Shown here in pieces: positions 1-20,000 of a DNA stretch of 20,000 nt. Positions within the stretch are counted from its first letter, which is position 1; every line of letters starts with the position of its first letter. Made by a program: the position numbers and the translations under genes. The notes below the pieces were generated by a model that worked only from the letters and a program-made list of their open reading frames with translations, made no database searches and was not told the origin of the DNA. The stretch lies in IMG/VR virus record IMGVR_UViG_2660238084_000001, one strand, 5' to 3'. The DNA comes from an uncultured virus (IMG/VR IMGVR_UViG_2660238084_000001) (lineage: Duplodnaviria > Heunggongvirae > Uroviricota > Caudoviricetes).

Positions 1-1
1 A

Positions 2-580
2 TCCCGCGTGGGAAACTACGAGTCGGGAACGCGGGAGCCTACGCTCGGGGATATTGAGGTGATGGCAAAAGCGCTAGGCGTTCCCTACGGGGTATTGCTC
101 ATCGGAGAAGACTTCGCGTTATCCAAAGGATCGATCAGCGAATCCTCCAACGTCGCGATGATCACCCAGCCTGCGCAGATGTACAGCTACCCGGTCGTGA
201 GCTGGGTAACTGCCGGCGCTTGGTCGGAAGCAGTGCAGCCGTTCCCGGACGGGTTTTCAGATCGATACGAAGTTTCAGATTACAAGGCAAAAGGGCCTGC
301 ATTTTGGCTGGAGGTCAAAGGCGACTCTATGACTGCACCGTCCGCCCCTTCTGTTCCTGAAGGTTCCCAGATATTGGTCGACACAGAGGCTGATGTCCGC
401 CCAGGCAAGCTGGTAATCGCGAAGCTGGCAGGCAGCAATGAGGCAACCTTCAAGAAGCTGGTTGAGGATGGGGGGATCAGATACCTGAAGCCGCTGAACC
501 CTGCCTACCCTACCTTTCAGTGCGCAGAGGACTGTCGCATTATTGGTGTGGTGGTCATGGCACTGACGAAGTTCATTTGA
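2..580 (+). CDS. cI: CI-like phage repressor (XRE HTH plus S24 autopeptidase), 5' end outside the window
   Basis: Frame is open from base 2. SRVGNYESGTREP is an XRE recognition helix; Ala-Gly cleavage site in VTAGAW; catalytic Ser in GDSM and Lys in EATFKKL; C-terminal LKPLNPAYP...IIGVV. Confidence 0.93.
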   Translation, partial: SRVGNYESGTREPTLGDIEVMAKALGVPYGVLLIGEDFALSKGSISESSNVAMITQPAQMYSYPVVSWVTAGAWSEAVQPFPDGFSDRYEVSDYKAKGPAFWLEVKGDSMTAPSAPSVPEGSQILVDTEADVRPGKLVIAKLAGSNEATFKKLVEDGGIRYLKPLNPAYPTFQCAEDCRIIGVVVMALTKFI

Positions 581-664
581 ATTATTTAAAGAAGATGGCG
601 TAGCAGGTATCTCCCAAGGCAGCGTGCCCGACGCCTGCGAGTCATTGTCTAGAAAGGAATCAGT

Positions 665-991
665 ATGCGAATAGCTCTAATCATGCTGGCGGTCGCATTG
701 GCCGGATGCGCCTCAAAAGCCCCTCCCAAGCTTGGAGAAGCGGCGCAGGCTAGACTGGATAGACCAATGCCCGCCTCGGAAGAACAGCGCGTATGGGAGT
801 GTGCGGGGACCACAGACACAATCAAGGGCCTTGCCGTTATTCTTCGAATGCAAGGGCACCCGATCGATTGGGACGGCGAAATTTGGTCGGTCGCTGAAAG
901 AGCCCGACGCCTGGGCTGCACCCAGGCTGAAATGGACGCCCCTGATCAAGGCCGCTGGTCAAGCAAGGGATCCTCTCACAAAGCGAATTAA
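665..991 (+). CDS. Putative lipoprotein
   Basis: SD-like AAAGGA upstream; signal peptide with lipobox LAG-C (MRIALIMLAVALAGC); two further Cys residues. Confidence 0.8.
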   Translation: MRIALIMLAVALAGCASKAPPKLGEAAQARLDRPMPASEEQRVWECAGTTDTIKGLAVILRMQGHPIDWDGEIWSVAERARRLGCTQAEMDAPDQGRWSSKGSSHKAN

Positions 992-1206
992 TGGCTTGGA
1001 TGGTTGTGAGAAATACCGCTTCATGCCTTGGCATGGGGATTTGTAGCGCTAAATCAGGAGTCAGTCATGAGAAACAGGATGATGGCTCCATTGACGCAAG
1101 GCTAGATTTCTTTCTATGCGGCGGAGGCGGCTTGTAAGTGATATCCGGTCAAGGAGCACCAAGTTGTCGGCCGGGGCATCTGGCCCGTCATTCATGGAAA
1201 TGTGAG

Positions 1207-1515
1207 ATGAATGTATTTCGAGTCGCGGTACTCATAGTCGCTTCGCTTATTGTCTCAAGCTGCGCCAGCAAGCCAAAAACTGAATACGAAAAGAAAGTCG
1301 AAGCCATACCAATGCCAGCGACTGAAGCCGAGCGACTTGAGCAATGTCGGGCAGTTCAGAGTCTCGCAAGATCAGCCTTTATTGACGACGTGCTTCACGA
1401 CGCCCAGCGCACAGACCCCGGCCCTGGCTTCCCGGCTTACGATGAGTCGGTGTATCCAGCGCTTATGCGACGCCATCGTGCAATGAATTGCCCTAGCTTT
1501 AATTTGCTAAAGTGA
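1207..1515 (+). CDS. Putative lipoprotein, paralog of 665-991
   Basis: ATG at 1207 gives MNVFRVAVLIVASLIVSS-C (lipobox). Shares CASK, PMPA.E..R...C and R.R...C motifs with 665-991. Confidence 0.75.
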   Translation: MNVFRVAVLIVASLIVSSCASKPKTEYEKKVEAIPMPATEAERLEQCRAVQSLARSAFIDDVLHDAQRTDPGPGFPAYDESVYPALMRRHRAMNCPSFNLLK

Positions 1516-1736
1516 TGAGCGCATGGCGAGAACAGGCTTTCCGGAGCAAGGCCAGGGTCATTGCCTGGCTGGCGTTACTCATGGTGATTCCTGGCGCGTC
1601 CGACTCGGCCTGGCTGAGCGGAGGATCATCCGGCCGCAAGCGGGTCTTCAGTTCGGGCTTCGTCGTATTGTGCGTTTTCGTGGCTGTGGTTGAGCTGATA
1701 GCGCTGAATCACTTCTATGGTATGCGGGTGAGGTAA
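1512..1736 (+). CDS. Small membrane protein with two hydrophobic segments
   Basis: Start overlaps the upstream stop (GTGATGA); hydrophobic runs VIAWLALLMVIPG and FVVLCVFVAVVELIAL. Confidence 0.55.
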   Translation: MMSAWREQAFRSKARVIAWLALLMVIPGASDSAWLSGGSSGRKRVFSSGFVVLCVFVAVVELIALNHFYGMRVR

Positions 1737-1770
1737 AGGCTGGGCAGATTGCGCGAGGCCGGGCCACATA

Positions 1771-1834
1771 GGTTGACAAATCTCAATTTCAGCAATGAAA
1801 TTTGGTTGACAAATCAGGGAATCAGCAAGAACAT
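1771..1834 (+). promoter_or_regulatory. Promoter/operator region of the 1867-3570 operon
   Basis: GGTTGACAAATC occurs at 1771-1782 and 1804-1815, each containing a perfect TTGACA. A perfect 7-4-7 palindrome AATTTCA-GCAA-TGAAATT lies at 1785-1802. The -10 candidates are weak (TGAAAT, GAACAT). Confidence 0.65.
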
Positions 1835-1866
1835 GCCACCATCAATACTTGGTGAGAGCAAGTCGC

Positions 1867-2463
1867 ATGTCCCATAAACCCGCCTTTTTTCACTCAGACC
1901 TTACCGATGACCGCCTTAGCGTGATCGCTGATGCGTTGCTGGATATCAGGTTTACGACCATCCAAGAAATGCAGTCGGAATACGACTCTAATTTTAGCCG
2001 CGAAGTGGCGGCTTTCGAGCGGTCAAAAAACATGCTGATTTCCATGTGCATGTCAAAGTCCCACAAATGGCTTTCACTATCGAATCCTGGCATGGATGTA
2101 ACTTTTTGCATCGGCGGTGTTCCATGCCGCTTCTTTCGTGATGACCCTGAGAGCCCCGACAAGAAAGGGTTTTTCAAGCGCAATTCCGTTGATGACATGT
2201 TCTCTGAAGATGACGATCACCCTGTGATCTGGCGTTTTGTCATTGAGCGAGCGGAGGGAGATGAAAGCGAGGACAGAGCGCACTTCATCGGTTACAACGT
2301 TTACCAGGAAAAAGTCTCTCAGTGGACTCATGGCTCCAGGGGTGCTTACCTGCATTCTGTTGGCGGTCCTGCTCCTGCATCTAAGACGTTGCTTCCCGCC
2401 CAGATCGATCTCCTGGAAGACGATATTGATAATACTGGTAACAATGACGCGGTTAACGAGTAA
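1867..2463 (+). CDS. Hypothetical protein, candidate toxin/effector partner of the downstream HTH-peptidase
   Basis: 198-aa ORF from ATG 1867 (alternative TTG at 1849); acidic, probably disordered C-terminal tail; stop lies 3 nt before the next ATG; visibly more AT-rich than the phage core. Confidence 0.8.
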   Translation: MSHKPAFFHSDLTDDRLSVIADALLDIRFTTIQEMQSEYDSNFSREVAAFERSKNMLISMCMSKSHKWLSLSNPGMDVTFCIGGVPCRFFRDDPESPDKKGFFKRNSVDDMFSEDDDHPVIWRFVIERAEGDESEDRAHFIGYNVYQEKVSQWTHGSRGAYLHSVGGPAPASKTLLPAQIDLLEDDIDNTGNNDAVNE

Positions 2464-2466
2464 TAC

Positions 2467-3570
2467 ATGAGCCTTGCATTTGAAGGAGCGTCTCTCAAGC
2501 TTGCACGGGTGTTTTCCGCGATGGCTCTTGAAGAGGTTGGTGCTCTGGTTGGAAAAACCAGGCAATATGTTCACAAACTTGAAACAGGACAGAGTGCGCC
2601 GACTGAGACGCTAATTCTCAGCCTTGCTGAAGCACTCAATGTCGAGCCTGAGTTTTTCCAGTCCAGAGTCAATCGCCTTCATGAAGATCAGTTCCACTTC
2701 AGAAAGCTGCTTTCGACAACCAAAACCACCAAACAAGTAGCTATTGCTAGGGGCGAAGTCGTCCATTCGCTCATTGGCTATCTTGAGAAGCAGCTCAGGC
2801 TCCCGTCCGTCAACATACCTAGTATTCCAGACATCCATAGCCATGACTGCATTGAGCGGGCTGCCGAAAGCTGCCGCGAAGAATGGGATTTGGGGCTAGG
2901 GCCGGTGGACAATATGACGCGACTTGCAGAGAATCTGGGAGCCGTTGTTTTAAGCTTCGAAGGCCTCACAAAAGAAATTGATGCGTTGTCAGTAGCAGTC
3001 GAAAGGCCTTTCATTGTGAGAAACAACTCGAAAGAAAGTACTAGTCGGTATCGATTCGACATCGCGCATGAACTTGGCCATCTTGTTATGCATGAAGGCG
3101 TTGTAACTGGCGATCGAATCACTGAAAACCAAGCCAACCGATTTGCTAGCGCTTTTTTGTTGCCAAGAAGTATGATGATGAAGTTTTTCCCACGCCCAAA
3201 CGGGACAAGACTTGATTGGAAAGGCATTCGGGAGTTTAAGGGAAACTGGAAAGTCAGCAAGGGCGCAATCTTGTATAGGGCTCGTCAGCTTGAAATAATC
3301 ACTGACGCCCAATACAAAACTGGCGTCATTACATTAAAGAAGCATGAAGGAACACGAGAGAAGGATGACTATCTAATCCCCGAGGAGCCGCCAGAGGTGT
3401 TACTCAAATCTCTAGCTTTGCTCGCCTCTAAGAAAGGACTTTGTGAAGAACAACTCGCTAGGGCGCTTAATGTGAAGCCAGCTTTCCTCAGAGAGCTTCT
3501 GGGCCCATCGACCTTAGCCCCTCTGCAGTCAGTGGCTAAGCGAGCTGGGTACCTTCGAATCATTAAGTGA
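2467..3570 (+). CDS. XRE-family HTH fused to ImmA/IrrE (Peptidase_M78, COG2856) zinc metallopeptidase
   Basis: N-terminal HTH (LKLARVF...EEVGALVGKTRQYVHKLETG); RFDIAHELGH carries HExxH; ENQANRFASAFLLP; WKVSKGAILYRARQL. Confidence 0.92.
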   Translation: MSLAFEGASLKLARVFSAMALEEVGALVGKTRQYVHKLETGQSAPTETLILSLAEALNVEPEFFQSRVNRLHEDQFHFRKLLSTTKTTKQVAIARGEVVHSLIGYLEKQLRLPSVNIPSIPDIHSHDCIERAAESCREEWDLGLGPVDNMTRLAENLGAVVLSFEGLTKEIDALSVAVERPFIVRNNSKESTSRYRFDIAHELGHLVMHEGVVTGDRITENQANRFASAFLLPRSMMMKFFPRPNGTRLDWKGIREFKGNWKVSKGAILYRARQLEIITDAQYKTGVITLKKHEGTREKDDYLIPEEPPEVLLKSLALLASKKGLCEEQLARALNVKPAFLRELLGPSTLAPLQSVAKRAGYLRIIK

Positions 3571-3577
3571 AACACTT

Positions 3578-3603
3578 AGCCCGGCCCTGCGCCGGGCTTT
3601 CTT
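3578..3603 (+). terminator. Rho-independent terminator
   Basis: AGCCCGGC-cctgc-GCCGGGCT followed by TTCTT, just after the stop at 3570. Confidence 0.8.
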
Positions 3604-3663
3604 CAAGAAAGCTTTGCTCACGCCGATAGCCTTGTACTGCATCTCGCAGTGCAAGGAGGCTCT

Positions 3664-3795
3664 ATGAAAAAGATCGCTATCGCTGGGCTCATCGCACTAC
3701 TTTCATTCGCTTCAGTCTCTGCCTCAGCATGCCCCAAGGGCACGCATCCAACTGGCGGTACTGGCTCTCACCACAAAGGTGGGACCTGTAAGTAA
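3664..3795 (+). CDS. 43-aa secreted Cys/His/Gly-rich peptide (below the ORF-track cutoff)
   Basis: Strong SD AAGGAGG; MKKIAIAGLIALLSFASVSASA-CPKGTHPTGGTGSHHKGGTCK, a Sec signal peptide with an ASA cleavage motif; followed immediately by a terminator. Confidence 0.85.
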   Translation: MKKIAIAGLIALLSFASVSASACPKGTHPTGGTGSHHKGGTCK

Positions 3796-3799
3796 CAGG

Positions 3800-3824
3800 A
3801 GCCCGGCCCAGCGCCGGGCTTTTT
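3800..3824 (+). terminator. Rho-independent terminator, near-identical copy of 3578-3600
   Basis: AGCCCGGC-ccagc-GCCGGGCT-TTTT, between the peptide gene and the convergent DUF1652-like gene. Confidence 0.85.
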
Positions 3825-3828
3825 CGTT

Positions 3829-4101
3829 CTACCCCTTGTGCACCCTCTCCTGCCGATCAGCTGCTAGACGCCTGAGCCTCATCTCCCCTTTCACCTCAAG
3901 TACGAGCCCGACGATGTCCCTGATCGTCACCAGTGCCGTGGTATCGATGCCTGCGACTGTGTACGCCTCCATCTCGGTGCTCGTATCGAATACCTGAATC
4001 GTCATTGAGGCGTCTGACGCGATCACGCACACACACTTCATTGGCAAAAATGCTGCCTCTATGCAAGGACTCAGGTCCATTGGGGAATTCATTCGGTCCA
4101 T
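3829..4101 (-). CDS. DUF1652-like small protein; start uncertain
   Basis: IEAAFLPMKCVC..ASDASMTIQVFD...V.GID...LVTIRDIVGLVLEVKGEM resembles the Pseudomonas DUF1652 family as I recall it. Confidence 0.65.
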   Translation of the reverse strand: MDRMNSPMDLSPCIEAAFLPMKCVCVIASDASMTIQVFDTSTEMEAYTVAGIDTTALVTIRDIVGLVLEVKGEMRLRRLAADRQERVHKG

Positions 4102-4241
4102 CCTGGTTGCAAGCCAGGAGAATTCCTAGGACCTACGTTCCGCGGAGTGTAGCCGTGATATCGAATTGCGCTGGCGCTTTGCCTAAACAGTGACAATTGG
4201 CCCTGCCATCCAGCACCCGACACGCTGTTCTGCTCCAACCC

Positions 4242-4267
4242 AAGCCCGCCATTGAGTGGGTTTTTTT
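4242..4267 (+). terminator. Rho-independent terminator insulating pL
   Basis: AAGCCCGC-cattga-GTGGGTTT plus a T-run, directly upstream of the operators. Confidence 0.75.
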
Positions 4268-4285
4268 ATGAGCATAAGAAAATAA

Positions 4286-4327
4286 ATCACATTTCGTGTT
4301 GACCAAATAAACACAATACGTGATAGT
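4286..4327 (+). promoter_or_regulatory. pL-type promoter with two repressor operators (OL)
   Basis: TTGACC (4299-4304), 17 bp, GATAGT (4322-4327), comparable to lambda pL TTGACA-17-GATACT. Operators ATCAC-atttc-GTGTT (4286-4300) and AACAC-aatac-GTGAT (4310-4324) are 24 bp apart and overlap the -35 and -10 elements. Confidence 0.85.
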
Positions 4328-4358
4328 TAGCTCATCGCAGCGATCAACCGTAGCGACC

Positions 4359-4370
4359 CGCTCTTTAACA
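4359..4370 (+). promoter_or_regulatory. boxA antitermination element (nutL-like)
   Basis: CGCTCTTTAACA matches the boxA consensus, about 25 nt after the predicted pL start. Confidence 0.85.
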
Positions 4371-4384
4371 TCGCCAAAGACAAC

Positions 4385-4825
4385 CCCTGACGCCAGATGG
4401 CCGTTGAGTTCAGGGAACAGCACGAAACACAGTCTGCTACCGCGCACGATTACCCGGCGCGAAAGGTTTGCTGGAAACACAGAAACAAAAACGGAAAGCA
4501 TCACTGAAATACGCAATGAATTAGCGCCCCGAGCTTCGGCGATGAGGGGTGCCGGACCTCATGCACCCTGCCCACCTAACCGGGCAAACGAGCTGCAGCG
4601 TGCATGTTGTATAGGACCTGTGATCCAAGGCGAATAGATACAGATGCTGATTGACGCCCTGGGGAGGAAGCTCACCGCCAACCACTGAAAAAGACCGGCC
4701 AGCCCTGCAATCAACAGCGGGCAACTGGCCAACACCGTTGACGCAGCAAGCCGCGACCGACGCCAGTAGCGGGTCGCGGTGGACACCATCACTGAAGCAC
4801 CTGGCTTGCCGGGTGCTTTGGGATG
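4385..4825 (+). ncRNA. Structured 5' leader of the pL transcript
   Basis: Successive stems at 4385-4415, 4524-4552 (cUUCGg loop), 4560-4606, 4697-4730, 4751-4779 and 4787-4825. No credible CDS before 4846. Confidence 0.55.
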
Positions 4826-4845
4826 ACAACCACCGAGTAGACGTA

Positions 4846-5247
4846 ATGGATACCACCATCGTATGCGGGGCATGGAGAGGCCACCTCGGCCGTGGTCTTG
4901 CGCCGCGAGAGTTGCAGTTTTTGTTGTCAGCCGCCCAGGGCTGCACAGCCAAGGAAATCGCCCGCACATTCGGCATTGCGCCGGGCACGGTCGTTAAGCG
5001 GCTGTCGGTCGCCATGTACAAGCTCGGCGTGAATCGCCAGACAGCGATGATCGCCGAGGCCATGCGCCGCCAGATCATTTCCCCGCTCTGCCTCATGTTC
5101 ATGTCGGTCATCGTGCTGCACGCGATGCTGGACGACGAGTCGATGAGGCGAGACAGAAAGATCCCTGAGTCACGCCGGGGCGGTTACGAACTCAAGATCA
5201 GCCGCAAGGGCTCGGAAAAGCTCCGGCCAGTCGCGGCGATCTGCTGA
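4846..5247 (+). CDS. LuxR-type C-terminal HTH transcriptional regulator
   Basis: LAPRELQFLLSAAQGCTAKEIARTFGIAPGTVVKRLSVAMYKLGVNRQ is a GerE/LuxR HTH. ATG 4846 follows hairpin 4787-4825. No ligand-binding domain. Confidence 0.88.
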   Translation: MDTTIVCGAWRGHLGRGLAPRELQFLLSAAQGCTAKEIARTFGIAPGTVVKRLSVAMYKLGVNRQTAMIAEAMRRQIISPLCLMFMSVIVLHAMLDDESMRRDRKIPESRRGGYELKISRKGSEKLRPVAAIC

Positions 5248-5274
5248 CCACCACCAACCACCGGAGCAGAAGCG

Positions 5275-5472
5275 ATGATCATCATCGAAGACGGTTTCAC
5301 TAACGGCGCACAGGTAAGCATGCAGATGCACAAAGAGGCGGGTGAGCTATTTGTTTTTTATTGCCCTGCTGGCCAAGGCTGCAAAGTTAGCAAGTGGCCG
5401 CTGGATAGCTATCACATGCCAATCGCGATGGCTCATTACGAACAGTGCTGCGAGATGGAAAGGGCTGCGTGA
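5275..5472 (+). CDS. Hypothetical phage protein (65 aa)
   Basis: GGAG SD upstream; fills the space between the LuxR gene and the next hairpin. Confidence 0.7.
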   Translation: MIIIEDGFTNGAQVSMQMHKEAGELFVFYCPAGQGCKVSKWPLDSYHMPIAMAHYEQCCEMERAA

Positions 5473-5473
5473 A

Positions 5474-5525
5474 GATTTCACTGGCTGGCCTTGGCAACAG
5501 GGCTAGACGGGAAATCAACCGAGGG
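5474..5525 (+). repeat. Intergenic bulged-A hairpin plus SD, copy R1
   Basis: GATTTC-A-CTG-G-CTGGCCTTG-GCAA-CAGGGCTAG-A-CGG-GAAATC then AACCGAGGG. Confidence 0.85.
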
Positions 5526-5533
5526 AACAGAAG

Positions 5534-5725
5534 ATGACCACTGAACAGAGAGCGCCCTACCCGCGCTCAGCCGACAACGCGGACAAGATGAACCTGCCGG
5601 AAGGTATGACCTGCGGCGAATGCGTGCACTGCCGACGTTGCACGATGATGTTCGGCCACATACCGGAGGACGAGGCGTGTGACTGGAGCCCGTCGCGCTT
5701 CACGCCGGTGAAGGTGGTCGCCTGA
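5534..5725 (+). CDS. Small Cys-rich hypothetical protein
   Basis: CGECVHCRRC...C motif; GAGGG SD; bounded by hairpins R1 and R2. Confidence 0.75.
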   Translation: MTTEQRAPYPRSADNADKMNLPEGMTCGECVHCRRCTMMFGHIPEDEACDWSPSRFTPVKVVA

Positions 5726-5726
5726 C

Positions 5727-5775
5727 GATTTACTGATGCCGCTTCTATGAGGCGGCATTGGAAATCAACCGAGGG
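5727..5775 (+). repeat. Intergenic bulged-A hairpin plus SD, copy R2
   Basis: GATTT-A-CTGATGCCGCTTC-TAT-GAGGCGGCATTGG-AAATC then AACCGAGGG. Confidence 0.85.
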
Positions 5776-5782
5776 CAACACC

Positions 5783-6163
5783 ATGTTCAAACTCTTCGCG
5801 GGGCTCTTCCGCCGTAAGGTCCCAGCAATACCAGCGCAACCGCCGTGCGACGCAGCAGCAAGAACGCCACCCACCAAAACAGCAAGAACAGCGCCCAGTG
5901 CGCCACCCGCTTCTCCCGCGCCTATCCGGCGCGGAAGTTCACCCAGGCTGACAACAGCGACCGAGCGACGCACCACTGACGATGCAATCAGCTCACCTCT
6001 GCATCCGCTGAACCCGCTCAACTCTACGATTTACAGCCACAGCGATACGCCGGCGCGCTCTCATTGCAGCAGCCACAGCAGCAGCGACAGTTACAGCAGT
6101 TCAAGCGACAGCTCGAGTTGTTCATCGAGCGACAGCAGCTCATACAGCTCCAGCAGCGACTGA
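5783..6163 (+). CDS. Hypothetical Pro/Ala-rich protein with Ser-rich C-terminal tail
   Basis: ATG 5783 after GAGGG; MFKLFAGLFRRK...SSSDSYSSSSDSSSCSSSD. Confidence 0.7.
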   Translation: MFKLFAGLFRRKVPAIPAQPPCDAAARTPPTKTARTAPSAPPASPAPIRRGSSPRLTTATERRTTDDAISSPLHPLNPLNSTIYSHSDTPARSHCSSHSSSDSYSSSSDSSSCSSSDSSSYSSSSD

Positions 6164-6183
6164 GCAACCAGCGTCAGGTTGAC

Positions 6184-6234
6184 GATTTCACTGGCTGGCC
6201 TTGGCACCAGGGCCAGACGGGAATTCAACCGGAG
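6184..6234 (+). repeat. Intergenic bulged-A hairpin plus SD, copy R3
   Basis: Differs from R1 at 3 of about 48 nt; followed by AACCGGAG. Confidence 0.85.
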
Positions 6235-6242
6235 AACACGAA

Positions 6243-6488
6243 ATGATTGAACTAGGCAAGAAGGCCCGCGACAAGATCAGCGGATTCGAAGGCGTAATCA
6301 CCGGACGTGCGCAGTACCTCACGGGATGTGATCAATACGTGCTGTCGCCGGCTGCCAAGAATGGGGAAATGCAGAAATCAGAGTGGTTTGATGAAGGCCG
6401 TCTTGAAGTGACGGGCGACGGCGTAAGTGCCGAGTCAGTTGCAGGGCCACGGCCAGGGGGGCCACAGCGAGACGCCCCTGCTACCTGA
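6243..6488 (+). CDS. Hypothetical phage protein
   Basis: GGAG SD; MIELGKKARDKISGFEGVITGRAQYLTGCDQY...WFDEGRL, a small phage protein pattern I recognise. Confidence 0.8.
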   Translation: MIELGKKARDKISGFEGVITGRAQYLTGCDQYVLSPAAKNGEMQKSEWFDEGRLEVTGDGVSAESVAGPRPGGPQRDAPAT

Positions 6489-6502
6489 CTAATCATGACT
6501 CA

Positions 6503-6920
6503 CGTCAGCTTGACGAAAACTGCCCGAACACCTGGAACGCTTGAACGCTGACCAGGCCGCATCGGAGATTGATCGGAGCGTGCCCAAGCGGGCTGCAGCG
6601 CTAGGATCGCAAAGCCCCGGAAAAGTCCTGAGCCGGATCTGCCGGCCAATACCAGAAACGCGGCGGGAACCAAGCAGGGGTTGCGCCCTGGTGTTCCGAT
6701 CAATCTCCGATGCGGATGAGTACACACCGCAACCGAACCAATAAACGCGAGTAGTGGAGACGCAGTAGGTGGGCACGAGCAACGTGTGTCCCTGCCGAGC
6801 CTATGAACCACGAAGAGCGATGAGGTGGCGTACCGCCAAGCTACTGGGCTGACAGCCGGAAAGACGGCAAGGCGCTAGCGGATGAGTACAAGCCGTTCAG
6901 TCGGCCCCCTGTGTAGCGCC
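6503..6920 (+). ncRNA. Non-coding structured RNA region
   Basis: Perfect 21-bp inverted repeat 6557-6577/6695-6715 enclosing several small hairpins; further stems to 6920; no credible CDS. Confidence 0.6.
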
Positions 6921-6941
6921 ATCCCCTCCCCTAATTCAAAC

Positions 6942-7078
6942 CGACCGCATCGGCAGGTGCCAAGCCAGTCTCACGGCTGGGGTTGGTCACCCGCGTATGG
7001 GATCTGGCCAATGCGGTCAAGGAGCCTGATATGCACCACTCAATCAGCCAGCGTCGGCAATTATCGAAGGTCTGCGCC
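6942..7078 (+). repeat. Degenerate copy of 7434-7571 (RNA stem, SD and frameshifted gene start)
   Basis: Aligns end to end with 7434-7571. A 1-nt deletion (cgtcggca vs cgtcgtgca) frameshifts the duplicated MHHSISQR start. Confidence 0.9.
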
Positions 7079-7082
7079 TAAT

Positions 7083-7310
7083 TTAGGCATTTCCTAAATG
7101 CCCATCTACGAACTCCCAAACATCGTAATGCGCGTTTGAATGGAACGACCATCTGATCCAGTTCGCACCGCAACATCTGCATGTGTGCGGGAGGCCATTG
7201 CGCCCCTCGTGACGTAGTGTCATGCCGGACCGTTCCATGCGGTCCGTATCAGATGTCTGCACTCCTGAAGAGTTTGCAGCCAAAAGCTGCTGACATTGTT
7301 CGCAGGGCAT
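7083..7310 (-). CDS. Small zinc-ribbon-like protein (antisense moron)
   Basis: MPCEQCQQ...HTCRCCGANW has two CxxC pairs; lies between the two direct repeats. Confidence 0.65.
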   Translation of the reverse strand: MPCEQCQQLLAANSSGVQTSDTDRMERSGMTLRHEGRNGLPHTCRCCGANWIRWSFHSNAHYDVWEFVDGHLGNA

Positions 7311-7433
7311 ACGTGTTGTCCAGTGCAGATACGAAGTGATGAAACAAGGATACATCTCACAAAAGCTTAAGCCCAGACCTCAAGTCCAGAGCCCCCTCGG
7401 GCACGTGACTTCACCTCCACCGTCAAACCACAA

Positions 7434-7571
7434 CGACCGCATTGGCAGATGCCAGGCCAGTCTCACGGCTGGGTTTGGTCACCCGCGCCTGGTATCTGAC
7501 CAATGCGGTCAAGGAGCCTCATATGCACCACTCAATCAGCCAGCGTCGTGCAATCCTCGAAGGCCTGCGCC
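7434..7571 (+). repeat. Intact copy of the duplicated element (multibranch RNA stem, AAGGAG, gene start)
   Basis: GACCGCATTGG pairs with CCAATGCGGTC and CAGATGCCAGGC with GCCTGGTATCTG, enclosing two short hairpins; ends immediately before SD AAGGAG. Confidence 0.9.
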
Positions 7572-7861
7572 AGCGCTGCACCCTTTCCACTGCCGAGTTT
7601 TACGACAAAGTCGGCCGTCGCAACCCGGCGGCCCTGCCGCGCTTCACCGTGATTCCGAACGGCAACAACGAGTTCGGCATCGTTGAGCGTTCCACCGGCC
7701 TTGTGCGGGCGGTTCATAAAGGCCACGGCGTAGCGTGCAAAGCGGCATCGCACCTTGAAGCCACGCCAATGCGCCAGCCGTCTTTCGCGTCGTACATGCT
7801 GCGCTGGACTGCCGCCATCGCCACCGGCCTGGCGCTGTTCGCGCTGTACGGTGTCAGCTGA
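7523..7861 (+). CDS. Hypothetical phage protein with C-terminal hydrophobic helix
   Basis: AAGGAG SD, ATG 7523; C-terminus WTAAIATGLALFALYGVS; TGATG coupling to the next gene. Confidence 0.8.
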   Translation: MHHSISQRRAILEGLRQRCTLSTAEFYDKVGRRNPAALPRFTVIPNGNNEFGIVERSTGLVRAVHKGHGVACKAASHLEATPMRQPSFASYMLRWTAAIATGLALFALYGVS

Positions 7862-8463
7862 TGATCAGTCCAGAGCTGAGCACGATTCAGCGAAACAAAG
7901 AACGGTCCGCGGCGCTCGAGGCGGAAGTAGCCGAATTCCTCAAGCGCGGCGGCGTGATCGGCACGCTCAAGGGCTTCCCGATCAGGCCAGAGCCAAAGCG
8001 CTACGGCCGCATGACCGCACCGACGGCGCGACCGCCTGAGCCGCACCGCCGGACCAAGGAAGCGATACGCGCAGCTGCGCCACCGCCATCGACCCAAAAC
8101 CTGCCACGGGGCCACGTCAGCGATGAGGTGGTCGCACAGATCCGTCACATGGCGTTGACAACCACCATAACCGACGTAGGGCGCAACACCGGAGTCAGCC
8201 ACCACATGCTCCGCAAGATCGCCTCCGAGCACAGGTTTGATTACAAGCCCTTCGATCCAAGCCCAGGTCTTGCGTGTGTGAAGGCCGCGCGCACAGACCC
8301 GGTCGCGGATGCTTTGAACGTGCTGCGCATCAAGGAAGCGCGGGACCGCGGCCTTTCGCGCAAAGCCGCAAAAGACCTCATCGGGATCAGCAGCACGCTG
8401 ATGGAGCGCCTGCTCAAAGACTTTGCCATTGATTACCCGCTGCACAGGATTCGCCGCAAGTGA
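7861..8463 (+). CDS. Hypothetical phage protein, possible HTH-like segments
   Basis: Coupled to the upstream stop; TITDVGRNTGVSHHMLRKIA and LSRKAAKDLIGISSTLMERL look HTH-like. Confidence 0.75.
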   Translation: MISPELSTIQRNKERSAALEAEVAEFLKRGGVIGTLKGFPIRPEPKRYGRMTAPTARPPEPHRRTKEAIRAAAPPPSTQNLPRGHVSDEVVAQIRHMALTTTITDVGRNTGVSHHMLRKIASEHRFDYKPFDPSPGLACVKAARTDPVADALNVLRIKEARDRGLSRKAAKDLIGISSTLMERLLKDFAIDYPLHRIRRK

Positions 8464-8551
8464 GGCGCATGCAGTCCCGCGCCAACCTCCGCCGCCGCCC
8501 TCTTCAACTCAACATCCCACCCAGTGGAATAACGCCCACGGAGCCAAAGCC

Positions 8552-8899
8552 ATGTCGAAAGCGACAGATACCACCGAATTCCTCAACGAACTGAATGGCG
8601 GCGCTTTCGCCAGCCAGATCGGCCACGCCCTTTCCGAAGTTGCCGCCGGTGTGGTTGACCACGGCAAAGCCGGGAAGCTGGTCATCACCCTCGACTTCAC
8701 CCAGATCGGCGAATCGCACCAGGTGAAGATCAAACACAAGCTCGATTACAAGGTGCCGACCAAGCGCGGCACCCGCAGCGAGAACACCAGTCTGGATACG
8801 CCAATGCACGTTGGCACTGGCGGCAACATTTCCCTGTTCGCCGAAAAGCATGACCAGCTGTTCACGCGTGAACAGGCACCCATCGTTCCCCGCACCTAA
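8552..8899 (+). CDS. YfdP-like phage protein
   Basis: GGAG SD; TDTTEFLNELNGGAF..IGHALSEVAAGV...PTKRG..SE...DTPMHV; lies upstream of a DUF2303 gene as in CPS-53/SfV-type prophages. Confidence 0.75.
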   Translation: MSKATDTTEFLNELNGGAFASQIGHALSEVAAGVVDHGKAGKLVITLDFTQIGESHQVKIKHKLDYKVPTKRGTRSENTSLDTPMHVGTGGNISLFAEKHDQLFTREQAPIVPRT

Positions 8900-8925
8900 C
8901 CGCTCACCACCACGAGAACTGAAAT

Positions 8926-9738
8926 ATGTCCCTCACGAAAGAAGCAATTCAACTGATCATCGACAACGCCCTGATCGCAGAAGGCAGAGAGCTGGGCACC
9001 GTCACACCGACCATCGTGCTGCCGGAAGGCGCGAAGGTCGTGAACCTTGAGCAATTCGGCGCAGGCCGCAGCCGCTTCCGTGGCACCTTCTCCACCAACT
9101 CCTTGGCGGACTTCGCCAAATACGTGTCCGACCGGGCAGTCGCCGACGCAAAAGGCTTCATCAATCAGGACGAAATGACCTGTTCGGTGCTGTTCAACCT
9201 GGGCAACGAGGAAGTGCCAGGCCACGCAGATGACCGCGCGGTGCTGAAACTCAAGCCCACCGCCGCCTACCAGGCCGTGCAAGCCATCAGTGGCCGGGCC
9301 ATGTCGCAGAAGGATATGAGCGACTGGATTGAAGACTGGCACAGCACCCTGTCGGCGGTCGGTGATGAGCTGCAGAACATCCCGTTGGCCAAAGCCATCG
9401 CCGCCGTGCGCACGATCACGGTCAAGGCATCTTCGGAAAGCGATCACACCGTCAGCGAAACACGCGCCAGCCGCAGCGCAATGGATGCCATCGAGGCGAC
9501 CAGCAAGGAAACCTTGCCCACGTCGCTGATCTTCTCGGCTGTGCCGTTTGAAGGCCTGCAAATGCGCGAAATCATCCTGCGAATCTCGGTCATCACCAGC
9601 GGTGCCCAGCCGGTGTTGAAGCTGCGCTGGGTCGGTGAGGACGTCCAACGCGAAGAGATCGCGCAAGAGTTCAAGTCGGTGCTTGAAGCGAAGGTCGGCG
9701 ATGCAGCTCAGCTGGCGTTGGGAAGCTTCTCGGCCTGA
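8926..9738 (+). CDS. DUF2303 (YfdQ) family protein
   Basis: 270 aa; LEQF...RSRFRGTFST.SLADF..Y, FNLG...PGHAD, SQKD.SDWIEDW, PFEGL..R.I.LR, EEIAQEFK. Confidence 0.88.
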   Translation: MSLTKEAIQLIIDNALIAEGRELGTVTPTIVLPEGAKVVNLEQFGAGRSRFRGTFSTNSLADFAKYVSDRAVADAKGFINQDEMTCSVLFNLGNEEVPGHADDRAVLKLKPTAAYQAVQAISGRAMSQKDMSDWIEDWHSTLSAVGDELQNIPLAKAIAAVRTITVKASSESDHTVSETRASRSAMDAIEATSKETLPTSLIFSAVPFEGLQMREIILRISVITSGAQPVLKLRWVGEDVQREEIAQEFKSVLEAKVGDAAQLALGSFSA

Positions 9739-9747
9739 TACCTGAGG

Positions 9748-9790
9748 TTCCGCGCCACCAAATAAAGGCGTCGCCAGTTGTGGCGCGGAA
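9748..9790. repeat. 11-bp perfect inverted repeat (hairpin) after the DUF2303 gene
   Basis: TTCCGCGCCAC (9748-9758) and GTGGCGCGGAA (9780-9790), between convergent genes; no poly-T tail. Confidence 0.7.
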
Positions 9791-9838
9791 GTTAGAATTG
9801 GCTTATCAGCGTGAGGCAATGCGGATCGGCCTAGACGA

Positions 9839-10045
9839 TCAAGGCGTCATCTGCTGTTTAAGCTTTTTGAGGAAATTTGTGGCAAGAGCCTGTTCAAGTG
9901 ACCCGTTCGATTTATGCTTCTCTGCCAGCGACCTATGGGCATTCTCGAAAACCGCCTCCCACCGAAAGTCAGGGCTCACCGCGTTCTCCTTGATCAAGCT
10001 GATAACCAAGGTTTCTAGAGCGATTATATGCGCTTGCTGATCCAT
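9839..10045 (-). CDS. Small hypothetical protein (antisense moron)
   Basis: SD AAAGGGGAG on the minus strand upstream of the ATG; 68-aa, helical-looking; AT-richer segment. Confidence 0.7.
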   Translation of the reverse strand: MDQQAHIIALETLVISLIKENAVSPDFRWEAVFENAHRSLAEKHKSNGSLEQALATNFLKKLKQQMTP

Positions 10046-10152
10046 AACTACTCCCCTTTAATCCGGTCCCACGCCGGTCATTATCTATACCTCACCCCAA
10101 ACCAATTTGCCACCACCGGACACGGAGGGCGGTGCATGCATGGAGAAACGCC

Positions 10153-10926
10153 ATGAGCCAGTACATCGTGCTCAGCCTAAAGCACACAAAGCGCCGTGAC
10201 AAAGCGATCACACTCTGGAGGGCCAATGACTCCGGCTACTGCTGGACCCTAGAGCCAGCGGGTGTTTACACCGAGGCAGAGGTTCTGGACCACCTGGGCT
10301 ACTACAACAGCGGCTGCGCGAACATCGCCGTGCCGGCAGAGGTGGTTATCGAACTCTGCGAAACAGTTGAGTACGACACCAAGGAATACGGGTTATGCCT
10401 TCCGAACAGAGCGGGTGTCTGGTCGAAACTGCTGGAAGCCGTGATCAGGCCAACTCAATACGAGCCGAAGCCGGATTATCGAGGTGCCAGCTACACCGAG
10501 AAAAGCCTTTGGAATAAGCGCCAGCGCTGCGAGCAGGTCAATCAGGTGATCAAGATCATCGGAGACCACGGGCGCAAGTTCTTCTTCGACGAAGCCAGCC
10601 AGCGATACGCCATCCTGGAAGTCGATCGGCGCGGCAAGGTTTGGCTAATTGACGATTACACCGGCAAGCGCATTTTCACCCACCCTACCCAGTGGGGCGG
10701 ACGCTGGAAAGGTTTCAGTCACGGCGGCACTCTCAAGGCTCTGATTGAACGCTTCCGTGACTACATCTGCGAGGGTAAGCAGATGCCCCTCGGTTGGCTG
10801 GGGCCTGAGCGCTTCGACGACTCCAACATCTGGGGCTATGACGAAGCCGGTATGCGCGCGGTGCGCGAGCAGGCCGCCGTGACACCCGTTTTTCTCCCCC
10901 GTGATCGAAACGCCGAAGCCGCTTAA
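10153..10926 (+). CDS. Hypothetical phage protein, probably a two-domain fusion
   Basis: GGAG SD, ATG 10153; 257 aa with GC-rich third codon positions. Confidence 0.85.
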   Translation: MSQYIVLSLKHTKRRDKAITLWRANDSGYCWTLEPAGVYTEAEVLDHLGYYNSGCANIAVPAEVVIELCETVEYDTKEYGLCLPNRAGVWSKLLEAVIRPTQYEPKPDYRGASYTEKSLWNKRQRCEQVNQVIKIIGDHGRKFFFDEASQRYAILEVDRRGKVWLIDDYTGKRIFTHPTQWGGRWKGFSHGGTLKALIERFRDYICEGKQMPLGWLGPERFDDSNIWGYDEAGMRAVREQAAVTPVFLPRDRNAEAA

Positions 10927-10970
10927 CCCCACCCTCACCTATTGCGCTGAACGCCTCGGCAGGCGATAGA

Positions 10971-11315
10971 TCAACCAGCAAGCCATTTATCGCGGGCCTG
11001 CCTAACTCTTGTAACAAGCAGTTCTGAGCGAGGCTTGCCGTCTTGGTCGACCATCACCGCTGCGAAAGAGCAACGGCATGCGACGCAATTCTCCTCTCTG
11101 GACCACCATTCAATCATTTCTTGGCCAGTGAACAGCTCCCCGCTCCGCTCGACGTGAGACCTTCGACTTACGGAAGACAGTCCGGAGAGGTGCATGTACA
11201 GAACCGCGATACCCAAACGCGAATACTCTGCGATATCCGTTTCGAGATTTCGCAGTCTCATCGCATTTAGCTCCTCATCAGAAACCTGCGCTTTCAAATC
11301 CAGCTCCCTTTTCAT
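10971..11315 (-). CDS. Stand-alone protein resembling the C-terminal part of the phage head-morphogenesis (SPP1 gp7/MuF) domain
   Basis: YMHLSGLSSVSRRSH..RSGELFT.QEM.EWWS...N...CRCS...VMVDQDGKP matches the R..H...G..(F/Y)...CRC MuF pattern. Confidence 0.6.
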   Translation of the reverse strand: MKRELDLKAQVSDEELNAMRLRNLETDIAEYSRLGIAVLYMHLSGLSSVSRRSHVERSGELFTGQEMIEWWSREENCVACRCSFAAVMVDQDGKPRSELLVTRVRQARDKWLAG

Positions 11316-11380
11316 CGAACCAACAATCTAAATCTAATACTCCACTTCAACGACTCACGCCACCCCGGCGAGGAATTCGC

Positions 11381-12238
11381 ATGTCTCCCTACAAAATGTC
11401 CGGGATGACGGTCGTCAGCTTTTCCGGTGGTCGGACCAGCGCCTACATGCTGCGCCAGGTGCTGGACGCCAACGATGATCTGGACGATCTGATCGTCACG
11501 TTCGCCAACACCGGCAAGGAACACCCCGCCACCCTCGACTTTGTGAACGAATGCGCGAGGCGCTGGCAGGTGCCCATCGTCTGGCTGGAGTACCGCGATG
11601 ATGATAGAGGCTTCGCCATTGTCACCTACGAAACCGCCAGCAGGGACGGCGAGCCGTTCGAAGCGCTGATCAGGAAACGCAGCTACCTGCCGAACCCGGT
11701 CACACGGTTCTGCACCATCGATCTCAAAATCAGAGTGATCCACAAGTATCTACGGATGGTTGGATGCTCCACTGAGGAAACCCCGGTCGACATGATGACC
11801 GGCATCCGGGCAGACGAGCCAAGGCGCGTGGCGAAGATCCGCCACCGCAAGACCACGACTGAAAGCAAACACGCCACGATGGTGATGCCACTGGCTGATG
11901 CGGGCGTAGGTGTGCAGCAGATCGGAGAATTCTGGAAGGCTCAGCCGTTTGACCTGGAGCTACCGACGATAAATGGCCGCACTCTGGAGGGCAACTGCGA
12001 CCTGTGCTTTCTCAAAGGAGCAAAGCAGGTCTACTCGATCATAGCCAGCGACCGGAGCAAGGCAGACTGGTGGGCGCGGATGGAACGCACCGCCACCCAG
12101 AGCAGCGCCGCCACAACTGACGGCGCGCTGTTCCGCTTCGACCGGCCGAGCTATCAGCAGATGCTCGATTATTCGGATACCCAGTTCGATATGTTCGCCG
12201 ACCACGAAGGGGCAATTGCCTGTTTCTGTGGCGATTGA
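11381..12238 (+). CDS. PAPS-reductase-family (adenine nucleotide alpha hydrolase-like, NinC-like) protein
   Basis: PP-loop SFSGGRTS, FANTGKEH..T..FV, RFCTIDLK, GIRADE, GNCDLCFLK, C-terminal CFCGD. Confidence 0.85.
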   Translation: MSPYKMSGMTVVSFSGGRTSAYMLRQVLDANDDLDDLIVTFANTGKEHPATLDFVNECARRWQVPIVWLEYRDDDRGFAIVTYETASRDGEPFEALIRKRSYLPNPVTRFCTIDLKIRVIHKYLRMVGCSTEETPVDMMTGIRADEPRRVAKIRHRKTTTESKHATMVMPLADAGVGVQQIGEFWKAQPFDLELPTINGRTLEGNCDLCFLKGAKQVYSIIASDRSKADWWARMERTATQSSAATTDGALFRFDRPSYQQMLDYSDTQFDMFADHEGAIACFCGD

Positions 12239-12239
12239 T

Positions 12240-12668
12240 TCAGCTTTTGAAGGCTGACACCAACCCGGTAACCGCTCCGATTAACCCCACGGCAATGCCG
12301 AACCAATACCCTACCGACTCTCTACGCTGCTTTTGCTCCGCTCTGATTAAATCCCTAACCGTTCGCAATCCAAGCGGCGTCAGATAGTAGGGTTCGTCAG
12401 GATGGTCATTCCAATCGACGCGCGAGAACATTGTTGAATCTAACTCATCAGGCATTTGCACGAGGAGTGATTCGGCTTTTCTACGGTAGTAACTGGTTTG
12501 TATGGATGCTCTCCACTGTTCAGAAAGCTCCCACCTTCGAACATACTCCGCCATTTCACCGCTTTCGTAGGACTGCTCGCTGTCCGGTGGCTCGCTTTTC
12601 CGTAAAGCATTGGCATCTCGTCGGTACTTAAACAGTTCGACCCGGTACTGCACGTAATTCGGCAACAT
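12240..12668 (-). CDS. Hypothetical protein with C-terminal transmembrane helix (antisense moron)
   Basis: ATG 12668 preceded by GAGGGAAAAAGG; C-terminus YWFGIAVGLIGAVTGLVSAF; converges on the PAPS-reductase stop. Confidence 0.75.
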   Translation of the reverse strand: MLPNYVQYRVELFKYRRDANALRKSEPPDSEQSYESGEMAEYVRRWELSEQWRASIQTSYYRRKAESLLVQMPDELDSTMFSRVDWNDHPDEPYYLTPLGLRTVRDLIRAEQKQRRESVGYWFGIAVGLIGAVTGLVSAFKS

Positions 12669-12718
12669 CCTTTTTCCCTCAGAAAATACAAATCGCAATA
12701 TACCCGCGAGGATCCCCT

Positions 12719-14887
12719 ATGTCCGCACAACGGAAGAAACATCCCTTCGATTTTAAAACCCAGTACGGCCTTGGCTTCAATCCGCAAGACGATGAGATCG
12801 TTGTGGACTTCTTCTGCGGTGGTGGCGGCGCCGGTACTGGGCTGGAAATGGGCCTCGGGCGCACCGTCAGCGTGGCCAAGAATCACAGCGCTGCGGCGAT
12901 CAGCATGCACACAGTCAACCACCCGGGCGCGAAGCACTTCACCACCGACGTGTTCGACGGCGATCCAGATACCGAATGCGGTGGAAAAGCGGTGGGCTGG
13001 TTCCACATGAGCCCGGATTGTACCCATCACAGCCAAGCTGCTGGCGGGCAACCGCGCAAGCGCGAGATCCGCAACCTTTCTTGGATCGGCTTGAAGTGGG
13101 CGGGCAAGAAGAAACCCCGCGTCATCAGCCTGGAGAACGTGAAGCAGATCCTGCAATGGGGGCCTCTTGTTGCTAAACGAGACCCGGCCACAGGCAGGGC
13201 CATCAAGCTGGTCACAGTTCTGGGCACCAATGGCAAAGCGAAAATACAGCACACTGTTGCAGCACCTGGCGAGGTTGTTCCGGTTGATCAGCAATTTCTG
13301 ATGCCAGACCCTACGCGGCGTGGCCAGACGTGGGCCGTGTTCGTCGCCGAGCTGGAGCGCCTGGGCTATGCCGTCGAGTGGCGTGTGATCCGAGCGTGCG
13401 ACTTCGGCGCGCCCACCAGCCGGGAACGCCTGTTTATGATTGCCCGCTGCGACGGGCAACCGATCGTGTGGCCAGAGCCGACCCATGCCAAGCGTCCCGT
13501 TAAAGGCCAGAAGCCGTGGAGGACCGCCGCCGAGTGCATCGACTTTAACGACCTCGGCAGAAGCATCTTCGGACGCAAGAAAGACCTGGCTCCCGCCACC
13601 CTGCGCCGGGTCGCCAAGGGCATGAAGAAGTTCGTCATCGACAACCCCGCCCCGTTCATCGTCCCGATTGCGAACTGGTCAGGTGAGACGGTGCAGTCGG
13701 CCGCCGAGCCGTTGCGCACTGTGACGTCATATCCAAAGGGCGGCGCTTTCTCGGTCGTCAGCCCAGTCATCGCGCCAGCGACTCACCAAGGCAGCGATCG
13801 CATCAACGATCCGCTGGAGCCGTTGCCGACGATCACCTGCGCCAACCGTGGCGAGTTCACGCTGATCAGCCCCACCCTGATCCAGTCTGGCTACGGCGAG
13901 CGCCAAGGCCAGCTACCTCGCGTGCCGGGAATCGACCAACCGCTGGGAACGGTCGTTGCCGGAGGAGTGAAGCACGCGCTGACAAGTTCGATTCTCGTGG
14001 GTGCTGGCGGGCCAGTGTATGCAGGCAAGCCGGTGGCGGCAGATCAGCCCGTTGGGACATTGATGACGCGGAATCACCGAGCGGTGTCCACTGCATTCAT
14101 GGCTCAGATGAACGGTGGCTTCAACACCACCGACGCCAAAGGCGTTGACGAGCCTATGACGACGATCACCAACACCGGCAGCCAGCAGCAACTCGTGACC
14201 GCGACACTGATCACCAATACCACCGGCCACGGACCGACAGACCTGGCCAATCCAGTGCCCACAATGACGACGGGGCAGCACCACGCACTGGTAGCCGCAA
14301 ACCTGGTGCACCTGCGCGGTAACTGTGATGCGCGGGACTTGAATGACCCGCTGCATACGATCAGCGCCGGCGGCCAGCACCACGGAATGGTAACTGCATT
14401 CATGGAGCGGCAGTTCGGTGCCAGCGTCGGCCAGCCTCTGGACGAACCCGCCCCAACGGTCACAGCAGGTGGCGGCGGTAAAAGCTCAGTCGTATCGCTC
14501 AGGCTCTCCCCGGAGCATGAGGAAGGTGCGCTGCGCGTTGCCGCGTTCCTGATCAGTTACTACGGGACCGAAAACGTAAGCGGCGCGGGCGAACCGGCAC
14601 CAACGATCACGACCAAAGATCGCCTGGCGCTGGTCACCGTCATGGTCAAGGGCACGCCCTACGTGATCGTCGACATCTGCCTACGAATGCTCAAACCGGC
14701 CGAGTTGTACAAGGCCCAGGGATTTCCCGCCGACTACGTCATCACCCACGGTGCCGACGGCAAGCCCTTCAACAAAACCCAGCAGGTGCACATGTGCGGC
14801 AACAGCGTGAGCCCGCCGCCGATGGCTGCACTTGCTCGAGCAAACGACCCGTGGCGCATATCAACTCAACACCAGGTGGCAGCATGA
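12719..14887 (+). CDS. DNA (cytosine-5) methyltransferase with an expanded repeat-containing variable region
   Basis: Motif I DFFCGGGG, motif IV SPDCTHHS, VI ENV, VIII RERLF, IX RML...ELYKAQGFP, X GNSVSPP. Confidence 0.95.
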   Translation: MSAQRKKHPFDFKTQYGLGFNPQDDEIVVDFFCGGGGAGTGLEMGLGRTVSVAKNHSAAAISMHTVNHPGAKHFTTDVFDGDPDTECGGKAVGWFHMSPDCTHHSQAAGGQPRKREIRNLSWIGLKWAGKKKPRVISLENVKQILQWGPLVAKRDPATGRAIKLVTVLGTNGKAKIQHTVAAPGEVVPVDQQFLMPDPTRRGQTWAVFVAELERLGYAVEWRVIRACDFGAPTSRERLFMIARCDGQPIVWPEPTHAKRPVKGQKPWRTAAECIDFNDLGRSIFGRKKDLAPATLRRVAKGMKKFVIDNPAPFIVPIANWSGETVQSAAEPLRTVTSYPKGGAFSVVSPVIAPATHQGSDRINDPLEPLPTITCANRGEFTLISPTLIQSGYGERQGQLPRVPGIDQPLGTVVAGGVKHALTSSILVGAGGPVYAGKPVAADQPVGTLMTRNHRAVSTAFMAQMNGGFNTTDAKGVDEPMTTITNTGSQQQLVTATLITNTTGHGPTDLANPVPTMTTGQHHALVAANLVHLRGNCDARDLNDPLHTISAGGQHHGMVTAFMERQFGASVGQPLDEPAPTVTAGGGGKSSVVSLRLSPEHEEGALRVAAFLISYYGTENVSGAGEPAPTITTKDRLALVTVMVKGTPYVIVDICLRMLKPAELYKAQGFPADYVITHGADGKPFNKTQQVHMCGNSVSPPPMAALARANDPWRISTQHQVAA

Positions 14888-15441
14888 TCGATCTCTTCTG
14901 GCGACTGCTCGCCAAGCTACTCGCGCGCCCGGCAATCACAGCCTGGCTCATCGCCCGCGCCCAGCGCACCCCATACTTGCACATCCGGTCAGCTGATGGC
15001 CGGGAGGTGTACATGGGCCGCTGGTGGCTGTTCAACGCCTACGACCGGGAAACCCACATCGGCCGCATACGCTGGTGCCCTTGGTCGATCCGCGTGCACC
15101 ACATCATGCGGCCCGACGCCGACCGGGACCTGCACGACCATCCGTGGGACGCGCGCACGGTGATCCTTCGTGGCTGGTACACGGAACAGCGGCTGCTTGA
15201 ACACGACGATCCGGTACTGAGCGGCCTGGACGTCCCGTCAGCCGCGCAGGCCACCGAGTACATCAAGCGCAGACCGGGCTCCACCGCCCAGCTTAAGCAC
15301 GGCGAATACCACCGCATCGACGAAGTGTCACCCGGCGGCGTGTACACGCTCTTCATCACCAGCCGCTGGAAAGGCGACTGGGGCTTTCTGGTCAACGGCG
15401 TGAAGGTCGCTTGGCGTGAATACACAGGGGAAAGATCATGA
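14884..15441 (+). CDS. Cupin-fold phage protein
   Basis: ATGA overlap with the MTase stop; LHDHPW...VILRGWYTE...GEYHRI gives the HxH..E..H cupin metal ligands. Confidence 0.75.
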   Translation: MIDLFWRLLAKLLARPAITAWLIARAQRTPYLHIRSADGREVYMGRWWLFNAYDRETHIGRIRWCPWSIRVHHIMRPDADRDLHDHPWDARTVILRGWYTEQRLLEHDDPVLSGLDVPSAAQATEYIKRRPGSTAQLKHGEYHRIDEVSPGGVYTLFITSRWKGDWGFLVNGVKVAWREYTGERS

Positions 15442-15449
15442 GTGATGCA

Positions 15450-15638
15450 TCAGCCCTGCGGAGCATGAATATAACTGGTCCAGGCTTCAAAGGCTCGAAG
15501 CTGAACACCTACAGCATCATCCCAACGGGTTCCGCAGACATCCTTTGCAACTACCATCATCATTAGCGTTGCAGTCGTTGCATCGACTTGGAGCAGAAGT
15601 TCGTGACATTTGAATCTATACTCTTCGGAATCGCGCAT
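15450..15638 (-). CDS. Small hypothetical protein, paralog of 17375-17593
   Basis: Shares the H.L...D..T..LMM....V.G..W..A...Q..AF..W..Y pattern with 17375-17593. Confidence 0.7.
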   Translation of the reverse strand: MRDSEEYRFKCHELLLQVDATTATLMMMVVAKDVCGTRWDDAVGVQLRAFEAWTSYIHAPQG

Positions 15639-15750
15639 GCGTTTTGACCAGCAATGCGCCTGACCAGGAATTCCGGTCTTCTCGTACGCATCTAAACAAA
15701 CAGACTTCTTGCAAGCCCAATAATTCCACCGGCGGTACGATTGAGGCTAA

Positions 15751-16071
15751 TCAAGGATCTTTATTTCCGTAAGGAATCGTTTTTCCGACTGACGAAGACG
15801 CGGCGACGTGGCGCTCAAGCCACGCTTTGGCCCTTTCCATCCCCCAACCTGATGCCTGAGTCATTGTCTGGCCCGGACGAGAGTCGAAAGACTCCTCGAA
15901 AAGCATTGCTCCAGTCTGGGAATAAATCCCTATGAAGAGCTCCACTGAGCCAGTGCTGGACGTCCTCACTTGAACGTTTATCGAGCCTTGATCCTGCAAC
16001 CGGAAGTCGCTAAATCGGGAATGAAGGAGCGGGTTCGCCCATTCCCAAAACACCTGGCCTCTCATTCTCAT
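15751..16071 (-). CDS. Hypothetical protein (antisense moron)
   Basis: MRMRGQVFWEWANP.LH.R...INVQVR.S.TG..ELFIGIY...G.MLFEE.FDSRPG.TMT.A..WG..RA, a globular-looking sequence; AT-rich upstream region. Confidence 0.7.
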   Translation of the reverse strand: MRMRGQVFWEWANPLLHSRFSDFRLQDQGSINVQVRTSSTGSVELFIGIYSQTGAMLFEESFDSRPGQTMTQASGWGMERAKAWLERHVAASSSVGKTIPYGNKDP

Positions 16072-16286
16072 TATGCAGCCCCGATGGTTAAGGGCGCGAT
16101 TATGCATCTTTCATAAACTAATACATATCCCCTTCACAAATAGGGAAACTAACGAGAGTCGAAAGTCACGACATGCACGTATTACCAGACGACACAGCTG
16201 GACAACGCCTAATCGGGACACGTCGAACAACTCCACCCCTTCTCAATTAACTCAATGTCAGCCGCGTGTGCGGCAAGGACGAAGTC

Positions 16287-16619
16287 ATGCCCGAACAAAA
16301 GATCGCATTTATCCAGCCAGCGCCGGTCATTCGTGACGAAAACGGCTTCTTTGAACACCCGGATATGCCGGACTTCGACGAGGGCGACGGCGAAAAATGC
16401 AAAGGGTGGGTGGCTGAGCAAGCTCTTGAGGTGCGCAAGGTCGAACTTGAGTATGCAAGCGACCAAGCTGTTGCTGATCGATACTTCGAAGCGGGAGACG
16501 CTGATTGCAGTTACTGGGAGCCGGATCGCCCGGACGGCGAAGACTGGTTCTGTCTGTCAATTCATGACACCGACGACGGCCCAGTCTGCTGGTGGGCGCG
16601 GCGGCTGGTGACGCCATGA
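16287..16619 (+). CDS. Acidic hypothetical phage protein
   Basis: AAGGA SD after a small hairpin; RDENGFFEHPD...WEPDRPDGEDWF.LSIHDTDDGPVCWW; ATGA overlap with the next gene. Confidence 0.85.
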   Translation: MPEQKIAFIQPAPVIRDENGFFEHPDMPDFDEGDGEKCKGWVAEQALEVRKVELEYASDQAVADRYFEAGDADCSYWEPDRPDGEDWFCLSIHDTDDGPVCWWARRLVTP

Positions 16620-17335
16620 CCCAGGCCAAGGAACGACCGATCCTGTTCAGCGCGCCGATGGTGCGCGCCATCCTGGACGGCCGGAAGACGGTCACGCGGC
16701 GCGAGGTGAAGAAGCCAGCCGCGCTGGATTGTCTGGCTGCCGGTTTCGATCCTGCCTTTCTGGCACTGCCTGGCAACGCCGACCTATGTCCATACGGCAA
16801 GGTCGGCGACCGGCTATGGGTGCGCGAAAGCTGGCAAGACGTTCATCCAGTTCAGGTAGCTGACGGCCGTTACACGCAGCAAGGCCGTGCCGGCATACCT
16901 GGCCCGCCTGGCGTGACGTACCAAACAATTTATCGCGCTGATGGCCCGTATCCGAAGATCTACCACAGCCATCATCACCCGTACCGAACGTTGCAGCCTG
17001 ACCATGATCACGGCATGAAAAGCCCTGCAGAAAGCGGATACGCAGGCTGGACTCCAAGCATCCACATGCCGCGCTGGGCAAGCCGCATCCTGCTGGAAAT
17101 TACAGCCGTGCGCGTCGAGCGGTTGCAGGATATCAGCGAGGATCAGGCCAGAGCCGAAGGCGTACAGCTTTACACCGATCATGCCGAACTCGGTAAGTGG
17201 TGGCACGTCGATGGGATCGAAACCTACAGCGCTGACCCGCGCAAATCGTTCGAGCTCCTCTGGACATCCGTCGGCAGCGACTGGAATGCCAACCCGTGGG
17301 TCTGGGTAGTCGAGTTCAAGCCAGTGACGGCCTGA
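16616..17335 (+). CDS. ASCH/PUA-like phage protein
   Basis: PILFSAPMVRAILDGRKTVTRR (GxKxxTxR), GDRLWVRE, PSIHMPRWASRILLEIT.VRVERLQDISE..A.AEG, NPWVWVVEF. Confidence 0.8.
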   Translation: MTQAKERPILFSAPMVRAILDGRKTVTRREVKKPAALDCLAAGFDPAFLALPGNADLCPYGKVGDRLWVRESWQDVHPVQVADGRYTQQGRAGIPGPPGVTYQTIYRADGPYPKIYHSHHHPYRTLQPDHDHGMKSPAESGYAGWTPSIHMPRWASRILLEITAVRVERLQDISEDQARAEGVQLYTDHAELGKWWHVDGIETYSADPRKSFELLWTSVGSDWNANPWVWVVEFKPVTA

Positions 17336-17374
17336 CAGGCTGCCAATCGTTAGAATAAGCCTGCGTCAACGACG

Positions 17375-17593
17375 TTAGCCAATGCTGAGCAAACGCGCGG
17401 GCGGTTTCTCATCAGCCTTCCGGTAGAGATATTGACGCCATTCCCGAAAGGCGATTTGCTGACGCGAGCATGCATTCCTCCACTGCTCACCACCAACTTG
17501 CCCCACATGCAGGGCCATCATTAGCTCAGTGGCCTTGTCGAGCTCACCCACCAAATCATGTGCGTTGGTTGTATCGAAATAATTGGTGTTCAT
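17375..17593 (-). CDS. Small hypothetical protein, paralog of 15450-15638
   Basis: 72-aa ORF with an AT-rich upstream region; motif shared with 15450-15638. Confidence 0.7.
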   Translation of the reverse strand: MNTNYFDTTNAHDLVGELDKATELMMALHVGQVGGEQWRNACSRQQIAFREWRQYLYRKADEKPPARLLSIG

Positions 17594-17671
17594 AAAAATC
17601 CATTTTAATTATCGGCGATCAGTCGACTAGCCACCTCCTTAATCGTGCTCAGGCTCTGACGAGCGGTCGCT

Positions 17672-17890
17672 CTACATGATCGTAAAAATCAGCTCTCCCC
17701 TGTCAGTCATCGCCATGCCGTACTTGAGCCGGCCCAGGTACTGCTCGTGCATTGAGTAGACCCGGTCATCGATGATTCTGAAAATGAGGGTCCTGCCCGA
17801 CCATATGTTGCCGTCAGCGCCGCGTTGACCCAGCTTGGCGTTATACGGCCCGTAAACCTCGTTCGTGGTTGTGGTGCATTCCATGACCAT
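17672..17890 (-). CDS. Small beta-rich hypothetical protein (antisense moron)
   Basis: AAGGAG SD on the minus strand; start at 17890 or 17884. Confidence 0.7.
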   Translation of the reverse strand: MVMECTTTTNEVYGPYNAKLGQRGADGNIWSGRTLIFRIIDDRVYSMHEQYLGRLKYGMAMTDRGELIFTIM

Positions 17891-18013
17891 GCATCTCCTT
17901 GGTGCTAACCCAGCTCCTGCTGGCTGCGTGGACCATAGCAGTGATTGGTAGCACTTGCCGGATATCCCCTTCCCATTTACAGCCTGCCGGTGATCGGCGG
18001 GCGGAGATCTCTC

Positions 18014-18511
18014 ATGTCAGCAATTCTTCAACGCTTCCACGAAATCGCAAATGACGCACTGTTGCGGATCGGCGAGCACTGCCTGCCCGGCGCAAAGATA
18101 GCACTGGTCATCTACACCCCAGGCAAGCCTGAGGAAGACATCGTGCTCAAGGATAACGGCTTGAACGACGATGAGGTCGTCAGCACTCTGCGTCGCCGAG
18201 GGCTGAGCATCGACGGCGATAACGCTTATAAGCGCGATCTTCTGGACGCTGCAGTCGGCGCGATGGGGTTTGGTTTTCAAGGCACAAACGCACCACCTAC
18301 CGGCCACTGGGGCCAGCGCTTCTATGACCTTGGTCGCGCAGAGGCTGAGCTACGTGAAGAGTTGATCGCAGCACTCAAACTCAACCGCGAAAACCTGCGG
18401 GCATGCCAAGCGACCATCCACCTTTGCGGCGGCTTCGACCCCGCCTACGTCAACAATGCGCAGGCGGCCATGAAGGTGGCTGATGCAGTGCTGAGCAAAT
18501 CGCCTCAATAA
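18014..18511 (+). CDS. Hypothetical phage protein
   Basis: GGAG SD after hairpin GCCTGCCG-gtgat-CGGCGGGC; ATG 18014. Confidence 0.8.
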   Translation: MSAILQRFHEIANDALLRIGEHCLPGAKIALVIYTPGKPEEDIVLKDNGLNDDEVVSTLRRRGLSIDGDNAYKRDLLDAAVGAMGFGFQGTNAPPTGHWGQRFYDLGRAEAELREELIAALKLNRENLRACQATIHLCGGFDPAYVNNAQAAMKVADAVLSKSPQ

Positions 18512-18549
18512 CCCATTCCGCCGCCCAGCGCGGCCCGGAGCAGACCTCT

Positions 18550-18951
18550 ATGGCAAACAAATCTGGCGCCCAGGTAGCGCAAATCCTGCCCCGGTTCATC
18601 CGGGCAGGTGATGCCTACGGCTATCTGGGCATGTGTCGTGACGAATTCAACAAGACCGTGCGCCCAAACGTTCGGGAATTTCCCATTGGAAAACAAGGCG
18701 TCGGCTTTGATCGACTGGAGCTGGATGCGTGGGCGGATGCCTACGTCGAGAGCAAGGCGATTGAAAAGGCAGCCAATCAGGATAACAATCGGCCCCGCAG
18801 CGAGCGCCGAGGAGACACGGTATGGCGCGAAAGACAATCACCGGCCTCTACGAGAAAGGTGGCATCTGGCAAATTGACAAAGTCTACAGGGGGGAGCGAA
18901 TTCGAGAGAGCACTGGCACTGGTAACCGGCAAGAAGCCGAGCAGTACCTGA
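18550..18951 (+). CDS. xis: Excisionase / recombination directionality factor-like protein
   Basis: PRFIRAGDAYGYLGMCRDEFNKTVRP...IGKQGVGFDRLELDAWAD is a winged-helix Xis/AlpA-like pattern; lies directly upstream of and overlaps int. Confidence 0.7.
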   Translation: MANKSGAQVAQILPRFIRAGDAYGYLGMCRDEFNKTVRPNVREFPIGKQGVGFDRLELDAWADAYVESKAIEKAANQDNNRPRSERRGDTVWRERQSPASTRKVASGKLTKSTGGSEFERALALVTGKKPSST

Positions 18952-20000
18952 TTCACATGCTCGAGCGGCTTCGCCAAGAGCGGGTGTACGGTGTTCGCCG
19001 AACTCGCACTTGGGAAGAGGCAGCAACCCGTTTTTTGATTGAGTACAAGGATCAGCCATCAATCAAGCTATCAGCGCATCACCTGACTCACCTCCATCCA
19101 TACCTAAAGGACCTGCCGTTGACACACATCGACGATCAGGCTCTGGAGGAGTTTGTCGCGGATCGACTGAGCGGGATGGTTTTGCCATCAGGCAAGCAAC
19201 TGAAGCCGGTGGCACCGCGCACCGTGAATATGTCGATTGAGCGTGTCATCAGGATCCTTTCATTGTGTGCTCGCAAGTGGAGGGATGAGGAGCGCAGGCC
19301 GTGGCTCGACTCAGTGCCAATGCTGACAAAGCTCGACCTGAAGAAAAAGGTAAGGCTGCCCTACCCCATGACCTGGGAAGAGCAGTCGATCCTGTTCGGG
19401 GAATTGCCCACGCACTTGCAAAAAATGGCGTTGTTCAAAGTGAACACGGGCACCCGGGAGCAAGAGGTTTGCAAATTGAGGTGGGATTGGGAGATTCAGG
19501 TTCCGGAGCTTGGGACCAGCGTATTTCTGATCCCTTCCGATTTTGGGGGGCGGACCGAGCGATCCGGAGTGAAGAACGGCGACGAGCGCCTGGTGGTGCT
19601 CAACTCGGTGGCCAGGTCAGTGATCAACCAGCAGCGAGGACTGAGCAAGGAATGGGTGTTCCCTTACAGCGGCACGGCAATGCACCGCATGAACGATTCG
19701 GCATGGAAAAAGGCGCGGTTGAGGGCGGCGAAACTCTGGCAGGAGAGAAACCTTCGCCCTGCTCAACCTGGATATGCATCAATCAGGGTTCACGATCTCA
19801 AACACACGTTCGGCCGACGTCTGCGTGCAGCTGGCGTAACCGAGGAAGATCGCAAGGCACTGCTTGGGCATAAGAACGGCAGCATCACAAGCCATTACTC
19901 AGGCGCTGAGCTTGGCAAACTGATTGAGGCTGCAAATATGGTATCAACAACTGACTCGCGAGGGCCGGTATTGACGATATTGAAGAGGAGGATCGGATGA
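18822..20000 (+). CDS. int: Tyrosine recombinase / phage integrase (complete; TGA at 19998-20000)
   Basis: GAGGAG SD; N-terminal arm-binding-like RIRESTGT; catalytic residues in NTGTR..E, VKNG, HDLKHTF, LLGH and ITSHY. Confidence 0.95.
   Translation: MARKTITGLYEKGGIWQIDKVYRGERIRESTGTGNRQEAEQYLIHMLERLRQERVYGVRRTRTWEEAATRFLIEYKDQPSIKLSAHHLTHLHPYLKDLPLTHIDDQALEEFVADRLSGMVLPSGKQLKPVAPRTVNMSIERVIRILSLCARKWRDEERRPWLDSVPMLTKLDLKKKVRLPYPMTWEEQSILFGELPTHLQKMALFKVNTGTREQEVCKLRWDWEIQVPELGTSVFLIPSDFGGRTERSGVKNGDERLVVLNSVARSVINQQRGLSKEWVFPYSGTAMHRMNDSAWKKARLRAAKLWQERNLRPAQPGYASIRVHDLKHTFGRRLRAAGVTEEDRKALLGHKNGSITSHYSGAELGKLIEAANMVSTTDSRGPVLTILKRRIG

What the first reader, a model, noticed from the sequence alone, without database searches (positions are those of the whole stretch)
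4787..6234. Four covarying bulged-A hairpins, each fused to the ribosome-binding site of a gene cassette
Seen: elements at 4787-4825, 5474-5516, 5727-5766 and 6184-6226 share one architecture: a 4-6-bp basal stem, a single bulged A, CUG paired with (C/U)GG, a long upper stem, then AACC plus an SD and a start codon. Upper-stem sequence differs between 4787, R1/R3 and R2 while pairing is kept. R1 and R3 differ at three positions, one in the loop and one a G-U/G-C swap. None has a U-tract, so they are not terminators. Inference: a repeated cis-RNA module, either RNase III-type processing sites that cut the transcript into monocistronic messages (as in T7 early RNA) or binding sites for a phage protein, which also provides homology for shuffling the small genes in between. 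I cannot match it to a named family.
Basis: partly seen in the sequence, partly recalled or inferred. Interest (0 to 1): 0.78.

Follow-up and report, generated by a model that had tools for sequence, protein, structure and literature searches.

The report
Hairpin-plus-RBS module heading phage early genes
A conserved RNA hairpin with one bulged A sits just upstream of the ribosome-binding site of many unrelated small early genes in Pseudomonas temperate phages; it has no entry in Rfam and marks the points where such genes are swapped between phages.

Summary
Four sense-strand hairpins (4787-4825, 5474-5516, 5727-5766, 6184-6226) fold as described. Each ends 16-20 nt before a start codon.

The window is the early-left operon of a Pseudomonas lambdoid prophage. 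A covariance model found 140 copies in 81 of 83 sources searched. On 128 distinct copies:
- 94.8% of pair cells are paired, against 28-55% for slid controls.
- 15 of 19 pairs show compensatory changes.
- The bulged A is present in 121 of 128, and two U.G wobbles are nearly invariant.
- The sense strand folds better in 126 of 128.

Copies lie only at the head of this operon. The first usually lies 164-272 nt after a boxA-like motif. Together they head 74 unrelated protein clusters. Hairpin type assorts independently of the flanking genes, and homology breakpoints are enriched about fivefold at the elements.

Matches occur in 58 of 151 sampled genomes of the genus and in none of 150 others of the order. 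Rfam gave nothing.

Best reading: a portable cis-RNA leader, most likely an RNase III-type processing and insulating hairpin as in T7 early RNA, which also serves as a mosaic junction. The function is untested.

The parts
4299..4327 (+). Promoter-like site (TTGACC, 17 nt, GATAGT) of the early-left operon. It lies directly after a terminator-like hairpin at 4242-4263.
   Evidence: the only + strand promoter-like site in 3500-7600. Related phages have the same layout after their cI genes.
4359..4369 (+). boxA-like motif (CGCTCTTTAAC) in the leader, 419 nt upstream of the first element.
   Evidence: Read. GCTCTTTA[AG] lies upstream of the first element in 56 of 81 loci and never downstream of the last; 47 of those 56 are at 164-272 nt. 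The name boxA is from recall.
4787..4825 (+). Element E0: bulged-A hairpin with basal stem CAUC/GAUG and upper arm of type AAGCACC. The covariance-model match is 4779-4838. It is the first copy, at the end of the untranslated leader.
   Evidence: 49.9 bits. The same type occurs in other proviruses (L026, L085) and is mostly the first copy of an array (6 of 7).
4826..4845 (+). Single-stranded tail of E0 (ACAACC, SD GAG) up to the start codon.
4846..5247 (+). Gene 1, 133 aa, LuxR/sigma region 4-type HTH protein.
   Evidence: GerE 9.1e-8; phrog_3282 2.9e-54
5275..5472 (+). Gene 2, 65 aa, unknown function. It has no hairpin here, but 4 homologues elsewhere are headed by an R1-type hairpin.
   Evidence: (phrog_27409)
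5474..5516 (+). Element R1: bulged-A hairpin with upper arm GCUGGCC and GCAA tetraloop. Model match 5468-5527. It begins 1 nt after the stop codon of gene 2.
   Evidence: 78.3 bits
5534..5725 (+). Gene 3, 63 aa, unknown function.
   Evidence: phrog_10154
5727..5766 (+). Element R2: bulged-A hairpin with a 5-bp basal stem, upper arm AUGCCGC and UAU loop. Model match 5721-5777. It begins 1 nt after the stop codon of gene 3.
   Evidence: 49.0 bits. It is 98% identical to the copy in phages MR13 and MR15.
5783..6163 (+). Gene 4, 126 aa, with a Ser-rich C-terminus and no family match.
   Evidence: A homologue in another provirus is headed by a different hairpin type.
6184..6226 (+). Element R3: same type as R1, with 3 differences inside the hairpin. 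Model match 6178-6237.
   Evidence: 73.2 bits
6243..6488 (+). Gene 5, 81 aa, unknown function. It is the last element-headed gene of the row.
   Evidence: phrog_16275

Best explanation
The four elements belong to a large, unnamed family of sense-strand RNA hairpins. The family forms the 5' untranslated head of accessory genes at the start of the early-left (PL-like) operon of Pseudomonas lambdoid phages and prophages.

Shown here:
- The RNA structure is under selection.
- Copies are confined to this one operon segment and keep a fixed spacing to the SD and start codon.
- They head many unrelated small genes.
- They coincide with mosaic junctions.

Inferred: the hairpin acts in cis on the polycistronic early transcript as an RNase III-type processing and insulating site, as in T7 early RNA and the lambda N leader.
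- It has about two helical turns and a distal U.G/U-A step under the loop.
- It has a weak or non-canonical pair 7 bp lower, and a bulged A that could restrict or position cleavage.
- Cutting there would detach each small message from its upstream neighbour or from the long leader, leaving a short open leader (...GGAAAUCAACC-GAGG...AUG).
- Even uncut, the hairpin would lock up its own bases so that the SD stays open whatever lies upstream.

Because the 45-60 conserved bases are shared among phages, they also serve as crossover points at which genes are exchanged.

Rough odds: RNA structure selected 0.95; cis role in expression of the downstream gene 0.7; RNase III as the acting enzyme 0.35-0.4.
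For: Structure (128 distinct copies):
- 94.8% of 2365 pair cells are paired, against 27.8-54.9% when partners are slid.
- 15 of 19 pairs have changes on both sides, and 0 of 500 shuffles reach any measure. The alignment was fitted to the model, which favours it.
- The bulged A is present in 121 of 128.
- U15.G44 is kept in 118 of 128 and U24.G35 in 125 of 128.
- GNRA tetraloops occur in 59 of 128.

Strand:
- The sense hairpin is more stable in 126 of 128, by 8.3 kcal/mol on average. There are 313 G.U cells against 18 A.C cells.
- All copies in a locus share one strand; 0 of 81 loci are mixed.

Place:
- The gap from stem end to start codon is 15-17 nt in 81 of 139 contexts and 9-37 nt in 137 of 139. 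ATG is the start in 132 of 137.
- The distance to the upstream stop codon ranges from -11 to over 100 nt.
- Copies are found only in one cluster per phage in 5 whole records and number 1-4 in 5 host genomes.
- The first copy follows a boxA-like motif in 56 of 81 loci.

RNase III likeness:
- The stem has 19 bp.
- A U.G plus U-A step lies 2-3 bp under the loop.
- Column 17/42 is A-U (56) or G.A (62), and G-C or C-G in only 7 of 128.
- PMC1540722 (abstract, Results section, figure legends read) reports the following for E. coli RNase III. Typical substrates have two helical turns. There is a distal box with canonical UA/UG and a stringently required U.G. At least 11 bp lie between the cut and the tetraloop. 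GC or CG next to the scissile bond suppresses cleavage. Bulges limit cleavage to one strand.

Open SD: predicted unpaired probability at -18..+2 is 0.52 for 101 element-headed starts against 0.42 for 418 other starts.

Junctions:
- HSP ends fall inside elements in 9.6-11% of cases against a 2% null.
- RNA-library contigs of two organisms match the window only over 4780-5247 and 5472-5773, so homology stops at element borders.
- One identical 43-nt stem-loop occurs in 24 contexts, before 15 protein clusters and after 20 upstream groups.
Against: - No RNA ends were seen. The two raw-read runs had 0 reads on the stretch, and contigs cannot show ends. Processing is therefore pure inference.
- In my inferred register, column 19/40 would be proximal-box position 2. 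E. coli RNase III disfavours GC/CG there, yet it is G-C in 57 of 128 copies. The register is my own reading of the paper's numbering, because its figures are not held.
- The U.G/U-A step lies one base pair nearer the loop than the distal box of the minimal substrate.
- The most conserved part (bulged A, CUG:YGG, basal stem sequence) is conserved in sequence rather than by covariation. That would suit a sequence-specific binding protein at least as well.
- Gene 2 of the window, and one form of other families, do without the hairpin.
- The accessibility control set comes from a crude ORF heuristic and includes false starts.
- Mosaic junctions in phages tend to lie between genes anyway, and the shared element itself pulls HSP ends to its borders. 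The enrichment therefore does not prove crossover within it.
Confidence: 0.45

Rival explanations
1. The hairpin is a passive insulator and stabiliser with no endonuclease involved. It sequesters its own bases so that the SD tail stays single-stranded in any genetic context. It also shields the message from RNase E or 3' exonucleases after unrelated cuts.
For: - Fixed spacing to the SD and start codon, with a free distance to the upstream stop.
- Higher predicted openness of element-headed starts, 0.52 against 0.42.
- The hairpin heads 74 unrelated protein clusters.
- The hairpins are stable, mean -27.2 kcal/mol.
Against: - A plain clamp does not need a bulged A in 121 of 128 copies, two fixed U.G wobbles, or an invariant CUG:YGG step. 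Any stable stem would do.
- The accessibility control is weak.
Confidence: 0.2
2. The hairpin is an operator for a sequence-specific RNA-binding protein, encoded by the phage or specific to the host genus. That protein represses or activates translation of all early accessory genes together by gripping the bulged-A/CUG:YGG region next to the SD, in the way coat-protein or RegA-type translational operators work.
For: - The basal half is conserved in sequence (U11-A47 and C14-G45 in 128 of 128; bulged A in 121 of 128) while the distal half is free to covary.
- The site abuts the SD.
- Matches are restricted to one genus: 58 of 151 genomes against 0 of 150 others of the order.
Against: - No candidate protein was sought or found.
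- The phages carrying the element have diverse gene sets.
- Basal stems do covary in divergent copies, for example CAUC/GAUG, UUUUC/GAAAA and GUUUC/GAAAC.
Confidence: 0.15
3. The element acts at the DNA level as a recombination site or miniature mobile element. A folded single strand would be recognised by a recombinase or HUH-type nuclease and would move genes in and out, in the manner of integron attC sites.
For: - Arrays run in one orientation behind one promoter, between small orphan genes.
- There is an extrahelical base and a variable upper stem.
- Identical copies sit in unrelated flanks.
- Breakpoints lie at the elements.
Against: - The constant 15-17 nt spacing to start codons and the SD in the tail point to translation.
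- GNRA loops occur in 59 of 128 copies, and 313 G.U cells on the sense strand become A.C mismatches on the other strand.
- No RYYYAAC/GTTRRRY core sites are read in the alignment (the core-site motif is recalled).
- The only recombinase in the window is an ordinary phage integrase at the far end of the window.
- Hairpin type assorts independently of both neighbours, so no fixed cassette exists.
Confidence: 0.05
4. The hairpin is a transcription signal. It would be a pause or weak termination hairpin before each gene, read through by a boxA-dependent antitermination complex, or itself part of an antitermination site.
For: - A boxA-like motif lies upstream of the first copy in 56 of 81 loci.
- The hairpins are stable.
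Against: - There is no U-tract, and no terminator-like call at any copy.
- The elements repeat before each gene rather than occurring once per operon.
- The loop is not conserved, unlike boxB-type sites (recalled).
- The spacing is tied to the start codon, not to any transcript feature.
Confidence: 0.05

Closest known systems
RNase III processing sites of phage T7 early RNA (R0.3 to R1.3), studied as R1.1/uR1.1
   Same: - Repeated hairpins of about two helical turns lie before the first gene and between the genes of a host-transcribed early operon (this T7 layout is recalled).
- A GNRA loop is common, and uR1.1 has GCAA.
- A U.G/U-A step lies near the loop, like the distal box.
- A weak pair lies where GC would suppress cutting.
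- A bulge could limit cleavage to one strand. (PMC1540722: abstract, Results section and figure legends read.)
   Different: - No sequence relationship was shown, and cleavage is untested.
- There is a single bulged A instead of an internal loop.
- G-C occurs in 57 of 128 copies at the position I infer to be proximal-box position 2.
- The host is Pseudomonas and the phages are temperate siphoviruses.
- Upper stems are diversified by covariation.
RNase III-sensitive hairpin in the lambda N leader, between nutL and the N ribosome-binding site (recalled; no paper read)
   Same: The order is the same: PL-type promoter, boxA-containing leader, large hairpin, SD of the first early-left gene.
   Different: Here the hairpin is repeated before up to four successive genes. 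The first gene is not N-like but any of many small genes.
PeSLs (promoter-early stem-loops) of T4-type phages (PMC2839356, abstract and outline read)
   Same: Short conserved cassettes lie between small orphan genes in hyperplastic early regions. Recombination between them shuffles the genes.
   Different: PeSLs are a sigma70-like promoter plus a terminator stem-loop. Here the scan finds neither a promoter-like nor a terminator-like site at the elements, and the element is tied to the SD and start codon.
Start-associated sequences (SAS/ESAS) of Cluster K mycobacteriophages (PMC3203893, passages read)
   Same: A repeat in one orientation contains the SD a few bases before ATG starts of non-structural genes of different families. 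Half of these repeats carry an upstream inverted repeat with a variable spacer. Their function is unknown, and a role in translation initiation has been proposed.
   Different: The authors found that departures in the ESAS arms do not support RNA pairing, and they favoured a DNA-binding protein. Here pairing is strongly supported. The sequences, host phylum and phage group also differ.
Integron attC sites
   Same: Imperfect hairpins with an extrahelical base and a variable upper part separate promoterless small genes in a one-orientation array.
   Different: There are no attC core sites (motif recalled) and no integron integrase. Sense-strand RNA signatures are present, and the spacing is fixed to the downstream start rather than to the upstream gene end.

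Membership tests
Any Rfam 15 family | Match to a curated covariance model | tested here: not met
   0 matches at E <= 1 over the whole window, both strands.
Bacterial RNase III processing site (T7 early-RNA type) | Cleavage by RNase III in vivo or in vitro | not testable with these tools
   The raw-read RNA runs laid held 0 reads of the stretch, and contigs show no ends.
Bacterial RNase III processing site (T7 early-RNA type) | Double helix of about two turns, with at least 11 bp between the cut and the loop | tested here: met
   There are 19 model pairs plus one bulge. The requirement is taken from PMC1540722.
Bacterial RNase III processing site (T7 early-RNA type) | Distal-box and proximal-box base-pair rules of the E. 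coli enzyme | tested here: inconclusive
   In favour: U.G in 125 of 128 and U-A in 100 of 128 under the loop, and GC/CG in only 7 of 128 at column 17/42. Against: G-C in 57 of 128 at column 19/40. The register is inferred by me from the text of PMC1540722, and the Pseudomonas enzyme's rules are unknown to me.
Bacterial RNase III processing site (T7 early-RNA type) | Intercistronic place in a polycistronic early transcript | tested here: met
PeSL (T4-type phages) | Sigma70-like early promoter joined to a terminator stem-loop | tested here: not met
   no promoter-like or terminator-like site at any of the four elements, and no U-tract.
SAS/ESAS (Cluster K mycobacteriophages) | The 13-bp SAS consensus 3-7 bp before the start; ESAS arms that do not covary as RNA | tested here: not met
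   The tail here is AACC-GAGG, with the start 15-17 nt after the stem. The arms covary strongly. The family is defined in PMC3203893.
Integron attC | R''/R' core sites at the ends, and an integron integrase nearby | tested here: not met
   The ends read GAUUUC... and ...GAAAUCAACC in the alignment. The only recombinase in the window matches the general Phage_integrase family. The core-site consensus is recalled, and no integron-specific integrase model was run.
Intrinsic terminator | G+C-rich stem followed by a U-tract | tested here: not met
REP/REPIN-type dispersed host repeats | Many copies dispersed through the host chromosome | tested here: not met
   There are 1-4 copies per host genome, in tight clusters, and 1-8 in the genus sample.

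The most novel reading that the evidence does not exclude
The element is the recognition tag of a dedicated system. A specific factor, either an endonuclease or an RNA-binding protein of Pseudomonas or of these phages, reads the bulged-A/U.G motif. It thereby processes or gates, as one regulon, every gene plugged in behind such a tag.

The head of the early-left operon would then work as an integron-like bank of exchangeable immediate-early genes, probably host-takeover and anti-defence genes, whose slots are defined by an RNA structure rather than by a recombinase site. If so, the covariance model would be a direct finder for such genes across the genus.
Probability: 0.15. Interest if true: 0.85.

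Novelty: new variant of a known kind. Interest (0 to 1): 0.62.

Why it matters
- **A likely new RNA family.** It is well supported and abundant, with over 120 viral contigs and matches in 58 of 151 sampled species genomes of the genus. Rfam lacks it, and the phage genome papers I checked do not mention it.
- **A tool for gene discovery.** It tags the first genes expressed from the early-left promoter. They are small and hypervariable, and 65 of 74 cluster representatives have no Pfam family. This is the class where host-takeover and anti-defence genes are usually sought, so the model could serve as a finder for them.
- **A test case for mosaicism.** It shows how phage mosaicism can be organised around a functional RNA. 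The structure is kept while upper-stem sequences within one phage are diversified, as if to avoid deletions between direct repeats.
- **A possible engineering part.** If it proves to be a processing or insulating part, it would be a natural, portable expression adaptor for Pseudomonas engineering.

Tried and rejected
- **Rfam.** The scan at E <= 1 found nothing.
- **Earlier findings of this scan.** A look-up by sequence found nothing.
- **Literature.**
  - searched Pseudomonas, prophage, intergenic, stem-loop, early genes, conserved.
  - searched temperate phage, Pseudomonas, RNase III, intercistronic, hairpin, early operon.
  - searched the phage names.
  - None of the listed titles or abstracts described this element.
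  - The MD8 and PseuP_222/224 genome papers contain none of the words hairpin, stem-loop, intergenic or inverted repeat.
  - Subscription journals and supplementary files were not searched.
- **RNA-end evidence.** One sequencing-run search and one lay were made. Raw-read runs X21 and X24 gave 0 reads, which is no test. Contigs of X1 and X3 cover relatives of two cassettes only and cannot show ends or prove transcription.
- **Sigma54 or sigma70 promoter inside the hairpin.** This was considered by eye (a TGGCAC-like loop in R3) and dropped. The -12 element is missing, the loop varies, and the scan finds nothing.
- **SECIS-like reading of UGA plus hairpin.** Dropped, because the stop lies 0-3 nt before the stem in only 21 of 139 contexts. 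Reading through the gene 2 stop also ends after about 20 codons in another frame than gene 3.
- **CRISPR-repeat mimic (RNA anti-CRISPR).** Only a 7-8 nt resemblance to recalled Pseudomonas repeats was seen. The stem is far longer and every copy abuts an SD. This idea was not tested with a tool.
- **RsmA/CsrA, Hfq or Crc sites.** The GGA in the 3' basal arm is base-paired and its flanks do not fit the recalled consensus. A-rich ARN runs occur in R1 only. This idea was not tested with a tool.
- **Fifth copy at 18353-18393.** At 15.1 bits it is a 5-bp stem inside an ORF and was treated as chance.
- **Rows dropped.**
  - 3 of the 47 distinct pattern matches (L011, L041, L102) were left out of the seed alignment because they cannot form the stem by eye.
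  - L011 and L041 then gave no model hit.
  - Loci L087-L126 (300-nt flanks) and L028 (overlaps L027) were not searched with the model.
Full report
**What is in the window**

All relevant genes lie on the + strand and make up the immunity and early-left region of a lambdoid prophage.
- A cI-like S24 repressor lies at 8-580, followed by several small genes.
- An HTH plus M78-peptidase regulator lies at 2467-3570.
- Terminator-like hairpins lie at 3805-3820 and 4242-4263.
- One promoter-like site lies at 4299-4327.
- A long row of genes then runs to a methyltransferase (12719-14887) and an integrase (18822-20000).
- A boxA-like CGCTCTTTAAC motif lies at 4359-4369, followed by an untranslated leader up to 4845.

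The window shares all its sampled words with an IMG/VR provirus record, G001.

**The observation**

They show the stated architecture.

Each is followed by AACC, an SD and a start codon, at 4846, 5534, 5783 and 6243. R1 and R3 are 92% identical over 52 nt. A covariance model run without filters over the whole window finds these four and nothing else of weight. The second gene of the row (5275-5472) lacks a hairpin.

**The family**

- *First sign of relatives.* Blastn against phage records found the R1/R3 form at about 90-93% in phiPSA1, psageB2, psageK9, Medea1, Aurca01, MD8, zjk6 and D14E. It found the R2 form at 98% in MR13 and MR15, mostly in unannotated intergenic DNA. In phiPSA1, Medea1 and MR13 a single copy lies just before the first gene that follows a cI gene, a promoter, a boxA-like motif and a leader.
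It gave 127 matches and 47 distinct sequences, with obviously compensating upper stems.
- *Building the model.* I built a model from 44 of these 47 plus the four window copies. The other three cannot form the stem.
- *Model search.* I searched 83 sources with the model. It found 140 copies in 81 of them, always on one strand within a locus. There were 38 loci with one copy, 28 with two, 14 with three, and the window with four. Start-to-start spacing is 191-1221 nt.

**Structure**

On 128 distinct rows the measures are as follows.
- 94.8% of cells pair, against 27.8-54.9% when partners are slid.
- 15 of 19 pairs carry changes on both sides, and no shuffle of 500 reaches any measure. The alignment is fitted to the model, which favours it, but the margin is large.
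- U11-A47 and C14-G45 are invariant.
- The bulged A is present in 121 of 128.
- U15.G44 is kept in 118 of 128 and U24.G35 in 125 of 128.
- Loops are GNRA in 59 of 128 and otherwise varied.

The sense strand folds better than its complement in 126 of 128, by 8.3 kcal/mol on average. There are 313 G.U cells against 18 A.C cells. The element is therefore an RNA of the gene strand.

**Place**

- *Downstream.* The gap from stem end to start codon is 15-17 nt in 81 of 139 distinct contexts and 9-37 nt in 137 of 139. ATG is the start in 132 of 137.
- *Upstream.* The upstream stop codon lies anywhere from 11 nt inside the stem to more than 100 nt away. In 17 contexts there is no upstream ORF. The element therefore belongs to the downstream start, not to the upstream end.
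- *Leader.* GCTCTTTA[AG] lies upstream of the first copy in 56 of 81 loci, 47 of them at 164-272 nt, and never downstream of the last copy.
- *Whole phage records.* In five whole phage or provirus records the copies (4, 3, 1, 1, 1) lie only in this one cluster.
- *Host genomes.* Five host genomes have 1-4 copies each, and copies on one contig lie within about 700 nt of each other.
- *Taxonomic range.* In a sample drawn evenly from the genus of one host, 58 of 151 genomes have a match at E <= 1e-5; one of the 58, G106, is unpublished. In a sample of the order, only the centre genome does, 1 of 151. Of 80 pattern-matched loci in species genomes, 28 scored 45 bits or more. All 28 are titled Pseudomonas except one titled Pantoea sp. 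Thirteen non-Pseudomonas loci scored only 22-30 bits, which is what the pattern alone gives.

**The genes behind the elements**

- *Diversity.* The 137 downstream ORFs (median 87 aa, range 32-294) fall into 74 clusters, 49 of them singletons.
- *Family matches.* 65 of 74 representatives have no Pfam family at E <= 0.001. The rest are a mixed set: LuxR-type HTH, alginate lyase, a CsrA homologue, HTH_17, TerB, Arc and weak methyltransferase hits.
- *Type and gene assort independently.* 17 of 25 clusters with two or more members are headed by two or more hairpin types, and one type heads 32 clusters. One identical 43-nt stem-loop occurs in 24 contexts, before 15 clusters and after 20 different upstream sequences.
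- *Breakpoints.* In an all-against-all blastn of the loci, internal HSP ends fall inside elements in 9.6-11% of cases against 2% for random positions. Right-hand ends pile up at element positions 50-69, the SD tail. The shared element itself attracts HSP ends, and junctions between genes are common in phages, so this shows coincidence, not mechanism.
- *RNA-library contigs.* Contigs from RNA libraries of two organisms match the window only over 4780-5247 and 5472-5773, so their homology stops at element borders. The tool warns that presence in such a library does not prove transcription.
- *Types within one array.* Copies in one array are mostly of different types. Same-type pairs number 10 of 76 against 18.9 in label shuffles, and 28 of 5000 shuffles are as low. 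Ascertainment by a pattern that fits only some types is a caveat.

**Mechanism**

What is shown is a selected sense-strand RNA hairpin placed at a fixed distance before the SD of immediate-early accessory genes. What it does is inferred.

The closest working model is the RNase III site of phage early operons. The following points bear on it.
- *Published determinants.* The paper on the minimal T7 R1.1 substrate (PMC1540722; abstract, Results section and figure legends read) reports these points for E. coli RNase III:
  - Typical substrates have two helical turns.
  - At least 11 bp lie between the cut and the tetraloop.
  - The minimal substrate has a GCAA loop.
  - The distal box has canonical UA/UG, and the U.G is stringently required.
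  - GC or CG next to the scissile bond suppresses cleavage.
  - Bulges can limit cleavage to one strand, leaving a protective 3' hairpin.
- *What fits.* The element has 19 bp, often a GNRA loop, and a nearly invariant U.G plus U-A step under the loop. Seven base pairs lower, one position is A-U or G.A and is G-C or C-G in only 7 of 128.
- *Where a cut would fall.* By my inferred register, a cut there would fall at the CUG:YGG step beside the bulged A. It would leave a leader of roughly 23 nt that starts in the 3' basal arm.
- *What does not fit.* The position I infer to be proximal-box 2 is G-C in 57 of 128 copies. The U.G/U-A step is one pair nearer the loop than in the minimal substrate. The Pseudomonas enzyme's preferences are unknown to me.
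- *Openness of the SD.* Element-headed starts are predicted to be more open than other starts in the same loci, 0.52 against 0.42. The control is crude.

I therefore give the general cis-expression role about 0.7 and RNase III in particular about 0.35-0.4. A passive insulator, a protein operator, a DNA-level recombination site and a transcription signal remain as rivals.

**Comparison with known systems**

It works most like the T7 early RNase III sites and the lambda N-leader hairpin; both layouts are recalled.

In evolutionary behaviour it resembles two other systems:
- PeSLs of T4-type phages (PMC2839356, abstract read).
- SAS/ESAS repeats of Cluster K mycobacteriophages (PMC3203893, passages read).

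It is a member of neither:
- It has no promoter and no terminator.
- Unlike ESAS, its arms covary as RNA.
- It also lacks the features of attC sites, intrinsic terminators and dispersed REP elements.

No Rfam family matches. Three literature searches and two phage genome papers gave no description of it. Subscription journals and supplementary files were not covered.

**Verdict**

It opens onto a large, genus-restricted family of structured leaders that Rfam lacks and that my searches found no description of.

Noticed in passing
window 4359-4369; L001 ~3800, L002 ~3734: An rrn-type boxA-like motif (CGCTCTTTAAC) lies shortly after the early-left promoter. In three phages it directly follows a short hairpin. 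It lies upstream of the first element in 56 of 81 loci. This suggests boxA/Nus-dependent antitermination of the operon without an obvious N gene.
   Followed up: partly
window 6495-6745; L001 4636-4850; L002 4401-4615: A conserved non-coding block lies after the last element-headed gene. It has a long-range stem of about 25 bp (window about 6552-6576 with 6697-6721) that encloses a variable interior. A few pairs show compensatory changes among 3 sequences. It could be a structured RNA or a long dsRNA processing site. Rfam gave nothing.
   Followed up: partly
window 6920-7056 and 7412-7548: A 137-nt direct repeat, 86% identical. The second copy holds the leader and first codons of the gene starting near 7523. 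The first copy ends in a short truncated frame. It looks like a duplicated gene head.
   Followed up: no
window 4750-4779; L001 ~4010-4040: A separate 9-bp hairpin lies directly upstream of the first element. It is conserved between the window and phiPSA1, although the bulged-A hairpins that follow it are of different types.
   Followed up: no
window 5248-5274: Gene 2 has only the CAACC..GGAG tail without a hairpin, while 4 homologues in other proviruses are headed by an R1-type hairpin. The hairpin can therefore be lost.
   Followed up: partly
L060 2318-2494: One element-headed gene encodes a 59-aa CsrA/RsmA-family protein (Pfam CsrA, 4.6e-26). This would be a phage-borne global RNA-binding regulator.
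   Followed up: no
L002 about 4990-5060: Medea1 carries a stretch that looks like the 3' part of a tRNA (T-arm and CCA-like end), inserted in the conserved non-coding region (read). It was not checked with the tRNA finder.
   Followed up: no
window 5783-6163: Gene 4 ends in a serine-rich low-complexity tail and has no family match.
   Followed up: no
window 18353-18393: A weak model hit (15.1 bits, E 0.02) lies inside an ORF. It is a 5-bp stem followed by AACCG and is probably chance.
   Followed up: yes
arrays in L007-L086: Some hairpin types prefer a position in the array. AAGCACC is first in 6 of 7 cases and AUGCCGC in 18 of 23. AUGCACC comes later in 7 of 9 and AUGCCCA in 4 of 4.
   Followed up: partly

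What the first reader, a model, noticed from the sequence alone, without database searches (positions are those of the whole stretch)
6557..6715. Perfect 21-bp stem enclosing a roughly 115-nt multi-hairpin RNA
Seen: CCGCATCGGAGATTGATCGGA (6557-6577) is the exact reverse complement of 6695-6715 and extends further by G-U pairs. Inside are short stems GCCC-aagc-GGGC, AGGAT/GTCCT, CCGG-atctg-CCGG and CAGGG-gttgcg-CCCTG. No ORF fits and it is not a tRNA cloverleaf. Inference: a carrier stem from which a discrete small RNA is excised, such as an antisense regulator, protein decoy or anti-defence RNA.
Basis: partly seen in the sequence, partly recalled or inferred. Interest (0 to 1): 0.72.

Follow-up and report, generated by a model that had tools for sequence, protein, structure and literature searches.

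The report
Conserved pseudoknotted RNA in phage early operon
The long stem closes a five-helix, pseudoknotted RNA domain that is conserved in the early operons of temperate phages of Pseudomonas and enterobacteria, matches no catalogued RNA family, and most likely controls transcription of the genes behind it.

Summary
6557-6577 and 6695-6715 are exact reverse complements. With one G-U pair the stem is 23 bp (6557-6579/6693-6715).

The enclosed part, not the stem, is what is conserved. I found 98 distinct variants in viral contigs and matches in 23 loci of species-representative genomes (Pseudomonas, six enterobacterial genera, one unclassified Proteobacteria MAG). The family has five covarying helices and a covarying pseudoknot. 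G-U pairs place the RNA on the + strand. There is one copy per genome searched and no Rfam 15 match.

The closing stem is about 23 bp in Pseudomonas phages, only 8 bp in enterobacterial phages, and an unrelated 18 bp in another lineage. This goes against a "carrier stem with swappable cargo".

In enterobacterial phages the element lies in the untranslated leader, after the CI repressor gene, its terminator and the operator/promoter. A strong intrinsic terminator often follows before the first early-left gene. In the window it lies inside the CI-to-integrase operon.

My best reading (0.35) is a cis-acting RNA that lets RNA polymerase read on, working like HK022 put or Bacillus EAR without being a member of either. 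Rivals are a riboswitch-like attenuator, an excised trans-acting RNA and a processing site. Function is inferred, not shown.

The parts
6503..6515 (+). Small hairpin CGUCAG-CU-UGACG upstream of the element. The conserved CUGCCCGA follows at 6520-6527.
   Evidence: Read. The same ACGTCAGCCTGACG...CTGCCCGA string precedes the element in many Pseudomonas-type loci listed.
6531..6556 (+). P0 hairpin (CCUGG 6531-6535 / CCAGG 6552-6556), directly 5' of P1.
   Evidence: Relatives have a hairpin at the same place with other sequences: CUCU/AGAG, CCUGC/GCAGG, GGCA/UGCC.
6557..6579 (+). P1 5' arm. The closing stem is 23 bp including one G-U pair.
   Evidence: In 50 distinct Pseudomonas-type arm pairs, positions 1-23 are paired in at least 43 of 50 (position 7: 40 of 50, counting one G-U; position 23: 38 of 50). 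Covariation is seen at positions 4, 11 and 22.
6582..6593 (+). P2 hairpin GCCC-AAGC-GGGC.
   Evidence: Three of its 4 pairs show changes on both sides, and 99.7% of cells are paired.
6594..6601 (+). Joiner J2/3, UGCAGCGC, nearly invariant. It may form a short helix with GCGG at 6660-6663.
   Evidence: GCGC occurs in 94 of 98 variants. L068 changes GCGC to CCGG together with GCGG to CCGG. This rests on a single sequence, so support is weak.
6602..6630 (+). P3 (UAGGAU 6602-6607 / GUCCUG 6625-6630) with the 17-nt loop CGCAAAGCCCCGGAAAA.
   Evidence: Pair tables. The Pseudomonas type has UAGGAU/GUCCUG and the enterobacterial types have CGGUCGA/UCGACUG or CGGCCGA/UCGGCUG.
6616..6619 (+). Pseudoknot 5' strand, CCCG in the P3 loop. 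It pairs with CGGG at 6664-6667.
   Evidence: CCCG:CGGG is near-invariant among the 98 canonical variants (97-98 of 98 paired at each position; the extraction pattern itself required CCCG). Divergent lineages keep complementarity with other letters: CCCGG:CCGGG (L237), CCGGG:CCCGG (L247), CCUGG:CCAGG (L303, L214).
6632..6646 (+). P4 hairpin GCCGG-AUCUG-CCGGC.
   Evidence: Four of its 5 pairs show changes on both sides. Variants include GCAAC/GUUGC, GUCAC/GUGAC, GUAGC/GCUAC and GCUGG/CCAGC.
6647..6674 (+). Joiner J4/5: CAAUACCAGAAAC, GCGG, CGGG (pseudoknot 3' strand, 6664-6667), AA, CCAAG.
   Evidence: The search patterns themselves required parts of this joiner. An independent scan on P2 shows limited variation, such as CCAACACUA, CCAAUACUA and CAAAUACCA.
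6675..6690 (+). P5 hairpin CAGGG-GUUGCG-CCCUG.
   Evidence: Four of its 5 pairs show changes on both sides. Variants include CAGAU/AUCUG, CGACG/CGUCG and CGGAU/AUCCG.
6693..6715 (+). P1 3' arm.
6730..6877 (+). Extra segment of about 150 nt that close relatives lack at this place. It is flanked by an 18-nt direct repeat (6712-6729 / 6878-6895, 89% identical).
   Evidence: for the repeat; in L048 and L036, DNA matching window 6878 onward directly follows the element. Its end, GACAGCCGGAAAGACGGC, recurs upstream of the element in L005-type loci.
6943..7081 (+). Decayed duplicate (copy A) of the leader hairpin, SD and start of the phrog_6742 gene. A 1-nt deletion leaves a 16-codon frame (ATG 7031 to TAA 7079-7081).
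   Evidence: Alignment of 6870-7110 with 7370-7610 and the sequence.
7083..7355 (-). Minus-strand ORF of 90 aa lying between the two duplicate copies. It is probably an inserted moron.
   Evidence: One search lists the ORF. It has no Pfam or PHROG match. Its position between the duplicates follows.
7435..7510 (+). Second long-stem module (copy B). GACCGCAUUGG 7435-7445 pairs with CCAAUGCGGUC 7500-7510, ending directly at the SD AAGGAG 7511-7516. Its arms repeat the CCGCAUYGG / CCRAUGCGG words of P1.
   Evidence: Read. The module is conserved in relatives.
7523..7861 (+). First gene downstream, 112 aa, phrog_6742. A phrog_9129 gene follows at 7861-8463.
   Evidence: (E = 2.2e-33). The same family is the first downstream gene in L126, L068, L045, L036, L049, L042, L009 and L054.

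Best explanation
The 23-bp stem closes a conserved RNA domain of about 115 nt. The domain has four hairpins (P2-P5) joined by near-invariant single strands, and a pseudoknot between the P3 loop and the P4/P5 joiner. It is transcribed on the + strand as part of the phage's early operon, which runs from the CI-type repressor gene towards the integrase gene. I propose that it acts in cis on the transcription complex that makes it. Once folded, it would bind a conserved host component, most simply RNA polymerase or its elongation factors, and keep the polymerase elongating through terminators and long untranslated stretches so that the distal early genes are expressed. This is processive antitermination, the job done by HK022 put RNA and Bacillus EAR. 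The long P1 of the Pseudomonas version would serve as a folding clamp for a domain that sits between translated genes, and it may also be cut by RNase III. What is shown: the element exists, is conserved, has this structure, lies on this strand, is single-copy, and has these genomic positions. What is inferred: every functional step.
For: (1) The structure is real and selected. On 80 distinct cores, 94.1% of cells are paired against 76.4% in shuffles. 19 of 28 pairs have changes on both sides. The covariation score is 0.542 against 0.239 (0 of 500 shuffles reach it), and slid controls reach at most 0.13. The pseudoknot keeps complementarity in four letter versions.
(2) The RNA is on the + strand. 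In the first 8 pairs of P1 there are 69 G-U cells and 9 A-C cells. Several pairs are mostly G-U or U-G.
(3) Position in enterobacterial phages. The order is CI/LexA-type repressor gene, intrinsic terminator, palindromic operators and a promoter-like stretch, then an untranslated leader holding the element, then the first early-left gene (RdgC, Exo VIII, or phrog_204 plus DUF2303), and finally xis/int. This is where lambda carries nutL and HK022 carries putL (HK022: passages of PMC9378689 read; lambda: from established knowledge).
(4) A strong terminator lies 3' of the element: within 150 nt in 23 of 43 unique enterobacterial loci and within 400 nt in 31 of 43, against 9 of 43 within 400 nt on the 5' side. 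In phiNP and many others it is GGCGGUACCAG...CUGGUACCGCC followed by a U run, -14 to -24 kcal/mol, starting 25-65 nt after the element. In the annotated examples no gene lies on the + strand between the promoter region and that terminator. The early-left genes therefore need read-through, and the element is the main conserved feature upstream of the terminator. L247, a third lineage, shows the same order of element, terminator, SD and ATG.
(5) The core is kept at about 76% identity between phages of Pseudomonas and of Citrobacter/Klebsiella, while their flanks share no detectable DNA similarity. This fits a target common to these hosts.
(6) No N-like antiterminator is annotated in phiNP, only Q-type ones.
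(7) In the Pseudomonas type the genes that follow include phrog_9129, whose N-terminus weakly resembles the SutA RNA-polymerase-binding domain (22-26 bits, below Pfam's cut-off of 29.3).
Against: There is no experiment and no direct transcript-end data. The one raw-read run I laid held no reads. The model R1 finds nothing in the HK022 genome (best 11.3 bits, outside the immunity region), and no Rfam family matches. There is therefore no homology to any known antiterminator RNA that I could test. HK022 has put sites in both early operons, whereas here there is one copy per phage. In Pseudomonas-type loci terminators are not enriched behind the element: 1 of 65 within 150 nt 3', and 12 of 65 within 400 nt 3' against 9 of 65 within 400 nt 5'. 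The window itself has none. In the Klebsiella ST147-VIM1phi7.2 group I found no convincing terminator behind the element. In L012 the element follows lysis genes and precedes a tRNA gene, which is a different context. A 23-bp perfect duplex may be cut by RNase III; HK022 put is reported to work without a tether, but that may not hold here.
Confidence: 0.35

Rival explanations
1. Riboswitch-like attenuator. The domain is an aptamer for a small molecule or a host or phage factor. Binding would decide whether the downstream terminator (enterobacterial type) or the structure in front of the next gene's ribosome-binding site (Pseudomonas type) forms.
For: A multi-helix junction closed by P1, near-invariant joiners and a covarying pseudoknot are the usual anatomy of aptamers. 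An intrinsic terminator starts 25-65 nt after the element in many enterobacterial loci and in L247. In the enterobacterial type P1 is 8 bp, a usual length for a switching helix. In the Pseudomonas type a GCAUC word that copies the start of the P1 5' arm lies 10-40 nt behind the 3' arm. The hairpin next to the following gene's SD also repeats the P1 words, so alternative pairings are possible.
Against: I found no clear mutually exclusive antiterminator/terminator pairing that involves the element (by inspection only). A 23-bp P1 is too stable to switch. The genes downstream are heterogeneous (phrog_6742, phrog_204 plus DUF2303, RdgC, Exo VIII, dNMP phosphatase, MT-A70) and suggest no ligand. 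Terminators are not enriched behind the element in the Pseudomonas type. No known riboswitch model matches even at E up to 10.
Confidence: 0.2
2. Excised, stable, trans-acting small RNA. RNase III would cut the long P1 and release the folded core. The core would then bind and titrate a host or defence protein, or base-pair with a target.
For: P1 is about 23 bp and kept by compensatory changes in the Pseudomonas type. It is 18 bp with unrelated sequence in L237 and L247. These lengths fit RNase III substrates (established knowledge, not tested here). In L012 a tRNA gene starts 13 nt after the element, so RNase P would cut there. The element of relatives is present in contigs of RNA libraries (k-mer depth 98 and 1038). 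The conserved core across hosts fits a conserved protein partner.
Against: In the enterobacterial type P1 is only 8 bp, so excision by RNase III cannot be the common mechanism. The RNA-library contigs that hold the element are 1.7-2.2 kb long and run on into flanking sequence. Contigs cannot show ends or levels, and DNA carry-over is not excluded. The conserved letters lie in junctions, not in exposed loops as in base-pairing sRNAs. No target search was done.
Confidence: 0.2
3. Passive mRNA processing or stability element. This would be a structured intercistronic block whose stems are RNase III or RNase E sites. It would uncouple upstream from downstream cistrons, protect the new ends, and set translation of the next gene.
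For: The leader regions hold several long stems in a row: P0, P1 and the module next to the SD in the window, and 20-bp stems before and after the element in phiNP and the Klebsiella phage. This resembles phage T7 early RNA and the lambda N leader (established knowledge).
Against: A mere processing stem does not explain about 50 near-invariant unpaired nucleotides and a pseudoknot kept between distant phage groups. Nor does it explain why the core is kept while the stem length varies from 8 to 23 bp.
Confidence: 0.1
4. Self-cleaving ribozyme of a new class that cuts the operon transcript.
For: The size, the junction with invariant nucleotides, the pseudoknot and the phage context are all common among self-cleaving ribozymes (established knowledge). 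No alternative function is proven.
Against: No known ribozyme model matches the element. The only Twister-sister hit is a 17-nt fragment elsewhere in the Klebsiella leader. Contigs from RNA libraries run through the element. There is no positive evidence.
Confidence: 0.05
5. DNA-level element, either a MITE/REP-like repeat or a protein-binding inverted repeat such as a recombination or partition site.
For: There is a perfect 21-bp inverted repeat in DNA. The region is a hot spot of rearrangement in the window, with a direct repeat, an insert and a duplicated module.
Against: There is one copy in the window, in phiNP, in the rest of the provirus record and in each of three whole genomes. G-U pairs greatly outnumber A-C in the helices, a strand asymmetry that DNA duplex sites do not show. 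The inner hairpins and the pseudoknot covary.
Confidence: 0.03

Closest known systems
HK022 put RNA (putL/putR), a cis-acting antiterminator RNA of a lambdoid phage
   Same: Both are phage-encoded structured RNAs with no dedicated protein gene between promoter and element. In enterobacterial members the element lies in the leader of the early-left operon, just after the repressor gene and PL region, with terminators behind it. Put binds the conserved beta' zinc-binding domain of host RNA polymerase (passages of PMC9378689).
   Different: Put is about 70 nt with two stem-loops and occurs twice per phage. This element has a core of about 115-135 nt, five helices and a pseudoknot, and occurs once per phage. 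The covariance model finds nothing in the HK022 genome. In Pseudomonas phages it lies kilobases into the operon, between genes.
EAR (eps-associated RNA) of Bacillus, an intercistronic processive-antitermination RNA (recalled; paper not read here)
   Same: Both are complex, pseudoknotted RNAs of roughly 120 nt that sit between genes inside an operon. The position of the Pseudomonas-type element is similar.
   Different: EAR is chromosomal and Gram-positive. Nothing in Rfam matched the element, at gathering scores or at E up to 10; that Rfam holds an EAR/epsC model is recalled, not checked. Any functional likeness here is only inferred.
Riboswitch aptamers with terminator expression platforms
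   Same: They share a P1-closed multi-helix junction, invariant joiners and a pseudoknot. A terminator lies close behind the element in many enterobacterial members.
   Different: No Rfam riboswitch model matches. There is no consistent gene function downstream and no evident switching helix. P1 is 23 bp in the window.
RNase III processing stems of phage early transcripts (T7 R sites, lambda N leader; established knowledge)
   Same: There is a perfect duplex of about two helical turns within a polycistronic early phage transcript.
   Different: Those sites are simple, irregular hairpins. Here the stem encloses a conserved folded domain, and the stem is dispensable in enterobacterial relatives, where it is 8 bp.

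Membership tests
Any Rfam 15 family (4227 models) | A score at or above the family's gathering threshold, or at least a suggestive E-value | tested here: not met
   There were 0 hits at gathering thresholds in the whole window. At E up to 10, on 6400-7400 and on 6500-6740, only snoRNA, lncRNA, ribozyme or sRNA noise of at most 15.8 bits appeared. The Klebsiella phage leader gave only miRNA-like hairpin noise.
HK022-type put RNA | Sequence and structure homology to putL/putR (about 70 nt, two stem-loops) | tested here: not met
   Model R1 with filters off over the whole HK022 genome gives a best score of 11.3 bits at 2244-2359, which is not in the immunity region. The architecture here is five helices plus a pseudoknot.
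HK022-type put RNA | One copy in each early operon (putL and putR) | tested here: not met
   There is a single hit in the window (149.3 bits, next best 9.5), a single hit in phiNP, and none in the rest of the provirus record.
HK022-type put RNA | Suppresses terminators in cis by binding RNA polymerase | not testable with these tools
   Only positional evidence is available: promoter, then element, then terminator, then genes in enterobacterial members.
Riboswitch | A conserved aptamer with covarying helices | tested here: met
   for the five helices and for the pseudoknot.
Riboswitch | An expression platform whose structure excludes part of the aptamer | tested here: inconclusive
   Terminators lie 25-65 nt behind the element in many enterobacterial loci, but I saw no clear competing helix. 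Copies of the P1 words lie downstream in the Pseudomonas type.
Riboswitch | Consistent association with genes of one pathway or transport function | tested here: not met
   The downstream genes are phrog_6742, phrog_204 plus DUF2303, RdgC, Exo VIII, dNMP phosphatase and MT-A70.
RNase III substrate / excised small RNA | An uninterrupted duplex of about 20 bp or more closing the RNA | tested here: inconclusive
   This is met in the window and in 50 Pseudomonas-type variants (23 bp) and nearly so in L237/L247 (18 bp). It is not met in 40 enterobacterial variants (8 bp). Cleavage itself cannot be tested here.
MITE / REP-like repeat | Many copies per genome and target-site duplications | tested here: not met
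   There is one match in each of three whole genomes, one in the window and one in phiNP. The 18-nt direct repeat flanks a neighbouring insert, not the element.
tRNA / tmRNA | Cloverleaf or tRNA-like domain detected by ARAGORN | tested here: not met
   ARAGORN reports nothing at 6500-6750.

The most novel reading that the evidence does not exclude
This is a previously undescribed structural class of phage RNA that directly reprograms the host transcription machinery. It would be a put-like antiterminator with an unrelated, pseudoknotted five-helix fold. Alternatively it is a phage-borne aptamer that senses a ligand or factor common to Pseudomonas and enterobacteria and so times expression of the recombination, excision and anti-host genes of the early-left operon.
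Probability: 0.45. Interest if true: 0.85.

Novelty: new variant of a known kind. Interest (0 to 1): 0.7.

Why it matters
How temperate phages without an N-type protein get their early-left operon past terminators is known for very few of them, essentially HK022 and its relatives. A second RNA solution with an unrelated structure, shared by phages of Pseudomonas, Klebsiella, Citrobacter, Enterobacter, Pectobacterium and others, would widen that picture. It would also offer a compact genetic part for terminator read-through. Whatever its function, the element is a well-supported new structured RNA family: five covarying helices, a covarying pseudoknot, and about 50 near-invariant nucleotides. 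No annotation pipeline currently marks it. PGAP lists no feature there in E. coli genomes and Rfam 15 has no model for it. It can be tested directly with simple reporter constructs.

Tried and rejected
- **Rfam.** I searched at gathering thresholds and at permissive thresholds on the window and on a Klebsiella phage leader. Nothing relevant came up.
- **Recalled resemblance.** From memory, part of the P3 loop resembles a conserved motif of cyclic-di-GMP class I riboswitches, and other parts resemble TPP and purine riboswitches. I treated these as leads only. No Rfam riboswitch model, whichever class, reported the element at E up to 10, so I dropped them.
- **boxA-like word.** A word just upstream of P1 in some enterobacterial loci (GUGCUCUCUUCG...) turned out to be the 3' arm of a long hairpin. 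I do not claim it as a Nus-factor site.
- **sigma-54 promoter in P0.** The GG-to-GC spacing is off by one, and the hairpin changes sequence while staying paired. Rejected.
- **Expression data.** The raw-read run (X24) laid no reads. The three contig sets show only that relatives' copies occur in RNA libraries, inside contigs of 335 to 2179 nt. This gives no transcript ends and no proof of transcription.
- **Minus-strand ORFs** beside the element in Pseudomonas-type loci (182-310 aa) have no Pfam or PHROG match and are probably spurious. The idea of a divergent promoter directly upstream was therefore dropped.
- **Earlier findings of this scan.** Two look-ups found nothing.
- **Literature.** A search for the element's own sequence words returned only primers and unrelated hits among the 15 papers listed, none of which held either 12-nt P3-loop word. 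Searches on DUF2303/prophage/noncoding RNA and on processive antitermination/prophage/Pseudomonas listed nothing that describes this element, judging by titles and abstracts only. Passages of one preprint were checked and were unrelated. Subscription journals are not covered by these searches.
- **First regexes.** My first attempts at P1 length and P3 register were wrong (and the P3 table). They were corrected. A pseudoknot regex printed nothing and was replaced by explicit checks.
- **RNAalifold on the first MAFFT alignment.** It recovered only parts of the structure because the two types were misaligned.
Full report
**1. The observation**

The repeat finder gives arms 6557-6577 and 6695-6715, 21 nt, 100% complementary, 117 nt apart. 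In the sequence the helix continues through G6578-U6694 and C6579-G6693. The closing stem P1 is therefore 23 bp (6557-6579 / 6693-6715).

The + strand of 6545-6730 folds to -93.1 kcal/mol, against -68.2 +/- 4.4 for 200 dinucleotide shuffles (z = -5.7). The - strand gives z = -4.3.

- P2 at 6582-6593
- P3 at 6602-6607 / 6625-6630
- P4 at 6632-6646
- P5 at 6675-6690

ARAGORN sees no tRNA here. Rfam 15 has no match at gathering scores in the whole window. At E up to 10 around the element it still has no relevant match.

**2. Surroundings in the window**

The window is a prophage arm whose genes almost all lie on the + strand:

| Coordinates | Feature |
|---|---|
| 2-580 | S24/LexA-type repressor, cut at the window edge |
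| 2467-3570 | ImmA/IrrE-HTH protein |
| 3805-3820, 4242-4263 | Terminator-like sites |
| 4299-4327 | Promoter-like site |
| 4651-5247 | GerE/sigma-70-region-4-like protein |
| several | Small genes, the last at 6243-6488 (phrog_16275) |
| about 6489-7522 | About 1 kb without a convincing + strand gene |
| 7523-7861 | phrog_6742 |
| 7861-8463 | phrog_9129 |
| 8423-8899 | phrog_204 |
| 8926-9738 | DUF2303 |
| 11381-12238 | PAPS-reductase-like protein |
| 12719-14887 | C5 methylase |
| 18822 to end | Integrase |

The element therefore lies inside the operon that runs from the repressor gene to the integrase gene, which is the early-left arm of a lambdoid layout. By megablast the window resembles Pseudomonas phages, mostly of P. 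syringae, only in short stretches.

**3. Relatives: the inside is what is conserved**

blastn of 6400-7400 against 50,697 phage records hit one record, Citrobacter phage phiNP. The hit covered only 6585-6694, the interior of the stem, at 76% identity. It lies in a roughly 1-kb unannotated gap upstream of the sb37 and DUF2303 genes.

Pattern scans of viral contigs gave the following:
- Two conserved joiner words gave 56 loci.

After removing duplicates I had 98 distinct full variants and 80 distinct cores.

blastn of the window region against the oriented loci shows that in most relatives only the element matches and the flanking genes do not.

In one-genome-per-species bacterial contigs a strict pattern gave 25 loci. 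The covariance model confirmed 23 of them:
- 16 loci in Pseudomonas genomes (one MAG holds two of the loci)
- one unclassified Proteobacteria MAG
- Kosakonia, Superficieibacter, Enterobacter, Buttiauxella, Phytobacter and Pectobacterium

The Rhodoferax and Flavobacteriaceae hits were chance matches.

Other frequency figures:
- It occurs in 8 of 5426 complete E. coli genomes (4 with most of the query), and PGAP annotates nothing at the site.
- Eight phage records hold the enterobacterial form: seven Klebsiella phages and phiNP.
- In samples of genomes the model hit 3 of 151 Pseudomonas.
- It hit 1 of 151 Enterobacterales, and that one was the seed genome itself.

**4. Structure**

From the variants I read a common architecture, in this order:
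- P1
- GU
- P2, with loop AAGC
- UGCAGCGC
- P3, with loop CGCAAAG-N-CCCG-NRAA
- P4
- CAAUACCARAAAC, then GCGG, then CGGG, then AA, then NNAAG
- P5, with a loop containing UAGCG or UUGCG
- GU
- P1'

My own pair tables, anchored at the base of each helix, show several Watson-Crick pair types at most positions.

A covariance model (R1: 132 positions, 28 pairs) realigned the 80 cores. On that alignment:

| Measure | Observed | Control |
|---|---|---|
| Cells paired | 94.1% | 76.4% in shuffles |
| Pairs with changes on both sides | 19 of 28 | |
| Covariation score | 0.542 | 0.239 (0 of 500 shuffles reach it) |
| Covariation score with 3' partners slid by 1-3 columns | | at most 0.13 |

That alignment was fitted to the model, which favours the structure. 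My register-anchored tables do not depend on it and agree with it.

*Pseudoknot.* The P3-loop CCCG (6616-6619) and CGGG (6664-6667) are near-invariant among the canonical variants. Taken alone that says nothing about pairing. Divergent lineages found through the P2 scan keep complementarity with other letters:
- CCCGG:CCGGG in L237
- CCGGG:CCCGG in L247
- CCUGG:CCAGG in L303 and L214

*A possible short helix.* GCGC of J2/3 may pair with GCGG of J4/5. This rests on one sequence, L068, which has GCGC to CCGG together with GCGG to CCGG. It is weak.

**5. Strand and coding**

G-U pairs are frequent and A-C pairs are rare: 69 against 9 cells in the first eight P1 pairs. Pairs such as 7:134, 31:61, 32:60 and 37:56 are mostly G-U or U-G. 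The folded molecule is therefore the + strand, the same strand as the operon.

Core length differs among Pseudomonas-type variants by 1, 4 or 5 nt. This rules out a conserved ORF.

**6. The closing stem varies**

- In 50 distinct Pseudomonas-type arm pairs, P1 is kept for 23 positions. It covaries at positions 4 (A-U 27 / G-C 21), 11 (U-A 27 / G-C 23) and 22.
- In 40 enterobacterial arm pairs it is 8 bp, GUUGUGAC/GUCACAAC in most.
- In L237 and L247 it is 18 bp of unrelated sequence.

So long stems are selected in some lineages, but they are not part of the family's definition.

The variants L214, L303 and L247 keep P1, P2 and P5 but have a different stretch from P4 to the pseudoknot strand. 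They still have a P3 with an AAAG-ACC-NGG loop and the pseudoknot. They are divergent homologues, not foreign cargo.

L213 has lost its 3' part and its P1, and looks decayed.

**7. Copy number**

With filters off, R1 finds one hit in the window (149.3 bits, next best 9.5) and one in the whole phiNP genome. With default filters it finds none in the remaining 21 kb of the provirus record that holds the window. It finds one in each of three whole genomes. This is not a MITE.

**8. Context in enterobacterial phages**

In phiNP, Klebsiella phage ST147-VIM1phi7.2 and an E. coli prophage the order is as follows:
- Cro-type gene on the other strand
- CI/LexA-type repressor gene
- intrinsic terminator
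- palindromic operators with a promoter-like stretch
- an untranslated leader of 600-1000 nt that holds the element
- the first early-left gene
- xis and int at the far end

Pfam and PHROG scans of neighbours in the viral loci agree with this. S24 repressors lie upstream on the same strand. RdgC, Exo VIII, phrog_204 plus DUF2303, ParB-HTH proteins and others lie downstream.

*Terminators.* I looked for a strong intrinsic terminator, defined as a hairpin of -12 kcal/mol or better plus a U run.

| Locus type (unique loci) | Within 150 nt 3' | Within 400 nt 3' | Within 400 nt 5' |
|---|---|---|---|
| Enterobacterial (43) | 23 | 31 | 9 |
| Pseudomonas (65) | 1 | 12 | 9 |

In phiNP-like groups the terminator is GGCGGUACCAG...CUGGUACCGCC followed by CUUUUU, -14 to -24 kcal/mol, starting 25-65 nt after the element. 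A second conserved long-stem module follows it and ends at the ribosome-binding site. L247 shows element, terminator, SD and ATG as well.

In the ST147-VIM1phi7.2 group I saw no convincing terminator.

**9. Context in Pseudomonas phages**

The element follows a translated gene. In many loci it is followed by a small hairpin, a C-rich stretch ending in GCAUC (a copy of the first letters of the P1 5' arm), and a long hairpin. The arms of that hairpin repeat the P1 words, and it ends at the SD of a phrog_6742 gene. A phrog_9129 gene comes next.

phrog_9129 proteins carry a weak match to the SutA RNA-polymerase-binding domain, 22-26 bits against Pfam's cut-off of 29.3.

Other groups have a one-to-three-codon mini-ORF with a strong SD, followed by a terminator. 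GerE/sigma-70-region-4-like genes lie nearby.

One locus, L012, has the element after the lysozyme and spanin genes and 13 nt before a tRNA gene.

**10. The window's copy is typical, but its 3' neighbourhood is rearranged**

The element itself scores among the best in the family. Behind it lie several rearranged pieces:
- a segment of about 150 nt (6730-6877) bounded by an 18-nt direct repeat, which close relatives lack at this place
- a frameshifted duplicate (6943-7081) of the hairpin, SD and start of the phrog_6742 gene
- a minus-strand ORF with no family match (7083-7355)
- the intact copy (7435-7861)

**11. Expression**

I could lay only one set of runs. Relatives' copies occur in contigs of RNA libraries:
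- X1: a 2179-nt contig, depth 98
- X7: a 1709-nt contig, depth 1038. The same contig holds a second pair of P0/P1-flank matches with 110 other letters between them.
- X5: a 335-nt contig, depth 4.9

The raw-read run X24 laid nothing. Contigs give no ends, no strand and no levels, and DNA carry-over cannot be excluded. Transcription is therefore likely but not demonstrated.

**12. Interpretation**

The anatomy is that of an RNA that folds to be recognised: a junction closed by P1, about 50 near-invariant unpaired letters, and a pseudoknot. Its conservation across phages of Pseudomonas and Enterobacterales, amid otherwise unrelated flanks, points to a partner common to these hosts.

Its position in enterobacterial phages matches the place of nutL in lambda and putL in HK022: after the PL region and before a strong terminator that separates the promoter from the whole early-left operon, with no + strand gene in between. 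No N-type gene is annotated in phiNP. The passages I read of PMC9378689 describe put as a cis-acting RNA of about 70 nt with two stem-loops that binds the beta' zinc-binding domain, acts over at least 10 kb, and does not need to stay tethered.

I therefore rank a put-like or EAR-like cis-acting antiterminator first (0.35). It is not a put homologue: R1 finds nothing in HK022, the fold is different, and there is one copy instead of two. The missing terminator enrichment in Pseudomonas-type loci, and exceptions such as L012, keep confidence modest.

The rivals are:
- a riboswitch-like attenuator (0.2)
- a processing or stability block (0.1)
- a ribozyme (0.05)
- a DNA-level site (0.03)

**13. 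Novelty**

No Rfam 15 model matches the element, and PGAP lists no feature at the site. The literature searches I ran turned up no description of it. For these I saw listings and abstracts only, apart from passages of PMC9378689, PMC12315714 and one preprint. Subscription journals and supplements are not covered, so an earlier description cannot be excluded.

I class it as a new variant of a known kind: a structured cis-regulatory phage leader RNA. If it proves to be a new polymerase-binding fold or a new aptamer class, it would rank higher.

Noticed in passing
window 6184-6231: A conserved stretch of about 48 nt just upstream of the start codon at 6243 recurs at 81-96% identity in many relatives. 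It sometimes occurs twice per 3-kb locus (L007, L016, L033, L037), in front of different small genes. It may be a shared translation-initiation or linker sequence used in module shuffling.
   Followed up: no
L001 (phiNP) 3168-3339; L181 5397-5480; loci grouped: In enterobacterial leaders the terminator behind the element is followed by a second conserved module. Its closing stem is about 20 bp (ACACAAGAGACAAGAGCAUCACC ... GGUGCUCUUYUGUGUUGUGU) and it holds a conserved interior (CACCGGGYGACGGGCUCAUAACCCAAUCCACCCGGGCG). It ends at the ribosome-binding site of the first early-left gene. It looks like a second structured RNA family.
   Followed up: partly
window 7435-7516 and 6943-7024: A long hairpin of about 76 nt directly abuts the SD of the phrog_6742 gene. 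Its arms repeat the first nine letters of the element's P1 arms (CCGCAUYGG / CCRAUGCGG). In enterobacterial phages the corresponding module likewise repeats the local P1 words (GUUGUG / CACAAC). Long-range alternative pairing with P1 is possible.
   Followed up: partly
window 7861-8463; L036 and L014 homologues: phrog_9129 proteins encoded two genes after the element have an N-terminal stretch with a weak, sub-threshold match to the SutA RNA-polymerase-binding domain (22-26 bits against a cut-off of 29.3).
   Followed up: no
Pseudomonas-type loci L009, L013, L018, L019, L025, L032, L046, L054, L055: Downstream of the element several groups carry a strong SD followed by a mini-ORF of one to three codons (for example AUG-UAA or AUG-AAA-UAG) and then a strong intrinsic terminator.
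   Followed up: no
window 13910-14008: ARAGORN calls a 99-nt tRNA-Pro(GGG) inside the C5 methylase ORF (12719-14887). This is probably a false positive.
   Followed up: no
window 665-3570: Between the repressor gene and the terminators at 3805 and 4242 lie phrog_18333, phrog_29612, phrog_5786 and an HTH-ImmA/IrrE metalloprotease fusion. They may be expressed in the lysogen together with the repressor, as a possible exclusion or defence cassette.
   Followed up: no
L012 about 1560-1640: In one enterobacterial-type viral contig a tRNA gene (anticodon CAU by eye) starts 13 nt after the element. The pair sits between lysis genes and an MT-A70 methyltransferase gene.
   Followed up: no
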